Shown here in pieces: positions 1-64,000 of a stretch of DNA of 64,000 bases. The DNA comes from Geosiphon pyriformis uo1 (taxonomy: Eukaryota > Fungi > Glomeromycota). Location: the NCBI GenBank assembly GCA_016748015.1, contig JAAOMT010000211.1, positions 254,933 through 318,932 on the forward strand, written 5' to 3'. The translations under genes and the position numbers were made by a program. Position 1 is the first letter of the stretch. Each line of letters opens with the position of its first letter. Under the pieces are notes generated by a model. That model made no database searches and was not told the origin of the DNA. It was given only the letters and a program-made list of their open reading frames with translations.

Positions 1-2750
1 TTCTACTTGACAAAAATATTGATATCTTAAACATTATATATAGTAATCTTTTAAATTAAATCAGTTATTAAGATATAAAAAACACCAGAGCACTTGAATT
101 AAGATACATCTAATCTTACCAGAACAAAGAAAATAAAAATCTCAAAAACAACCAATTTCGATTTCAAACCACTTACTTTGGCAGTCAAAACTTTAAAACT
201 GCTTGTATTTAAACTTGAAACATTATTTATTGCCAATAAAAAAGAAGAAAACAACATTTGCAAATTATCCAAAATCATATCTGAATTCGAATTTACACTA
301 AAGTCTGTTAAGTTAATTAAGCTAAGATGCAAAGGAGATGAAACAAAATAGAAAGATATTAAATCTATACTATCCAATCTTTACACAATACTAGAGACTT
401 AGTCAGCCAACAATTTCAGAGACTATTTTAAAGATGCCAACTAATTGTTAATTAGAAAAGCTTTTTAAGATACAAAAAAAATAACATTAAGACAAGAAAC
501 ACCAGAAAAAAATAACTTAAGAAAAAAATCAAATAAGCTTAAACAAGAACAGCAACTGAAAAAACAACTTGTGTCCAAAATTTGTTTTCAAATAATACAG
601 ACTATAAGATAGGACCATTTTTTTAGCATATAAATATATCAATTAAAAATAATTTTCATCTAAGATATATTTTTTATAAATTTTTTTCATAACAGTAGCA
701 AACATGTTACAAGTAATTATTTAAGATATTAGAACAAATAATAAACCTATAACTTGGTACTCAATAATTGTTAACAATAGTAATTTCTGAAAATTTTGTA
801 ATTTAAAAATTTTTATTGAGTTTTTTATATAATAGACAAAGATTCAATTAATGATTTTTTCTCAATTTCTGTTTTTAGCATAATGGCCAGTTTAATCTGG
901 CAGTTATGTTCTTCTGATAAGCTATTTTTAAGTTTTCTATTTTTGTTTCACAGGTTTTTTACCAAGCTATTTTTGATGTTAATTATTTAATACTTAATCT
1001 CTTAATTAATTAATAAACAACAAAAAAAATAAAATAAAAAAATAAAAAAAAATAAAAAAAGAAATAAAAAATTAGTATTCTGTTAATAATCATAATTAAA
1101 AGCTATTAGTTTAACATAAGTTGTTAATAGTATGAAAATAATTAATATTTTTTAATCAAGTAATAACAACATAAATTAGATGATAATAAATATTTTTATT
1201 GATATAGATATGATTTTACTTCAAGTTATAAAAAACTATTTTTTAAAGAAAAAGTTATTGAATAATTACTTATCTCTAACTACTATTTTATAGCTATTGT
1301 TTTGTCTTTTCTGTTTTTAATACTTTTATTATATATATATAATTTTACACATTTCTCTTTTTTTTATGTTACTTTCTGAAAATGTGCTTATTTCTGAAAA
1401 TATAATTATTCATTAAGTACTATTTTTCTATTGGTTTATTTTATGATTTGTTTTTTTTATCTTTTTTTGGTACTTTTTTTTTTATAAATAACAATATTTG
1501 TAAAATTATAATCGAAAAAAAAGTGGTCAAAACATCCACATTTTTTACATTAAACCAGTTCTAATCTAGCCCAAGAGAATTTTACATTTCCAAAAATTAG
1601 CTTTGTATAAAAAACTAACTCCAAAGTATTATTTAATTCAAATCAAATTTAACTATAACACAATAAATTTTATTGTCATTTTCAAATAATTAATTGATAA
1701 TATATGTTTTTTTACCAACTTTATTTAATAAAATGCCAAAATTATAAGTTATTCTTACAGACAAAGTAAATAAAAACACTCTAAACTGATTTTTTGACAT
1801 TTAAACATTATGATTTTCCACAGCTTTTATTATGTACACTAAATTTTTTCCAATTAAAAATGACTATTTGGTTGCCAATTGATTTATCTGACTTAATTCA
1901 GCAAATTTTATTACAGTTTTTTGTTACAGTTTTTTGTTACAGTCCAATTAATTACAATTAAATTGACTTAATTTGATTAAACTCAAATATTACAATGCCA
2001 ATTATTTCTTTTAATGTATTTATAGAAATCTTTTTAATAACTACAGTTTAATCTAATCTAATTTTTTGTTTTTTGATATTATTGTTTATGATAATCTTTT
2101 TTTTTAGCCAATAATACAGCTTTTTTTATGCTCTTTTCTAATATAAATATAGATCTAATAATTTCCTCAAATTTTAAGAAAATAGTGGCCTTTCCAAAAT
2201 TATTAATTAATGAAAATAATTTTCTGATATACTAAATCTTAATTGTTATTAATTTGCTTTCAACTGCTGGAAGATTAATATTCAAGACAAATGACTTTTT
2301 AACAGACACTTCTATTTAAGTTTTAATTATTTTAAGATCAATCTATTTTTTGTCCAGAAAAATAAATAAGCAAGGAGAAAAAAACTCTTATTATTATCTA
2401 TATTATAGTAAGAAAAACCAAAAACAATACCAATATTTACTTACTTGGCCTTAAAAGTATTTGTTTTAAAATCAAACTGCTTTTCATTTTTACTATTTGC
2501 TCCATATCTATTATTACTATTAAGAAAGACCATTTTAAGAGCATTTTTATTTGTATTTATTCTAGTAAACTGACTAATAACATGTCTAAAACTACTAAAA
2601 TTTAAGTATATTTTATTATTTAAATGTTTTACTTTGCCAAAAAAAGTTTTTAACTTTTAAGTTAAGCTTTCATTAACTGAACCTAAAGCCAAAACTCTGG
2701 TTGGCCTCCTCTTAATTGCAGAACTATTTATGATAACAGCCAACTTAATA
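1..2750 (-). mobile_element. Heavily decayed non-LTR retrotransposon (LINE) ORF1 region and start of ORF2 endonuclease
   Basis: The minus strand reads VSVKKSFVLNINLPAVESK...IRKLFSLINNFGKATIFLKFEEIIRSIF (~2310-2150) and SDMILDN...SSFKVLTAKVSGLKSKL (ORF 99-377). Next comes a decayed I-T-D-L-I-*-K-I-T-I-Y-N-V resembling an APE endonuclease start (xxWKIATCNVRG). It contains many stops and resembles Geosiphon-type LINE proteins as recalled. Confidence 0.6.
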
Positions 2751-4259
2751 ATAAAGAGATTTGTTTCTTAAAAAATTGTGAAATATAAAAACAAAAAAAC
2801 ATTTTTTTTATTTAAAATTCATGCTCTTTAGAGAATTTTAAACATAAAAGAGAAAAAAGTTTTTTTGTTACAATAATATAATATGTTTTAATAATATATT
2901 TAATTAAGTTTATATTAAACATAATTTATTTTTAATTTTTATATTTTAATTATTATTAAAAATATGTAATTGTAATTTTTTTAATTTAAAAATTTTTTAA
3001 TATTGTGGTTAAAATTAACATATTAAAAAAATGTATTTAATAAAAAAATTGTTAATTGTAAAAATTAATAAAAATAAAAAAAACTTTTTTTTAAAATTTC
3101 AAGTTTAAAGTTTGGTTTTGGTAATATTTATATTAACAATTATTATTAATTATTTTGTTATAAAATTAATCTATTGTTTTTAAAAAATAATTGTTTTTTT
3201 AAAAAACTTAATTACATATATTTTTATAATACTAGACAAAATTAAAATTCTATAAATATTTTTACCAGTATTTTAATATTTTATAAAGTTAAATTTTTAT
3301 TTATTTAGTTAAGCTTATTAAATTAATAATAAAAAAGATTTAAAGCTGTTAAATTTAATAATAAGTTACAATTTAAAATTAAAGCAATTAAAAAGATTTA
3401 ATCTTTAATTTTAATATAAAAACAGCATCTTATTTTATATGTAAATATGTAGTGGTTGGATCATATTTTGTTATAATATTTATTGAAATTATTATTATTA
3501 AAAATTACAATTAATTTTATTATATAAAATTAAAATTTTTATAAGATAAATATATTTAATATGAACCAATAAATTTTACTTTAATTTGTTTTTTACATAA
3601 TAATTCTGATTATAATTTTGCGGTTTAATTTATTTCGGTAATATTATAAAAATAATATTTTTGAGCTTTTAAAGTCAAAGAAATTCATATATATATTTTT
3701 AAATTAACCCATTTTCACATTGTTTTTGATTTTATCATAAATATTATAGAAATTAATTTTAATAATTATTTTGGTGTATCAAGCTTTTGCATTAACATTA
3801 GTTTACTAAACTGTTTTTTCAGTGTCGTTTTATAGATTAAAAAAATGCTAAATTTATTTTTTACTTAAATTGCATTTTCTATAAATCATAAGAAAATATA
3901 ATTACGATAAAAAAAGGATTTAATTTTTTATATTATTACTGTTTAAATTAGTTTTGAAAAAGTGGTCAAAGAAAATCCTTTATTTCTAAAAACATTCCTA
4001 TTTTATTGCAAATAATTAATCTTTAACAAAATATTTGACAGTAAAGGGTTAGGATTTTTTTCCTTATATACCAATTGATCCCATCATGGATTCTTCTTTC
4101 TGCAAAGAATTTGTTACACATATTTGATTTTGTCCAAGTCAATATTAGTCTGGTTTAGACCACATTGGAAAAGTACTAAAGGATTATCGAAGAAAGTAAC
4201 CGAAGTATTAAGGTTTTCATAACACCTACTTTTCCTTTACGTACAGAGTCCTGGCTACA

Positions 4260-5386
4260 ATGTGGGCCTGTTTGTATAAAACTTGTCCGTGTCTACCCCG
4301 TCGAGGAGACATGCAACCACCGTTTAATCATTATTCATATGATAACGACGATGATCCCGTTGAGTTCGTAAACTTGTTGGCAGAACAAGATCCAGATTCG
4401 ATAACTGCCTTTCTCACTGGCAACCCCTTTTCTCGAGCACCAAATACACAAGGATATTTAGGAATTAACAACATGGGTACAGAAGACGAGTTTCCTGGCG
4501 ATGCCTCTGATCGTGGCAGCGTCCTACTTGACGACGAGACCGCTATACAGACACAAGACGCGCAGTTTCTTCCTGATGAACAAATAAGTAAACTTACGGA
4601 GCTTGCTAGTGAGCGGGTATGTTCATTTTCAATGGAATTTTGTTTTTTTTTTGGGATAAGCAGACGAGATAGCAAGGTTCTAGAGAATGGAACCCAAATT
4701 GCAGTCTTTAGGCTTTTTTCCGTGCTCGACCAACAAAGATTCTAATCAATCTTTAATCCTCTTTTAATTACTTGTATTTGATCAGTCAAAATATAATCTT
4801 ACAGATGCACAACTAGCAGCGGAAGAAGAAGAAGCTCGTCGCATTGAAGAGGAAGAAATTCAACGGAAAAGAGAAACAGCTAGACAAGCAGCTATAGCGC
4901 AAGGTCTGGTGACCTCTGAAGCCTTTAACAAAGATACAGTTTTTACCATTTCTGGCGACGATGACGATGAAGTTGAGGAATTTGGTAATCATGCTGTATT
5001 AAATTACAATGGAAAATCAAATGGTTCATCGGTTGAATTATCTGCGACCAGTCAAAACGGCACAGCATCTCGACAGTCTCAAGAGGAACAATTTTCTATT
5101 CTCAATAAGCCGAGAAATCCACGTCAACGTCTTTTTTCTTCGGATATAAACCAAGATGATTATGAGAATGATACAGAAACTGATATTCTGTAAGTAGTTA
5201 TTTTAAGGTGCAATACAAACTAGTTTATTATTAATTTTAATGGTCACTAACTAAATTATGTAACAAATTTTACTTTATTTGAATACTGATTTCAGACCGC
5301 CCAAAAATATCAAAGACCAACCTCCAATTCTACCTGAAACCCATTTGGGGCCACCCTTATCCGTTTCCCTTCAAACCGAAGTATGA
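4260..5386 (+). CDS. Conserved-looking hypothetical fungal protein (multi-exon) with a Cys-rich N-terminus and a coiled-coil segment
   Basis: Exons ~4260-4616, 4786-5189 and 5297-5386 are joined by GT-AG introns. The product contains DAQLAAEEEEARRIEEEEIQRKRETARQAAIAQGL. Both ends are uncertain and an upstream exon is possible. Confidence 0.7.
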
Positions 5387-6354
5387 TACATATGAGTTTG
5401 ACCATTAATGTGATCCGTTTAGCCCAGGTGATTAAGAAATCGACCATCCTTTCTTGCAAATTTACCTGATTTTTCAGATAGTGTTGACCGTTTTTTCTGG
5501 ATTGTCAAATTAGGAGGAAACAAAGCTTCTCATGGGAAGAACAAGGAAATCCCATAAAATACGAGCAAGAAGTGAGAGGTTGACATACAATTAAACCTTT
5601 TAAATGATTTGAACATCGTCAACATCAAGCATTTTTCAGCGATCGAATTAGAGCAATTTTTTCAAAGGTACTTTCGCCTGGGTCGGTCACAGAAAGGACA
5701 TCCTTACATGATAAGAAATTGTTGACGATGAATTTTCTTAGAGACAATAAACATTTTTTCGATTACACGGGAATGTAAGAAACATTTATAGAAAATAAAA
5801 AAAAGCCTTTAAAACGATTATTATCTTGATTTCTACTTTGTCTGTCCGATTTATCTTGGCTCTGATCCTTTTCTCGATATTCACCCTATCCACACATAAA
5901 TTATTTATAAATAATCTTTCATCCAATGTACATTGACTTCATTTTTCCGCTTATTTAAAACATTTCACCTCAGCTCGCATCTCTTCACACGTTCTCCTTC
6001 TTGAATGAGAAATTTCAAGTTGGAATTATCAAGAATCGGAAGCTCATATTGATTTTTTTTACGAGCCTTGATTTTTTTGTTTTTATTGTCGGACGCGATA
6101 AGTCTTATGAATGAATGGCTGTAACATTATTAGCTTGTATTTTCAATTATAATTATAATTATTTTGTCATCGAAGTAAAAAAAAATGTTTTATAGCTTAA
6201 TCCGAATCAAAATAAAGCGTAATTTACACACATGATACTGTACATTCGATTCGAGATCCGCAGCAAGTCTGGGTCAAAATTTCGAATTAAATAAACGGTT
6301 GGCGTACACGATGATGCATATTAGAAGAGTCACACAACACTTAGTTTTTATCAC

Positions 6355-8100
<1,746 letters not shown>

Positions 8101-8527
8101 AGTGAACCGCGAAAAGTAAAAATTTTGTTGGATACCCGAGAGTTCAAAAAAATCAAGATCACAAGATTTTCTAATGGAAATTTTTTAATGAAAAAATGGA
8201 AATTGAGTAAATTAAAAATACTATTTGGGTAAATGATAAATGTCTTGGTGTTAAAAATACATTGGTATAAAAAGATCTTTGTGGTTAAAAATATATTGTT
8301 ATAAAAACATATTATTATATGAGGCATGCTGTAACAAAACCAGACAAAGTGAACATTTGACGTCATACAAGCATACCTTAAATTTGTTGGATTAAAACTT
8401 TCCATGACTAATTCTTCCTCTAGTAGCCAAGCTTGTAACTAAAACGATTCTCATCAATCATGATTATTCTAAAGAACTCTTTATTACATCCTTAATTTGA
8501 ACGTAAGTTACGTTATGAAACAATTCA

Positions 8528-9183
8528 TCACTCTTCTTGCTCAGGACCTATGTTCTCTCTTTTTTTCGGCGATGGATGGACGTCAGCTATTGTGACGACA
8601 TTCGATCGCTTCGGGTTTTTCTTATTTTTCCATCTTGTAATGTTGTTAGAGCTTTTTTTGTTATTCTCAATACCTTCAATATTTTCATAGTCTGCGTGAT
8701 TAAAAGCTGGATTGAATAAAAAAAAATTAATTTTTTAAAAGAATTTCAAAATGATCTGATATAGATTTACCTTGGCATATATCGCCTCTACCAGTGCGTC
8801 CAAAGATTTGCTGAAGTTGTTTTCGTCCGCATACACTTCAACCGGCTCTTCTCTTGTATAACGACAAACTTCCCGGCTTGGCAATCAAGATTTGTACGGA
8901 CTAAAACGGCACCTTTAAATGTAATGATCGTTAGTTAAAGTTAGGAAAGTCATTTTAAGACATTAGCACACACTAATCTGCATGTGCGAAGCCAACTACG
9001 TTCAGTTTCCACAGCTTCTCTTCAGCAAACTGTACCTTTGCCGGCCAGATTGATGAAGATATCTTTCAAGGTTCTGGCCGCATTCTTTCATTAATTTGGT
9101 ACCGTGCACACTCTCCCACTTAGGACCAGCTTCCAAGGCCGCCCAGTCTGTTGATGTCGATCCCATAGTCTTGACGTAGCCAT
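8528..9183 (-). other. Orphan GC-richer, apparently spliced locus with no clean ORF model
   Basis: Clear intron at 8707-8770 (AG|GTAAAT...CCAG) and a probable intron from 9035 to 8913/8901. The terminal exon stays open for ~59 codons, but every full-length spliced frame I could build hits a stop. Confidence 0.4.
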
Positions 9184-9582
9184 CCCCTTTTTACCGACTG
9201 CTTTTCGCTGAATGGGCTCAATACTCCAAAGTTTTATAATTTACTATATTTAATAAGGTCTACATAATTCAAAATTCAAAATTATATTTTTTAAATTAAG
9301 TTATCAATATAATTTTTATTTCCATCATAAATTACATTGTAATTTTTTTCTTATCAAAAATACTTTTAATTTAATTAACATAATAATTTATAATTTACAA
9401 ATAATTATTATTATCGTTATATTTTTAGAATTATTATTAATATAATTAAATAATTAATTATATAATGTTATTACAGTTTTGATATTTACGTATAAGTCAA
9501 TACAGTCAGATCAGATTAGTCACGAAAAATATTAAATATAACCTCGACCGAAATTATATCTCCACTTTTTACTCTTTCCAAC

Positions 9583-11145
9583 ATGAATCACTTTAATAGT
9601 GACCCGTTTAATGGCGGACCCAAACCTGACATTATAATACAAGAACTTGACAGTGAAAAAATAAAATTTATTTTGACCAATACTGAATTAAGGCAATTTT
9701 TAAATATTGAAATTTAGTGGTTTAGCCTTCATTAGTAGTAACTATAATTTTGCTTTGGCGAAATAGTGTCGCTAATGCCCTCCGACGACTCATGATTGCT
9801 GAGGTCCCAACTATAGGTATCCTTCCCACCCTTTGTTTTTCCATTATACAAGTCTGAAGCATTTTAACTCAAGGATAATGAACCAATAGCAATTGACATG
9901 GTTGAAATCGAACTAAATACTTCGGTGCTTGCTGATGAATTTATCGCCCACAGACTAGGGTTGATCCCATTAGACAGTATGGAAGCAGAGAAAATTAAAT
10001 ACACTCGGGTTTGATTAAATATCTTCTTTTTCCCTTGCATTTTTTTCGGTCTCTCAATCATCCTGATAATTGCGATGTTTTTAGGAATGTAATTGTAGTC
10101 AATATTGTCCAAACTGTTCTGTCGAATTGACTTTACATGCCAAGTGTCTGCAAGAGAATCAGACTCTTGACGTCTGCAGCAGAGACTTACAAACAAGCGA
10201 TCCTCGTGTTTCACCTATTCTGAAACGTTCGTATACATTATTACACTAATTGCCATATTTCTTTATTTTTTTTCTCTCAAAACTTATATCTCCTTTCATT
10301 CCCCATCCCTTTCAAGACGAAGATGATAAAGGCATCTTAATTGCCAAGCTTCGTAAAGGTCAAGAATTGAAAGTAAAATGTGTAGCAAAGAAGGTTAGCA
10401 GTTTGATATTTCTCTCTGAATAGAAATTATTTCTCATCCTCTGATTTTTCCTGACCTCAGTGCCTAATATAATTCAAGGGGGTTGCTAAAGAACATGCAA
10501 AGTGGAGTCCATGTGCTGCTGTCGCATTTGAATACGATCCTCATAATAAATTGAGACATACTCACTACTGGCTTGAAGAGGACGAGAAAAGGGAATGGTA
10601 TGTCACCAAAAAATTATTTTAAAAATTTCCTTTTTATAAAAAAAATTCATTTTCTCTATGGCGATTCAGGCCGCTAGGTCCAAATGCCCGTGAAGAGCCA
10701 CCATTGACGGAGGATGAACGTAAGTTGAATTCCCTGCACTTTTATATTTAATATACATTAATTTTGAGATAAAAAGAAAATTTGATCTCACTTTAAACAG
10801 CATTTGATTACAATGCAACCCCAAATAAATTCTATTTTTCTGTTGAGGTTCGTCACCTTTAATTTTTTGTTCGTAAGAGGATTGCAAATCTTTACATATA
10901 CTTAACTGAACTGATAACATGGTTTTACAAAGACTGTAGGCTCTATAAAGCCAGAGGAGATTGTCATGTCAGCTTTGAAACGTCTCCAAGAGAAACTAGG
11001 GATGTTGCAAATTGCTTTGGCTGACAACACCACAGAACAATTGCATCTAAGACAACTGCAACAACGACAACAAGAACAACAAGAAGCTCAAGAACAAGCC
11101 TTGCTACAACCGCGTTATGTTGATTCAAGTCTTTCATTCTCTTGA
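9583..11145 (+). CDS. RPB3: RNA polymerase II subunit RPB3 (about 9 exons)
   Basis: Spliced translation includes [45 protein letters not shown], the C-x-C-x3-C-x2-C zinc motif, [18 protein letters not shown] and [12 protein letters not shown]. The last exon boundary is uncertain. Confidence 0.95.
9817..9889 (+). other. Probable U12-type (minor) GT-AG intron in RPB3
   Basis: 5' splice site GTATCCTT at 9817-9824 and branch-like ATTTTAAC at 9861-9868; splicing restores PTIA|IDMVE. Confidence 0.7.
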
Positions 11146-12415
11146 ATTCAATACTACCTCTTCCTTGATTCTAACCACTTTGGGAAAATTTTGAGAAAAA
11201 AACAACTTATTACAGTCCCATGTTTATAAGTTTATCCCTAGCATTCTCATAGTCAAAACTTCGGAAACATGCTTTAGGAATTCAAAGTTGTCTCGATAAT
11301 CCAGTATCGAAGAATAAAGATAAGGTGGATTTTATTTCCATAATTGTATTATAGTCTATTAATAAAGCAAAACTTATAATTTTCTCGGGCTTGCTTTCTC
11401 AGGAAATTTTCTGTCTAATGGCTTTTAAGTGGATGGGGATATGTAAAAAAAAATTACCGTTATAGATTAATTTATGATTTGAAATATTAGCAACAGAACT
11501 AAGATCGGTCTTTTCGAAGAAGAGTAGGCTTTCTGATATCCTTGGAATTTAACATCAGTTCAATTTTTTAAATATATTGAATCAATTAACAAGTATTTAT
11601 TTGATGGAAATTTATTTATTATTATTGAATAGGCTTAATGAATAAATGTGACAAAATTATCAGGTTGAAAATTTTATTATTAAAATTTTTATATTAATTA
11701 ATTGTTTGTTTATATTTTATTATTAGCAATAAGTGACAAATAATATTTAACAAATATATAAGAATTTATATTTTGACAATAAATTAATATAAAAATTTTA
11801 AATTATATATAATAACTTAATTTAAATAATTTCAATAAAAAAATTTAAAATTAATAAATGCTTTTAAAAAAAGTATAAAAATAAGAAAAGTTATATAAAA
11901 ATTAGTTGATAAAAATAATTATTTAATTGTTATATTAGTAATTTCAAATTTTATTGATTGTGAACATATAATAGTTATTTGCCATATTATATAACTTTTA
12001 AAGTTATAATTTTAATTAAGTTATTATTAATAACTTTTACCTATATTAACATACGTAGATCAGTATGGCACATGATAAAATTAAACAAACGGCTGCAAGT
12101 GAATTATTTAGACGCTGGGACTTGACAATTCAAATATTTCTGTTTTGCGAGGATGATACTAGATGGTCCGGGTGGTTTAGTTCAATTTATTTTTTTCTGT
12201 GAATAATTGGTATCAATATGATCGTTAACTTTGTAGTTTCTTTGTTATCACTTTCGTGGTGAGGAACAAGTCGCTTGTTAAATATCTGAAATTCCTTGAA
12301 TCGAAACGAACCCCCGTGAAATAACGAAGGCATCAATTGCAAAACCAGAAACTTGCAGTATTTTAAGATAACCTCGACAAAAATTATCGCACTCGTCAGA
12401 AAATTAACAGTTAAC

Positions 12416-13102
12416 ATGGCAGGTACGCCATCCAATAATAATAAGGAAGCTATATCAGAGACTCAGAATAAGGTTGTTAAAGAAGAAGCCCGCTCATTAT
12501 CTTTGAGTAGCTCTGATCCAGATAATGGTCTTTCGGCTTTGATACCAAGCAGTTCTGTTGCTATCTCAACTTTCACTGCTGTTCAAGAAGTTGTTGGGAG
12601 TTCCTTAAACTTAATTAGATCAACTACCGATTTAACGATGATGACGACAACACCAATAAAAAAAACAACTAAAAAAAATCCAGTGCTAATTCTTCCTCGC
12701 CCGGATTCAGGAGAAGAAAAGACTGATTTTGTTACCGACGCCGAAGATACCCAGTTCGAGCCCCCAATAAAAGAACAACGAAAATCGAATGAGTCGGTTT
12801 CGGGACAGTCTTCACCCACCAATGACAATGAAAGAAGATTTCCTTGCCTAATATGTGGTCATCGATTTTCACGAAAATACAACATGGAACAACACATGAA
12901 AACTCATGATCCCAATAGGAGAAAGGATTTTGCCTGCGATTTTCCTGGGTGCACTTCCACTTTCACCCGTAGACATGATCTAAAGCGACATACCCGAAAT
13001 ATTCATGTGCGTGAAATTAACCATCAGTGTGAGGTCTGTAACAAAGGTTTTAGCCGTAAGGATGCTTGGAAACGGCATATAGCAGCCTGTAGCAAATATT
13101 AA
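12416..13102 (+). CDS. C2H2 zinc-finger transcription factor (three C-terminal fingers)
   Basis: CLICGHRFSRKYNMEQHMKTH, CDFPGCTSTFTRRHDLKRHTRNIH, CEVCNKGFSRKDAWKRH; single exon, first ATG at 12416. Confidence 0.9.
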   Translation: MAGTPSNNNKEAISETQNKVVKEEARSLSLSSSDPDNGLSALIPSSSVAISTFTAVQEVVGSSLNLIRSTTDLTMMTTTPIKKTTKKNPVLILPRPDSGEEKTDFVTDAEDTQFEPPIKEQRKSNESVSGQSSPTNDNERRFPCLICGHRFSRKYNMEQHMKTHDPNRRKDFACDFPGCTSTFTRRHDLKRHTRNIHVREINHQCEVCNKGFSRKDAWKRHIAACSKY

Positions 13103-14496
13103 TTCCTTTCGAGGATCAAGATTGATTGGTTTTAACAATACAATCGCAATGGTAAACCTATATTGGATTGAACGACAATCGTGAAACCTATCATTCAATT
13201 TTGTTAATAATTTTTATTTTACCCTCTTTTGCACTCCTTTAATCATCCAATAATCTATTAAGTTTTAAATTATTTGAATAGAAAAAACCAATCAGTCAGT
13301 CGATTAGTAATTATGAAAGGTTTTTTTAAAAATTCAATCATAACATTTGAATAATGTAATCCTGATTAACAAACATGTTCTAAATGATATATACTATTAA
13401 CTTTATATAAAATTAGCTATATGAAATTGATTTATATCAAATCCAAAACTACAAGAAGAGAAGAATGCCCTTTATTAATAATACAAAGCATACATGAATA
13501 ACGAAAATAATTATTATGAAATCTACTTAAGTTGATTGTCAACAATTTTGGGTATTATTGTTGATGATGATTATTGTGTTCAATAATGTTTCTTAACGCG
13601 ATAAATCTTCACGGTGTTTAGAAATTTAAAAAAATCTCTTTTGCTTATTTGTTCTTCCACTATATAGCCTTGATTCATTAAATCATTTCCAGGTTTAAGT
13701 AAAAACTTGATTTTTCTATTTAGATAAGGATTTATCAAATTTCAAAAGAAGATGAATATGGTATTTAGGTGCAATTCAGAATTTTCAATTCATGCTAAAG
13801 CTTCGTTTTTATATATATCTAATTTAAAAGACGATTTCAACACATTTTGTGATTTTTTTATTCTATGTCTTTAAAATAACAGATATTAAAACTATCCAAA
13901 AATGTTTAAATAAAGAAAAATAATTTATAAGATATATTAAGAAAAAACAAGCATTAAAAAATTACAAGAATTAAGAAAACTATCAAAAAAATAAAAGATT
14001 ATAGTAAATATATAAGAATAATTCTATTTATATTAATACATTGTATAAAATTTTTTTTACAAAACCAAATAAATTACACATAAAATTAGTATGTAATAAA
14101 TAATAAAAATATGAATAAATACAAAAAAGCTCTTTATTTTTATAGAATTTGTAATTGTTTTGTTAAAATGTTTAAAAAAAAGTTTACCAAATTGTAAAAA
14201 AAATTTTCAAGTTTTAATTAAGACATTTTTTTAAAAATTTAACTTAAAAACATAAGTAAAAAGTTTTTATAGTTTTATAATAATATAAAAAATATCACAA
14301 TAAAAAACCAAAATAATAATTATTAATATTATTACAAATAAAAACAAAAAATAAATAAATAAATAATAAGAAAAAAAAAACTATTAAAAAATAATTGATT
14401 ATTTTTAATTTACAAATGAGTTTACAAAAACTTAATATTTAATTATAACAATAATAAAAAATAAGTTTTAATATATTAATAAAAATTATGTATTTA

Positions 14497-14497
<1 letters not shown>

Positions 14498-14577
<80 letters not shown>
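14498..14577 (+). repeat. (TAA)n microsatellite
   Basis: Directly visible run of taa with one tag interruption. Confidence 0.95.
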
Positions 14578-14582
<5 letters not shown>

Positions 14583-15084
14583 AATAATAAAGCAAAACCA
14601 AATTATTAAAAAATAATAATAAATAATAATAATAATAATAAATTTATAAAGTTATTAATAATATAAACAACAAAAATAAAAAAATTATTAAGTAAAAAAT
14701 AAATAAAAAAATAAATAATAATTTAAACAATTTTTTATCTATTAATAATAATTACATATATTTTTAAATATTTGTTCTACTTTTTTAAAAAAATATTTAT
14801 TTTTAAAGCTTAATGTTTTATAAAAATCTAAATAAGATTAGTTGTAATATATATTATAAAATTGTAATAATAGTAATCGCTAAACTAATATTTTTTATTT
14901 TTAATAAATAACTTATTAATTTAATTAACAAAATTAACTTGAATAATTTAATATAGATAAATGGTTCTATTTCTTATGTTTTAATATTATTACTTTTTTT
15001 CGCCTTTTTTTTTAATAAATCACATAATAATTACAGTATTTAATTAGTATTATAAATCCAAATTTAATTAAGTTTTTATTCAAT

Positions 15085-16325
15085 TCTAAACTCAGCCCAA
15101 TAGCTAACTATGACATAAAATTTAAGGATCTTAAAATAGCCGCGACTCACGCGTTTTCTACATGTGACTAGCCACCCGAGCCAGTCAAGGCTAGTAGTTC
15201 TGTTATAAATATTTATACACTATACTACACTAACTGTAACACCTAACCTATCACGAAACAAGTAGTGATCAGCGAAATCAAGCACGTTAGAAAAAAATTT
15301 ATTGTGACAACGCGACCCTATATAAAATAGGCTAAAATCGCGAGACCCAGTGCCAGCCGAAGCAACACTACCAACAACCTCCTCTACAAGTAACGTGCCA
15401 TTCCTCTCGCACTCAACCCGCGACTTCATCCTGTGCGACCATACCAATTCACGATGGGAAAAGACCAACGAGCGAACAAATTCTATGACCTTCAAGCTTT
15501 CAGACTTGGCGGACCTGAAAGCTTTGGCAGCGTCACAAACCAAAGATTTAAAAACAAAGCCCTTCATCAGAGCAGCATAAATACGGTTATCCAAAGGTGG
15601 AGCTAGGGGGTCTAACTTCGAAGCCAGGGCACACAGGTCTTGCAAAATTCTAGAATCTCCCACAGTAGAACCAGACCACTCACGCCACACAGCAGCACCG
15701 ATTGAAACCACCTCTTTCCTTAACAAAATATCCCCAGCACACTCAAATGTGTGGTCTGACGACTCAAAAGCCCACACTAGATGCAGGCCTTTATCATATC
15801 TTCTCTTGCGTTCGGCGACCAGCAATCTACCATGGAGCGCCTTCATAATGTAGGTCCTAAACCCAGGAGTTTTGGTACTGGTAAAGCCAGAACCAAAATG
15901 CTGGTCAGGATGCCAAACCGAAACTGTTTTGTCCCAATCGATCTCATTAACCAAACTAGCGTCCAAAAATTTTCTAGCAAATTTGACCTCCCATCTGGCA
16001 CAACTGGAGGTATCACATAACTCGCGTACATAATGCCGAGCGTTGCTGGATATTGCCACCCCGTCGTAACCACGAAAGAAACTATCTGGGATCCCAGGAG
16101 GCAAAACGTGACCCGAAGAGCAAGCTACACCAGCCATGCGATCCACAATTTCATTGCCAAGCACACCGGAATGTCCTTTAACCTTGACCCAATTCACAAT
16201 GAGACCCTTACGCTAAACGGTATTATCTATCCTGCGCTTCTCCATCCAGCACCTTTTCCTAAAATCAGGCACGATAGATACGCCAGAACGGCATATGTCA
16301 AATGCAGCCGAGCTATCCGTAAAGA
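15085..16325 (-). mobile_element. 5'-truncated LINE: RNase H domain, C-terminal region and 3' UTR
   Basis: WVKVKGHSGVLGNEIVDRMA is an RNase H motif, followed by RTYIMKALHGRL and a degenerate ESSDHTFEC zinc-knuckle remnant. The GC-rich block is truncated abruptly at ~16325. Confidence 0.88.
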
Positions 16326-16439
16326 CTATTTTTACTATTACATAATAATTATTACTTAATTTAATTTAATATTAACTATTTAAGTTATTAATTATGATTA
16401 ATATATGTTAAATTAATAAAAATTTTCAATTTTATACTA

Positions 16440-16742
16440 CTGAGAAAAATGAAATTTTAGAAAAGTTGGAAATTAAATTACTTATTAATCATAGCAAAGC
16501 TCTTAACACAATAATACAAATTCCAACAATGGTCAAACAAATTGGTAATAGTGTGAACATTTTAACAGCTATAATAAATACTTTTTTTTTAAGTAACAAA
16601 GATTTTGATGCAACAGCGGTCCATTGGGAAAGTAAAAAAGGCCTTCATATTGGGTTTGAAAAAAGGCTTTAAAAATCACAAAGTGCATATGTATTCTTGA
16701 TTGGCTCGGGTGGCTAATCACTCAATAAAACAAAAAAAAAAA
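16440..16742 (+). mobile_element. Probable decayed 3' end of a second LINE, with terminal hairpin and A-rich tail
   Basis: A 26-nt segment at 16696-16721 matches the 3' UTR of the neighbouring LINE at 24/26 and is followed by an A-run; a degenerate ORF (16466-16672) precedes it. Confidence 0.45.
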
Positions 16743-16775
16743 GATGCGCAATCATTACTCACCTCATTATAAAAT

Positions 16776-18431
16776 ATGGCAACGGGTGGCGAAGATAAAG
16801 ACTTGATAATGTTTGATCCTCCCTTGTGGAGACAACGTAGAGGTCTTGTGAACCAAGTTTTGAGAAAGCACCAAGTAACTTCGGTACGCTCCCAGAACCT
16901 TTACCAATTCTACCATTTCAAACAGAAAAGCCTTACTCTCAATTTCCTCTAGGTATTTGACTTTGGGTGTGGGGAAGGAGCACTTCTCTCATTTCTCGTT
17001 CAACCTTTTGAAGATGGGCCTATAGTTCGCCTTGCTGGTATTGATATATGCTCCGAAATATTGAAGTCCACATCCAAAAATTGTAGTCCATGGGATCACG
17101 ACCATGAATTTTTAAGACTGACACCTTTGACCGTGGATTTATATCAAGGTACATGCTAGCCACATAATTATTCTATAATTGCATTTTTATAAACCAATAT
17201 TTAAAATTAATTCAGGAAGCATCGACGTGGCTGACGAAAGGCTTTGTGGATATGAGGCCGTGGTCTGCATGGAAGTGTAGGGAAATCAATTTTCTTAATC
17301 AATTGTTGCATAATATGATGTATGCGCTCATTTCTTTCTATTGATTATATAGAATAGAGCACGTTGATCCGCCTGTGCTTGAGAAATTTTTTGAGGTCGT
17401 TCTCGGCGCATATAAACCGAAAATTTTGATCGTCACCACTCCTAACGTTGAATTCAATATATATTTTCCACAATTGAAATATGGGACACCCGAAGCGATT
17501 TTACGCATCGATGATCATCGGTTCGAATGGACCCGTAAAGAATTTCAAGAATGGTTGGTCACCAGAACAATAATATATCTCTTTATCCGTCTCACGTTCG
17601 ATGATTATATTTATACTTAGGGCCTTATCAGGTGCAGACAAATATAATTATTCAGTTGAATTTAGTGGTGTTGGTCGATTGAAAGATAGTGATCCAGCAG
17701 TTGGTTTCGCAACACAAATCGCGATCTTTCTAGATCTGGAACCTGGTGCGGCACCTATGGCGTCTAATTTTGGAGCCTATCAACTTATCGAACACATAAT
17801 TTTCCCACATTATGATGAACCGGAAAAAAGTCACTCGGAAATTATTGAAGACATTGATTATTTTATGAAGTTTCTTTGCAATCATATTACTGAAGATGAA
17901 CAGGATTCATCTTCTGAAAAGGATAAGGTTGATAATAATCTAAAAAAAGATCATGTTCTTATTGATGACCTATGGAACATTCACCGAATCCATCAGATTT
18001 GCAAGTCAAAGGAGAAATTATGTGAAGTTTTAGCCACATGCGCCGATTTTACACTTGTAAATAACGAGTGGGTGCAAGTGCACAAAAAGTATGAATTAGA
18101 ACAGCCGGTTCAAGAAGATATGAATTCTCCGTTTACCAATGACGATGCAATTCTCAGCGAGGGCTCAAACACAGATACAGAAAGTTGGCAAGATAAAAAA
18201 TCGCGATTTATTAGTAATACCACATCACAAGAGGACAATTATGGATGGGAATATTGGGACAAGAGTGACAACACACTATCTCCACTATCAACAGAAGAAG
18301 ATTCCCAATGGAAAACAGAAGACGAAATAATAGATTCCCAATGGAAAACAGAAGACGAAATAATAGATTCCCAATGGAAAAATATTGGGATTGGTATCGA
18401 GGAAAACTTAGAAAGCATTGAGTGGACTTAG
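16776..18431 (+). CDS. HEN1: Small RNA 2'-O-methyltransferase HEN1 (5 exons)
   Basis: FDPPLWRQR (FxPP motif), DFGCGEG SAM-binding motif, EVIEH, TTPNVEFN and DHRFEWTRKEFQEW. Confidence 0.95.
18300..18381 (+). repeat. 33-bp coding tandem repeat (about 2.5 copies, DSQWKTEDEII) in the HEN1 tail
   Basis: gattcccaatggaaaacagaagacgaaataata occurs twice, plus a partial third copy. Confidence 0.95.
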
Positions 18432-18841
18432 GAATTAAATTTTTGTGCAAATGGTGTGTAAAACCATATTTTTTTTAGAATATTGAATTTCCCAGGTCGA
18501 AATCAAATTTTTTTAGTTTGTTCAAATACACCATATTTATTAGTAAATAGAGGAAAATGTATATAATGGTTTTCACAAATCTTGATTCTTAATTGTTGAA
18601 ATTTAATTATTTTGCTTCGTGAAATTTGCTCAATAAGATTATAATTAAAATATAAATTAAACGAAATAAATATTAAAAGGATTCTTATAAAAGCGCGACA
18701 AATTCTTGATGGTACCTAAGATGAACCGCTATTACCTTCTCACACATCTCCAACCCCCTTTGTATGACCAAGATTTCTCCTGCAAATAATTTTAATTTAT
18801 TCGAACCAGTTTACTTATTAAGAATTTCAACAACTATTTGA

Positions 18842-19296
18842 TTATACATAAATCCCAACTGAAAGAAACAAGAATAACGTGCCAAACCCGAGCGCCAACG
18901 ATGCCGGAATTGCGGAAGCTAATTCTTTGATCGCAAATCCATCTGCTTTTGTGCTGTGATTGAATACTTGTCAGGAATAATAAAATTAATTAGAAATTAT
19001 AATTCGGGACGAATAAATATATGATTCTTGAAGTTCATTTCCGTTCGACTTCAATCACGAAACCTCTCAAGGATGATAAAAGGATACACAGAGAAGGTAC
19101 TAGACGCCACAAATCCAGATATTAAGAGTAGCAAAGCGAGAACAGGGAATAAAGCTTGTGGAACTGGAGCTTGATATGGTGTTCCAGCTTCCCAGTCGTT
19201 CTGTTTTGAAAGAGTGAGAAAAAAGATGATGTGATAAGAAGGCGAGAGTTAGAAAAGGAGATATTGTAAGTATAGGCTTACCAACGCGGAGAACAT
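18842..19296 (-). CDS. TMEM258: Oligosaccharyltransferase subunit TMEM258/Ost5-like (3 exons; absent from the ORF track)
   Basis: Exons 19296-19282, 19200-19088 and 18953-18842 give MFSALNDWEAGTPYQAPVPQALFPVLALLLLISGFVASSTFSVTKADGFAIKELASAIPASLALGFGTLFLFLSVGIYV, which ends in the family's GFG-x-LFL...VGIYV. Confidence 0.92.
18954..19087 (-). other. U12-type (minor) GT-AG intron in TMEM258
   Basis: 5' splice site GTATCCTTTT and branch TTCCTGAC with the branch A ~17 nt before CAG; splicing restores the frame. Confidence 0.88.
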
Positions 19297-19440
19297 GTTG
19301 GGAAAGTATCGTACTGATTGAAAACTATGAACGTGTCAGATGGAAATATTAGTTATTCAATTTCAACGTGATCAAACTAGTCCCAAAAATTTATTGTTAG
19401 TACTACCATTCGCTTCATATTTTTTTTTCTGCTCTTCAAT

Positions 19441-20802
19441 ATGTTTGATAAAAATTTGGTAATATTCTTTCTGCTGTTAAAAATAATTTTGGAAAATCTT
19501 ACAAAATTGAATTCGTTACTTACCTACTCTTTTATCGATGGGTTTTTGATTCTTAAAGGCAGCTAAGGCAGCTGAAGCGTTACTTAACCATGTGGGAAAC
19601 CGAGAAAAAGATCGCAAAGGCAAGGATCTACTAATACAGCAGCGTCAGACCATATGGTTAACCATTGGAACGAAACTTTTCTCGGAACAGGGAAAGGATA
19701 AACCCATAAAAATGTAAATCATCGGGATGTTTAACAAATTGGGCTCCCATTCTACCGATAATATTTCCTACTTGATTTTTTCGTGTATTAACATTGGATT
19801 AAAGTGCTTAGATGGATCCAAATACATCACGAACTGAATCAATTATAATTTATTTTTTCGGATTCCCTTTGAATCATAGTCCTCTTCGGCATGCGCTCTA
19901 TGGCCCTGATACTGAAGTCTGCCTTTTCACCAAGGATCCACAGAAAGATTTTAAAGAACTCTTATCACAACATAATGTCACTCGAATAACTAAGGTATAT
20001 TCTATTATTAACCTCTATTTATATCCCTGAAATTTAATTTTGAGTTTAGTGAATTCAATATTTCCCTTGAATGTCTAGGTTATTAGTCTCGATAAACTTC
20101 GTAAAAAGTATAAACAATTTGAAGCAAAAAGACAATTATGTGATGCGTTTGAACTATTCCTTGCCGATGAACGGATATTACACCGCTTGCCAAAACTGCT
20201 GGGGAAGGTATTTTTTATAAAAAAGAAGTAAGTTTAATAGTCTATTTTTCTCTGAGTTAGAGAGACGGGAAGCATATGTGTTCATACGCAAGAGAATTTT
20301 TAGATTATCTTATAATGGTAGATAATATCATTCTTTCCTTCCTACAGGCAGCCAATTCCAGTGAAGTTAAAGTCGGGTGATATAAAGGCCGAAATTGATC
20401 GGGCATGTAATTCCACCTATTTGCACCTTAGCACAGGAACGTGTGTGTATGTATGGAAAGCGTTTCATGAAAATTTATCAAATACTTTTACTTAAAAATT
20501 TTGCAATGGATGATGACAAATTGATTATTAATAGCGCAGTAAAAATCGGCAATGTTAACCACTCCGTGTCCCAATTATTGGAGAATCTCGACTTAAGCGT
20601 CCCTATAATTGTGGAAAAGCTACCCAAGAAGCGAAAAAATATTATGTCCATGCAAATTAAAACAGGGAACTCGGTGAGTTTGCCAATTTATAACGCCCAG
20701 CTCTACAATGGAACATACAATGAACTTGCGGAGCAGGAAGAGGAACCCGAGAGTCCCAATGAAAAACCAGAAGCCATCGAAGCAGTCGAAGCAAGAATCT
20801 AA
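19441..20802 (+). CDS. Ribosomal L1 domain-containing protein (RSL1D1/Cic1/Utp30-like), about 6 exons
   Basis: AAKAAEALL, EVCLFTKDPQ, KLRKKYKQFEAKRQLCDAFELFLADERI, LPKLLGK, IKTGNSVSLPIY. Confidence 0.88.
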
Positions 20803-21352
20803 TTCCTTAAAGAGGTCAGATAAAGAGCAGGTTAATTCAAGATTAAGAAGCAAGAATCAAAAGAATAATGTGAAAAAAGATAAGATTCCTCAAGGGAGGG
20901 GGAAATCTCGGTTAACAAAATGTTGAAAGCAAGGAGTGATTTAAATACGACCGAAGAGACAAACATCAGAATTGTATTTACACCGTTTCTTCAGTATCAC
21001 TTTGACCAAATGGGAATCCTTATGATTTTGAGGAAATTTTTTGATGTGTTCAGGTTTTATATTTAATGGAAAATAAAAGTTTACCAGACCAGATAAATTA
21101 TATAAAGCGGTAGAATTTATTGTTTCGGATTGGGCGCTTCTGGGATGACAGAAAAATCTAGGTCTCTTATAAAATAATTCATATCGGACAATAGAGAAGA
21201 AATTTCAAATTTCAAAATTCTGGGCGCAAGACAGCTTGGATGATATAATTCCCAATTCTGATAATAAATAAAGAACTGATGTGCTTTGTTGTTAGTATAT
21301 CCTAAGTTACAAAATCGATGATTCGAAAAATTGGGAGCGATCAACACCAAGA

Positions 21353-23295
21353 TTAAGGGCCTCGAGAAAATTGCTGAAAATCGAAAATCGTTAATTTTTA
21401 CCAAAAAAAAGGTCAAGTGAATGCTATTCATTGCTTACTATAATCATGGGTTTCTCATGTAGAATATAACCATGTACTTCATCGAGAGCCTGTTTCGCTA
21501 TGTTCACATCAGGAAATTTAACAAAGGCCTGGCCTCTCATACGACCTTCTTTCATCAACTGAATCTCCAACTGGCTGCTCAAGGGAAGCGAGACAATTCC
21601 GTCAAAGAGAAATAAACGGAAAAGTTTGAGATAATTAAATTTACTACCTTTCCATTTCTTCGCGTGACCTAAAATATCTTCCAAAAATATGTTTCAGATC
21701 ATTGACTTCAACCTTCTTTTGTTGCAAGTTTTTAATGTAAAGTGTGGCTGTAGGTTCTCCACGTGTATATTTTTTCATTGCTGTAATATTTTTCAATTCT
21801 ATTTTTGGAAATGGAACATAAGTATTAACATAGACATAAAAATATATCACTTGGAAAAACGCGTCCTTTTAGATCACCTTTTTCAGGCATCTTGTTGTCG
21901 TTTAACTGTTGGGTTGAAATGGATTCCAAAACAAAATTTATATCCGTGCTTGTATCAGCGATTAAGGGCAGAAGTTCTGACTGTTTTGAAACTTTTTTAT
22001 TCTTCACGGATGAACTGGATGAGTTAGAGTATTCAGTAAAATGAGGCGGTTTGGACTGAATTGGAATAGGCATAGAGGGAGTTTGAAGAGGAGGTTGTGA
22101 AATAAAATCTTGATCAAGTTGGGTAGATGAAGATAATGATCCCGGATTTATTGGAATTGGTGATGGAATGTGGTGTTGAGGAGTAACTTGGCTTGGATAA
22201 TGGGAATGAATCGCACCACTGCCAATTATTGACGATGATGTAGTAGGTATTCTCATCTTGGTAGCTAAATCAGTAATTGTCCTAATCCTCTTCTTAGATC
22301 CTTGCTTTCTATTCTTCTCTTGTTCCTCTTCCTCGCTATCAATCTCAGATTCACCACTCGAAAGTAAAACATCTTTCTTTTTACGTTTCTTATTTCCTCC
22401 TTGTACTTCAGAATATTGTTCTTGTAGCAATGGAGGTATCGATTCGGGAAGCACTGCGGTAAAAGGCGGTGGTAAATTCATCTTGTTCATTAAATGTAAC
22501 ACCTGAACATACAAGTTCGGGACCGCAGCGATCGCATTCATTATGTTGAAAAGTATTTCGACAGTTGGTGCTGGATATCGATAATGAAGGGTTGGTGGAG
22601 CTGGATAATTTATACTTTTAAATCACAAATATATCAAGGGAATTAATATTGGGAAACCAAAATATCATTCTTTATAGTAAACAAACCCTAAAGCAGATGA
22701 AATGGGTTCTCCTATTTCCGAAGGAAGCGGGGGAATAGGTGGTGGCGGTGGCGGAGAATTAGTTGGTTTGCCTTCTGCTTTTGAACTCTCACTTCCCTCT
22801 GTTGTCGTTTTTTCTTTTCCCTTCCTTAGAGCTTCTTTACTAGGCAAAGCATACTCTACTCTCACTGTCTTGCCACCGATCTTGCCCAGGCCCTGTATTT
22901 TTGAACAAGCTGCTGAAGCGGATATGCGATCGGGAAAATCCAAAAATGCGACGTTTTTCTTATTGGAAACATAACTTGATTACTTTATGGGAAGAGGGTT
23001 GATGGCCTAGCTTGGAAGTACACGCGGAGGTGGCTTACCAACTGTTGGGAGTTTAGCAGCCGCAAATTCTGAGGGCCAAAACATTTTAGAAAGTCGATCA
23101 GATCTGTTTCAGGGAAGTCAGGTAAGTTTTTTACAATGAGTGTGGTGGTCTCCTACTTGCCAAAAAAGGCACATTAAGAAGTGTTGAGCTGAAGAGCATA
23201 GAACTGAGTCAGTCAATTGGAAAATGTACCTGGGAAAGAAAGTGCACGGCGTTGGTAGGTGTCAAAGAAAGCGAAGGGGGTGCGTTCAGAGTCAT
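21353..23295 (-). CDS. RNPC3: U11/U12 snRNP 65 kDa protein (RNA-binding region-containing protein 3), 7 exons
   Basis: Two RRMs (TLIVKNLP...AFLDFP; TLYIKNL...MRGQAFVKFP...HGYILHEKPMIIQF) flank the diagnostic YRYPAPTVEILFNIMNAIAAVPNLYVQVLHLMNKMNLPPPF segment. Confidence 0.92.
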
Positions 23296-24081
23296 TTTTA
23301 AAAAAATTTTGTTTTTTGAAAATTGTGAGCTTAAATTTATAATAACAGCAGATCTTGACAGAATTTATAATATAATAACCGAAAATAGCTTATACTTTAT
23401 TAAAAATTAGATTGTAAAAAATATTCCAAGATAACAAACTTTTGCTTGATCTTTTGAAATTATTATTTTTGACAATGAATCTTAGAAAATTTTTATTATA
23501 ATTCCTTTTTTAAAAAAAAAATTTTGCTGGTATTATATTATAAAAACCAAAATACTTTGATTTGAAAATAATTCGAAAGTAAAAAACCAACCTAATAAGT
23601 TATGGGATGAATTAAATTTAAAAATGCCACTGAAACAAAGAGCAAACCATTTTCTAGAGGAAAATCAGTGAGACGAAAAAATTATAAATATGCTGTGGCT
23701 TATTCACAGCCTCAAGGTTTTATTTGCTATCTCGATGCTTTTCCTCTAAGTTTAATATTTACTTGTTAAATTCTATTCGAGATATCTCAAGTGTTGGTAA
23801 TTTTCTTGGCGCTAATGTTTGGGTAGATGCTATAAATCACAAGAACCATATTGTTGATTGGAATCTGAACAACGGGATTTACTATGATCTCTACTACCAC
23901 TTGCCCATGACTCTTCGTCACCGCCATGAGGTAACAAAGATTGTGCCTCGATATCTACCAGATCCAAATCCAAATCCGAGTCTTCATCATGAAAGTCTTG
24001 ATATCCAGTGCCGACACCCATATTGTCATTCAAATTTCGCGCACCTTCAAAATCCATATTAGTTTTAGCTCTGCCATATAG

Positions 24082-25434
24082 TCAATCCCCACGTTTTCCT
24101 TTCGTCCCGAGACCACCACCACCACCACGATTATCCGATTTTCCACGTCGGATCCACCGCCATAAACCGGTCTTTTCCCCATCCAATAAGTATGCGGCTC
24201 CTCTAATTATTGCCAATATTCCAATGCTAAAACCAACCATCGACCACCAGGCCCCAATTTCTTGGAATACAATCATACCACTCAATGCCACTAATGTTAC
24301 ATGGGATGCATAGAACATTGGCTGAAATTGGGTGAGCCGGTATTTGGAGAGGGCGATTTGTTTACAAATTTCTTGACCCCCAATTCCAATTATTAAGGAT
24401 ATTAGAAGAGCTGTCAAAGCAAATACGATTGCAACAGTTGATACATCGTCACCGAATACTAATCTCATATTACTACGATATTGAGCATCTCGATAAACTA
24501 AAGTGTCTAAATCGTCAATACCATCGTAATCATCAGGGATAGCTGGAAATGAAACGTCCGGCGAGACGAATAACCAACAGGTTAACAGTAAAGCTAAAAA
24601 TTTGCTTGCTATGACGGTCAAGGAGCCAAATGCAGCCGTCATCAAAACGTACAACACCAAAGATGATTCTTTTTTTCGACTTCTTTGTCTTAGAATCATA
24701 ATCATGGCGAACTCGGCTAAGAAAATGCCAATTAGCCAACAAAGGACCCGAAATTGAAGCATATAGTCAACAATTTGGGCACCAGTCAAATGTTCATCAA
24801 TATCTTGTTGATTGTTCGCAGAGAATAAGATAGTAGCCAAGACACCAGACAGGATCCAAAAGTAGCCGATTTTTTGATGGAATGAAATGTTTTCTCCCAA
24901 AATAAAATAAGCCAGTACTGCGTTTACTACAACACCTAATATTCCAAGTGGTGTGACTACCGAGGCGGGAATTAAAGCTAAAGCTACCCAATTCCCACAT
25001 AATTCTCCTAAATAAACTAGAGATATTCCGAGAAACCATGTTCGATCTCTTAGACGTGAATACTCTTTTGTGGGTTTGCTGGTAGTTGTTGTTACAGTTA
25101 TGGTAGAGCTATTTGGGTTCAAAGCAGTTGTACTCGCACTCATCGGAGGTTCTAGGTCAACATTATCATCATGATTAACAAGAGAGGTAGTAGAAGCGTG
25201 TTGACGCTCTAATAAAGAACTAGAAAGCGAAGTGGTCGATTTCCCAGAGGGAAGACCGTCAGTCAAGTCCAAAATTGGTGTGTTTTCTTTTTCTTCTTCG
25301 GTTGAAGCTGTAGTTAAGGAGGGTAAAGTATTTGAAGCTATTCCACGCGTTAGAGCATATTTTTGTAGACAATTGCCAAGACCTATAACTGAATTGCCGA
25401 CCAAAGCGGCCAATAGGCCCCATAACGAGAGCAT
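24082..25434 (-). CDS. NIPA-family magnesium transporter (DMT superfamily); possible readthrough extension to 23830
   Basis: GNCLQK, RTWFLG, GELCGNWVALALIPASVVTPLG, LGENI and FQPMFY, with about 9 hydrophobic helices; single exon. Confidence 0.88.
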   Translation of the reverse strand: MLSLWGLLAALVGNSVIGLGNCLQKYALTRGIASNTLPSLTTASTEEEKENTPILDLTDGLPSGKSTTSLSSSLLERQHASTTSLVNHDDNVDLEPPMSASTTALNPNSSTITVTTTTSKPTKEYSRLRDRTWFLGISLVYLGELCGNWVALALIPASVVTPLGILGVVVNAVLAYFILGENISFHQKIGYFWILSGVLATILFSANNQQDIDEHLTGAQIVDYMLQFRVLCWLIGIFLAEFAMIMILRQRSRKKESSLVLYVLMTAAFGSLTVIASKFLALLLTCWLFVSPDVSFPAIPDDYDGIDDLDTLVYRDAQYRSNMRLVFGDDVSTVAIVFALTALLISLIIGIGGQEICKQIALSKYRLTQFQPMFYASHVTLVALSGMIVFQEIGAWWSMVGFSIGILAIIRGAAYLLDGEKTGLWRWIRRGKSDNRGGGGGLGTKGKRGD

Positions 25435-25583
25435 TACAAATAAAGACGCGTAGCAGGGTCAAAAGTTTTAAAAATATTTTTTACAGTTGAATTTTATACA
25501 GCAAAAGGCCGAGTTGGTAGGTTTCAGTGAGGATCAAAAAAATTTGTTGCCGCGGTCTACACGGTAATTTAAGTTAAGACTAC

Positions 25584-25584
<1 letters not shown>

Positions 25585-25620
<36 letters not shown>
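25585..25620 (+). repeat. Poly(A) tract (~36 nt) upstream of the NIPA gene
   Basis: Directly visible. Confidence 0.9.
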
Positions 25621-25622
<2 letters not shown>

Positions 25623-26252
25623 AAACGGGAGGTTTTATTATGATTATGAAAGTATTAACTTGAAGAAATTGATTTAAAAGGATCCAAAAGTTTAATAAAA
25701 TCCAGTTTTAAAAAACTTTGGATACGATAATTTTTAATGGTTTAAAAAACAAACTTAAAAGACAACTTATAAAGAATTAATTTAAAGTTGAAGAAAGTTT
25801 TGTGCGAAATTGATTCACGACGCACAGCTTCTTTTGTCTTACTTGGCATCAACTTTGACTGCTAGGTGGACTAAATAGCATCCAAAAATGGAACTTGAAA
25901 TGATGAATGTCACACACGATCATGTCCATTTATAAGAGACTCTTACTGGTTAGTGTTTCAATATATATATATATATATATACATATAGATATATGCCATT
26001 ATTATGACCAACAAGGTACGATACTTGGGTCTCTACGCATACATTCAAAGAGAAAAAGAAGCTCCAAGTTACAAGAACAAATTTCAAATGCCATCATAAT
26101 GATGACAAGTAACAATAATCATATCATCATCATTATTAAATAAACAGCCACGGCGTCATTTGCCACACTGCACAGCCTCACAAGCCTCTAAGTATTAATT
26201 GTTGATGGTTCAAAAAATTGTCCCCTTCTCATTATAATCAAAGTGAAGAGCC

Positions 26253-27236
26253 ATGACCACATCCGAAGACTTCTCAACCCTAATAACCCCACTCGAAAGA
26301 ACCGCCCTCAAAGGCCTCTCCCGTTTAGATACATTAATAAAAACCGTCGGGGAGGTGTTCGCCGAAATTTCATCATACTCTTCGGAGATTTTGGCTCCCG
26401 GCATTGGCAATGATAGAAATCCGGAGGGAGAAAACCCGGATATGGCGCTTATGAATGTTATTAAGACTGTAGATAGATTTCACCAAGTAGAACATGAGTT
26501 AAAAGATTTGGTAGGGGAGATTGATCGATTACGTGATAAAGATGGTGATGTTGTTGAAATCAAAGTAGAACATGAGCCTGGTCTCGATGACTTTAAAGTG
26601 AGCAAGAGGGAATATGGGTGGTATGATTGTGACTGTAGTTTGTGGCTCTTTTGGAGGGGTTTATTTTATTTATTACGTCAGATATCTCCCAATATTTTTA
26701 CATTTATTATTTGCGGCAGATGACAGTACAAGATCCTGTAGCTGTCGTAACAACAGCCGCCATCACTGACCCACAATCTTCAAAGGCAGGCCCAGCTATA
26801 ACTGCTGCTCTACTTAAAACTGAGCATGAAAATCAAAATGAAAGTGAGAATAATAATTCAAGCCTATCACCCCTGGTAGACCTTTACAAAACTCGTGACA
26901 AGCTATTAAAAGTATGTCAAGTCATATCTGTCCTCAGGTTTTCAATTTCCGCGAGAGGAATCCAATTGAATTTGACGTTTCTTAAAATTACCATGTTTCT
27001 CGCTTTTGACCCGCTCGTCATCTCGTTTTCACTTATTAAAATTGCCCTTACTTAAATTATGGCAGGAATCCAGATCACAATCTGAACACTTGACTAAACT
27101 GCTGGAACAAACTTATCGGCTACAATTTATCACTCAGACGTTGATGGGTAGTTTTGAGGAACCTCTTTTGATGGAAGAAATAGGTGTGAAAAACGATAGG
27201 GAAACGAAAACTGAAGGAGCGATGAATCAGTTGTAG
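26253..27236 (+). CDS. Helical protein, possibly Mediator subunit MED30-like (3 exons)
   Basis: Exons 26253-26597, 26720-26911 and 27066-27236 with phase-0 GT-AG introns. The N- and C-terminal amphipathic helices have a MED30-like pattern. The gene model is solid; the family call is tentative. Confidence 0.6.
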
Positions 27237-27598
27237 GAATAAAGTTTAAAAGAAATAGAGTAAAGATAAAGTGAACATAATATAAGTTATAATTATGGAA
27301 AATATGTTGATTAAGATATTGTGAGTAAAAAGGCTCGGTTTCTTTATCCCTACCATCTAAAAGACATTAAAAGCAATATAAATTTCTAATCTGTCACTTT
27401 CCAATCGCAATATTTTTAATTGAAAGATTCTTGAACATATTTAAATATTAATGGGTATAAATTATCGAACAGATAGATACCTGTCATCGAGTGAGCAATT
27501 TAAGTTGTCAGACTCCAAGAAATTCTTTTTCTAGTATCATAAAAATATGTAAGGGTACATTCTAAGAATGATTGTAGAAAGACCAGCCTAATGTTGTT

Positions 27599-28792
27599 TT
27601 AATTACTCCCGACCAGATTTTTCTTAACACTGTTTGATTCGAGATACTCGTCCATAGTTACCAGCCACTCGGTCAAATCCTGGATAATCTGCTTACCACA
27701 ATGCTCACGCAACATATCGTGCTCACATTGTTGGTATAATTTAATTGTCTTGTGTTTTTCATGAATTTGGGCCTGAGAAAATAGATCCAATGAGGATCTA
27801 ACCTCACAGACGCGGTCATTCAGCCCATGTTGTGCCAGAAATGGTTTATTCACCCGTCCCAAGTTTAATTGCAACCATGTTATTCCATCTAATAACGCTA
27901 GGCCAGTTTGTGCACGCATGTTTCCATGATAGGTTTGTGGATCTTTGAAAGAACTCTCGATAGATTAGAGACAAAAAGGTTATCAAATTGAAAAGTGAAA
28001 GACAAAAAAATTTAAACCTGCAAAAAATGCCTCAGAAACTAATGGATTTTGACTACCCTTGTTCTGATGTGCAGGAGCTAACGGGAGTCGTCCAAGAGGT
28101 GAACCAACAATTATTCGTGCAAGGTACTCTAAAATTTTGTGAGGGCGACTCGTACCAGCCACATAGACTAACGGGCAAAGAACGCTAAACGCATCAATAT
28201 CTTCGGGATATTTTATGGCATAACTAATCGTGACAAATCCACCCATCGATCCTCCTCCAAGGATCAATTTGCGTCGTTGATTTTTGTATAAAGGATCAGA
28301 CGCATTTTGTTCTCTCACATGAGCGATCACAATACGAACAGATTCTATCAATTCCTCCCAGTCAGCCAAATAAGAGTGCAAACCACTCGACCTCCCATGA
28401 CCTGGCATATCAATCGGGATTATGCGAAATCCTTGTTGCAAAATGGGCACACAATTTTCCGAGAAACGGCCGCCGTAATCGTTCAGCCCATGGACATAGA
28501 TAAAATCAGTATGACGTGATTTAACTGTCGACAGTTCCCAAGTCTGATAATGAATAAAATGCTCAAGAGCACCTTTAAACGGGAAGGGAACTTTAAAAGA
28601 TTGATGTTTGTAAGGTTCTGTACGAAATATTTGTTCAGTTGGCGAGTACCCAAGAGAAGCTCGACCATAAGTTAGGTCTTTCGGAACGCCCCCACAAAAG
28701 TAGTTAAATATCCGCGCGAGAAAAGCATCGTATAAGGTAACCCCAAAATTTTGCAGTGCCGCTACAGAGGAGTTTGAGGAAGAGACAGCCAT
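27599..28792 (-). CDS. Monoglyceride lipase/lysophospholipase-like alpha/beta hydrolase (2 exons)
   Basis: VHGLNDY, DMPGHGRSSG, the GGSMGG nucleophile elbow, HGLNDRV and EHDML (Ser-Asp-His triad). Confidence 0.9.
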
Positions 28793-29318
28793 GCGAGAAA
28801 TGACTTGGAAAAAGATACCGTTTTATAAATGATTGCTTAATTTTGATTCCTGTATTATATGCTGTTGTGCTTAAATGTCACTAAATAAATAAGGACCAAT
28901 TAGTAAAAAAAAATAGTTTTTTTATTAATAAATAATATAAAATGTGTTTTTTTTGAAAAAAGATGAAAAACCTAAAAATTTTTATAATTGTAAAATATTT
29001 AAAAAAAAATTTTGAATTTTTAATAATTGTAATTTTTTGTCTTTCAAGTGTAACAAAGTTTCAATAAATTTAAATTTGCAACAATTAATTAACTTCAATG
29101 TTATTAATTTAATCAAAAAAAGCAATCTTAACTTTTTTAATTAAATATATTTATTTCAAGTGTTAAGCTATTCTAAAAATGGTTTTTTGAAAAAAATTCA
29201 CTGGGATAGGCTTCTAAAATATTTTAATAGATAACTGGGGGAAATTTTCATAATTCCGAAGACTGTTTTTCCTATACAATTTAGAAAGTTTTATAAACCC
29301 TTTGTGCTATTTGAAAAT

Positions 29319-30375
29319 ATGACTTTAAATACACCAATTGAAAACCCGATTTCAGCTATTGACTGGCTTAAAGAAGTATTCAGAAAATTTGGCCATTTTT
29401 CCGAGCAACCCATTTTGAAAACAACCAAGATTAATTCGATTGCTTAAATAATAAGGTTCAAAGTGTTCGATAGACTACATTTTGCTTGGGTTTTTTAAAA
29501 CATGGGTAATGGAACTATTCCCAATTTAAAAAAAGCATTTTTACAATTTTAGAAAGCAGAAAATGTGGAAGATTCTTTTGGATAGTTTTTTCTTAAGCCA
29601 TTGTTAACATAATAGAATTGGTACTTCATAAAGATTGAGAAAAAACAGTTAAACTCTATTTAAAAGCAGTCGAGACAGGAAATACAAAGGCACAAACAGT
29701 CTTGGATGATGTTATGAAAATGGACAAATTTTTTGGGAAAGTGTTTAAACTCTATTCAAAGACGGCAGGAAATACAAATACACAAAATAATCTTTGAATA
29801 AAATGGATCGAGAACAACAAAAAATCCGGAAAGGCAACAGAGTCAGGAGATGCAAATGCATAAAATGATCTTGAATGATTTTATGTAATGAGTATAGAAC
29901 AACAAAAATCTGAAAAGTGTTTAAACTCTATTCAAAAGCAGCAGAGGCGGGAGATACAAATGCGTAAACCGTTTTTGGATGGTTTTATTAAGATCGATCG
30001 AAAATAACAAAAAAATCAGAAAAAAGCAACAATATTCAAAGACAACAGAGGCAGGGGATGCAAATGTACAAAATAATCTTGAATGATTTTATGAAAATGG
30101 ATATAACAACAAAAAAATCTGAAAAAAGGGTTTAAACTCTATTTAAAAGCAGCAAAGACGAGAAATTCAAATGTACAAACCGTTTTTGGATGGTGTTATT
30201 TAAATGGATCCTAAACAAAAAATCTAGAATAATATTCAAAAGCAGGAGATACAAATGCATCAAATAATTTTGGATGGTTTCATGAAAAAGCATATGAAAC
30301 TACAAAAAAGCGTTTAAACTCTATTCAAAGGAAGCAGAGGCGAAAAATACAATATTATCTTAAACAATGTTATCG
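29319..30375 (+). pseudogene. Strongly decayed SEL1-like repeat gene
   Basis: Recurrent aaactctattcaaaagcagcagaggcggga units, and an N-terminal segment homologous to 41355-41050 and 60490-60830; many stops and indels. Confidence 0.85.
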
Positions 30376-30399
30376 TATATATAATTTCAAAGTGCAAAA

Positions 30400-33300
30400 T
30401 AAAATTTTGTAATATGTTAATATTTATATTAAAAAATTTTTTATATTTTAAATAATTTATTTTTACATTGAAATTTTAATAATTTTTTAATTTTTTAATT
30501 GTTGATAATTTGTGATTTGTTATTTGATTTGTTATTTATTAGATTTGTAAGTTGTTTATATTCAATATTTGTAGATTTGTTAATAAAAGTAATAATTTAT
30601 GATTTGTGATTTGAATTTACAAATTATTAATTATATTAATTATTAAATGTTTATATTTGCAAGTTATTAATTAGATTAATTATTAAATATTTATATTTAC
30701 AAGTTAATAAATATTGATGATTTTTTATTGATATATTATTCTAAATTTCCAATTATAACTCAAAAATAAAAATTAATTGATTTATTTATTTATTTAATAG
30801 CAAACAGCAAATTGTTTATTAATTAATATTAAATAAAACAAATAAATTTTTAATATATTAATATTTAATTTAATAATATTTTTGTATTTGTTTTGGTAAT
30901 TTTTTTTATTAAATCAAAAAACATTTAATACTAAAAAACAATAATATTTATATAATAAAACAAGATTTTGTTTTTATAAACAATAAAATTAAGAAATATA
31001 TATGTATATTATTATAATATTAAATATTAATATTTAAAAGTGTTTTTTATAATATAAATTTCAATTTAGTAATATTATATTTTTATAAACTTTGTTTTGT
31101 TATAACTTATTTACATTATTTGATTTTTAAGCAATAAAAAACAAATTATTAAATTAATTAATATGTTTTATTTAAATATAAATAATTTTATGATTTAAAA
31201 AATATAAATTTTTAAATCTAATTTTTTGTATTAATTATATTTTTATTAATTAATTTAGAATAAATAAATAAATAAATAAAAAAATACGAAAATTAATGTA
31301 TATTATATTTATTTTTTATAAATTTTTAATACATAAAAATATAAAATTTTTTCATAATTTTCCAAAAAAATAAAAATCAGAAATATTTTAATTAAAAATT
31401 TTTTTGTTAAAAACTGTTAAATAATTTTAAAAATATATGTTAATTTAATTTACTTTTATCAAATTATAAAAATTAATAATAATAATAAATCAAAAAAAAT
31501 CAATTTTTTTTTTAAGTAAACAAAACATATGTATATTTTTTAATGAATTACAATTTAATTTTTTAAAATAATAATAATAATAATAATAATAATTTTATGA
31601 ATTATTTATTTTCATTTTTATTAATTAGTGTGTTTTGATTTTTTTTATTAATAAATATATTTGTATATATAATATATGTATTTTTAAAAAAGAGAATATT
31701 TTCAGATTATTTATTTTATACTGTGAATTGAAAATGGCATAAGAATTAAAATTAATAATTATAAAATATTATAATTTAAAATCTAAAAAAACACCTTTTT
31801 TTGTACAAATTATTAGTTAATTTTTATTGAAAATATTAAAATTTTTATTTCGTATTGTATTATTACAAATTGACAACTTTTCAGAAAATTTAAAAGTAAT
31901 ACTTTGTTTGTATCTTTTTTGTTTTTGCCGTTATTATTCGAAATGTAACGTTATTTGTTACCCATTGATCCCAATTTCAAATTGGAATTACAAATAGTTC
32001 TCTACTTGGATTTCTAATTTTTAGTTAACAAAGCCGTTGAATTGCAACTCAGGTGTCCTAAGCAGAATTTGCATTTCTATCAAACTTTTAGAATCTATTC
32101 TTTCATTTGAAATACAATTGTAAATTAATTAAGCTTAAAAACATTATTTCAAAAAATGGAGTAAAAAGAATTCATTTTGCCAGATTTCTGAAAATAATTT
32201 CCATTTTATTCGAAAATAAAAATTATTTTAGAAATTTCAAACACATTTGGGTGTGTTTCATGTTCTGGGTTTATGCATAGAATTGTTTTTCTGATTGTTA
32301 TTTAAACTTTGTGATAACTTTTAGTGTTGAAAATATTAATTATTTTAACATTTATGTTAAATTGTAAGTAAAGTAAATAAATCGAGTAATTTTGTGTAGA
32401 AGTTTTAATATATTTTTATTTAAAAGCGAAAATAATTTTTTACATTGACAATTGTTTTTTATTCAAGTATTTTTATTTTAATATTTATTAAATTAAATTT
32501 TAATTCTTAATCCTAATACTTCTTCAAAAAAACCATACAGTAAAGATGACTTTATTTTCAAAAACAAGGTACACGATGAGTCACAATCTCTTTTTAAAAA
32601 ATATAGAAAAACAGTCTTTAAAGTTTATAGTGGAATGGATTTATTTTATACAAAAAACCTGGATTCATGAAAATTATTTTCAATCAAATATTGAAGTTTC
32701 AAGAAAAATAAATTAAAACTTAAAAAACCAATTTTTTTTCAAAATTTCCGGTCTCTATAAATAATGATAGTCAAATATTATTTTTATTATTAATTAAAAA
32801 ATTAATACACTATAAAAATAAGATGGGAATAATTGAAATGTCAAATCATTGCTAGATTTTACATCAATTCTCTAACATTCTTGATATCTTATAGAATTTT
32901 AAGAAAAGAAGAGCAAATAAGCTCCACCTTGTCAAAGACAAGTATCTAAAGAAATTATTGCCATAAGAACAATTGTTAATTGGCCACCAGAAGATATAAA
33001 AGAAATAAAAATGTTTAGCAGAGACATATATTGCTTTATAATATGGGCTTTCTAAATTTCTACTACACTAATTACTTATTTAATCAAAACATAAAGCAAC
33101 TATCAACCAAATTGGCGTTTCTCCTGATCACAGTTTTTTCGCATCAGCCTCTGACGATGGAACCGGGATTTTGGGCAATTAAAAAAAAAATGTTACTAGT
33201 CATTCAGGCTTTAATCTTGAATCGAACAAAGTTTGAAAAATAAATACATTTAAGTGTGCGAATTGAACTGTTTTCTTAATTAAAAATATATTTAATATAT

Positions 33301-36300
33301 TTATTTAAAAAAATTAAATTATAATTTTTTAAAAATAAAATAATTAATGTGAATTTAAGAGCTTTAAATATATCAATTTTTTGATATACCAAACAAAGAT
33401 CCAAATATAAATTCATTTTATCTGTCACGACAAAATTGTATTAGGATGTTTTGGCTCTTTTAACTACCAGAATATTAATGAGTGTTTATATAGTATTTAG
33501 TTAATATCTCTGCAAAGTTCTATTATAGTTACAACCAGTCTTTTTCTTAAATTCCAATAATATGATTAATGATACAACTGAAAATTTTTAAAAACTTCTT
33601 TTTTAAAAGCTTTTACTTTTGCAAATGAATTAAACATTTATTTAAAATTAAAAAATTTAATCTTATATATTAGGAAATTTTTAATTATTTATGCTAATTT
33701 TGTGTATTACTAAAAAAATAAAAAAAATAAATGTAAATTAATTATCTTTGTTTTAAATTTTCAATACATTTGAAAATTTAAAAACTAATTATTTTGGTAA
33801 TATATAAAAATCCCGTTTTTTTTTAATGAATATTATGTCAACTATAATATTAAGTAAAATTAATTTAATAAAAACAACTACAAAATTTATAACCATAAAT
33901 TTTATAAAAACATAAATTTAATTTTTAAACTTTAAAATCAATAATTATTCCATTTATAACTACAAAAAATTCAAATACTTTATCGTTATTCTAAAATATT
34001 TACATAAAATGAATGAATAATTAATTTTTTAAACCAAAATTTTCCAAAAATTAAATATATATCTTTTTTTTAATTCTTAAACTTTTTAGTTTTAATTTTA
34101 ATTGGATTGTATATTATTATTTTCTGTTATTTAAAAAATAATTAATATATTTATTTATTTAATAAATAAGATTCAATTGCTATTTAGTATAATACAATAA
34201 CTATGTATTTCAAACTAAATGCAATTTATACACTTTTTATATATATAATCCAGCCACTTGGACCAATTAAAGCTATACTACATATCTATTTTAATAGTAA
34301 TAAAACTATTTAAACCTAAATAAAACAACCAATGTTTACATATTTTAAAACTTATTCTATAAGCTTTAATTATGCTTAATAATTAAATTGTATTATTAAA
34401 CAAAATAATTAACAAATCATTAATAAAAAAAACACTAAATTATTATTATATATTAGACTAAACTTATTTATATAGCTTTAAATTTAAATTTACAGAACCA
34501 AATATTATCATAATATCTAATTATCAAATTATATACAAAATTAATTAACTTAAAAATAATGTTTTTAATAATATTAAAAATCAAAAAAGTTTTATGAAAC
34601 TATTCTTTAAAAATCATATTTTTATATAAAATTATATAAAAACTAAAATTTATTTTATATAAAAACAATATTTATAATATAAAAAACAATAAAATACATA
34701 TATTAATTAAGAATCTTTAATAAATAATACTTATAATCAATAATTTTTTATAAATTTACAAATTTATTTTGAATATAAATATATAGTTTGAGAATTTTAT
34801 TTATTATAATAAAAATACAGAATATTAAAATATAATTTATTATATAAATACTTTTTAATTATAGTTTTTATATATATATATGTAGTTTAATTAAAAATTC
34901 ACTTAAATATTCAGAAATTATGTCTATAAAAATAAACATATAAATAAACTTATAAGTATAACCAATTTTTTATTTTTTTTCTTATTTTAATTTATAAGTA
35001 ATATATTAAAACTAAAAATATAACAATATTTAACAATATAAAATATTTTATTTATGATATATATTATTTAGTTTGTTGTATATATTGAAAAATTAGTCTT
35101 AATGTTAATATTATTAATAAAAACATAATCAAAAATATAAATTAAGTAATTTTTAAATTATTTTATTTATAATATTTATCATGTGTTTTTTTTTTTTAAT
35201 TAACAGCTATTATAAAAACCAAACAATAATAAAATTTTTTTAAAAATACAAATATTTAAAACAGCTTAATTATCTGAATTTATTAAAATTTTACTAAAAA
35301 ATAAAATGTATTTTAATATTAAAATAATAATTTATAATTTAATTAATATAATTAAAACCAAATTTTTTATTTTTATTTTAATATTCAAATATAAATTTAC
35401 AAAAAATACTGAAATATTATTTGTTATCTTAAAAATACCAAATTTTTTAAAGAATTAATAATAAATATATTAATAATATCTAATTTTGTTTTTTTAAACA
35501 TTTATAAATCATATAAAAATTATTAAAATCATAAATATTAATTAATTTTTAATAAGTTAATTAATATTTAGAGTATTTTTTTATATTTTAGATTGTTTAT
35601 ACTATTAAATTTATAATAGAATAACTAATTTTATGTTAATTATTTATATAGTTATTTTACAGTAAAAGTTAACTTTTTTACAGAAAATTTTAATTATATG
35701 TTTTTTAATAATATATAGTTATTTTGTTATAAAAATCAATTTTTTTATAATAAATTTTATTTATAAGCTATTTGATAATATATATAAAAAAAAAAGAAAA
35801 TTAAAAAAAATATAAAAAGAAATATTTTTTGTTTAAACTTAAAATTAACTAATTAATTATTGAAATTAATTATTAATATATTATAAAATATTAATTAAAA
35901 TTTGTAAGATTTAAAACAATAATAATTATAAAAAAAGTTTGGTTTTTAAAGTAAATTTTATTTTATTAATTTATAATAGCTAATTAATTATTAAAAAAAT
36001 AATTTTAAATTAAAATATTTTTTTAAAAAAAAAGCTTTTCTTTTAAATAATTTATTATAATATTATTCTATAATTTAATACTTTTTATTTTAGTAAATTA
36101 TAAGTTGTTTTTATAGATTAATAATTATTTTAATAAATTATTAAATATTTTATCGAATTTTTAAATATTTTATCGAATTTTTAAATGTTATATAATTTAA
36201 AATATTGTATAATCTGATTATTATACTTATTTATACTTGTATATTATATAAATTAAGTTATTAAATTAGATAATAATATTTGATAATTTGATAAAAAATT

Positions 36301-37560
36301 AATAAATAATAATTGAATTAATAATATATACTAATTAATAATAGAAATTATTCTTATAATTTTATGTTAATTAATAATTCAAATTTCTATTGATAATAAT
36401 AGAAATTTTTTAATAATTATAGTTTAATTTAATTAGTTTTTTTTGTTTTTTAAGATTACTGTTTATTAAAATTTTTATTTTAATAATCAATATTATAGCT
36501 TTATTTATATTTTTTTTAAAGATAAATATTAATAAAATAATCTTTTCAAATTTTGAAAAAATAGTAATTTTTTCAAATTTATTTATTGTTAAAAACAAAT
36601 TTTTAATAATCAGTATTTTTACCATAATGGTTTTTTTTTCAAATAATAAAAGATTAATATTTAATAAATAAAATTTTTTAATAAAAGTTTTTATTTAAGT
36701 TTTAATTATCTTGGAATTAATCTTTTTTTTCAAAGCTATTTAACAGTCAAAAAAAAGTTATTTTCTTGTTTTTTATTTCAAAATCAATTATATTTATTAA
36801 AAAAGCTGTTCTTATGCTAATATTATATTTTATTGTATTTAAAATATTAATTTAAGAATTAAAAAGCATTTTATTTTTATTGTTTATTTTATAACTATTA
36901 TTAACTATTAAAAAACTTTTTGTTTTTTTATATAAATCTATTTTTATGTTTTAAAATTATTTAGTATTATTTAAAAGAAAAAAAGAAGTTTTTAAAATAT
37001 TTAATAGTTAAATTACATCTTAAACAAAAAATAATAATGTTTATATATATAATTATTTTTTTTAATATTAAATATTTTTTAAAATTTTTAACAGATATTT
37101 TTTTTGATTATTTATAATATATTTTAACCACAGATTATTATTATTATTGTACAGATCAATTTTTATATATTAAACATGGATTAAATAATTTATATTAATT
37201 AAAAAATTATTACTTTAAAAAAAAATTCATTATTATATTATATTTTAACTTTTAAATAATTTAATTTTTAATATAATATAATGTATTTTTTTAATTTAAT
37301 TTAATTTTAATTTTTCGAATTTAATTAATTGTTAATTTCAAAATACAATATTATTTTCTTATTATAAAAAAATTAATTTAACAAATAAAAACAATCTTAG
37401 AATTTATATATATATAAATACAAATATTAATTAATTTAAATACTTTATTAAATTTCAGTTAAGTATTTATTCAAAAATTGTTTATATATAACTAAACATA
37501 ATATAATTTTTACTTTAACTTAAGAATTTAAATATTACAATAAATTTAAATGTTTTAATT
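30400..37560. repeat. Extremely AT-rich block of decayed repeats
   Basis: Very low G+C, almost no CpG, only spurious I/K/N/L/F-rich ORFs; a few less-decayed patches at ~31.9-33.3 kb. Confidence 0.7.
33060..33185 (+). pseudogene. WD40-repeat gene fragment (Vps15-like)
   Basis: Reads KHKATINQIGVSPDHSFFASASDDGT within otherwise decayed sequence. Confidence 0.55.
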
Positions 37561-38546
37561 AATTAAATATTATATGTCTTACAAATTATATAATAGTAAT
37601 ATCGGGTGGTTTCTACTATGTAATAATCCCTGTAGATAGTAGTTGAATCACACTTTGTTAGCGCATTCAAAAAAACAAGCTTTTTTAAAAATTTATAATA
37701 TTCAGTGATTATATTTATATTTTACTTTTAGTTTTGTAAATTATTGATTAATTATTAAAATCAATTTTATAATATTAATAAAAAACCGTCCCTATTAAAA
37801 ATTAAAGAAATTTCATTTTTAATATTTCTAAACAGGTTATTGAAGATTTAGTAATATTTTTAATTAATCAAGAAATCGAAATTCCCCTTATCAATTTGGT
37901 ATAATTCATATTATATATTTTAATGCATGTGACGGAGCGCATTAAGTTAAAAATATCTTGATAAATTAAGATTCCCTCGCTTTTTATAAGGTTAAAATTT
38001 ATCGAGGTAAAATTCATTATTTGTCCAAACATAAAAATTTCCGCCTTGACAGGTCAATATGTTTAATGCTAAAACTATTTAAATAAAAATTCCTCTTAAT
38101 AGTTAGCGTTTCCACATAAATTTCTCCTTTCTTTAACTCCACTCTCCTCCAATTATTTTTGTATCCATTTAAATTTTTAAAGAAATTTTCAGACGGATTA
38201 TGTTGAAGAACAATGTTCTATTTAATAGATTACATCAAAGGAAAATGAATTATTTTGGCCTTAAGTGATTTTTGGTCACTTGAATTACTAATTAGATAAT
38301 TATTAAAAATATATATAACTTATATTCCAATGGAATAAAGCTTTCAAAATGTGTTTATAATAACATTGATGAGGAAACGCTTTACAGTTAATAACCTTCA
38401 AAAACAAACATAGGCACGTTTTAAATCTACTTAACTAATATATATATATATATATATAATTTTTTTTATAACTAACAATATTATTATAAATAACTAAATT
38501 ATTTAACGTCATTATTGAAATAGATTTATTTTGGTAAAGTCTGTCT

Positions 38547-41355
38547 TAATTTGAATAACTAATAAGACAATCCAGAGCTGAAAAAAAGCGTTTAAGTTAA
38601 AAAAAAGTTATTTAGATATTGAATAATAATCAATAAAAAGCTTACCATTTGTAGAGAATGTAGGTTTCGAGATTATTTTACTTGTATATCTTGTCGTATC
38701 ATGGATAACATCTTGTGTCTCCTGGGAATTAAGTCTTTTTTCACGGATAAGTTCGTTTAAGTTGTAATTGTCGCGAGCAGCAATAACTCTTTGTTGAAAT
38801 TTTTCTGCAGTGTCACGGTAATATGGATTTTGATCCCAATTTTTTTCAATCATTTCCTGAATACATTGAGGTGTGCACTTTTCGATTTTAGGACGCTCTC
38901 TCTGAATTATATCTAATTGAATATACATACGATTTTTAACATCATTCCATGGTCTTTCTGCTGAAATCATTTCCCAGGAAATGATAGCACAACTATAAAT
39001 ATCGCTGCATTTGGTATGAGGTGACAGGTTACAAACTTCGGGCGCTGAGTATTCAACAACACCAAAGATGTCTTTAGACTGTGGAGAGTAATTGGCAGGA
39101 CGACAGAATCCTAGATCAGCAATGACCACTTTTAAAGGATTTGATTTCAAAACAAGGATATTCCCAGGATGCAAGTCTTCATGCACGAATTTTGAGTCAT
39201 GTATAAACCTTAGGCCACCAGCGATTTGAAAAAGAATACGAAGAAAATGTCCCAAGTAAGAGTGTCTTCCTTCAGCTTGAGAAAGGCTCTAAGGTCTCCA
39301 TGTTCTGCAAATGGTAAAACCATAACAAATTCATTGGTTGTAATGTCTTTTGTGATTCCATAGCATTCAAGAATATATTTACAAGAGGCACAGGTAAGAT
39401 GAGCAACAAACTATTTCAATGCGTTTTCTAGTGTTAGAAAAAGAAAAGAAATGGGAATAATAAAAATCTGAAAATTTTGTTAAACGAATTACCTCAATAG
39501 AATTGACATATTCTATGTTTTGGCTATTTTTAAGATATTTCAAAGCAACTCTCGTAATCCCACTTCGTTCATACTTTTGATTTTTCTTGTACCAAAAAAG
39601 AATTTTTCCTCTCTTCCATCTACCTTCTTTAACAATACCAAATCCTCCCTCTTCTACCTTATTCAAATGTAGGATCTCGTCGGGAGAAATCCATTCCAGA
39701 CAGCCTCTGCAGTTTTGAGAGTTACGCTATGTATACAATATATACTGATTAATATTATTATTTCCACTCTGCCATGTTTCCCTAGCCTTTAAAAATCGTG
39801 ATGATTCACAAGAATTACACCAAAGTGGATCTTTTAATGCACTATAGCATTCCGGACATTTCGGCAAGGCGGCGTTAAAAGTAATTTTATCACTTTTGTT
39901 ATTATCACAAAATGGACATATAGCAGATTCATTAATGATTATACCCAAGTTGCCACATTTAAGACACTTGAATTCATCTGAAAGCTGGTCAAAGAAAGCT
40001 TCAAAATCTAGAAATTCTCCTTTCAAATTATCGGAGTATTTAAAGCCTCGATTTTGATTCTTTGAAGTAAGGTCATGAACATCCAAATCAGGAAAATCAT
40101 ACCAGTTATTTACTTCTGCTACTTTTAAATAGAGTCCAACTGCTTTTGCTAGGTTTATTGTGGTTCCACATCCATTTTGATAGCACCATCCAAGGTTATA
40201 TTGTGCATTTTAATTTCCCGCCACTGCTGTTTTTTAATAAATTCAAATGTTCCTTTTCGATTTTTCTTTGTTCCCCATCTATTTCGATAATGCATTCCGA
40301 TACTGGTTTGTGGACTCAGATTTCCCACTTTTTCCAGATCTTTTGTTATTTCTTGTCTATTTCAATAATATGTTCTAAGGTTAACCTGTGCAATCAAACT
40401 TCCCGCCTTTGCTGCTTTTAAATAAAATTCAAATGCTTTTTCTTCATTTATCGTTGTTCCCAATCCATTTTCATAACAAAATGCAAGATTGTATTTGTGC
40501 ATATAAATCTCCCGCCTCTGCTGCTTTTGAATAAAATTCAAATGCTTTTTCTTCATTTTTCGTTGTTCCCCATCCATTACTATAACAAACTGCAAGATTG
40601 AATTGTGCATTTGAATCTCCCGCCTCTGCTGCTTTTAAATAAAATTCAAATGCTTTTTCTTCATTTTTTTTTATTCCCCTTCCATATAAATAACCACCTC
40701 CAAGATTGCATTGTGCGTTTGTATTACCCGCCTCTGCTGCTTTTGAATAGCGTTCAAATGCTTTTTCCATATTTTTCGTTGTTCCCAATCCATTAGCATA
40801 GCAAAGTGCAAGACCGTATTGCGCATTTATATTACCTGCCTCTGCTGCTTTTGAATAAAGTTCAAATGCTTTTTCGTCATTTTTCGTTATTCCCCATCCA
40901 TTATCATAACAAAGTGCAAGATTTGATTGTGCATTTATAACCCGCTCTGTTGCTTTTGAATAGAGTTCAAATGCTTTTCCTCGATCTTGTGAAGTACCAA
41001 TTCCATAATTATAACAATAACCTAAGAAAAATTGTCCAAAGGAATCTTCTGCATTCGCTGCTTTCTGAAATTCTAAAAAAGCTCTTCTTAAATTAGGAAT
41101 TGTTCCAATCCCATGTTCTAAAGAAAAGCCGAGCAAAATATAATCTATCGGACGCTTTGAACTTCTATTATTCAAGCAGTTGAATAAATCTTCAGGTTTT
41201 TTCTCATTGCGGTTAAGATAATTTTTCACCAAGTCAGCAACTTTTGAATATTCACTGGCTGGAAAAATGGCCAAATTTTCTTTAATGACAATCAATGCTC
41301 CTTCAAGCCATTCGACGGTTGAAGTTGCGTTTTCAATTGATAAAGTAGAAGACAT
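38547..41355 (-). pseudogene. SEL1-repeat + Cys-rich + tyrosine-kinase-like protein kinase gene with several disabling lesions
   Basis: 108-bp SEL1 repeats, CxxC cluster, EGGFG, VALK, HEDLHPGN, ADLG and APE. Lesions: +1 frameshift at ~40495, TGA at 40362, TAG at 39727 and a -1 frameshift at ~39255. Confidence 0.85.
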
Positions 41356-41849
41356 GATTTTCAAGCAACACAAATAAATTAACAAGCTTCCAATATTTTG
41401 GATGTATAAAGAAGGATTCTAAAAAGCTCGTCTTGTTAATAAGTAAGGATTTTAACCTCGCTGGTTTCAATAGCTCATTGATAAATTTCCTAAATGCATA
41501 AATTTTATCTTGGATTTCAGCGAGTCGATAAAACCGATTTAATTAAAATAGTTATTTCGAAACTATTTCATGAATTTTGTTTAAAAAAATGCTAAACCTC
41601 GAAAACTTTAAAATTTTCAAAATAGTTATCTGTGTTTTTCGGCAAAAATTTTTTTTTATTTATGTTATTATTATTCTAATTTTTAGTTAATCTATTTTTA
41701 TTTCTTAATTATATACAATTAAAATATTTTTAATTTAAATTATTGTGATATTCTTAAATTAAATAATCATAAAAAAAAAATTCTCTCAGAAAAACTGACT
41801 TCCCTACTAATAATTTAGAAATTTCTTTGTCTAACTTGCAAAGATTATT

Positions 41850-43450
41850 ATCCATTATCAAAAGAATTTTTTCCAAGACGCAGATTCAAAGGTAACCAGG
41901 GAAATCTGTTCCGGATTCTGAAGACAAAACGGTAGCCCCATTGTTTCCTCAATGTGTCAACTTACAAACTAATCCTTTTAGCGTAAAATCTTTGATACAA
42001 TGTCAGAAATCTGGAAACCAGATCATTAACATGTGGGTAATGATAATACAATAAATAGTTCATTATACTCTACGTTGTTCGACCAGTTTGTATAAACGCG
42101 ATGGGGATAATCTAATTATTAAGATCTCATTGCATCATGAAAAAATCAGCTTGGATGTAATACAGCTAGTAATTTATGATAAAAAGTTTAATTATAATCC
42201 CGTAATTAGTAAGATTCCTTTTCGAAGAAAATTACTCTTTTCCATGATTCGATTTCAAAGAGAATCTTTTCGAGAGAAAATTTTTTAGAGACGCGTTTAA
42301 GGAATAAATTCAAAGGCTCAATGAAAAACTAATCCTTTCGCGGAGATATAATTCTGGATTTTGTAAGTCAAATCTGTCTTGTTGCACGTTAGAAAACAAA
42401 GGGAACTTTTAAAAAAAGGATGAATTTTGATTTTATTGATAACTCTGATTGATTGATCTAAAATATCAAAGAGATTAGAAGAGATCCAGAAACAAATATA
42501 TATATTTGTTTCTTTTGATTAAATGGCTTTATGGTATCCTTTTAATGTCATGAATCTTTCGGTGGGTAATTGATTTAAATCGAGAGATCCCAAGGGTCAT
42601 CTTTACCACCTTCTAGTTTATATATATCTCTCTCCCTATTTAATCTCTTAATGCGATATCCAGTAATTATTTTCATAATAATACCAAAAAAAAATCAATG
42701 AAAAATGATTACTTCTACCATTCCCCTTCCATTTAAACACCTCGGCTTCATCGCTCTTTTAACGATACTTTTTTCTCTCACCAATCACTTTCCCCAGATA
42801 CCCTTTAGCGTTAAATTTCAAGATGAGACCCAGCTGCTGCCAGTATTAATGGCACTTTTTTTTTAAACGTCGCCTGAACAAAGATAATCGTATTGGTAAT
42901 GGTGGAATTACGTTGAACAATCAACGGGCAACGTCTTCAGAACTTCATCAACAGACAAAAGTTGAAAGTGAAGATTGGTGGGAAGTTCAACGATATTATG
43001 AATATCAAACCACGGATTCTCTTTGATTTCTTCTTCGTACAAGTAGAAGAAGCCCAGGTGATTCATAAGCAACATGCACAGATGGATGATATTCAACGAG
43101 CCGAAAATTCTCAAGTACAGCAAGCGTTACAAGAATTCCTAAATACTCGGTTAGGATTCCAGAAAGGAGCGATAAATGCTAGCTGTTGAAGAGGTCCAAC
43201 AACACCAACGCGAAGATTTAATGGAGGTTAAACAATGGCAAAAAATTCACGTTGTTTAGGTAAACTTTTACGGACTGTTAAAGAATGAATACGAGGAAGA
43301 AAGATTGGTCCAGTATGAGTATTCTTTATCGATTGACGCATTCAATGAGAATCAAAACGCGAATAATTTGGTGCTTGGTTATCAAAAACGGTCAAAAATT
43401 AGGTAGCCTTGGTTTGAAACCTTGAGACAGGGGGATTATATATGTCCCAG
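41850..43450 (+). pseudogene. Unidentified degenerate gene-like region
   Basis: Gene-like composition, GT/AG-bounded segments and interrupted ORFs (42088-42288, 42962-43189 and downstream); no family recognised. Confidence 0.3.
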
Positions 43451-44200
43451 GGTAGAATATGTATTTTTTAAAGTGTAATTTTTAGATCTTTTCTTACCCA
43501 TAATTCACTTAATGTTTCTTTTTGAATTTCAATAATTGAAAAAATAAATTCAAAACTTGAGTTTCACAGTAAAACAATTTTTTTCTCCTTTCTAGCACTT
43601 AACTCGAGCATTTAAAAATCTTGAAAAAAGGAGACCGGTTTAATTGGAAATTCCAAGTGACATTCTAAATAATTAATTGAAAATAGTATTATTGTTATCG
43701 ATAACTGAGTAGTTAATTATTAAAGAAACCACGGATGTTGAATTGTAGACGGTGATTAGCCGCATTTTGTAAATTTAGATTATTGCATTTGGTTGCTAAA
43801 CTTTATAAAAAAAATTTGATAATAGACAATAATTTTGTTTTAATTAATATTCATAATATAATAATTCCTAAATCTAAGAATTCTGTTTGTAAGATGAATT
43901 TTATATATGATTAATGAATTTTTATTTTTACAGTAAGTTTGTAATTTATTTTTAATAAATTTAGTAAAATATCTAAAATTATTGATATGTTATTATTGTT
44001 TTAATACATAATATAATCTTAATTAGCTCAAATTATTATAGTTAAAATATAAGTTATATTTATTTTAAAATATTTTATTTGTTGGATTATAATAATAATT
44101 TTAATTATACTTGTTAAATAAAAATAAAAATATAGTTTTAATTTAATTATAAACAATGATGTTTTTTTAATTTAAATAATAATAATAATAATAATAATAT

Positions 44201-44300
44201 TAGCCACATGTAGTAAGTGCGTAAGCCGCGTTTAGTTTGAGCCACTTAGTCTTGGTTCTATGTACTAGATAGCGGTTGGGCTTCACTCATTAAAACAAAA
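44201..44300 (+). mobile_element. Isolated ~95-nt LINE 3'-terminal fragment (or SINE-like element) next to a (TAA)n tract
   Basis: GCCACATGTAGTAAGTGCGTAAGCCGCG aligns without gaps to the LINE 3' UTR at 15141-15168 and is followed by an A-rich tail. Confidence 0.7.
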
Positions 44301-45147
44301 ATAATAATATATTTATTAAAATAAACATAAATTAATATTTAATTTAATTTGTTTAATATAATTATTTTTAATTAATTATTATTATTATAAAAACCAAAAA
44401 AGTTATTTTTTAATATATATATTTTTATTTAAAATTAATAAAAAATATTATTTATTTTAAAAATTTATTTTGATATTATAAAAATTAAAAACTACTTTTT
44501 TTTAATATTATTATACTTATTATTTAATTTTTAATTTTTAATTAAAAGATTATTATTAATTATTAAAACTAGTATATTAAAAATAAAAATAATATTTAAT
44601 ATTAAAATTTAAATTATTTTGTTTTTGTTTATAAAACTGTTTTTTGGTTTTTATTAAAGTATTTAATTAAAAATATTGTTTTAAACTAATTAATTAGATT
44701 TATTTTATGTATTTAAAATTGCTAAAATTAACTTATTATGTTATTATCAATTATTAATAAACTTAATATAAAATAAAAATTAAATTTTAAAGTTTGGTTT
44801 AATAGTAATTAATTAACAAAAAAACTGTTACAGTTTTAAATTATATTTATAAAAAATAATTTTATTATAATTAATATTAATTACAAATATTAATTTAATT
44901 GTAATCATTTTTATTTTCAAAATGATCACAATTTAAATTTAATAATAAATTTTAAAAATCATGTATTTTAAATTTATATTATTTTACATGTTAAAAAAAC
45001 CAAAACCAATTATTGTGAAAAAACAAAAAATAACAAACTTAAGGAATAACAAAAACTATTTATTATACTATTCTTAATAAAAATCAAGTCTATTTTTGAT
45101 AAAATAGTATATTCCTACATTATTATTACCAACAGTATAAATCTCTT

Positions 45148-46643
45148 CTAAACACGGTTACGTGATAAGATCAATCCCAACAAGATTACAATGTATTGAT
45201 AAAGTGCTTCTTTAGACATGAACAAAAATGCTGAAGTCATTACTGATTGTAGCAACTTGGAGTTGATACCCTTATAAAGACCTCCAATCCCTTCATTTCG
45301 GATTATTTTCCGTAATCCATCTATTGTTGAATTGTAACGGGCATTTGGGTCAGATGATTGACGAAGTTGCATCCGGGATTTTACAACTCTTATAAAAAAT
45401 AAAACATAATATTTTAATTTTATAGTTTTATAGTTTTTTAACATAAAAAAGTGGTTGTTGAAGTCTTACATGTAGGGATATGTAGATCCAGTGGCCGCAA
45501 TTTTACTAATCGCGCCTAGCATAAAGAAATCAAGTTTCCCCAACTTCCGCGTTTTTCTTAGCCGAGATTTTAGTTGTTCAAACAAAGTGTATTGGATGAT
45601 CGGATTAGCCACCAATATTAAAGCAGGCATGACCCCAGCCCAGAAAGCTCTCACTCCATCTTGTTTTATGATTTTTAAAATAGTATCAAGAGTGCTAGGG
45701 GCTTTTTGTGGTCGACGAATATGTTCTGAGGTTTCACCTGAGCTAAAATTGGATTTATCATCGTCATCATCATTGTCATCAAGAGATTGTTTACGTGTAG
45801 TCATTCGAGTCTATGACGATTTTCCAGGTTAAACATTATATTTAATGGACGGGTAAATAAAAATTTTATATTCCACTTACATTAACTACCCAAATAGGAT
45901 TCGTAATTATAACAGTAGCAGATCCAGCAAGTGCACTCGCAATAATATATTCAATGGTACTAATGTAACGCTCAGAAGGAACCATTTTCTCGAAAAATGA
46001 TTTGGTCAATTCGTAAAAGTAATAATAGACACCTGTCAGATTTTAATAAAACGAATACAAAATTATAGATAAGCGACAATGTATGTAACGCGGGACAAAA
46101 AATTCCAATTGATCAACATGAGAATACTAGCCATTTGTCAAACCCATCCCAAATATAGCTGAACTCAATCCACTATTGATTTAGTTGTTCGATCCGATCA
46201 AGGGAGTGCAAATTCAGTGAGAAATATGAGAGCAAGAAGCATAAAGCAAAATCAAAAAAAGAAGCTTTACGCGTAAAGACCAGGGATGCCTTCATTTAAG
46301 AAGATCTTTAGGATTGCATCCCTTGCGCCCTTTTAATAAAAAAAATGAGACCAAAAAGCCAAAATCTCGAATAGATTATTAAATGATACAATAGTTGAAG
46401 ACCTTGTAAGCTTTTGCATTCTGAGAGTCTTTCTGCACTTGTAAGCGAGAACTCACTGTGATCAAGGGGTAGGTAAGAATCATACTAATGATTCCCCCGC
46501 CCGCACCTGAAAATTTGTGCAAAGAATGAAAGAGAAAAATTATCAAGATCAATACATCTTGACGTTGACGGGTTCGTCAAGTTCACTAAGGCTACGTTTA
46601 TTAATTGCATACCGCTGAGAGCGTGAGCAAGATTATCAGACAT
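45148..46643 (-). CDS. Peroxisomal membrane carrier, PMP34/PMP47 type (SLC25A17-like), 7 exons
   Basis: MSDNLAHALSGAGGG...TYPLITVSSRLQ, ITNPIWVVNTRM, PALILVANPIIQY, TYPYIVVKSRMQ, EGIGGLYKG; three carrier repeats. Confidence 0.92.
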
Positions 46644-47145
46644 TCAGAGAGAGCTCTTTTTTCAGTCAAATAAAAAACCAAAGAACTTTAGATTCTGAAA
46701 GCAATAGTACTTTGAAAACCCCATTGAGACTTCCTTTAACACGTGTAAACGCGCATAGACCATCATTCTCGAGAAATCCAACCAATATATGACGTATTTT
46801 AAAACCCGTGACTACTTCTAATTTACCGAAATATTTTTATGTCTTGTTGATTATATTTATTTGAGTTTAATTAAAAATATTCAAGTTCGAATTAGTTTTA
46901 ATTTCCAACCCGATATTTTTAACCTCTCAACTCTATAGAATTCAGGACCTCACTTCCTTTTGAACCCATTCTGCAATTATTCATACCTACATAATACTCT
47001 TATTATTCAGCCATTGCTTGATTATACCCACTTGATTCTAATGATTACCTGCTGTTTTGATAAGAGAAGGTGGGAGTAAAGAAGTATACAGCAATCAAGG
47101 AAACTACGTCTGAACACACCCACCCAGAATTACTTTTCATTCAGC

Positions 47146-48423
47146 TTATTTTTTAGTCCCTTTTCGAAAAGACTTGTATTCAGCTTCTTGTCGCTCATAC
47201 GTACGTTGCAAGAATTCTTGTTTGTCCACAAAGCTAGCAATGAAAATGAGAACGAAATTTAATAAGGAATATAAAAAAATCCAAGGTAAAATAAACTTCC
47301 AATTCACAAACCCGCTCTTATTATGATATTTCAGTTCATCCACGATTCCCTCCTTCTCAACATATTTATTCCAATCCATTTTCGATTTATCTAATGTGTT
47401 GATTTTTGTAGGCTTTTTGTTAAGAGATGACGCTAGTCGACTCAAATTTGATTTCAGTCTTGGAGCTTTACTACGTTCCGCAATAACAGAAGCTGACCTA
47501 TTTGATTTGGCGGATAACGATTTGGATCGGGAGGAAGAAGAGTGAGCTAGAGTATTAGATGTGTCGCTCGGCGAATTACTATTAGCAATACTATTTATAG
47601 AAGGATTTTCGTCTTTAAGAGGGCTAAACAATTGGATATTGTCAGATTTTGAATTCTCTCGAGTGGCTAGGAATTTCGTTGCAGCATCAGAATCTTCAAG
47701 AACATCCTTAGTTTCTCTATAAATTATAAACCATATTAAATAGTATCAATAAAGTCTTCCAGAAAGAAGAAGAATGGTTCGAATAATTACATTATCGTTT
47801 CCCCGGCGAACTCGTATTTTTCAGTTATTGTTAGCATCTTTTGAGTTGATGTGCGATGAATTGGTGAGACCTAGTTAAAAAATGTTTTAAATTATAACAG
47901 AAAGCAAAAATTTTTGATCTGGAAGCAATCAAACAATTAAATACCCAACCTCTTTGTTTAAAGCAGCCTCAGGTTGTGACGATTCTTCATTAAATTCAAC
48001 CCATAATGCATCAATTTTATTTTTTCTTTCAGCAGGAGATTCCATGAGGTTGTCGACAGCTTCTAAAACCCTAAATTAATGGAAACATTAGGTTTGATTT
48101 CTAGCCTATACAATCTAATCAGCAATAAGACGTCGGTTCTATGACCTGAGTTTGTTGGAATTCTGTTCAGAGTTCAACCGCATGCTTTTACGTTTTCGGC
48201 CTCCTCTAATCTCTGTGTCCTCTTTAGCCTTATCTCGATCCTCTTCAAAATATTCATCCTCACTAACACTTCCTTCGTCTAAGACATTAGTGAAGGTTGG
48301 AAGCTATGATCAAAAATTTGAAAATTGAATTTACCAAAAAAAGCATTAACCTAGTGGGCTAAAATCAGGGTCATCAGAATCAGTTTCAGAAACTCTATTT
48401 CTTTCGTCTTGGTGTGCATCCAT
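47146..48423 (-). CDS. SWC5: SWR1 complex subunit Swc5/CFDP1 (BCNT-C domain), multi-exon
   Basis: Acidic N-terminus DSDDPDF, YEFAGE, and C-terminal KINTLDKSKMDWNKYVEKEGIVDELKYHNKSG-FVDKQEFLQR. Confidence 0.88.
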
Positions 48424-49057
48424 CGCCGAAGCAGACTTTATAATGAAAGGTTTGTGCAAAAACCAAATTTTTTATAATAGAAACAAAAATACAAATTTAA
48501 GTTTTTATTTAACAATAAATTTTATTCATTATTTTTATGTTTTTTAATTTTTATTGGCTAAAACATTCTTTAAATACTTAATTTAATAAATTTTTCTCAA
48601 TTTTAACAATTGTCTTGGAATTTTTCTTTTTTCAATACCCATTTTCATAAACGGCGAATGTCGATGAATATCAACTTTCGGGTTACACTAGCTGAAAAAT
48701 TACAAGAAATATTAATGAATGTAATATTTCTCAACTTTTAGTAATGGTTAGGATCGCATGAGAAAGTATCCTCTTATTTAATAACACAATGATTATAATA
48801 ATTCGAATTCAAAGCATTCTCGAATAACTCGAATTAATGATACTAAACAGTCGAAAAATACAAAATAAAAATACACAACTTTTCATATGGTCGAATAACA
48901 CCATTGTCCAATATATGTAAGGTCCAACTTCAGTTATGATATTAGCGCAACCGAATAATAAAATATGTTCAGATGATGAATAAAATATGTTCAGATGATG
49001 AATAAAAATATAACCCAAAAGTTCTTCTCACCCGACCTGTCCAAACTATTGCGACAG

Positions 49058-52000
49058 TCAAGTTCGTGTTTTTTCATCGGTATTAACTAGCATATTATCC
49101 GTTCCTTCTTGAGCTTGTTCCCTTGCCAAAGTTTCTGAGGCTGAAACCTCAATCCCCGCCACTCCCACTCCCACTCCCATAACATCAGAAAAACTCATAT
49201 TTAAACCTGCAACCCCAATCCTGTCCATACCTACTTTATGCCCTTCTATAACACTATCTTTAGATACAGAACTTGGGCTGTGAACTCTCCCTAAAGCACC
49301 ACTACTATTATTACTAGGTCTCTCATCAGGCGTTATTTCGCTCATGGGAAATAAAAAATAGTCATCATGAAGCCTTAATAAACCTCCAGATCCAATGGAC
49401 CCACCTGAATCTCTCCGATTTGTCCTTTCTTTAAGATTAGGAAGACCACTGATTGCATTAAGCGTCCCAACGTTTAGACTTCCTGTACTACTTTGCTGGC
49501 CAATACTTACCATTTCATCACCGCTACCCTCTCGCTTCATAATTGACTCTGAGGAACCAGGGCTGGAATCTTCTCTGATTACCCGTTGATGATGTGGGTG
49601 ATAATGATATTGTCGATGTAAAGAAGTCAACGATGAGCTTGAACCTGCTCGTCGAAGTTCTCCAATATCCTCAGGATAAGAAGAATAAATTCCAATGGTA
49701 TTAGTGTTCTCCGGTTGTAAAAGCATTCCTGCTGGAACCCGGCTTCCACTTCCAACAGAAGTCAAACTACTGCTCCTTCTAGGTCTGTAAGCTCCTCTGG
49801 AATCTGAAATTCCCCTTTGTGGTATTGTCATTGGTTGAGGCAATGAAGGCCTTTCCACTGTATCTAAATTTTTATTTGTCCCATTTTCTTGAAGGGTCAA
49901 TGAAATAGTTGGCTGATTTGTCGGCGAGCGGCCTATTGATGAAGTTGTTGACTCGGAGGAAACAGATAAGTTGGTGGAAACTCCAAGGGTATCATTATCG
50001 CTCCTCAAGGGAGGAGTAAGATTTTGCGGATTATTTAATACGGCACTCGAAGATAATGATTCTGAAAAATTGTTGTGAGATTCCTTGAGCTGTTGGAATC
50101 TTGATAATGCCAACTTTAAAGATATATATTCATTTTGACAATAATGAGTGTTGAGGAGAGAAAGACGGGCAAAAAATGGAATATTAACGAGTGAACAGAA
50201 TTTTCAGTTCATCATAGATTTGAAACAACCCATACCCTTGAACGATAAACAGATCCAGATATTTTGTTGCTTGGACTTCCGGACCAATCTAATCTTGAGA
50301 GACTCACGCTATTCAATTTTAGAGGTTCTCGAGAATCCACCATTCTCACAAATTCTCCGACATCATCATAATCTTGAGAGACAAAAAATGACTACAAAGA
50401 AGGATCATTCCTCATGAATTTAAACTCAATATACTTTAAAGGAAACCCAAAGAGACTAGTAGACTGGATAGAATTTCATGATGTCCTCACTCACTGAATT
50501 ATATGACCCTCGATCGCTGGTAGTATCATCACTTCGGTTAGTTAGGAGACTTCCTTTTGATGTGCGTCGGCCTCCAACGTTCCACTCTTTTTCCCGTCCA
50601 CCAGATATACCAACTGGTCTTTCGTAACGATGGCCGAAACTGGAAGAAAATTTTTTTGGGAATGTGCTGGGACTTCCACTAGAGGAATTGGATCTCAATG
50701 AAGATGATAACATATTTCCACTCCCAATGGGTAATGATCTTGCTGATGTTGGGGAAGATGCATATGCATATCGCTGATGAAGTGAAACTGAAGAAGGAGA
50801 TCGTTGTATAGGGGACGACGATACACGATCGGAAAAGGTAGGAGAAGGAATATTATCGATATGAGGGTATGTAGGAGAGGAGGATAAGGAAGGATATTTG
50901 AACGGTGAAACAAGGGTGACATTCGGTCGATTTCCTGAAATAGGAGAAATCGGCGGATGTAGTAAGTCACGCTGTTGAAATTGATAAAAGTTTGAGAATA
51001 ACTAAATTAATGTAGCTTATTAAAGCATTGAAAGACAACGGATAAAAATGCAGTTGTGTTTACCCCGCTTCGTGATATCAGGCTACCAGATGTGCCAGTA
51101 TGAAGGGCCTGTGGATTTTTCCCTTGATCTACATTTTTGATGCTTAATGAGGGTGCAGAGAAGTTGGAAAAGTTTGAACCTAAGGTTGGCTGAGGACGAT
51201 GATGACTAGATAAGGATGATGATGATGATGACGAAGAACGTGGAAGTCTGGACACGCTATTTGATATTTCCGTATCAGTATTTGGTGTTGGTGAGCCACG
51301 TTTCTCGATTGGTGGAGTCTCAGAAAATAATGGGCCAGGATTATGGGGAGAAACGGAGGTGGACCGAGAGGGACTCTACCAATAAAAATATATAATATGA
51401 AAGGCTGTGTAGGGATGCATCAACTGAATCTGATGCGTACCTTTTGTATTTGTAATTGTTTTTGATATAAATTCGTGGGATAACTTCTCCTTCGGCCATC
51501 TGTTTCATCTGCCTGCCGTCTTTGTCTCTCTTCCTCTTGATAAAAGCGTGCCATCGTAGGAGTGAAATAATTTTCGTCCATCTCTTCAAACTTTGAACTC
51601 AGTACTGCTTCTGAATTATCATCAATATGGAAATCACAATTTTTACGAAAAATCACGTTCAAAGTGAAAACCCTGGGATAAAAAAATCACAAATTCAATA
51701 AATTTCTTAAGGAGGTCAAAATGGCGACAAATAAAATTTCCTAGCTCTTCTTTTAAACTTTGTATATTTACCCAAAGGGAGTGTCGATCGAGCCAAAAGT
51801 AAAATTCGAAGATATTGGAGCTGTTTCTCCGATTATTATTGGAATATCTAAAATTGATATCGTGTACAATATCAGCTATGAGAAAGGAGTTTTAGATAAT
51901 TTCTAAAAGTCTTGTATATAGAGAAATAACCTAAGCCAATTGCCCCATTGATTCTCCCTGGAGGTATGACAAATCGATGATCAATCTTCATTGAATTATT

Positions 52001-53123
52001 TGATTTCATTCCCCTGAGCCTTTTGAACAGTCGATAGGTGGGCATAAGTCGCACGTAAGCATAAAGTGAGCGAAAAAATGCGATCGACTTCTTGTATACA
52101 ATTGGAAGGTCTGGAGGTGGGTCTGGCAATGGATGACTATGGACAATGAATTTCGTTGATGATGGGCAAAATTCTTGTAGATTGAAAAATCAGGAAAAGA
52201 TGCAGTTTACATAAAATTTCCATGTTTTCTACCTCAATGTCAATTCCCAACTTTCCAACATGATATTTGTTTTTTTAACACTTTCATATGAACCTGATAG
52301 ATTTTGCAGGTCAACTTTGTGTTTACGAAGGTTCTCATCGGTTAAAACTAGAATCTGATTCTGTGCCAATTCTTTAGTATCCAGAAAAAACTCAATCACC
52401 ATGGGTTGTGGTGGTACTGAAGACGTCGTAGCTGCTTGTCGCCAGAATTTTATATCTTCTTTAAAGACATCGGAATCTTCTAACTCAAGGTTGAACTGAA
52501 ATATAATTTATTTAAATGTCAAGAGAAAGTTAAAATTGGTTCCAAACTGATAAAATTTTTCTAAAGCGATTAATTATACATAAACTAATACAAAAGACTG
52601 AACAGTATATGGATCAATTGTAATACTTCTTATTCTTCCTATTCTTATGAATAGATTCGAAACTCAAATCTTTGAATAACCATTCTAATGTCGGGATAGA
52701 TTGACAGTTACTTCCTTGCTTACCCATCTATTAGTTTTTTTGGCTTGCTGGGTTGGCTGTCGTGAGGAGGATGTGTTGGTATTAGAGGTCGCTTTGGTAC
52801 TGCTCAAAAGATCATATTGTAGAAGACGGGAATGGGTCACGATTTGCGCAACTTTGCTATAGAAATTCTTGAAAATAAAAGGAGATGGCACAAATAGAAG
52901 TAAGCAATAGGTGAGGTTTGTCCAAAGAATATCAGAAATAGTTGCAGTGGTTGGGAAAAGGGTTTAAAGAAATCTCAACTACCTGAACAATTTGATCAGC
53001 CTTGTTAGAAGTTCGAGCCGGAGGTGGTGCTGCCGGGTTGTTATTTGATGCAAAATATGGCGCTACTGGTGGGGAGGAGGCTGAGAAATTGGAAGAAGAC
53101 GAGGGGTTTGTGTGCGAGTACAT
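49058..53123 (-). CDS. ATG13: Autophagy-related protein 13 (N-terminal HORMA domain plus long Ser-rich IDR), multi-exon
   Basis: KADQIVQNFYSKVAQIVTHSR, NRWFNLEL, PMVIEFFLD, ILESW, DLPIVYKKSIAFFRSLYAYVRLMP and KKFSSSFGHR. Confidence 0.92.
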
Positions 53124-53544
53124 ACGGCATCAAGTTTGCCTTTGGGAAATTTTTGGATAAGAGACGGAGGTTAAAGCTTACAAGCGAGACCTACATTGAC
53201 ACTCGCGAAACTGCTTGTAAGGAAATAGCCCACGAATAAAAAAAAATGTATTCTACAGGATTCAAAAGCAAATACGGAAACGAAGGAAATAATCATGTTT
53301 GTTGATTTTCTAATGTTTGTTCAAGGAATTTCTACCGGGTGGTAAGAAATTATTGGACGGCGGCTAAAGTCAAATTGTTTTAATGCAAAAAGATTAAAAA
53401 GTGAACGGAAGAATTAACGGCTTTTATTTTGTACTAATTTGTATAATAATACAATCAAGTGATGGCGCCTGCTGAGTCGTGAATGCCCAGACTCGAATTT
53501 CTATATTGGATAAATATTATTATGCACAGGAATAACGAACGCAT

Positions 53545-53551
53545 TGACTCA
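53545..53551. promoter_or_regulatory. Gcn4/CpcA (AP-1-type) site TGACTCA upstream of ATG13
   Basis: Perfect heptamer ~420 nt upstream of the ATG13 start; a related TGAGTC lies at ~53473. Confidence 0.35.
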
Positions 53552-53999
53552 CATCTGTATTAACAATTAAAAAAGTTTTTGGCCCAATATTTTGAAACAT
53601 GATCGAGATTAAAATAATAATAATAAGGTGTTAATCATGACCAATTTAAAAATCTTTCATTTTGACAGCTGAACAAATAAAAACCATTTCATTAATTCCG
53701 CAGAGATCTAACTAAAACAAATGGGGGAATCCGGATGTATGTTAAAGGTCTCAATGATGGTACAACTTGTATTTTTGTATAACATTAAAAAATGACATCA
53801 TTTTGATTTACGATATTTGATATTCGAGTTCTTCAGGTTTACAGAGGTTATTAAAAGAATCCGAGTTCAGGCGAATTATTATACTTGTCTCCATTTTAAT
53901 TGCATATTTAATTTTCTTTTTTGAATTGATATTAATGAACTAAGATCTTTTCCGAAATATGCCAAATATCTAAATAATAATATTTGATTTATACAAACA

Positions 54000-54015
54000 A
54001 TTAAATAATTAATGT

Positions 54016-54056
<41 letters not shown>

Positions 54057-55665
54057 TAAAATAATATAAGTTTAAATTATTTTGTTATTTAAAAACTGTT
54101 AACTTTAAAAATAATATTTTACTTGTTAATATTTGATTGCTTAAACAATAAAACAATTATTATTTGGAACATAAATACATATTAATTTTTTGCTTTAAAA
54201 AATTGTTTATTTTACAATTGTTTAAATTTAACAAAAAAAAAATTATTTTAATATTATTTATTTTATCAATTAAAAAATATTAAATATATTAACATATCAA
54301 ATACTGACAATTGTAATTCAACTATAATTTAATATATAACTGATAATTAATATCTATTTTATTAATAATATAATTTAAATCTGTATTATTTTTAATAAAT
54401 ATTATTTAACCAATTCTGATTTTTTTTCTATTAAACTATATATTCTAATTTTGAAATTTTCATAAAAACCACAAATAAACCAAAATTATTAATTATTTAA
54501 ATAAAATTGCTTAAGTTATTTTTAATTTTACTAAAAAGTTTTATAAAAAATCCAAAATTTTAACCAAATTTTAATTTAAATATTTAATAAAAAGCAATTT
54601 TGCTCTATTTAAACCATTTAAATAAATTTATTTTCAATAATAAAACAGAAATTTAAATAATCAAAATATAAATAAATTTGACTATAAAATTTATTAATTA
54701 AGTTAATTTTAACAATTTAGCTTTTAAAATATTTAATTTAACATTAAAACTACTTTTAATAATATATAATATAAAAAAAAAAGCAGTTTTGACATAAAAT
54801 ATTAAATTAACAAATAAAGTAACCAAAATTTTAAATAAACCAAAAAATTATAATATTGTAATAATTTTAAAACTTGAAAGTTTTTTATCAAATACAATAT
54901 TTTTATAAAGTATTTATTTTAACAATAATTTTATTAAAAAGATTTTTATATTTAAATATAATAATAATAAATTTTTAAAATAATTAAAATTAAAATTACC
55001 AATTTAAAAAACCAAATTACTATTTTTAAAAATAGTATAACCAAAAAAATTAATTAATTTAGCTTTATATATATTATAAAAAACAATTATTATTTTTTAA
55101 TTAAGTAAAAAAAAATATCATTACTAGTTTTTTATTAAAATTAATTAGAATTTAAAATTTTTTCGTTTTTTATTTTTATATCCATAATTAAAACAAAGAA
55201 TAAAAAAGTTTCAAATATTACTTTTTTTATAATAATTAATAAAATTTTAACAATACACATGTTTTTTGTTGTAAAAACAGTTAAACAAAACGTTTTAAAG
55301 ATATTTTCTTTAAAGATTAATAGTATAAAACTGTTTTTAGTAACTTTTAAAGCATTTTTCTTTTTTTTAATTGGTAGTTTTTTTCAGTTAAAGTTTTTTT
55401 AATAAATACATTAAAGTTAATACTAATATTATTTTTATATTTTTTAAAAACCTCAAAGTTTTTAATAACAGATTAGTTAACAAGCTGGTATTTTTTACTT
55501 TTATTATTATTATTATTATTATTATTTTGTAAATAATCAAAAAACCAAAAACTTTAAAAATAGTAACAATTATTTTTATTTGTAATTATTATATTAAATT
55601 TTTTGTAATTTTAAATAAGATTTTAGATAAAATTTCTATTACAACAATTAACTTTTTTTTATGTA

Positions 55666-55696
<31 letters not shown>

Positions 55697-58600
55697 TGTT
55701 TCTCAAAATAAATTAAGATTAACTATTAGCTATATTATTAAATATAATGTCTTTTAACAAATTTTTATCAGTTTTAAAAACAAAAAAAAATATATTTTTA
55801 AATATATCTTTAACCAATTAACTTATTAGATTACTTAATTTTAAAAATTAGATTGATTAAATAAAAATTAAATTAACTTTTTTTTTATTTTTTAATAATA
55901 TTTTAAGTAATATTTAAGAAATTATTTCCAATTTTTAAAAAATTTTTAAGTAAATAGTTTTTATTTTAGTGTTTAATATTATTTTTAAGTTTTTATTGAT
56001 TTTTTGTTTTATTTATTGTCTAATTTTATTAGACTTAAATCAGTTTTAAAAGACAATATTAAGTTGTTTTGTGTGAATTTTATTTTTGAAATTTCTTAAT
56101 TACTATTACCAAAATTACTATTAATAATTTTTTGTTTTTAATTATACTAAAATTATAAAATTTGGGCTGTACTCGTAAAATATTAATAATAAAAAAAAGT
56201 TTTTTGTAGTGGTTTCTGTTTTTCTGTTTTTTTTTATTGTATTTTATAATATTTTTTTTAATATATTTTCTAATAATATTAAAAATGTCTTAAGTGTTTT
56301 TGATATTAATACTATAATTAAATTAAAGTTTGTAGATTTGTGACAATATATTATTATTTATTTTAAGAACTTTTTTTTTATTATTGTTACTTTTAATTAT
56401 AGATTTATACTAATTAAAAAACAGTATTTATACTTAAGCAAAAAGAAATTATTACTTAAAAAAATTCTTTTAAAGTCAAATTAATTAATTTTTTTTGGTT
56501 ATATAGTTTTTAAAATCAGTAATTTAATTTTTTAAGTTAATAATTATATATTTTTTATTCTTTGTTTTTTTAATTATTATTATTATTAATACTTTGTTAT
56601 TATAACTTTGGAATTTTTGAAAATTATAAATTTTGTTGTTTTAAAAATTAATACTTTGTATAAATATTATTGTTATTATAAATATTAAGATTTAAATTAT
56701 TTAATCATAGATTATAAAATATTTTTATGTTTTTTTTATGTTTTTTGTTAAGCTTACTAATAATTTTAAGATTTTTAATTTATCTTTTATTGATGTTAAA
56801 TTTTATGTTTAAGTTTTTCATTGTATTTTTAGTTGTTTTTGTTATTAATTTTTTAATTAATCCTAAATTAAATTCTTTGGAATTTCAAATCTCTAATTCG
56901 ATTGTATTAATTAAATTTGTTATTAAATTAATTAGTTTTTTGGTTACTTTGATTATTATTTTTTTGGTTAAAAATACATATAAAAATTTTAAAATAAAAA
57001 AAAATTTAGTTATTATTATAAATATTATTAAAAGTTTTATTAATTTTTTGGCTAGTTATTTAAAAACTTTTTTGGTTTTAAAGCTAAAATAAATTTCAGT
57101 TAAATAGATAAAAATAATTTAAATATTGTCAAAATATATTTTTTAAATAACATAATTATTAAATATTTAATTATACTATAATAAATAAGTAATTTTAAAT
57201 ATAGTATAAAAAACCAAATTATTTTTAAATAGGGTTGTTTTTTAAGTATATTTGTATTTAATAGTTAAAATTTGAATAATTTTATAAATAAACGTAATAA
57301 TATTATTTATTAATATTATAAATTTTAATATTTTTATTGAATAATTTTATTAAATAATAATATTAAATTAATAAATTTATAAAAAAATCAAACTATTATA
57401 TTAAAATTGTATTTAAATATTTAACTAATATGTTTTTATAAAATATTTATTATATAATTTTATTTTATTAAAATAAATTTATAGTAAAATTATTTATTTT
57501 ATAATATAAAACAAAAAAACTTTAAAAAATATATTTTTATATATATTTTTGATAAAACAAATAAAAAAACTAAAAAATTTGGTATTAAAATATTAATAAT
57601 AAATTTTTTTACTAATTTTTTGAATATAAAAATAATTAAGTTTAATAAAAATTTTAAGTTTGTGTTTTAAAATACTAAAATTAGTAATTATTATAATAAT
57701 ATTAATAAAAAATTAAATATTAAAAAATAGAAAAAGTTTATATTAAAAAAATTAATTTTATTATTAATAAAAATATATATATATTTAAGATTATGAATAA
57801 TACAACTTTTTAAAATATTTATACTTGTTTTTTTTATTAAAAAAGTTTATTAAACAACTTAATTTTAGTATTATAAATAATAATAAAGTTTTTTTTTTTT
57901 ATTTCTGCTTAAAAAATTAATAAGCTTTTTAAAAAAAATTAGGTTTAATTTTATAAAGTTTTATGTATTAAATATTAATCTGTTAATAATTAAAGAAAAA
58001 AAATTTTATAGAATTATTTATTTAATATTTTATTTTTGAATTGAATTTAAATAAAGCTAAAAAATTGGTTTTAAAAAAAAGTATTATTATAATAAATACT
58101 AATTTGAAACATATAAATATATATATATAAATTAAAAAAAATTATTAAAAAAATTATAAAAACAGTTTTTTTTTTTAAATAATAATAATTAAAATATAAT
58201 TTATTGATTTATAACAAAAACTATATTTGTTGAATTTGTTAATTATAAAATTGTTAAGTTAATAATATTTGGGTAATTTGTTTTAATTAAAAAAATTCAA
58301 TATTTATAATAAAAGTTAAAATTAATAAACAAATATAAATATTAAAAAATTATTATTAAACACTTTTTTTATATTTTATTAACAAATTATTACAGCTTAT
58401 AATTTTTTTAATACTTTAATAATTTATAAAAAAAAAGAGTATATAATTAATTAAGATATAATATTCAATACATAATTATTTATTTTAAAACCAAAAAATT
58501 TAAAAAAAGTTTTTTTAATTTAATTTCTGTTTTTAAAAGTATAAATTTATGTTAAATTGATTTAATTTCACTTTTATATATATTAAATATAAACAAAATA

Positions 58601-58900
58601 AATATATTGTTATAATATATAATTTTGTTAAACCAAATTAAAAAAGTTATTATACAAGTTATTAAACAATAATTAATAAATTTATATGTTAAAAAACATG
58701 TATTTATTGTTTATTTTATTTTTTTTAATAAAAAAAACTTAAACACAAATTATTAAAAATGGGTTTTTAATTTTTGTTTAATGTTTTATTTGGTATTAAT
58801 TTATTTATAAATGCTAAATTTTTTTTACTAATTTTAAAAAATATGAAATTTATATTTATTAATTTAAAATACAATTTTACTAATTTATAAAATAAGTTAT
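54000..58900. repeat. Extremely AT-rich decayed repeat block with (TAA)n tracts
   Basis: Very low G+C; taa runs at ~54018-54055 and ~55666-55696; no credible ORFs. Confidence 0.7.
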
Positions 58901-58929
58901 AAAACAAAAAACATAATAAAATATTCTAA

Positions 58930-59365
58930 TAATGTTTAAGAAATAGTGGACTTAATGCTATTCAATTTTTTGGTATAATTCATCATGATTTATACTCGAA
59001 TAACATTTTACAATATTAAAATATTTTAAGAATTGGAGATCTCATAAACCAACAACAGAATAGAAAAAAGAAATATTTGAAGTGATTTCATACGTTCCAC
59101 AAGAAGTTATAAGAGGAGAAATGTTTAAAATGGCTAATGAAATTTATAGTTTTGCCATATTATTATGGGAATTAAGCCTCCTTTTCATGATCATTCTCTC
59201 ATTATAAATATTTTTCTTAATGGTGCTAGACCTGAAATCATCTTTCTAATTATTGTTGAAATAATTGAAAAGTGTTGGAATGCTAATCCTAAGAGTCGTT
59301 CTAATGCCCAAGAAGTTGAAAAAAGGTTGGGTGCATTTCGAAATGAGGCAAAGTTTAAAACTTAA
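58930..59365 (+). pseudogene. Decayed C-lobe fragment of a TKL-type protein kinase
   Basis: GIIHHDLYSNNIL, KIGDL, YVPQEVIRGE, EIYSFAIL, GARPEI and EKCWNANPKSR, with frameshifts. Confidence 0.8.
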
Positions 59366-59620
59366 AGTTCTGAGATAAATACATAGAAAAAATGTATTTT
59401 TAAGACTTATTTATTTTACTTTTTTTTTTATTAGATGACTTTTAATTGATCTAATCGTGATTGCTCATCTTCATCTTCATATACTTGAGATGGCTTTTAT
59501 AATATTTCATTTTAATATGTTAAAAATATATACTTTTATTAATTTATTATGAAGACAATTCTTTTGATTATAAAAAATTTATTTTAAAAATTAAAAATAT
59601 TATAATGCTTTTATACTAGA

Positions 59621-59840
59621 TGTGGCTCATACTCTTGCTACAAGTGACCACCCACTTTTATAATAATTAATAAAAAATTCAGATTTATAATATTTATTTA
59701 TGTAAAATCAAAATTTAATTTTCTGATTAATTGATCAATTCCTATCTTAATAAATGAATGAGGCCCACCCACTACCTATTACAATACGGTAAAAACCATA
59801 CTAAAATATGCGGCTCATGCTTTTTCTACACGTGACCAAT
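59621..59840 (-). mobile_element. Two further LINE 3'-terminal fragments
   Basis: 28-nt motif copies at 59809-59836 and 59621-59648; the first is followed by the same second block (GGTGGGCCTCATTCATT) seen at ~44275-44292. Confidence 0.6.
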
Positions 59841-60470
59841 TTCATTTGTTCAAATAATAACAAAGATATGTTTTTATAACGGTTTTTTTTAATGCTTGAG
59901 TTTTTAAATAGTTTTTCAAAATTTTCCATGGGTTACTATTAATATTTAAAGTATTGAAATAAAAAAAATCATTAATTGAACACAATATTAATTAATTATT
60001 AAATCTATTAATAAATTTTTTTTTAAATTATTAATTGTAACAGTCGTAAAAACGATGATTTTTAAAACCATAATTATTATAAATATCAAAGCTGATTCTT
60101 TAATGGTCACAGATTTAAACATTATTATGTAAAAACTAATCCGAAATTTTTAATTTCTTAAATTAAAACTAAATTATGCATTCAAAGAATTTATTGAAAC
60201 CAGCAATCACCAATCACCAATCAAAGTGTAACTCAGCTTTTAAGTTTTCATTTAAAAATACCAATAAGATAATGACAAGCAGAGTTACGCCTTTGAGTTC
60301 TACCAGTTAAAACCATGTAAATGAGGGAATGAAGTAAGCGTCTATTTTCAGAACTTTCTAGCGTTTCAGATTTAGCCTTTTCGGGAATGTAATTATAGGT
60401 TGAAATCCTTATTTATTAGCAAGACGAACTCCTTAAAAATCCTTCTTTTACTCATCCAAAATATTAAAGT

Positions 60471-62235
60471 TTGATAATGCATTTGTGTTGCTTGGAAATA
60501 TTTTCTTCAAATTCATCCATTCAAAAGGAAACAGCATCTTTCGACTGGTTTGAAGGAGCATCCATAGTCATCAAAGAAAGTTTGGCCATTTTTCCAGCTA
60601 GTGAATATTCAAAAGTTGCTGACTTAGTTAAAAATTATCTTGTGCGCAATCAGAAAACTCCTGAAGACTTATTCAATTGCTTAAATAATAATAGTTCAAA
60701 GCGTTCGATAGACAATATTTTGCTTGGTTTTTGTTTAGAACATGGGATTGGAACTATTCCTAATTTAACAAAAGCATTTTTAGAATTTCAGAAAGCAGTG
60801 AACGCAGAAGATACTTTTGGACAATTTTTTTAAGGTTATTGTTATAATAATGGAATTGGTACTTCACAAGATCGAGGAAAAGCATTTGAACTCTATTCAA
60901 AAGCAACAGAGGCGGTTAATATAAATGCACTATCAAATCTTGCACTTTGTTATGATAATGGATGAGGAATAACGAAAAATGAGGAAAAAGCATTTGAACT
61001 CTATTCAAAAGCAGCAGAGGCGGGACATTTAAATGCACAATGCGATCTTGCAATTTTTTATGCTAATGGATGGGGAACAGCAAAAAATTCGGGAAAAGCA
61101 TTTGAATTCTACTCAAAAGCAGCAGAGGCAGGTAATACAAATGCACAATATAATCTTGCACTTTGCTATGCTAATGGATGGGGAACAACGAAAAATGAGG
61201 AAAAAGCATTTGAACTCTATTCAAAAGCAACAGAGGCGGGACATGTAAATGCACAATATAATCTTGGACTTTGTTATACCAATGGATGGGGAACAACGAA
61301 AAACGTGGAAAAAGCATTTGAACTCTATTCAAAAGCAGGAGAGGCGGGAGAGACTGAAGCACAATTTAATCTTGCAATTTGTTATGCTAATGAATTGGGA
61401 ACAACGAAAAATTTAGTAAAAGCATTTGAACTTTATTCAAAAGCAGCAGAGGCTGTAGATACAGAGCACAATATAATCTTGCACTTTGTTCTCAAAATGA
61501 ATGGGGAACAACGAAAAATGACGAAAAAGCATTTGAACTCTATTCAAAAGCATCAGAGCCGGGTAATATAAATGCACAATATAATCTTGCGCTTTGCTAT
61601 GCTAATGGATCGGGAACAACGAAAAATTTAGAAAAAGCATTTGAACTCTATTCAAAAGCAGCAGAGGCGGGAAATTTAAATGCACAATACAAACTTGCAA
61701 TTTTTTATGCTAATGGATGGGGAGCAGCAAAAAATGACGAAAAAGCATTTGAACTCTATTCAAAAGCATCAGAGGCGGGTAATATAAATGTACAATATAA
61801 TCTTGCACTTTGCTATGCTAATGGATCGGGAACAACGAAAAATTTAGAAAAAGCATTTAAACTCTATTCAAAAGCAGCAGAGGCAGGTAATACAAAGGCG
61901 CAATACAATCTTGTACTTTGTTATGAAAATAGATGGGGAACGATGAAAAATGAGGAAAAAGCGTTTGAATTCTATTCAAAAGCAAAAAAGGCGGGACATA
62001 CAAATGCACAATTGAATCATGGAAACTGCTATTTTAATGGAAGGGGAATAACGAAAAATCAGGAAAAAGTATTTGAACTTCAAAAGCAGCAAAAACGGGA
62101 AGTTTGATTGCACAGGTTAAGCTTAGAACATATTATCGAAATAGACAAGAAATAACAAAAGATCAGGAAAAAGTGGGAAGTCTGAGTCTACAAACCAGTA
62201 TCGGAATGCATTATCGAAATAGATGGGAAACAATG
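60471..62235 (+). pseudogene. SEL1-like repeat pseudogene, close paralogue of the 5' half of 38547-41355
   Basis: Near-identical N-terminal domain and about 11-12 tandem 108-bp repeats. Stops at 60831 and 60963, frameshifts near 61465 and later; similarity ends at ~62235 with no kinase domain. Confidence 0.88.
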
Positions 62236-62827
62236 AAATGTCATTGATAGATTAAAATGGTTTTCATTGCATATTTTTGAGATATTGAGAATTTAATTTA
62301 ATAATGAATAGAAAGAAAGACTTTCTAATTTTCTAAATGAAATTTGAAATCAGAATTAGGCATTCCGAATTTATTAGAAAATAACTCAATTTTTAATAAA
62401 TATTTTTAAAACAAGTTTATTTAATTCAAGAGTTAGTGCCTCGAAGCGGAAGTTATATTTTGATTGAAAACCCTCAATCACTTATTGGATATATATTAAC
62501 AGTATAATTTTTTATTTTATTGCCGAGTAAAAAACAAAAATACCCATTTAAAGTTTGCACTTTTTTTTAGCGGAGAAGCATAAGTATGCATTTAAAAATC
62601 AAATTTCTAAATGCCATTTAGCTAAAAAGTGTTTTATATTCTAGTCTGTTATCGAGATCGCCTTTTATTGAAACAATTTATATGTTCATAAGTTTTTTTG
62701 ATATTCTTTTGACTTTATTATGGGGTTTAAAATAGTAGGCTAGAAAATATTTTCCAGTAAAAATTTGTAAGATAGGGTCCACAACCTTCAGAAATGTATA
62801 ATTAAATTAATCAAATAAAACCGCATT

Positions 62828-64000
62828 TTATCTTTTCATAATTTGAAAAACTTCATACTCTTCGACAAAAAAAGCTACCCTTTGATTTTCTGATCCAGGC
62901 ATTATAACATGGTCATAAGCTTGTGTCTTTTGACAATGGCCTGGACTACTTTTAAAGTTATTGCCATACAAACAAATATCGCCATTTCCAAAGTAGGGTC
63001 CTTGATTTGACCCACCATAAGGTCCATATCCTGCAAAAAATTTGCTAAGTATAGCATTTCCAGCTTTGCCATCTCCAAGGGAAAAAATAAAACTTCCTTT
63101 TCCCTCCAACCATTTATTCATAGAGTGCCACGATTGTGGGTTATAGCCGCCAATTATCTGACCAGTTCCTTTCACTTTNNNNNNNNNNNNNNNNNNNNNN
63201 NNNNNNNNNNNNNNNNNCTACCCTTTGATTTTCTGATCCAGGCATTATAACATGGTCATAAGCTTGTGTCTTTTGACAATGGCCTGGACTACTTTTAAAG
63301 TTATTGCCATACAAACAAATATCGCCATTTCCAAAGTAGGGTCCTTGATTTGACCCACCATAAGGTCCATATCCTGCAAAAAATTTGCTAAGTATAGCAT
63401 TTCCAGCTTTGCCATCTCCAAGGGAAAAAATAAAACTTCCTTTTCCCTCCAACCATTTATTCATAGAGTGCCACGATTGTGGGTTATAGCCGCCAATTAT
63501 CTGACCAGTTCCTTTCACTTTGATTACGCTTATTGTTGCTCCTTTATCATCACATAATCGATGAAAATCGGCTGGAGTGAATCCATCTCGACTGCCTCGA
63601 AGTAACAATTGGAAATCATTTCGAAGTTGATTTTCAAAAGGAATATTTTCATCTTTGCCTTGAATCCAATGATCAAGCTGTTTTATATTATGCGATTGAA
63701 GAAGCTTTGAATCAATATTTGATCGTAACGGTTGAGCATCTACAGACTTTTGATGACTACCCGGTACGAGATAATGATGTAAAAGATCTTCATATAAAGT
63801 TCCAGGTAAGATTCTCGCAAATGGTTTTACTTTGTGATAAAAGTCAACTGAAGATATGTTAAAGAACCGGATTAAAGGTAAAAGTCTTTCAATGGATTCT
63901 TTAAAGGCGTGGAAGTTTTCATCTGTCCAGTAAAGAACGTTCTTCATCTGAATATTGTTATCCAATTTAGCAACTCCCCATTCCACAATTTTTTCCCAGA
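62828..64000 (-). CDS. 3' part of a BACK/TLDc (probably BTB-BACK-TLDc) protein; runs off the window
   Basis: LPLIRFFNISSVDFYHKV, FQLLLRGSRDGF, FHRLCDDKGATI, IIGGYNP, SFIFS, GPYFG and VEEYEVFQI. Confidence 0.88.
63179..63217. other. Assembly gap (39 N) flanked by an apparently identical ~304-bp duplication
   Basis: 62875-63178 is repeated at 63218-63521. Confidence 0.95.

Follow-up and report, generated by a model that had tools for sequence, protein, structure and literature searches.

The window, that is the whole stretch of 64,000 nucleotides analyzed from Geosiphon pyriformis uo1, includes on its minus strand a NIPA-type, magnesium-transporter-like gene with a TGA-CTA stop in frame. The core ORF (24085..25434, minus strand, as are all features below) encodes a NIPA-family transporter of 450 codons without an intron, the short isoform. 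It matched the Pfam family PF05653 (Mg_trans_NIPA) with 85.5 bits against a cut-off of 26.2 and thus met the family criterion. The core protein was 56–58% identical to the Ambispora orthologues and 48–50% identical to those of Glomerales and Paraglomus. In the Glomeromycotina orthologue group helix 1 is followed by a long Ser/Thr-rich loop.

The 3' end of the core ORF reads CGT GGG GAT TGA CTA TAT GGC AGA. The first stop TGA, the proposed leaky stop, lies at 24082..24084 and is directly followed by CTA (24081-24079); the stop context GAT TGA CTA TAT GGC AGA, conserved in the codon-spaced alignment of the orthologues, covers 24070..24087. Behind the stop, frame 0 remains open over 83 codons (23833..24081), the putative readthrough extension, until the second stop TAG at 23830..23832, where the long isoform would end. 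An AATAAA hexamer at 23719..23724 is a likely poly(A) site. Contig X1, assembled from another public run, ends 28 nt downstream of the hexamer at 23691, and this end is probably that of the transcript, an inference and not a demonstrated fact. The ORF lister reports a piece of the tail as a separate 75-aa ATG ORF (23830..24057), and in the public gene models the protein of this genome, like those of the Rhizophagus genomes, terminates at the TGA. The sequence-only reading of the window had given the end of the NIPA ORF as GAT TGA CTA TAT with the stop at 24084-24082, 83 further codons in frame to the TAG at 23830, and a 75-aa ORF split off by the ORF track; all three claims held and the coordinates were confirmed.

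The X1 contigs span positions 23691-24970 with only three differences from the window, none affecting the stop. As they carry the same TGA, this is not an assembly slip. The 13-mer GAY TGA CTA TAT G was found in frame and at the equivalent position in at least eight species belonging to three orders, Archaeosporales, Paraglomerales and Glomerales. These orthologues come from Ambispora (A. gerdemannii and A. leptoticha), Paraglomus (Paraglomus brasilianum and a Paraglomus-like environmental contig from JGI, included in the count of eight) and Glomerales (Rhizophagus irregularis, R. diaphanus, R. clarus and Funneliformis caledonium). Together with the window they make up nine loci or contigs, in all of which the TGA is kept and never replaced by a sense codon, and UGA is directly followed by CUA in the window as well as in all eight orthologous loci. 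The stop and its context are thereby conserved across orders. One rival explanation takes the TGA either for an error of assembly or for a private nonsense allele in what was once a longer ORF. Nothing favors it beyond prior expectation, and the presence of the same TGA in an independent run and in eight other assemblies or contigs of three orders all but excludes it.

The codons flanking the stop vary among the species, also by synonymous changes (GAT/GAC, GGC/GGT), and within the Ambispora pair the synonymous changes in the flanking codons include TCG/TCA, GGT/GGA and GCC/GCA. CTA makes up only 7–22% of the leucine codons in these genes, yet it is the one chosen after the stop in every species. 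The 18-mer context pattern occurs only once in the 128-Mb genome. Neither TGA-CTA nor the tail was present in the outgroup homologues (Calcarisporiella and Jimgerdemannia), no Diversisporales orthologue was included among the matches of word-based protein searches, and a metagenome scan for further orthologues produced nothing beyond the Paraglomus-like JGI contig already known. No conserved RNA structure was detected downstream of the stop, as RNAalifold predicted no pairs for seven species. The base at +4, after CUA, is U, whereas the strongest mammalian context has G. Because of this non-G base and the lack of a conserved downstream RNA structure, the level of readthrough may be low.

The tail behaves as coding sequence. 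An open frame of 83 codons has a chance probability of about 0.002 in base shuffles of the window tail, and the other two forward frames over the tail include 2 and 12 stops. In every species the only frame open past the stop is frame 0, over 52–83 codons, with 1–14 stops in the remaining frames; the chance of an open tail frame was 0.0006–0.023 per species in the shuffles. For the Ambispora pair the dN/dS of the tail was 0.29 compared to 0.25 of the core, with a synonymous excess (P = 0.003). The value was 0.44 between R. irregularis and R. clarus, and 0.5–0.6 between Rhizophagus and Funneliformis, the full range of the tail values being 0.29–0.58. The indels between the orthologous tails (3, 6 and 3 nt) are all multiples of three, and in orthologue pairs indels of other lengths start only beyond the second stop, where the nucleotide identity also falls from the 80–93% of the tail to 64–69%. 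The tail is thus open and under purifying selection as a protein. The tail of A. gerdemannii is completely without methionine and therefore cannot be an independently started ORF.

The tail of the window is acidic (pI 4.2) and present as a single copy in the genome. BLASTP matched it with the A. gerdemannii tail (E = 2e-5), while the Ambispora and Funneliformis tails did not match each other significantly by BLASTP. Core and tail entered all searches as separate sequences. In the profile-profile comparison of the tails across orders the alignment covered no more than the first 9 residues (E = 0.0028), and because the alignment of the whole tail was limited to these residues, homology across orders rests on the position of the tail and on short motifs.

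According to a second rival explanation termination at the TGA is normal and efficient, the tail stays untranslated, and its conservation is due to an RNA-level function of the 3' UTR. In favor of this, the annotations of the present genome and of the Rhizophagus genomes end the protein at the TGA, and there is no protein evidence for the tail. Against it stand frame 0 being the only open frame in eight species, the triplet indels, the synonymous excess, the retention of peptide motifs with variable codons, and the lack of any conserved RNA structure in the RNAalifold analysis of seven species. This makes the explanation very unlikely.

The third rival explanation is a short in-frame intron, constitutive or alternative, that removes the TGA, so that the long form would result from splicing. 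In-frame GT..AG pairs spanning the stop were present in every species, with 97–145 pairs per locus in the seven loci enumerated, and gene predictors have placed introns over the stop in the public models of five species: A. gerdemannii, A. leptoticha, P. brasilianum, F. caledonium and F. geosporum. These annotated "introns" (72, 111, 51 and 87 nt) are all triplet multiples, but their ends are non-homologous and they would delete residues kept in sister species, among them GIISD and those in the block that surrounds K-x-x-D / LYG. No positionally conserved splice sites were found around the stop in the seven loci. For the donors GT at 24092 and 24112-24127 (phase 1) of the window, the AG at 24046-24045 is an in-frame partner at distances of at least 48 nt. 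The nearby donors GTGGGG, GTGGTC and GTGGTG are non-consensus and not kept in the orthologues, and consensus-like donors occur only within the conserved part coding for transmembrane segments. The intron also leaves unexplained the invariant TGA CTA TAT G amid drifting neighbor codons.

The shortest in-frame intron candidate of the window (24045..24092, 48 nt, donor GTGGGG) is accompanied by a CTAAT branch-like site. It was rejected, the donor being non-consensus and unconserved and the X1 contig colinear.

All five contigs available were transcript-sized and colinear through the stop: X1 for the window, L007, L012 and L013 for R. irregularis, and the Paraglomus-like JGI contig L008. Contigs X1, L007, L012 and L013 derive from four independent runs or samples and end in the gene flanks, as transcripts do. 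No record shows the runs that yielded the colinear contigs to be RNA. Without a further intron the gene offers no means of telling RNA from DNA, and contigs would hide a minor spliced isoform. The contig evidence against an intron is consequently no more than suggestive, and the intron as a whole is considered unlikely on the evidence above.

The sequence-only reading had found no convincing intron, and this held with regard to the non-consensus and unconserved donors. Its claim of a phase mismatch between donors and acceptor failed in part, as in-frame GT..AG pairs of at least 48 nt do exist. It had also named four observations that would refute it. A sense codon was not found in the sequence data, the TGA being present also in the X1 data set, nor in the orthologues, where all eight species keep the TGA. 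The colinear contigs show no intron over the stop, which is only indicative for as long as the type of the runs is not on record. An unconserved downstream frame was likewise ruled out, since the frame is open and under purifying selection.

A fourth rival explanation replaces near-cognate leakage by a dedicated way of decoding the UGA, through selenocysteine or through a tRNA that reads UGA. An Rfam search of the 128-Mb genome for tRNA-Sec gave a best match of 42.7 bits, below the cut-off of 47. This sub-threshold match was identified as tRNA-Ser(CGA) and the selenoprotein criterion was not met. In addition, the site is within a probably disordered tail and not in a redox motif, and the CUA context is exactly that known to work without a special tRNA (PMC4207609). 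Five of the eight tails themselves terminate at TGA, so the codon does act as a stop in these genes, which also speaks against dedicated decoding. Such decoding is very unlikely, with the reservation that a tRNA with a UCA anticodon was outside the scope of the search.

Readthrough at UGA-CUA remains the preferred reading, on the grounds of the conserved context, the constrained tail, and the absence of conserved splice sites and of tRNA-Sec. In Ustilago maydis and HeLa cells UGA CUA alone suffices for efficient readthrough, for which UGA is more effective than UAA or UAG (PMC4207609). That programmed readthrough at this site yields a second, longer form of the transporter is likely, but it is inferred without protein-level, ribosome-profiling or reporter evidence. 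According to the proposed mechanism, one unspliced mRNA would give rise to two forms of a NIPA-family membrane transporter. The majority of ribosomes would terminate at the UGA (24084-24082) and release the 450-aa transporter. The UGA together with CUA would form a poor termination signal at which some ribosomes insert a near-cognate amino acid and go on; by analogy with yeast and mammals this amino acid would be Trp, Arg or Cys. The readthrough ribosomes would translate 83 further codons to the UAG (23832-23830), and the long form would gain an acidic, probably disordered C-terminal tail on the cytosolic side. The arrangement is old, the stop, its context and the homologous tail having been retained in Archaeosporales, Paraglomerales and Glomerales. 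The sequence-only reading had proposed both the UGA-CUA readthrough context, which held as invariant in eight species and experimentally defined (PMC4207609), and two isoforms produced by readthrough, which the comparative data support in the absence of direct ribosome evidence.

Every tail includes LYG at the start, one E-x-x-x-L-[LFV] motif, and Y-G-x-[CIL] close to the end. The E-x-x-x-L-[LFV] motif is represented in the window by EAQSLL (23932..23949), of the acidic dileucine type [DE]xxxL[LI], and in the orthologues by ETDTLL, ETDALL, ETDSLF and EIDSLV. The window, both Ambispora species and Paraglomus have its canonical form, Glomerales the L-F or L-V variants, and it is the best-conserved internal feature of the tail. 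The dileucine-form motif arises in 0.2–1.4% of residue shuffles per tail, although the pattern for this test was fixed only after the data were seen. The near-terminal YGSC of the window (23839..23850) has the counterparts YGAC, YGTI, YGAI and YGAL, which are YxxPhi-like in Glomerales and Paraglomus, while the Y-G-x-C of Archaeosporales ends in Cys and not in a classical bulky hydrophobic residue. The segment past the last helix is K/R-rich (10 of 40 residues). From this segment adjoining the membrane alone, the C-terminus is inferred by the positive-inside rule to be cytosolic.

Signals for adaptor-complex sorting are classically of two types, [DE]xxxL[LI] and YxxPhi. Because the tail has both types, the long form would most likely be routed differently, for instance to a membrane of the endosome or vacuole, or by being retrieved from the plasma membrane. 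This sorting role is speculative, though motivated, as it rests on sequence match only, without AP-binding or localization data. The EAQSLL dileucine had also been pointed out in the sequence-only reading; the motif held, while its sorting function and the different localization of the isoforms remain inferences without localization evidence. The accompanying claim that the extension is not peroxisomal, CDL being no PTS1, held as well: no PTS1 (SKL-like) tripeptide is present at any of the tail ends, which are CDL, ACY, CYV, GTI, AIT, AIM and ALV.

The known cases of functional readthrough in fungi are in essence those of soluble enzymes that acquire a peroxisomal signal, and the literature searched held nothing relevant on readthrough, either for arbuscular-mycorrhizal fungi or for NIPA proteins. 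If true, the present case would add to these a polytopic transporter whose tail is long and carries motifs. A bolder reading is that the switch predates the split of Paraglomerales, Archaeosporales and Glomerales, adds adaptor-type signals and lets one mRNA serve two membranes, that it is the first non-peroxisomal functional readthrough extension in fungi, and that the context GAY UGA CUA UAU GG is lineage-specific; the balance tips slightly against this reading. The comparative support is unusually clean, with identical 13 bases in three arbuscular-mycorrhizal orders, and it offers a concrete hypothesis of how these fungi could put one transporter into two membranes. GAY UGA CUA UAU GG is also a short natural context for testing termination efficiency. 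Arbuscular-mycorrhizal fungi are not yet routinely transformable. The consequence for annotation is that at least five public models invent a stop-jumping intron and at least five others, that of this genome included, truncate the protein.

The closest known system is UGA-CUA peroxisomal readthrough (PMC4207609; Schueren et al. 2014, PMC4359377), which has the same core signal, UGA followed by C, U and A, and shares the conserved stop and a short in-frame extension with a targeting signal, a putative one in the NIPA case. The logic is also the same, one mRNA giving two isoforms with different destinations, the destinations being only inferred in the NIPA case. The NIPA extensions differ in being 52–83 aa long compared to about 10 in the peroxisomal system, in lacking a PTS1 at their ends, in belonging to a polytopic membrane transporter and not to a soluble enzyme, and in the context past CUA, which is UAU GG instead of G at +4. 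Another likeness is that to mammalian AQP4ex, aquaporin-4 extended by readthrough at UGA CUA G. Both are membrane channels or transporters in which readthrough lengthens, or would lengthen, the cytosolic C-terminus, and in AQP4ex the extension alters the placement of the protein. AQP4ex belongs to an unrelated protein family and another kingdom, has other extension motifs, and has been shown experimentally, unlike the NIPA case.

As for adaptor-complex signals, the yeast AP-3 cargoes Vam3 and ALP use such sorting signals, ALP with an L-V variant. The NIPA tail has E-x-x-x-L-[LFV] and a near-terminal Y-G-x-[ILC], predicted to be cytosolic and recognized by sequence match only, with L-F and Y-G-x-C as non-canonical variants. 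Among the NIPA and NIPA-like magnesium transporters (PF05653), the core fits the family, while the Ser/Thr-rich loop and the putative readthrough tail set the Glomeromycotina group apart.

The NIPA-family gene is read on the minus strand as an intronless core ORF of 450 codons, from the ATG at 25434 to a GAT codon at 24087-24085. The core is closed by TGA (24084-24082) with CTA as the next codon, and from there the same frame remains open for 83 codons (the tail, 24081-23833) up to a second stop, TAG, at 23832-23830. The core matched PF05653 with 85.5 bits (cut-off 26.2), identifying it as a NIPA-family transporter, and its closest proteins were those of Ambispora (56-58% identity). Core and tail were kept apart in all searches and translations. 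The Geosiphon genome has one copy of the tail, which matched no family in the Pfam search. The ORF list of the window represents it only by a 75-aa piece starting from an ATG, and the public annotation of the genome terminates the protein (P0001, 450 aa) at the TGA. The first helix of the core is followed by a long, poorly conserved Ser/Thr-rich loop (residues 30-125, window ca. 25060-25345), which comprises about 95 aa in Geosiphon and Ambispora and is much shorter in Glomerales. The A. leptoticha annotation cuts part of this loop as a 126-nt in-frame intron, even though the frame is open there.

Comparison between species provides the decisive evidence. Orthologue DNA was fetched via the orthologous proteins, and the 3' ends were read and placed in a codon-spaced alignment. 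The motif GAY TGA CTA TAT G was in frame in every orthologous locus read: Ambispora gerdemannii (locus L001, stop at 4411), A. leptoticha (L002, 4402), Paraglomus brasilianum (L003, 4063), a Paraglomus-like JGI contig (L008, 1202), Rhizophagus diaphanus (L004, 3590), R. irregularis (L010, 2581; also L009 and L011), R. clarus (L005, 3563) and Funneliformis caledonium (L006, 3569). The codons on either side vary, also synonymously (GAT/GAC, GGC/GGT), and the two Ambispora species show synonymous differences near the stop (TCG/TCA, GGT/GGA, GCC/GCA). The leucine after the stop is nevertheless CTA in all loci, though CTA accounts for just 7-22% of Leu codons in the same genes, and the following tyrosine is always TAT. 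Because these two codons are invariant amid varying neighbours, the stop context is conserved beyond what the protein requires. The 18-mer pattern of the context occurs once in the 128-Mb Geosiphon genome. Both motif and tail were absent from the outgroups Calcarisporiella (TGA TTC, with a further stop three codons on) and Jimgerdemannia (TGA TCG), and no Diversisporales orthologue was among the hits of the protein searches.

Past the TGA, frame 0 was open for 52-83 codons in all eight species, while the other frames included 1-14 stops; base-shuffled tails stayed open in 0.06-2.3% of trials per species. Between A. gerdemannii and A. leptoticha, dN/dS was 0.29 in the tail and 0.25 in the core, with a significant excess of synonymous change in the tail (P = 0.003). 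The tail indels of this pair are 3, 6 and 3 nt long and those past the second stop mostly non-triplet, identity falling from 80% to 64% across that stop. Similarly, the tails of R. irregularis and R. clarus were 93% identical without indels, and the following 150 nt only 69% with nine indels. The tail dN/dS values of this pair (0.44) and of Rhizophagus against Funneliformis (0.5-0.6) were not individually significant. The Geosiphon tail matched that of A. gerdemannii directly (E = 2e-5). As the latter lacks any Met, the tail is not a separately initiated ORF. There is thus little doubt that the tail is coding sequence.

The TGA was also present in X1, the sole public sequencing run containing the stretch, in which a 1,280-nt contig spans 23691-24970 without gap or joint. 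The contig and the assembly disagree at 24063, 24155 and 24365, none of which affects the stop. All three differences are non-synonymous transversions: one in the tail replaces Thr by Pro, and two in the core replace Trp by Leu and Cys by Ser. They may reflect strain variation, nucleus-level variation or contig errors. Depth was 23 across the 3'-terminal 1.3 kb of the gene, 2 across the adjoining 250 nt, and zero at the 5' end of the gene and in the intergenic DNA on either side; the contig ends 28 nt past an AATAAA (23724-23719). Because of this depth pattern and contig end, the coverage fits a 3'-biased transcript more closely than it does genomic DNA. This is suggestive only, the run not being on record as RNA or DNA.

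Upstream of the gene, a 15-mer, CCGYGTAGACCGCGG (25550-25564, minus strand), is shared by Geosiphon, three Rhizophagus species and Funneliformis. It lies 11 nt ahead of the first in-frame ATG in R. irregularis (L010), R. diaphanus and R. clarus, and 191 nt ahead in F. caledonium; as an exact word it was not found in Ambispora or Paraglomus. It forms an inverted repeat, CCGCG/CGCGG (i.e. CCG-N9-CGG), and the 128-Mb genome holds a single copy of its 11-mer core. Judged by sequence alone, it might be a gene-specific site for a zinc-cluster-type transcription factor or a 5'-UTR hairpin. Just upstream of it, about 150 nt from the start codon, is a 36-nt poly(T) (25585-25620, minus strand), and the Rhizophagus orthologues likewise have poly(T) runs ahead of them; a (TA)n microsatellite is located further upstream (ca. 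25960-25985).

Splicing could in principle remove the TGA. The sequence-only reading had considered the nearby GTs non-consensus and no in-frame intron convincing, but overlooked that phase-1 GTs can be combined in frame with the AG at 24046-24045. These donors are nevertheless GTGGGG, GTGGTC and GTGGTG, and consensus-like donors were present in 7/7 loci only inside conserved transmembrane-coding sequence. Public gene models bridge the stop with introns in A. gerdemannii (L001 4369-4440, 72 nt), A. leptoticha (L002 ca. 4393-4503, 111 nt), P. brasilianum (L003 4027-4077, 51 nt; the model also has 4177-4510) and F. caledonium (L006 3497-3583, 87 nt), and a similar jump is seen in F. geosporum (protein P0008). 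The lengths of the annotated introns are all multiples of three, their ends all differ and are non-homologous, and each removes residues kept in sister species; the P. brasilianum model departs from the tail early, losing the conserved YGTI end. They are most readily seen as gene-finder devices for clearing an in-frame stop. The models of Geosiphon, Rhizophagus spp. and Glomus cerebriforme end at the TGA, and bridging and truncated models alike probably misdescribe the long isoform (core plus tail). For R. irregularis, Logan contigs from three runs (three contigs of 1.4-1.8 kb that end in the gene flanks) were colinear across the stop, and so was the JGI contig L008. Splicing is accordingly unlikely. 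Decoding of UGA as selenocysteine is also improbable, as a search of the Geosiphon genome found no tRNA-Sec. Since five of the eight tails terminate at TGA, this codon functions as a stop in these genes.

Translational readthrough, which the sequence-only reading had proposed from the TGA-CTA context, is the explanation inferred here. Experiments in Ustilago maydis and human cells have defined UGA with CUA directly after it as the minimal signal for readthrough, which suffices alone and outperforms its UAA and UAG counterparts in that context (PMC4207609). No conserved RNA structure was found downstream of the stop. CUA is followed by U, not by G, so that the level of readthrough cannot be predicted.

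Similarity of the tails across orders was limited to short motifs in fixed order: LYG[RG] directly after the stop, an acidic stretch (with GIISD common to Ambispora and Funneliformis), one E-x-[DQ]-x-L-[LFV] per tail, and Y-G-x-[CIL] among the final eight residues. Per tail, no more than 1 in 10,000 shuffles contained the latter two together, a flattering figure, as the patterns were written after the data had been seen. In profile-profile comparison, the alignment of the Archaeosporales tails with the others was confined to the nine residues at the start (E = 0.0028). The tail likely behaves as a disordered segment with short linear motifs. Because 10 of the 40 residues after the last helix are Lys or Arg, and the loops preceding that helix alternate between basic and acidic, the positive-inside rule suggests a cytosolic C-terminus.

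On cytosolic tails, E-x-x-x-L-L and Y-x-x-Phi are the two classical adaptor-complex signals. From such motifs it is plausible that the long isoform would be sorted otherwise than the short one ending at the TGA, an inference without binding or localisation data. The L-F and L-V variants of Glomerales and the Y-G-x-C of Archaeosporales differ from these signals in being non-canonical. In the literature searched, no report of readthrough was found for arbuscular-mycorrhizal fungi or NIPA proteins. The mechanism itself is already known, and the mammalian membrane channel AQP4 is extended by readthrough. The NIPA tail differs from the peroxisomal readthrough known from fungi, since no tail ends in a PTS1 in any species read; if the inferred readthrough holds, the case is distinguished by the depth of its conservation and as a non-peroxisomal form of fungal readthrough.
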